Assembly: GCA_005191425.1 (NCBI GenBank)
Contig: SUPR01000116.1
Location: forward strand, 1 to 9,616
Direction of reading: 5' to 3'
Source: Candidatus Helarchaeota ASGARD archaeon Hel_GB_B
Lineage (GTDB): Archaea > Asgardarchaeota > Lokiarchaeia > Helarchaeales > HEL-GB-B
DNA: 9,616 bases
Shown here: one piece after another, positions 1 through 9,616 of the stretch
Position numbering within the stretch: the stretch's first letter is position 1
Layout of the letters: every line of letters begins with the position of its first letter
Translations under genes and position numbers: made by a program
Notes under the pieces: model-generated
Told to the model about the DNA's origin: nothing
Seen by the model: only the letters and a program-made list of their open reading frames with translations
Databases searched by the model: none

Positions 1-1560
1 TGATATTAATTTTGATTTTTCATCAATAATTTCTTTAAGTTTATCATTTTCTTGTTGTAATTCATCAATTTTATTAATTTCAAGTTGATTTTTTTCAATA
101 GTTTTTTTGAAATCCTCATTTTCTTGAATTAAAGAGCTAATTTTTTTATTTAATTCATCAATTTCATCTTCTAGTGTATTAATAAACCCATCCTTTTCAA
201 TTAAAGACGATTTTAAGCTCTCGTATTCAAGTTGGTCAATTTTAATTTGACCTTGAATTTTTTGGTTTTCATCTTTAAGAGTTTGAATTTCAGTATTGAG
301 TTTATCTATAATTTCATCTTTTTTACTAGCATCAGCCAGTTCCAAATCCTTTTTTTCCAACATATCTTGTAGTTTTTGTTTTTCTATCTTAAGTTCTTTA
401 ATTTTTTGGGTAAGATTATCATAATCATAAATTTTTTCATTAAGTGATTTTATTTCTTCATTTTTTTCATTTATTGTTTTATTTAAATTGGACAATTTCT
501 CTTCAAAAGATTCAATTTTTAACTTTTCTAAATTTTGAGTTTCTTTTTCCTGGTTCAATTCTGCAATCTCTTTCTTCAATTTAGAGATTTGTTCTTGGTA
601 TTTATTTTCCATTTCGGAATAATCTTTATTTAATTTATCAATTTCAGAATCTCTTTTTTCAAGTTCATTTTTTAGTTCTTGATATGTTGAGTCCATAGAG
701 CTCAAAGCTTGAGGTATTTTTTCAATCAATTTTTCTCCAAGTAGTCTATTTTGTTCATTAATTTTTTTCTTTAGGGTATTTAATTCATTTGAATGTTCTA
801 TTCTCAAGGATTCTATCATATTTTCATAATTTGATTTGATTTGCTCTATTTCATTATTTAATGATGTTATTTTATTTTTATATTCAGATTTAATTTTGGC
901 TATATTACTATTTAATTGCTCAATCTTATTTGAATAGTCTGATATTTTTTTATCATATTCATTAATTTTTTCATTTTGGACTAGATTTTTATTTCTTAAT
1001 TCTGAAATTATACTTTTTAAATTTGCAATGTCGTCTTCTTTTTTAATTAATTCATCTTCTTGAATTTTAACTTCATCTTGGAATTGTTTTATTATTTTAG
1101 ATTTTTTATCTAATTCATCATTAAATTCCTGAATTTTTCTGTTGAGACTATTTATCTGTTTAAGGTAATTTTCCCGTAATTTAGATAATTCTGAATCTTT
1201 ATTTAAAATTATTTCATTAAGATTATTTTTTTCTCTCCGATAATTTTCTTTTAATTCATTTAATTCGTCTCGTAGTAACTTTAAATTTTTATTAAATTGT
1301 TCATTAATATCTTGGTCAATGTTATTTTCTTCAATCTCTATTTGTTCTATGACATTTTTATTATTTTGTTCGTTATATTCTTCGGTTATTAGTTCAAAAT
1401 CATTATTTTCTTCATTATTTTGGTTATCCTCAGAGATTTGCGAATTAATGTCATCTGTAGTGGTCGTTATATTTTCATTCTCAACTTCTTCACCGGAAGA
1501 TTTATCAATATTTTCATTATTTTCTTGCTTTACTTCAAGTTCTCTATGATCATCGTCCAA
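1..1560 (-). CDS. Long coiled-coil protein, truncated at the window edge (>=520 aa): acidic low-complexity head followed by an alpha-helical rod
   Basis: Manual translation of the minus frame from TTG at 1560-1558 (in-frame TAA 7 codons upstream, GAGG about 10 nt upstream) gives 520 codons without a stop: MDDDHRELEVKQENNENIDK...LQQENDKLKEIIDEKSKLIS. The first ~85 aa are E/N/D-rich. The rest is E/K/L/I/N/Q-rich with heptad-like spacing and only one Pro. It is missing from the ORF track because its stop lies outside the window. Confidence 0.93.
   Translation of the reverse strand, partial: MDDDHRELEVKQENNENIDKSSGEEVENENITTTTDDINSQISEDNQNNEENNDFELITEEYNEQNNKNVIEQIEIEENNIDQDINEQFNKNLKLLRDELNELKENYRREKNNLNEIILNKDSELSKLRENYLKQINSLNRKIQEFNDELDKKSKIIKQFQDEVKIQEDELIKKEDDIANLKSIISELRNKNLVQNEKINEYDKKISDYSNKIEQLNSNIAKIKSEYKNKITSLNNEIEQIKSNYENMIESLRIEHSNELNTLKKKINEQNRLLGEKLIEKIPQALSSMDSTYQELKNELEKRDSEIDKLNKDYSEMENKYQEQISKLKKEIAELNQEKETQNLEKLKIESFEEKLSNLNKTINEKNEEIKSLNEKIYDYDNLTQKIKELKIEKQKLQDMLEKKDLELADASKKDEIIDKLNTEIQTLKDENQKIQGQIKIDQLEYESLKSSLIEKDGFINTLEDEIDELNKKISSLIQENEDFKKTIEKNQLEINKIDELQQENDKLKEIIDEKSKLIS
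781..939 (-). repeat. Three tandem 18-aa repeats within the coiled-coil protein
   Basis: aa 208-260: DYSNKIEQLNSNIAKIKS / EYKNKITSLNNEIEQIKS / NYENMIESLRIEHSNEL; Tyr at 209, 227 and 245. Confidence 0.75.
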
Positions 1561-1671
1561 TCTTTTAAGCCTCTTAACTTAATTAATAATTAATAAATTA
1601 TCACAATTAAAATATCTATAATTCAATTTAAAGATTTATAAAATAAAAAATTAATAAAGTGAAATTAAGAA
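1561..1671. promoter_or_regulatory. Divergent promoter region with candidate TATA box TTTATAAA at 1635-1642
   Basis: 111-bp spacer between two divergent genes. The self-complementary TTTATAAA ends about 30 nt upstream of the GT start at 1672, which fits archaeal TATA spacing for a short-leader or leaderless mRNA. The AT-rich background limits confidence. Confidence 0.45.
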
Positions 1672-2892
1672 TTGAAAATATTATTTATTTTAAATAGTTT
1701 TTATCCAAGCATTGGTGGAGTTGAAAAAGTCACTGAAAATTATTGCAATGAATTAATAAAAATGGGTCATGAAATTTATCTAATATCGTTCAGGAGAGGT
1801 CAAATCAGTTCAATGAATTTAAATACTACTCCTGATTTTGAAGTTTATAATGGTATTAATCTTTACCGAGTATCCGACCGGTTTTATGGTATTTTTATGT
1901 TTTTTAAGATGATAAAAATATATAAAAAAGTAAAATTCGATTTAATTCAGTTTAGTGATTTTTGGGGTGTTTTTGCAATTTTTTTTAAATTGAAATATAA
2001 TATACCAATCGTCCATCATCTGCATGGTTATCAGGAAATTTGTCCGACCGGATTATATCTCTGTGGTAATAGTCATAAATATTCAATAAAACAATGTCAT
2101 TCATACTGTAGTCAAGGGTTATTGAAAATCTTAAGAGAGCGATTTATATACAAATCTATCTGGAAGTTTACCGACCTAATTGTTGCTGTAAGTGACGCAG
2201 TAAAATTTGCGTATATAAAAACTAAATTCTCATTAAAGAAAAAAATATTAACTATTTACAATGGAATATCTTTAGACGAGAATGGGGCGAGTAGTAGCAC
2301 CAAAAATTTATATCAAATAGATAATTCTAATGAAAAAAAAGACCGAGTTCTATTATTCGTTGGGAGGTTAATTGACCATAGGAACATAATCAAAATAATT
2401 CGGATACTTCCGGAACTAATCGAAAAAATAAGCAATTTAAAATTAATTATAACTGGGTCTGGCCCTAAAGCACTACTATTAAAAAGTGAAGTAGAAAAAA
2501 ATGGGTTAAATAAAAATGTTGTATTTACGGGAATATTAACAGGAGATAAATTAGCCAATATGTATCTGAATGCAGATCTATTAGTTATGCCAATAACATT
2601 TCCAGAGCCATTGAGTACGGTAATAATTGAAGCAATGTCAAAAGGTTGTCCAGTAATTACTTTTAATATTGGTGGAATGCCTGAAATTATTGATAATGAA
2701 AAAGATGGTTTCTTAATCCCACCATATGATTGGGAGCTATTTAAGGAAAAAATTATCAAGATATTAACTGATAATAAAAAGTTGATTAAAATTAAACAAA
2801 ATGCCAAAAAAAAGGTCGAATTAAAATTTAATATTAGAAATCAAGCTAGAAAAATAAATAAAATTTATCTTAAACTGATGGGTAGAAAATAG
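1672..2892 (+). CDS. Glycosyltransferase family 4 (GT-B, RfaB-like) with a Cys/His-rich insert
   Basis: TTG start (in-frame TAA two codons upstream). Typical GT4 N-terminus MKILFILNSFYPSIGGVE; IYNGIS; LLFVGRL; E-x7-E motif EPLSTVIIEAMSKGCPVI; GGMPEII. Confidence 0.95.
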   Translation: MKILFILNSFYPSIGGVEKVTENYCNELIKMGHEIYLISFRRGQISSMNLNTTPDFEVYNGINLYRVSDRFYGIFMFFKMIKIYKKVKFDLIQFSDFWGVFAIFFKLKYNIPIVHHLHGYQEICPTGLYLCGNSHKYSIKQCHSYCSQGLLKILRERFIYKSIWKFTDLIVAVSDAVKFAYIKTKFSLKKKILTIYNGISLDENGASSSTKNLYQIDNSNEKKDRVLLFVGRLIDHRNIIKIIRILPELIEKISNLKLIITGSGPKALLLKSEVEKNGLNKNVVFTGILTGDKLANMYLNADLLVMPITFPEPLSTVIIEAMSKGCPVITFNIGGMPEIIDNEKDGFLIPPYDWELFKEKIIKILTDNKKLIKIKQNAKKKVELKFNIRNQARKINKIYLKLMGRK

Positions 2893-2895
2893 TCT

Positions 2896-4065
2896 ATGAA
2901 TATCTGTATTGTAAGTTCCGGGTCTATATATGATTTAATTCCACCAATTTATGGAGGTGGAATACAGAATTATATTTTTTCAATTTCAAAATGTCTGGTT
3001 GCAAAAGGGCATAAGATAATTGTAATTTCAGGGTTATCCTATTCCAATCTCAAACAGTACGAAAAAATTCAAGGTATTGAAATATATCGGATTAAAAAAA
3101 TAAGAAATAAATCTTTATCGACTTTATCATTTAGTCTAAATATAATTAAAATTCTTAAAGAAATAATTAGAAAATATAAAATTCAAGTTATTCATACAAA
3201 TAGTCGAGTAAGCACCAGTATTATTAGACTATTTTTTCCTAATATGCCAATTATATTTACAGAACATAACTGGGATATTCTAATTGCTCCGCCTGGGTAT
3301 AATGCGCCATCGATTTTTTATCCATTAATGTTAATTTTTGAGTTAATGGCATTAAAATTTTCTAACTCAATCGTCTGTCTTACAAAATTTTCTTGTGCAA
3401 TTATTAAGAATTTATTATGGGAGAAAAATATCAAGAAAAAAATACATCATATACCCAATTTTATAGATTTAACGCTTTTAAACAAATATAATAAAAAATT
3501 AGAGAAAAAATTAGGCGATAAGAAATTTTTTATATATATTGGAAGACTAGAAATTGAAAAAAATCTTTTTACCTTATTAAGAGCATTTTCATATATTATT
3601 AAAGAAAAACCTGACTTAAATTTGTATATTATTGGCTTAGGGCCATTATTTAATAAATTAATAAAATTTAAAGAAGAATTAAAATTAAAAAATTGTAAAA
3701 TTTTGGGAAAAATTACAAACAAAGATAAATACACTTATTTGAAAAATTGTAAGGGTTTGATTTTACCCTCATTTTATGAAATTATGCCAACTGTATTACT
3801 AGAAGCATTTGCATTTAAAAAACCAGTAATAGCAAGTTCAATTCCTGCAAATAAATCTTTGATCAATGATAATAGTACTGGATATCTTTTTGATCCAAAT
3901 AACATTGAACAATTAATTAATATATTAAGAAATATCTTAAATAATGAGTCAAAATCTAATACAATTGGAGAAAATGGATATAAAATTTTGAAAAATAAAT
4001 TTATTTTAAATACACAGATTAAAAAAATACTTCAAGTCTATAGGAATTACGCGAGAAAAAAATGA
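2896..4065 (+). CDS. Glycosyltransferase family 4 (GT-B)
   Basis: PPIYGGGIQ N-terminal loop; HIPNFID; YIGRLEIEKN; E-x7-E motif EIMPTVLLEAFAFKKPVIAS. Starts 3 nt after the previous stop. Confidence 0.95.
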   Translation: MNICIVSSGSIYDLIPPIYGGGIQNYIFSISKCLVAKGHKIIVISGLSYSNLKQYEKIQGIEIYRIKKIRNKSLSTLSFSLNIIKILKEIIRKYKIQVIHTNSRVSTSIIRLFFPNMPIIFTEHNWDILIAPPGYNAPSIFYPLMLIFELMALKFSNSIVCLTKFSCAIIKNLLWEKNIKKKIHHIPNFIDLTLLNKYNKKLEKKLGDKKFFIYIGRLEIEKNLFTLLRAFSYIIKEKPDLNLYIIGLGPLFNKLIKFKEELKLKNCKILGKITNKDKYTYLKNCKGLILPSFYEIMPTVLLEAFAFKKPVIASSIPANKSLINDNSTGYLFDPNNIEQLINILRNILNNESKSNTIGENGYKILKNKFILNTQIKKILQVYRNYARKK

Positions 4066-5222
4066 AAATTCTTTATGTCACACTTCAATTTTATCCTAAT
4101 GCTTACGGAAGTGGTATACATGCATATGAAATTTGTAAACAGCTTTTAAATTTAGGTTATAAGGTAGTAATTTTAACACTGAGTAAATTTAATAGATTAT
4201 CACATGAAAATTGGAATGGGCTCGAAATTTACAGAATTAGATTACCATTTAACAATCCGTATTATAATCCATTAAATCCGTTAATATTTTGGCTTTTAGG
4301 TAAACGTATAGCGGGCAAAATAAAAGCAGACATACTCATAGGTCATGGATTTGAGACAAGTTTATTCATAAAATATTCAAAAATCCCTATTAAAATTTAT
4401 AAAGCAAATGGTTCAATGATAGTTCAAAATAAAATACGTCCCAAAATTACTTGGCAAGATAAATTAGGAAAAATCGGATTTTACTTTCTTTCTAAATTAG
4501 AAAAAGAAGCTTGTAAATTTTCCGATAGAATTATAGCAATTTCAGGGTCAATTAAAAAGGAATTATCATTAAATTATAACATATCTCCTAGTAAAATCAT
4601 AAAAATCTTCAATGGAATTGATTATAATAGGTTTAACATTAAAAATCAAAATAATATACACAGAAAATTTAAAAAAGTAATTTATGTTGGAAGATTATCT
4701 TCAATTAAAGGTCCACAAAACATTTTAAAAATTGTCCCTTCAATTATATTGAAATATGGGAAAAATATTCGGTTTGAATTCATTGGAAATGGCCCTCTTT
4801 ATAAATATTTGAAAAGGATGCTTAAAAATTCTAAATATTTAGATTTTATTAAATTCATAGGCGCAGTCCCTAATAATAAAATGCCATTAATTTATTCTAA
4901 TGCAGATCTTTGTATCATTCCATCTTATTATGAACCTTTTGGGCTGGTAGCACTAGAATGTATTGCATCTAATTTACCTGTTTTAGCTTCAAATATTGGT
5001 GGACTTTCTGAAATATTTAATAAATTTAATAATGACCTTTTATTTTCGATAAAAAATAAAGAAGAATTAATTAACAAAACTATTTCTAATCTTTCAAAAA
5101 CAAGAAAATTAAATTCACAAGAAAAAATCAATCAATTTCTTGAAAAAAATTTTAATTGGGCCGAAAATGCACTTCAAACTCATAGATTGATACTACAAAT
5201 AAAAAGAAGTAAAAATTTATAG
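4062..5222 (+). CDS. Glycosyltransferase family 4 (GT-B, MshA/RfaB-like)
   Basis: MKILYVTLQFYPNAYGSG; IFNGID; YVGRLSSIKG; PSYYEPFGLVALE (E-x7-E); SNIGGLSEI. ATGA overlap with the upstream gene at 4062-4065. Confidence 0.95.
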   Translation: MKILYVTLQFYPNAYGSGIHAYEICKQLLNLGYKVVILTLSKFNRLSHENWNGLEIYRIRLPFNNPYYNPLNPLIFWLLGKRIAGKIKADILIGHGFETSLFIKYSKIPIKIYKANGSMIVQNKIRPKITWQDKLGKIGFYFLSKLEKEACKFSDRIIAISGSIKKELSLNYNISPSKIIKIFNGIDYNRFNIKNQNNIHRKFKKVIYVGRLSSIKGPQNILKIVPSIILKYGKNIRFEFIGNGPLYKYLKRMLKNSKYLDFIKFIGAVPNNKMPLIYSNADLCIIPSYYEPFGLVALECIASNLPVLASNIGGLSEIFNKFNNDLLFSIKNKEELINKTISNLSKTRKLNSQEKINQFLEKNFNWAENALQTHRLILQIKRSKNL

Positions 5223-5233
5223 AAAAAAGAAAA
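5223..5233 (-). terminator. Candidate oligo-T terminator (TTTTCTTTTTT on the minus strand) between convergent genes
   Basis: The 11-bp spacer between the convergent stops reads AAAAAAGAAAA on +, i.e. a T-tract directly after the TAA of the HhH-Yip1 gene, as in archaeal intrinsic terminators. Confidence 0.4.
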
Positions 5234-6202
5234 TTATTGTTTAGGTACTGCTAATGCTCCTTTAATTAATACAATAAAGACCCATAATGCAATAATTCCT
5301 GCTATTAAAGGTACCAGATATGCTTTTATTCCGAATAGATATGAACTATCTATGAATTTTATACCAATTGCTATTATGAAAAACAATCCAGGAGCAGCTC
5401 CAACGCCCATTACTGCAGCGGTATTCGAAAAGTTTCCTCCTTTAACACCTTTTACTATTCCACTAATTATGATCCAACTGATTATCATAACTCCGATTAT
5501 AACTAAAAACCATCCCCAATAAAACTGGATTGAACCATAAACTGAAATGACCAAACTTCCAATGACCGGGATGATATTGTAAAAATCAATTAACATTTTT
5601 GAATTTGTTAAGGTTAAATATAACCCTAATATACAGATGCCAATTAATAGTAAAAAGAACCCACTACCGATATTTCCAGCTGAATATACTGATTTAAAAG
5701 TAGCTTTACTCCCGACTAATGCGCCAGAAAATTTCCCAAATCCAGATACGGTCGCAACAGGTATTGTTTTTTTAACTTTTCTCTCTTCAGGTGGCAATTT
5801 TTTCAAAGCTTTTGCCCGTTTAATCCATTCTCTAATTAAAATAATTTCTATTCCTGTATCTTCAGATAATAATTCAGGGGACTCCTCTGATAAGTCATTA
5901 ATACTCATAACTCCCGCTGAAACCAATCTTCTTGCGTCTTCCAATTTGATCTCTAATAATTGGCTTAATTCTGCTATTGATGAATCTACTTCCAAGAACT
6001 TTTTTCTTTCTTTTGCTCTGGCTAAAATTATCCATGTAGTTAGTTTCTTTTTTTCTATTGAAGTTGATTTTGATAATTCATCAGGAATTGATTGTCCTAA
6101 TTGCTTAATACTTTTTATACCAGCTGCAATTAAACGTTGGGCGTCTTTCTTTGATATCCCCTTGATTTTCATAAGTTCAGTGACAATTTTTTCTTCAGAC
6201 AT
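5234..6202 (-). CDS. Tandem helix-hairpin-helix (DUF4332/HHH_5-like) domains fused to a Yip1-like multi-pass membrane domain
   Basis: aa 9-63 and 78-132 are HhH-type repeats (LMKIKGISKKDAQRLIAAGIKSIKQL...W57 and LSQLLEIKLEDARRLVSAGVMSINDL...W126). The C-terminal ~170 aa has about 4 hydrophobic segments with Yip1-like hallmarks: ALVGSKATFKSV before TM1, F-x-x-T...MGVGAAPG, and LWVFIVLIKG. SD-like AAGGGA upstream of the ATG. Confidence 0.8.
   Translation of the reverse strand: MSEEKIVTELMKIKGISKKDAQRLIAAGIKSIKQLGQSIPDELSKSTSIEKKKLTTWIILARAKERKKFLEVDSSIAELSQLLEIKLEDARRLVSAGVMSINDLSEESPELLSEDTGIEIILIREWIKRAKALKKLPPEERKVKKTIPVATVSGFGKFSGALVGSKATFKSVYSAGNIGSGFFLLLIGICILGLYLTLTNSKMLIDFYNIIPVIGSLVISVYGSIQFYWGWFLVIIGVMIISWIIISGIVKGVKGGNFSNTAAVMGVGAAPGLFFIIAIGIKFIDSSYLFGIKAYLVPLIAGIIALWVFIVLIKGALAVPKQ
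5807..6178 (-). repeat. Two ~55-aa HhH repeats offset by 69 aa
   Basis: Shared pattern EL..I/L..I...DA.RL..AG..SI..L....P..LS..T.IE......WI..A in both copies. Confidence 0.85.
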
Positions 6203-6463
6203 TATTCTTCCCTTATCGTCCTTTCATTTTTATTCTATGAGTACTTTATTTCAATTAAGATTATTAAAATTTTTGTATTCTTCAAAGAAATTGGTATTTA
6301 CTAATCTTTATTTCTATTAAAATGGTTAAATTAATTTATCTATGAATTTAAAAAATTTTATGAAAGATTAGTATAAATCTTTGAAAAAAGTTTAGTAATT
6401 TTAAATATTGAATAAATATTTCAGGGATCAATCGTTAATTTTAATTTATAGTTCTATTTTTAT

Positions 6464-7603
6464 TTAAAGTTGTAATTTTTTAAATATAAAATCAATGATA
6501 TCATTATAATGTGGAGGACATCCTTTACAATATTCCTCATTTATTTGTTTTGCAAAATTTTTAGTACAATTTCCTAAAAGTATTGGTTTTTTACAATTTT
6601 CTGGCAATTTCTCCCACCCGCTACCTTGAATAATATCAATCCATTCATATTTTGAACTTAATTCATTAAATTTCGATCTTAAATCTTCATTAAAATTTAT
6701 TTTTCTAAGAGTCTGTGATAGTGCGATTTGGCACAAAGTACATATTTTTTCATTTTGATAGGAGATAATATTTCCATACACAATTTTTTTAGCAGGTTTA
6801 ATAAAGTCTGACCTGACTTCATCTAAACTAATACCCAGGTTAGTGAACTTAACTTTTGGGATATGCTTTATCTCATCCACATTAAACCCCATAATCTGAG
6901 CAGCTACATTATCTAATTCAACAATGTTGTTTTCGCCTATTGCAGCCAGCAAGATGTTCATATTTTTTACTTTTGTTTGTGGATTTTGAGTTGGTCCTGA
7001 TCCTTCAAGTGCTGTTATTGCGTCCATTAAAACTAAGTCTGGTTTGACAATTTTACTTAATTCCATTATCATACCATGTAAATTCTCTTTATGGAACTTC
7101 CTTTTTGTGCCTAAATTGAGTAGTCCTTTTTGATTTTTACAAGATAAAGTCACTGTAGTCATAGTATGTGTTTTCATTTTTGGGACATTGATATATTCAA
7201 ATTCTTTATCGAATACAATCTTTGGAAGCAGAATTTTACCAAATTTCCAGTCAACTTTTATTCTCTCTTCGTGTTCTAAATTTAAAATTTTAATTCCAAA
7301 TTCCTTTTCAATTTTGTCATATTTTGTTGTTTTTAATAGTTGTTCAAAATGCTCCGGCTTGGTAAAAAAACCTGTACCTTCACCTATTACAATTTCTTCA
7401 GCACCAATATCCTGAAAATATTCAATTAAGGCTTTAATTAATTTATAGTTTACAATTACTGCTGAACTTGGTGGTAGTGCATCAACAATATTTGGTTTGA
7501 TAAAAACTTTCTTTTTTCTAAGTTTATATCCAATCAATTCTAATAATTTTGTTATGTTTTCCTTTGCATTATTATATTTGGATCTAACAATACCAACGAC
7601 CAT
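6464..7603 (-). CDS. DUF362-family protein with a C-terminal putative Fe-S-binding module
   Basis: DUF362 hallmarks VFIKPN, IGEG, PKMKTH, LSCKNQKG and DAITALEGSGP; C-terminal CTLC...LLGNCT...CKGCPP. Confidence 0.9.
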   Translation of the reverse strand: MVVGIVRSKYNNAKENITKLLELIGYKLRKKKVFIKPNIVDALPPSSAVIVNYKLIKALIEYFQDIGAEEIVIGEGTGFFTKPEHFEQLLKTTKYDKIEKEFGIKILNLEHEERIKVDWKFGKILLPKIVFDKEFEYINVPKMKTHTMTTVTLSCKNQKGLLNLGTKRKFHKENLHGMIMELSKIVKPDLVLMDAITALEGSGPTQNPQTKVKNMNILLAAIGENNIVELDNVAAQIMGFNVDEIKHIPKVKFTNLGISLDEVRSDFIKPAKKIVYGNIISYQNEKICTLCQIALSQTLRKINFNEDLRSKFNELSSKYEWIDIIQGSGWEKLPENCKKPILLGNCTKNFAKQINEEYCKGCPPHYNDIIDFIFKKLQL

Positions 7604-7855
7604 AATTTTTCATCTTGGGCTTTAAATAAATACTATAAATTAGTCTAATTCTATAAATAATTATAATATATAAAAAGATGTATTTAATATTATTAAAAAT
7701 ATTCTAATAATTGTTTAAATATTCTTATTATTAATTGTTTTCGATTTTTGTATCTTTATCTATTTTATTATTTATCGAAAATAACTAAATTATTACCCAA
7801 ATGGTAATTTATTTTATAAAATTATAATAACTGAAAAATGTAATTGTAATATTTC

Positions 7856-8617
7856 TTAACTATTCAGTACTTTATCAATTTTTTGACTCACTAACTGAGA
7901 ATACATAGAAATTAATCCTATTTGTGATTTTGGTGATGTTATTAACACCAATAATGTTTGAGAATTAATATATGACAATATTACAAGCGCATTATCTGCA
8001 ATAATATGAAGAACTTTGAGATTTCCCCCCGACAATGCTTTGATAGAGTCAGTAGCAATGTCAAAAATATTCATTGCAATCATAGACATCATATTATCAC
8101 CGTATTTATCCGAGATAGCTGACGCTAAGATTGTCCCATCTCTTTTCATAATTGCAGATGCTTCTAATAATTTGTCTAATTTATTGAGACTTCTCAAGAG
8201 TTCTTTTAATTCTTTAGATTTTTCTGAAGATATATCACTAACTTTATGTTCTCTTCTTAATTTTTGTATGACTTTAGTCCTAGATGATGGTATAGGCCGT
8301 GAAACTACTTCTACTTTCTTGGACTCTGAGACTACTGGATTTATACCCTGGTTCACTTCTGTATTTACTGAATTAGAAATAGAATTTACACTCGATTTGT
8401 CTTTAGCTTGAGTTAAAGTTTCATATAAACTAGGAGCTCTAATTTCATTATCTATGGATATATTTCGATTATTTTGTCTCTGCTGGTGTAAATTCGGTGG
8501 ATTATTTGTATCTTCTCTTCTTGAATGTCTAATTGGTCTTAATGGAGCACCACATACTGAACAAAATCTCATATCGTCCTCGCATTGAGTACCGCATTGT
8601 GAACAAATAATTACCAA
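7856..8617 (-). CDS. Zinc-ribbon + disordered linker + Roadblock/LC7 (MglB-like) domain protein
   Basis: TTG start. CSQC...FCSVCGAPL zinc ribbon (aa 5-26); N/S/Q/P-rich linker (aa 27-~132); C-terminal helix-bb-helix-bbb-helix pattern with the SAIMKRDGTILAS motif typical of Roadblock/MglB domains. Confidence 0.88.
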   Translation of the reverse strand: MVIICSQCGTQCEDDMRFCSVCGAPLRPIRHSRREDTNNPPNLHQQRQNNRNISIDNEIRAPSLYETLTQAKDKSSVNSISNSVNTEVNQGINPVVSESKKVEVVSRPIPSSRTKVIQKLRREHKVSDISSEKSKELKELLRSLNKLDKLLEASAIMKRDGTILASAISDKYGDNMMSMIAMNIFDIATDSIKALSGGNLKVLHIIADNALVILSYINSQTLLVLITSPKSQIGLISMYSQLVSQKIDKVLNS

Positions 8618-8701
8618 AATACTGACCCTTTTAATATAGTATTTATTAACTTCTTTTTAATCCATAATTCTCTAATTCAATAAATCGTTATTACTTCTTA
8701 A

Positions 8702-8729
8702 ATTTATTTATAAAATTTTATAAGTAAAT
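8702..8729. promoter_or_regulatory. 28-bp near-perfect palindrome upstream of the Roadblock gene
   Basis: ATTTATTTATAAAA|TTTTATAAGTAAAT: 14-bp arms, no spacer, one mismatched pair (8707/8724); perfect 16-bp core at 8708-8723. Confidence 0.4.
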
Positions 8730-8880
8730 CTATTTCAGTTAAATTTAATTAAGAGGTATTTATAATCTTATATGAAAATTTTTTATCCTTTAATTTATGA
8801 AATGTGGTAAAATCTAATCATAACTATTGATTTGACCATTGATTTTATAATTTACTTTAATCGGTTTTTCTTTAACAATT

Positions 8881-9582
8881 CTATAAATATAATTCAAAAC
8901 AATAAAAATCCTGAAATTGAATTTTATCTATATTGACTAGAAATGAATTGAGATTAAAAAAAGGAATAATTGGGATATTAAATGATTTTAAATCTTCCTT
9001 TAATGATGTTATTAATAAAGGAAATATGTAGATTTTATTTGATAATCCTTTAAAAGGTATAATTTCTTTTTTAATTATTCTCTCGGAAAATATTTTTGTT
9101 CTATGTATTTGGTCTAAAGCTGCTTTTTTCAGTGGAGAAATTTTATTTCGCATCCACCACTTTTTACAATCTATAGACAATAAATAGGGCATTTTGTATG
9201 ATATAATATCAATTTCATATCTTCCTCTCTTACGTTCGGTTTTAAATCTGAAATTTGATTTACACTCAAAATCATTAATTTCTAAAATTTTTCTACACAT
9301 CAATTCAAAGTCCTGCCATTTTAAATATTTGAAAAGATCATCACGTGCCCCCATCTCGTACGCTTTTATTGCCAGTTCAATTTTTGACGGGACATGAATT
9401 TTACCTTGATTATATTTTAGATAACCATCCTTCACAGAATTTTTTAATAAATCTAAAAATCTTTTTTGAGTAATTTTCATTTTCTGGTTAAGTTTAACCC
9501 ATAATGCATTAATTGAAAAAGAATTATTGGAAATTACACACAAATCTAAAATAACATTATAAAAATTACAAATCTCGTCCAT
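8881..9582 (-). CDS. Mrr-like / restriction-endonuclease-fold PD-(D/E)xK nuclease with a possible N-terminal winged-helix region
   Basis: LKWQDFELMCRKILEINDF matches the Mrr_cat-type N-terminal helix (W..FE...L...F). Catalytic motifs YEIDII and IDCKKW form D-x12-D-x-K. The N-terminal ~65 aa has a helix-helix-hairpin pattern. Confidence 0.8.
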   Translation of the reverse strand: MDEICNFYNVILDLCVISNNSFSINALWVKLNQKMKITQKRFLDLLKNSVKDGYLKYNQGKIHVPSKIELAIKAYEMGARDDLFKYLKWQDFELMCRKILEINDFECKSNFRFKTERKRGRYEIDIISYKMPYLLSIDCKKWWMRNKISPLKKAALDQIHRTKIFSERIIKKEIIPFKGLSNKIYIFPLLITSLKEDLKSFNIPIIPFFNLNSFLVNIDKIQFQDFYCFELYL

Positions 9583-9616
9583 TATTTTCTAATTACAAAT
9601 TCATTGTTATTAATTA

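Follow-up and report, generated by a model that had tools for sequence, protein, structure and literature searches.

Positions 5234-6202 on the minus strand of the window (the whole stretch of DNA analysed, 9,616 nucleotides) are a real gene of a Helarchaeota-type Asgard archaeon, encoding a rare and undescribed membrane protein. In the 322-residue product (P0001), two (HhH)2 units are followed by a K/P/E linker and four transmembrane helices. As a tentative explanation, to which we give a probability of about 0.4, we propose that this protein is a clade-specific membrane adaptor, the basic HhH unit 1 of which would bind nucleic acid, probably at the membrane site where the products of the adjoining GT4 glycosyltransferase genes work. 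New here are the narrow range of the family, the contrast between units 1 and 2, the stronger conservation of the HhH module than of the anchor, the linkage to GT4 genes and, for the long forms, that to a Ras-family GTPase. The features concerned are the following.

5234..6202, minus strand: whole gene, 322 codons plus stop, P0001 (ORF list and homologue conservation)
5999..6202, minus strand: (HhH)2 unit 1, residues 1-68, basic, net charge +9 (Pfam, alignment, charge)
5798..5998, minus strand: (HhH)2 unit 2, residues 69-135, acidic, net charge -5 (Pfam, alignment, charge)
5744..5797, minus strand: basic K/P/E linker, residues 136-153 (translation, model)
5672..5743, minus strand: two short amphipathic helices before TM1, residues 154-177 (model, hhalign)
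5612..5671, minus strand: TM1, residues 178-197 (hydrophobicity, model)
5519..5611, minus strand: outside loop, residues 198-228, short helices and a beta-hairpin (model, K/R counts)
5450..5518, minus strand: TM2, residues 229-251 (hydrophobicity, model)
5420..5449, minus strand: cytoplasmic loop, residues 252-261 (hhalign, alignment; K/R mean 2.2)
5357..5419, minus strand: TM3, residues 262-282, with a kink at P271-G272 (model)
5252..5326, minus strand: TM4, residues 293-317 (alignment, hhalign, model)
1672..5222, plus strand: three tandem GT4 glycosyltransferase genes, 1672-2892, 2896-4065 and 4062-5222 (Pfam)
6464..7603, minus strand: DUF362 protein directly upstream, after a gap of 261 nt (Pfam, synteny)
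7856..8617, minus strand: Zn-ribbon and Roadblock/LC7 (MAPKK1_Int) protein, two genes upstream (Pfam, synteny)

The frame is the sole conserved long one at its site. All the homologues share the protein start MSE(E/D)K in the alignment, and the ATG is preceded by a purine-rich stretch. P0001 is 68-72% identical to five short-form homologues and 42-47% identical to the long forms. The family was found solely in two families of one Asgard order, and the searches made yielded no description of the HhH+Yip1 architecture, which is rare; the earlier note had not recognised the fusion as a characterised protein either.

The protein was compared with Pfam. HHH_5 (PF14520) was matched with 46.1 bits (cut-off 27 bits) and DUF4332 (PF14229) with 43.2 bits (cut-off 23.2 bits), each over two stretches of P0001, which bears out the tandem HhH module read earlier from the DNA. 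Unit 1 has canonical hairpins (K14-G15-I16 and T47-S48-I49), in which G15 is invariant and position 48, a Ser in P0001, is Gly in nearly all homologues. In the alignment, K14, K18, K51 and K52 are invariant or nearly so, and the net charge of the unit is +9 to +12 in 15 of the 15 close family members (six short and nine long forms). The fold search superimposed unit 1 on RadA N-terminal domains with an rmsd of 1.1-1.9 Å at 27-32% identity, and its nearest curated matches, from NCBIfam, were HhH regions of enzymes acting on DNA: topoisomerase I (4e-7), RadA (3e-6), a RecB-like nuclease and Hel308-type helicases. By its fold, its hairpins, its basic charge and its NCBIfam and PDB profile matches, unit 1 thus resembles the N-terminal (HhH)2 of RadA/Rad51, the HhH repeats of Topo V and domain 5 of Hel308/Hjm, but here the HhH sits in a membrane protein instead of a DNA enzyme and is paired with an acidic, degenerate unit.

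This second unit has a net charge of -5 to -8 across the family. Its first hairpin carries a nearly invariant E84 at the expected Gly position, and in its second hairpin E114 (nearly invariant), D115 and T116 (invariant) precede G117. The canonical basic hairpin pattern (h-x-x-h-x-G-h-G/S ... A-x-x-h-h) fits unit 1, not unit 2. Because of its acidic charge and of the Glu at the hairpin Gly, unit 2 is unlikely, from its residues, to bind DNA. When the whole HhH module was submitted to the PDB profile search, the best solved sequence was NusA AR1-AR2 (E 1.7e-6), unit 2 being aligned to AR1. As in the C-terminal AR1-AR2 of E. coli NusA, two consecutive (HhH)2 domains are joined by a helix, and unit 2 is acidic like the NusA acidic repeats. 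The latter bind proteins (the RNA polymerase alpha-CTD and lambda N), not nucleic acid. P0001 differs from NusA by its strongly basic unit 1, and it has neither an S1/KH RNA-binding part nor a link to transcription genes.

The K/P/E linker announced by the earlier note is present in the translation (residues 134-148, KKLPPEERKVKKTIP) and is disordered in the model (pLDDT <50 at 142-152). The HhH module of the short forms shares 66% identity with that of the long forms, the membrane anchor 29%; the cytoplasmic module is therefore the part under constraint and the functional one. This module, which a Ser/Thr kinase of a related archaeon (P0016) also carries as a fusion, behaves as a portable targeting unit. 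The closest other copy in the same genome belongs to a protein joining a ribosomal eL13-like domain and three HhH units, and other archaea have DUF4332-eL32 fusions (NCBIfam PRK12766; an AFDB match named eL32). The literature search on DUF4332 returned a single passing mention. Finally, neither a LEM domain nor a BAF fold appeared among the Pfam matches of the N-terminal 140 residues at E values up to 10.

As for the membrane domain, four hydrophobic helices recur throughout the family. A fifth, weak hydrophobic segment (207-225) lacks conservation; in the model it forms a loop of short helices and a beta-hairpin. The mean K/R count is 2.3 and 2.2 for the predicted inside segments and 0.6 and 0.9 for the outside ones, the family mean of 0.6 being that of the K/R-poor loop 198-228. 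Given these positive-inside counts, the absence of a signal peptide in P0001 and the existence of long forms with DUF4332 at both ends, the N-terminus and its HhH module are predicted to be cytoplasmic, and the inside location expected earlier agrees with this orientation. Since the fifth helix of Yip1 is absent, the C-terminus would also lie inside, both termini then being cytoplasmic. The long-form relatives, of about 500 residues, carry their second DUF4332 module at the C-terminus, in agreement with both ends being inside; this C-terminal module is basic.

The sequence motifs of this domain are of the Yip1 type. The amphipathic helices 154-177 were aligned by hhalign to the N-terminal conserved motif of Yip1 domains. 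The cytoplasmic loop 252-261 bears the Yip1-type signature K-G-G-x-F-x-x-T, aligned by hhalign to the GG motif of Asgard Yip1 proteins, and it is followed in TM3 by V-x-G-x-x-x-x-P-G; T261, G266, P271 and G272 are invariant in a 14-sequence alignment. In TM4, W307 is invariant and positions 314-315 form a nearly invariant pair, K-G in P0001 and R-G in most homologues.

The Pfam checks were not all positive: HHH_5 and DUF4332 were confirmed, but P0001 had no match to Pfam Yip1 (PF04893), even at E 10, and the Yip1 matches of three homologues (P0003, 22.0 bits; P0005, 21.1 bits; P0017, 19.5 bits) were below the gathering cut-off of 28.6 bits. The latter matches, with E values of 1.6e-4 to 9.5e-4, covered positions 8-149 of the 173 positions of the model. 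A comparison with Asgard Yip1 proteins by hhalign was collinear over 165 columns (73% probability, P 3e-5), while the reversed control gave P 0.23 and the ten block shuffles 0.01-0.18, except for one of them at 1.3e-4. As whole-protein fold searches were swamped by the HhH module, the C-terminal domain was folded alone (pLDDT 90.7). With this model, AFDB clusters named Yip1 represented 18 of the 30 best fold matches (TM 0.41-0.65). Furthermore, the best outside match of the family profile was a protein with Pfam Yip1 at 2.8e-16, and this match was reciprocal. Among solved structures, the C-domain model found only generic helical bundles (best Z 5.5), and no Yip1-family member appeared with either the whole protein or the C-domain. 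The ESM Atlas gave a TM of 0.42 or less in the shape search and no usable match in the feature search, and NCBIfam had nothing for the membrane domain.

Taken together, the sub-threshold Pfam matches, the profile-profile match, the AFDB folds and the reciprocal match support a distant Yip1 relationship, the membrane part being shortened to four helices. The resemblance to Yip1 that had been read from the sequence alone is thus upheld, and so is the count of about four TM segments in place of the usual five: Asgard Yip1 proteins and AFDB matches extend 25-46 residues, that is one helix, beyond the aligned part, and the five-TM layout with the C-terminus on the far side was not found in P0001. 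The domain is collinear with the Yip1 family (PF04893, clan CL0112, which includes Yip1p/YIPF, archaeal Zn-ribbon-Yip1 and YknW), with which it shares the amphipathic pre-TM motif, TM1, the outside loop, a TM followed by the cytoplasmic GG-x-F...T, the kinked G/P helix and a helix with Trp and Gly. Like eukaryotic YIPF and Asgard Zn-ribbon-Yip1 proteins, it is preceded by a cytoplasmic N-terminal domain. It differs from them in scoring below the Pfam cut-off (22 against 28.6 bits for the best homologue, none for P0001), in having its C-terminus inside instead of outside and in its tandem HhH domain, which the searches made found in no described Yip1 protein.

A 322-residue frame with a weak Yip1 match in a genome of the same class at first seemed orthologous but turned out to encode an unrelated Zn-ribbon-Yip1-like protein, with no counterpart in this genome. 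The idea that the family replaces canonical Yip1 was also rejected, sister genomes with the family holding canonical Yip1 genes as well. For the same reason, the fact that Pfam Yip1 found no match in a six-frame search of this genome (93.7% complete) is uninformative. In a related genome, a paralogue has the same Yip1-like domain fused to an FtsX/MacB-type permease, which matches the YknW-YknZ partnership of Bacillus.

The gene is convergent with the three GT4 genes, the last of which ends 11 nt from its stop. This tail-to-tail arrangement was found in 10 of the 10 loci with enough flanking sequence, in short as well as long forms, at 42-47% identity to each other, and the four genes stay together as a block in both clades despite differing flanks and orientation. 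The adjacent GT4 has clear orthologues in both families that bear the gene (56% and 41% identity); the two genomes of the same order without the gene yielded only generic paralogues. On the three transferases, NCBIfam returned generic GT4 names only. The block is flanked by a DUF362 gene in both clades, but by a different paralogue in each: as the block-adjacent copies are only 28% identical, DUF362 was discarded as one conserved partner. The true orthologue of the DUF362 protein of the window lies elsewhere, away from the block, in genomes without the gene.

The GT4 linkage, of which the earlier note says nothing, is the ground for the strongest alternative, which we consider unlikely: the protein would be a membrane scaffold for the three GT4 enzymes, its HhH units acting purely as protein adaptors without nucleic acid. 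Soluble GT4s would then be recruited or ordered on the Yip1-like anchor, a lipid-linked or membrane glycan being built at one site. The conserved linkage and the joint occurrence of the gene and the adjacent GT4 support the HhH module as a protein adaptor, and NusA AR1-AR2 as best solved match and the acidic unit 2 point in the same direction. As a parallel, PIG-A, a GT4 enzyme, requires small multi-pass membrane proteins as partners. However, convergent genes are not co-transcribed, and with such short 3' spacers (-4 to 31 nt in most loci) there are few points at which a break would do no harm, so that the linkage may persist passively. Moreover, co-presence and co-absence could reflect one gain or loss event, the HhH module is carried by the kinase in a locus without GT4 genes, and the curated matches of unit 1 are DNA enzymes.

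We now return to the nucleic-acid adaptor. By computation, the protein has a Yip1-like four-TM anchor which has lost the fifth helix and has both termini in the cytoplasm, into which about 175 N-terminal residues project: the two (HhH)2 units, the flexible linker and the two amphipathic helices. Unit 1 would grip the backbone phosphates of duplex nucleic acid, most likely of DNA, whatever the sequence, for which the RadA/Rad51 N-domains, the Topo V repeats and the HhH phasin PhaH may serve as precedents. By analogy with NusA AR1/AR2, unit 2 may be a protein-docking or self-masking surface without DNA binding. The bundle could oligomerise like Yip1-family proteins: YIPF proteins are tetrameric (PMC6682643), and YknW oligomerises and acts as an assembly factor (PMC4887032). 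In such an oligomer, many weak HhH contacts would add up and a polymer would be held at the membrane; in the long forms, the second basic DUF4332 module might double the valency. The protein probably acts at the membrane site of the products of the three linked GT4 genes.

A DNA-to-membrane tether is, in these terms, plausible. ComEA is a membrane-anchored HhH DNA receptor. With it and with Caulobacter PhaH, whose HhH domain tethers PHB granules to the nucleoid (PMC13052382), P0001 shares an anchor to a cell structure joined to HhH; these are functional analogues, DNA binding being predicted here, and no sequence relationship is detectable beyond the HhH fold. PhaH is anchored to PHB granules and P0001 to a membrane, while the HhH of ComEA faces outward and takes up foreign DNA, unlike the predicted cytoplasmic module of P0001. 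LEM-domain/BAF tethering, which the earlier note had evoked, shares only the idea of a membrane protein holding chromatin via a small helical module, an analogy and not homology: the membrane domains belong to different families, and no nucleus is known in this organism.

Several observations speak against a nucleic-acid adaptor. The best solved match of the whole module, NusA AR1-AR2, binds proteins, and unit 2 is clearly not DNA-competent. The very high conservation of the module could be explained by a specific protein partner no less well than by DNA binding without specificity. The sole conserved genomic link is with glycosyltransferases, and no replication, segregation or chromatin genes are linked. 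The confinement of the family to two families of one order disfavours a core chromosome-organising role.

A Yip1-type receptor or regulator of a Ras/Rab-like small GTPase, with the HhH as an added targeting domain, appears improbable. In the manner of eukaryotic Yip1/YIPF, it would recruit a small GTPase to the membrane or release it there. In favour are the Yip1-like character of the membrane domain and a Ras-family GTPase (Pfam Ras 1e-44) directly upstream on the same strand in 7 of the 7 long-form loci with upstream flank, and the short-form loci, the window included, have kept the Zn-ribbon and Roadblock/LC7 arrangement two genes upstream, a fold which often regulates small GTPases. On the other hand, no GTPase adjoins the gene at the window's own locus, and this genome holds no clear orthologue of the long-form GTPase among 16 close paralogues. 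With 14 to 53 close Ras-like paralogues per genome, chance adjacency is not rare, and the long-form adjacency is a single inherited event. In addition, the neighbouring GTPases lack a C-terminal Cys for a lipid anchor, and no prokaryotic Yip1 protein is known to bind a GTPase. A complex prediction for a long-form relative and its neighbouring GTPase scored 0.00, which, without controls, speaks neither for nor against binding.

A more elaborate reading, in which an Asgard Yip1-derived protein holds chromosomal DNA at the cell membrane or at an internal one, together with the GTPase (long forms) or the Roadblock regulator (short forms) and the GT4 trio, is also doubtful. There is equally little probability that the four-helix bundle is a small transporter or flippase, for instance for a lipid-linked sugar made by the GT4 enzymes, with a regulatory HhH. 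A role as channel or transporter has been proposed for Yip1-clan domains, on the grounds that their helices contain polar residues and their profiles resemble those of permeases (PMC6682643). The permease fusion of the paralogue echoes the Bacillus YknW-YknZ pair (PMC4887032), and the GT4 linkage is also consistent with this proposal. Nevertheless, no transport activity is known for Yip1-family proteins, YknW being an assembly factor and not a pump. It would be unusual for a catalytic or transport core to be, like this domain (29% identity between forms), the part of the protein that varies most; nor was the model of the domain clearly matched by a solved transporter (best Z 5.5). Least probable of all is a tether in which the basic HhH unit binds rRNA or mRNA and holds ribosomes or transcripts at the membrane, as the eL13-like and eL32 fusions which favour it are similar at domain-family level only (E 7e-10 and 1e-4), HhH domains typically bind duplex DNA and the neighbourhood has no translocon or ribosomal genes.

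Lists of the eukaryote-like trafficking proteins of Asgard archaea include Yip1, and we know of no prokaryotic Yip1 protein with a known role apart from YknW. Although the narrow distribution of the family limits its general importance, this family shows the Yip1 membrane fold reused: cut to four helices, with both ends cytoplasmic and an HhH of nucleic-acid type added. If the HhH module binds the GT4s, the DUF4332/HhH modules that recur on membrane proteins of many prokaryotes would be protein adaptors and not DNA binders. If it binds DNA, the protein would be a simple tether between membrane and DNA in the archaea most closely related to eukaryotes. In either case, this would be the first function for DUF4332. 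Should the chromatin-tether reading be true, the protein would be a possible analogue of the inner-nuclear-membrane tethers, built from a trafficking-type protein.

In the AT-rich window (GC 22-30%), the gene of P0001, a membrane protein with an N-terminal HhH module, and the genes upstream of it are encoded as follows.

5234-6202, minus strand: P0001 gene, 322-aa open frame
6464-7603, minus strand: DUF362 protein with a Cys-rich C-terminal part
7856-8617, minus strand: Zn-ribbon, long low-complexity linker and Roadblock domain (Pfam MAPKK1_Int, LAMTOR3/MP1-type; 25.6 bits, barely above the cut-off of 25)
8881-9582, minus strand: 233-aa protein with a weak match, under the cut-off, to Mrr_cat (restriction endonuclease fold; E 0.0096)

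The ATG of P0001 lies just 3' of a purine-rich stretch, and the start MSE(E/D)K is common to all homologues. Antisense within this conserved gene, at 5637-6320 (plus), lies a 227-aa open frame, in all likelihood a shadow of the AT-rich sequence rather than a gene. The nearest relatives of P0001 are MAG proteins named Helarchaeota, Lokiarchaeota or Promethearchaeota by the source databases, which places the organism among the Asgard archaea, and the window DNA is also present in marine-sediment and hydrothermal-vent metagenomes.

The N-terminal module of P0001 is a true member of HHH_5/DUF4332. In Pfam, each family matched over two stretches, HHH_5 with 46.1 bits (cut-off 27) and DUF4332 with 43.2 bits (cut-off 23.2), and the AlphaFold model of P0001 contains two five-helix (HhH)2 units with a long connecting helix. 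The closest NCBIfam matches, all partial, were to DNA enzymes in their HhH parts: topoisomerase I, a RecB-like nuclease, RadA and Hel308-type helicases. When the family profile was compared with solved sequences, E. coli NusA AR1-AR2 ranked first (E 1.7e-6), followed by Topo V, Hjm and RadA; with Foldseek, unit 1 superposed on RadA N-domains (rmsd 1.1-1.9 Å, 27-32% identity). In unit 1 (aa 1-68) the hairpins are canonical, with their Gly and Lys conserved, and the net charge is +9 to +12 in 15/15 close members (nine long forms and six short forms, P0001 among the latter). Unit 2 (aa 69-135) carries a nearly invariant Glu84 at the expected hairpin Gly position, an acidic Glu114-Asp115 pair ahead of the second hairpin and a net charge of -5 to -8; it is similar to NusA's acidic repeats, which bind proteins. 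Because hairpins and charge differ between the units, contact with the phosphate backbone looks possible, as judged from sequence, for unit 1 and not for unit 2.

Four independent results point to a distant Yip1 relationship of the membrane domain. First, Pfam Yip1 did not match P0001 itself, but three homologues matched it (E 1.6e-4 to 9.5e-4, model positions 8-149 of 173); it was the sole Pfam family matched by more than two family members. Second, hhalign aligned the family C-domain collinearly with 11 Asgard Yip1 proteins over 165 columns (73% probability, P 3e-5), while the reversed control gave P 0.23 and ten block shuffles P 0.01-0.18, with one at 1.3e-4. Third, the C-domain folded alone (pLDDT 90.7, pTM 0.80) retrieved AFDB clusters, 18 among the best 30 being named Yip1 (TM 0.41-0.65). 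Finally, the best outside match of the family profile in 400 Asgard genomes was a Zn-ribbon plus Yip1 protein (Pfam Yip1 2.8e-16). In the hhalign, Pfam and AFDB matches, the aligned region stops one helix short of Yip1's end, which agrees with the earlier note that the bundle is shorter than a five-pass Yip1. Since P0001 lies under the Pfam cut-off and lacks the five helices, two defining features of Yip1, it should be labelled Yip1-like rather than a Yip1 family member. A Yip1-like paralogue without HhH units (E 1.3e-16 to the family profile) occurs in a related genome, G168 (contig C190, L032:310-2019, minus; also L037:3454-5163). Its fusion partner is an FtsX/MacB-type permease (Pfam FtsX, 9e-15), which makes it the YknW-YknZ partnership of Bacillus in one chain.

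The topology of P0001, like its architecture, is given by computation. Four hydrophobic helices recur throughout the family; a fifth segment, weak and without conservation, forms an outside loop containing a beta-hairpin in the model. K/R means were 2.3 and 2.2 in the predicted inside segments versus 0.6 and 0.9 in the outside loops, and the N-terminal 177 residues hold 33 K/R and no signal peptide. The long forms (~485-525 aa) continue beyond TM4 with a spacer rich in P and T and then a complete DUF4332 domain (E 1e-14). Two soluble HhH modules flanking the bundle fit an even helix number with both ends in the cytoplasm, a location made possible by the loss of Yip1's fifth helix.

The family is tiny: searching 5.8 billion sequences gave 15 proteins, and searching 1.8 billion gave six clusters at 50% identity, one of which is a 1,540-aa protein that matched weakly and repeatedly (E 1.5e-4). 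A profile search over 400 Asgard genomes detected it in the window's own family (2/2) and in a second family of its order (3/3); the order's third family (0/2) and the remaining ~390 genomes gave no match. Short and long forms share 66% identity in the HhH module and 29% in the membrane domain. Furthermore, on a related metagenomic Asgard contig, the same tandem HhH module (61% identical) is joined to a Ser/Thr protein kinase domain (P0016, L038:22-1380, plus), with neither a membrane domain nor GT4 neighbours on that contig. The identities and this fusion make the cytoplasmic module the constrained, portable part. In the window's own genome, the closest other copy of the module belongs to a 366-aa protein (contig C124, L002:1177-2277, plus) with an eL13-like domain (Pfam Ribosomal_L13e, 6e-11) and three HhH/DUF4332 units.

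The P0001-family gene lies tail-to-tail with the same three tandem GT4 glycosyltransferase genes in 10/10 distinct loci having enough flank; in an eleventh, the adjacent GT4 is visible before the short contig ends. This four-gene block keeps its internal order and is inverted between the short-form and long-form clades relative to a flanking coiled-coil gene. Clear orthologues of the adjacent GT4 (56% and 41% identity) exist where the P0001-family gene does, and two same-order genomes without it have generic paralogues only. This suggests a functional link, although the genes are convergent and hence not co-transcribed, the mostly tiny 3' spacers leave few harmless breakpoints, and the shared presence and absence may be one single event. 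In the main rival explanation, P0001 would be purely a protein scaffold for the three GT4 enzymes; it leans on this block, under the same reservations, and we regard it as rather unlikely. The coiled-coil gene itself (1-1560, minus) is long, has an acidic Asn-rich head and is cut by the window edge; its homologues (frames of 376-747 aa) border the block in both clades.

A Yip1-type GTPase receptor is a lesser alternative. A Ras-family GTPase lies directly upstream of the long-form gene in 7/7 loci with upstream flank; short-form loci, the window included, have the DUF362 and Zn-ribbon-Roadblock genes instead. With 14-53 close Ras-like paralogues per genome, this adjacency was given little weight. 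In four of these GTPases (L021:4079-4636, L023:1806-2336, L033:7444-7986 and L034:3510-4040 (+)), switch II mostly reads W-D-M-G-G-H, with His at the catalytic Gln position of Ras/Rab (Gln in one of the four), and no C-terminal Cys for lipid attachment was present. Wherever a short-form locus has enough flank, the Zn-ribbon-Roadblock gene is conserved at the second position upstream; the 233-aa protein, too, is conserved in short-form loci. DUF362 genes stand beside the block in both clades as paralogues of 28% identity, and true orthologues of the window's copy occupy unrelated contexts in same-order genomes; the presence of two paralogues beside one block could be coincidental or meaningful. 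Several long-form loci carry an archaeal gene for a histone fold, three to five genes upstream of the P0001 homologue (L021:264-500, L022:1425-1661, L024:1635-1871, L055:2271-2504 (-)).

Taken at a probability of about 40%, our preferred reading is that P0001 is a membrane-anchored adaptor. The four-helix Yip1-like bundle would anchor the protein, probably as an oligomer, as proposed by likeness to other, oligomeric Yip1-family proteins (PMC6682643, PMC4887032). It would present the basic unit 1 for non-specific nucleic acid binding, and the acidic unit 2 would dock a protein or mask unit 1, so that P0001 may act as a tether. A tether for RNA or ribosomes, which would use the basic HhH unit, and a small flippase, which would be the four-helix bundle itself, are less probable still than the scaffold.

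No description of the HhH-Yip1 combination was found in the literature, where a single paper mentions DUF4332 in passing. A narrow range and a function that is so far only proposed limit the importance of the P0001 family; its interest comes from its place in Asgard archaea and from its testability.
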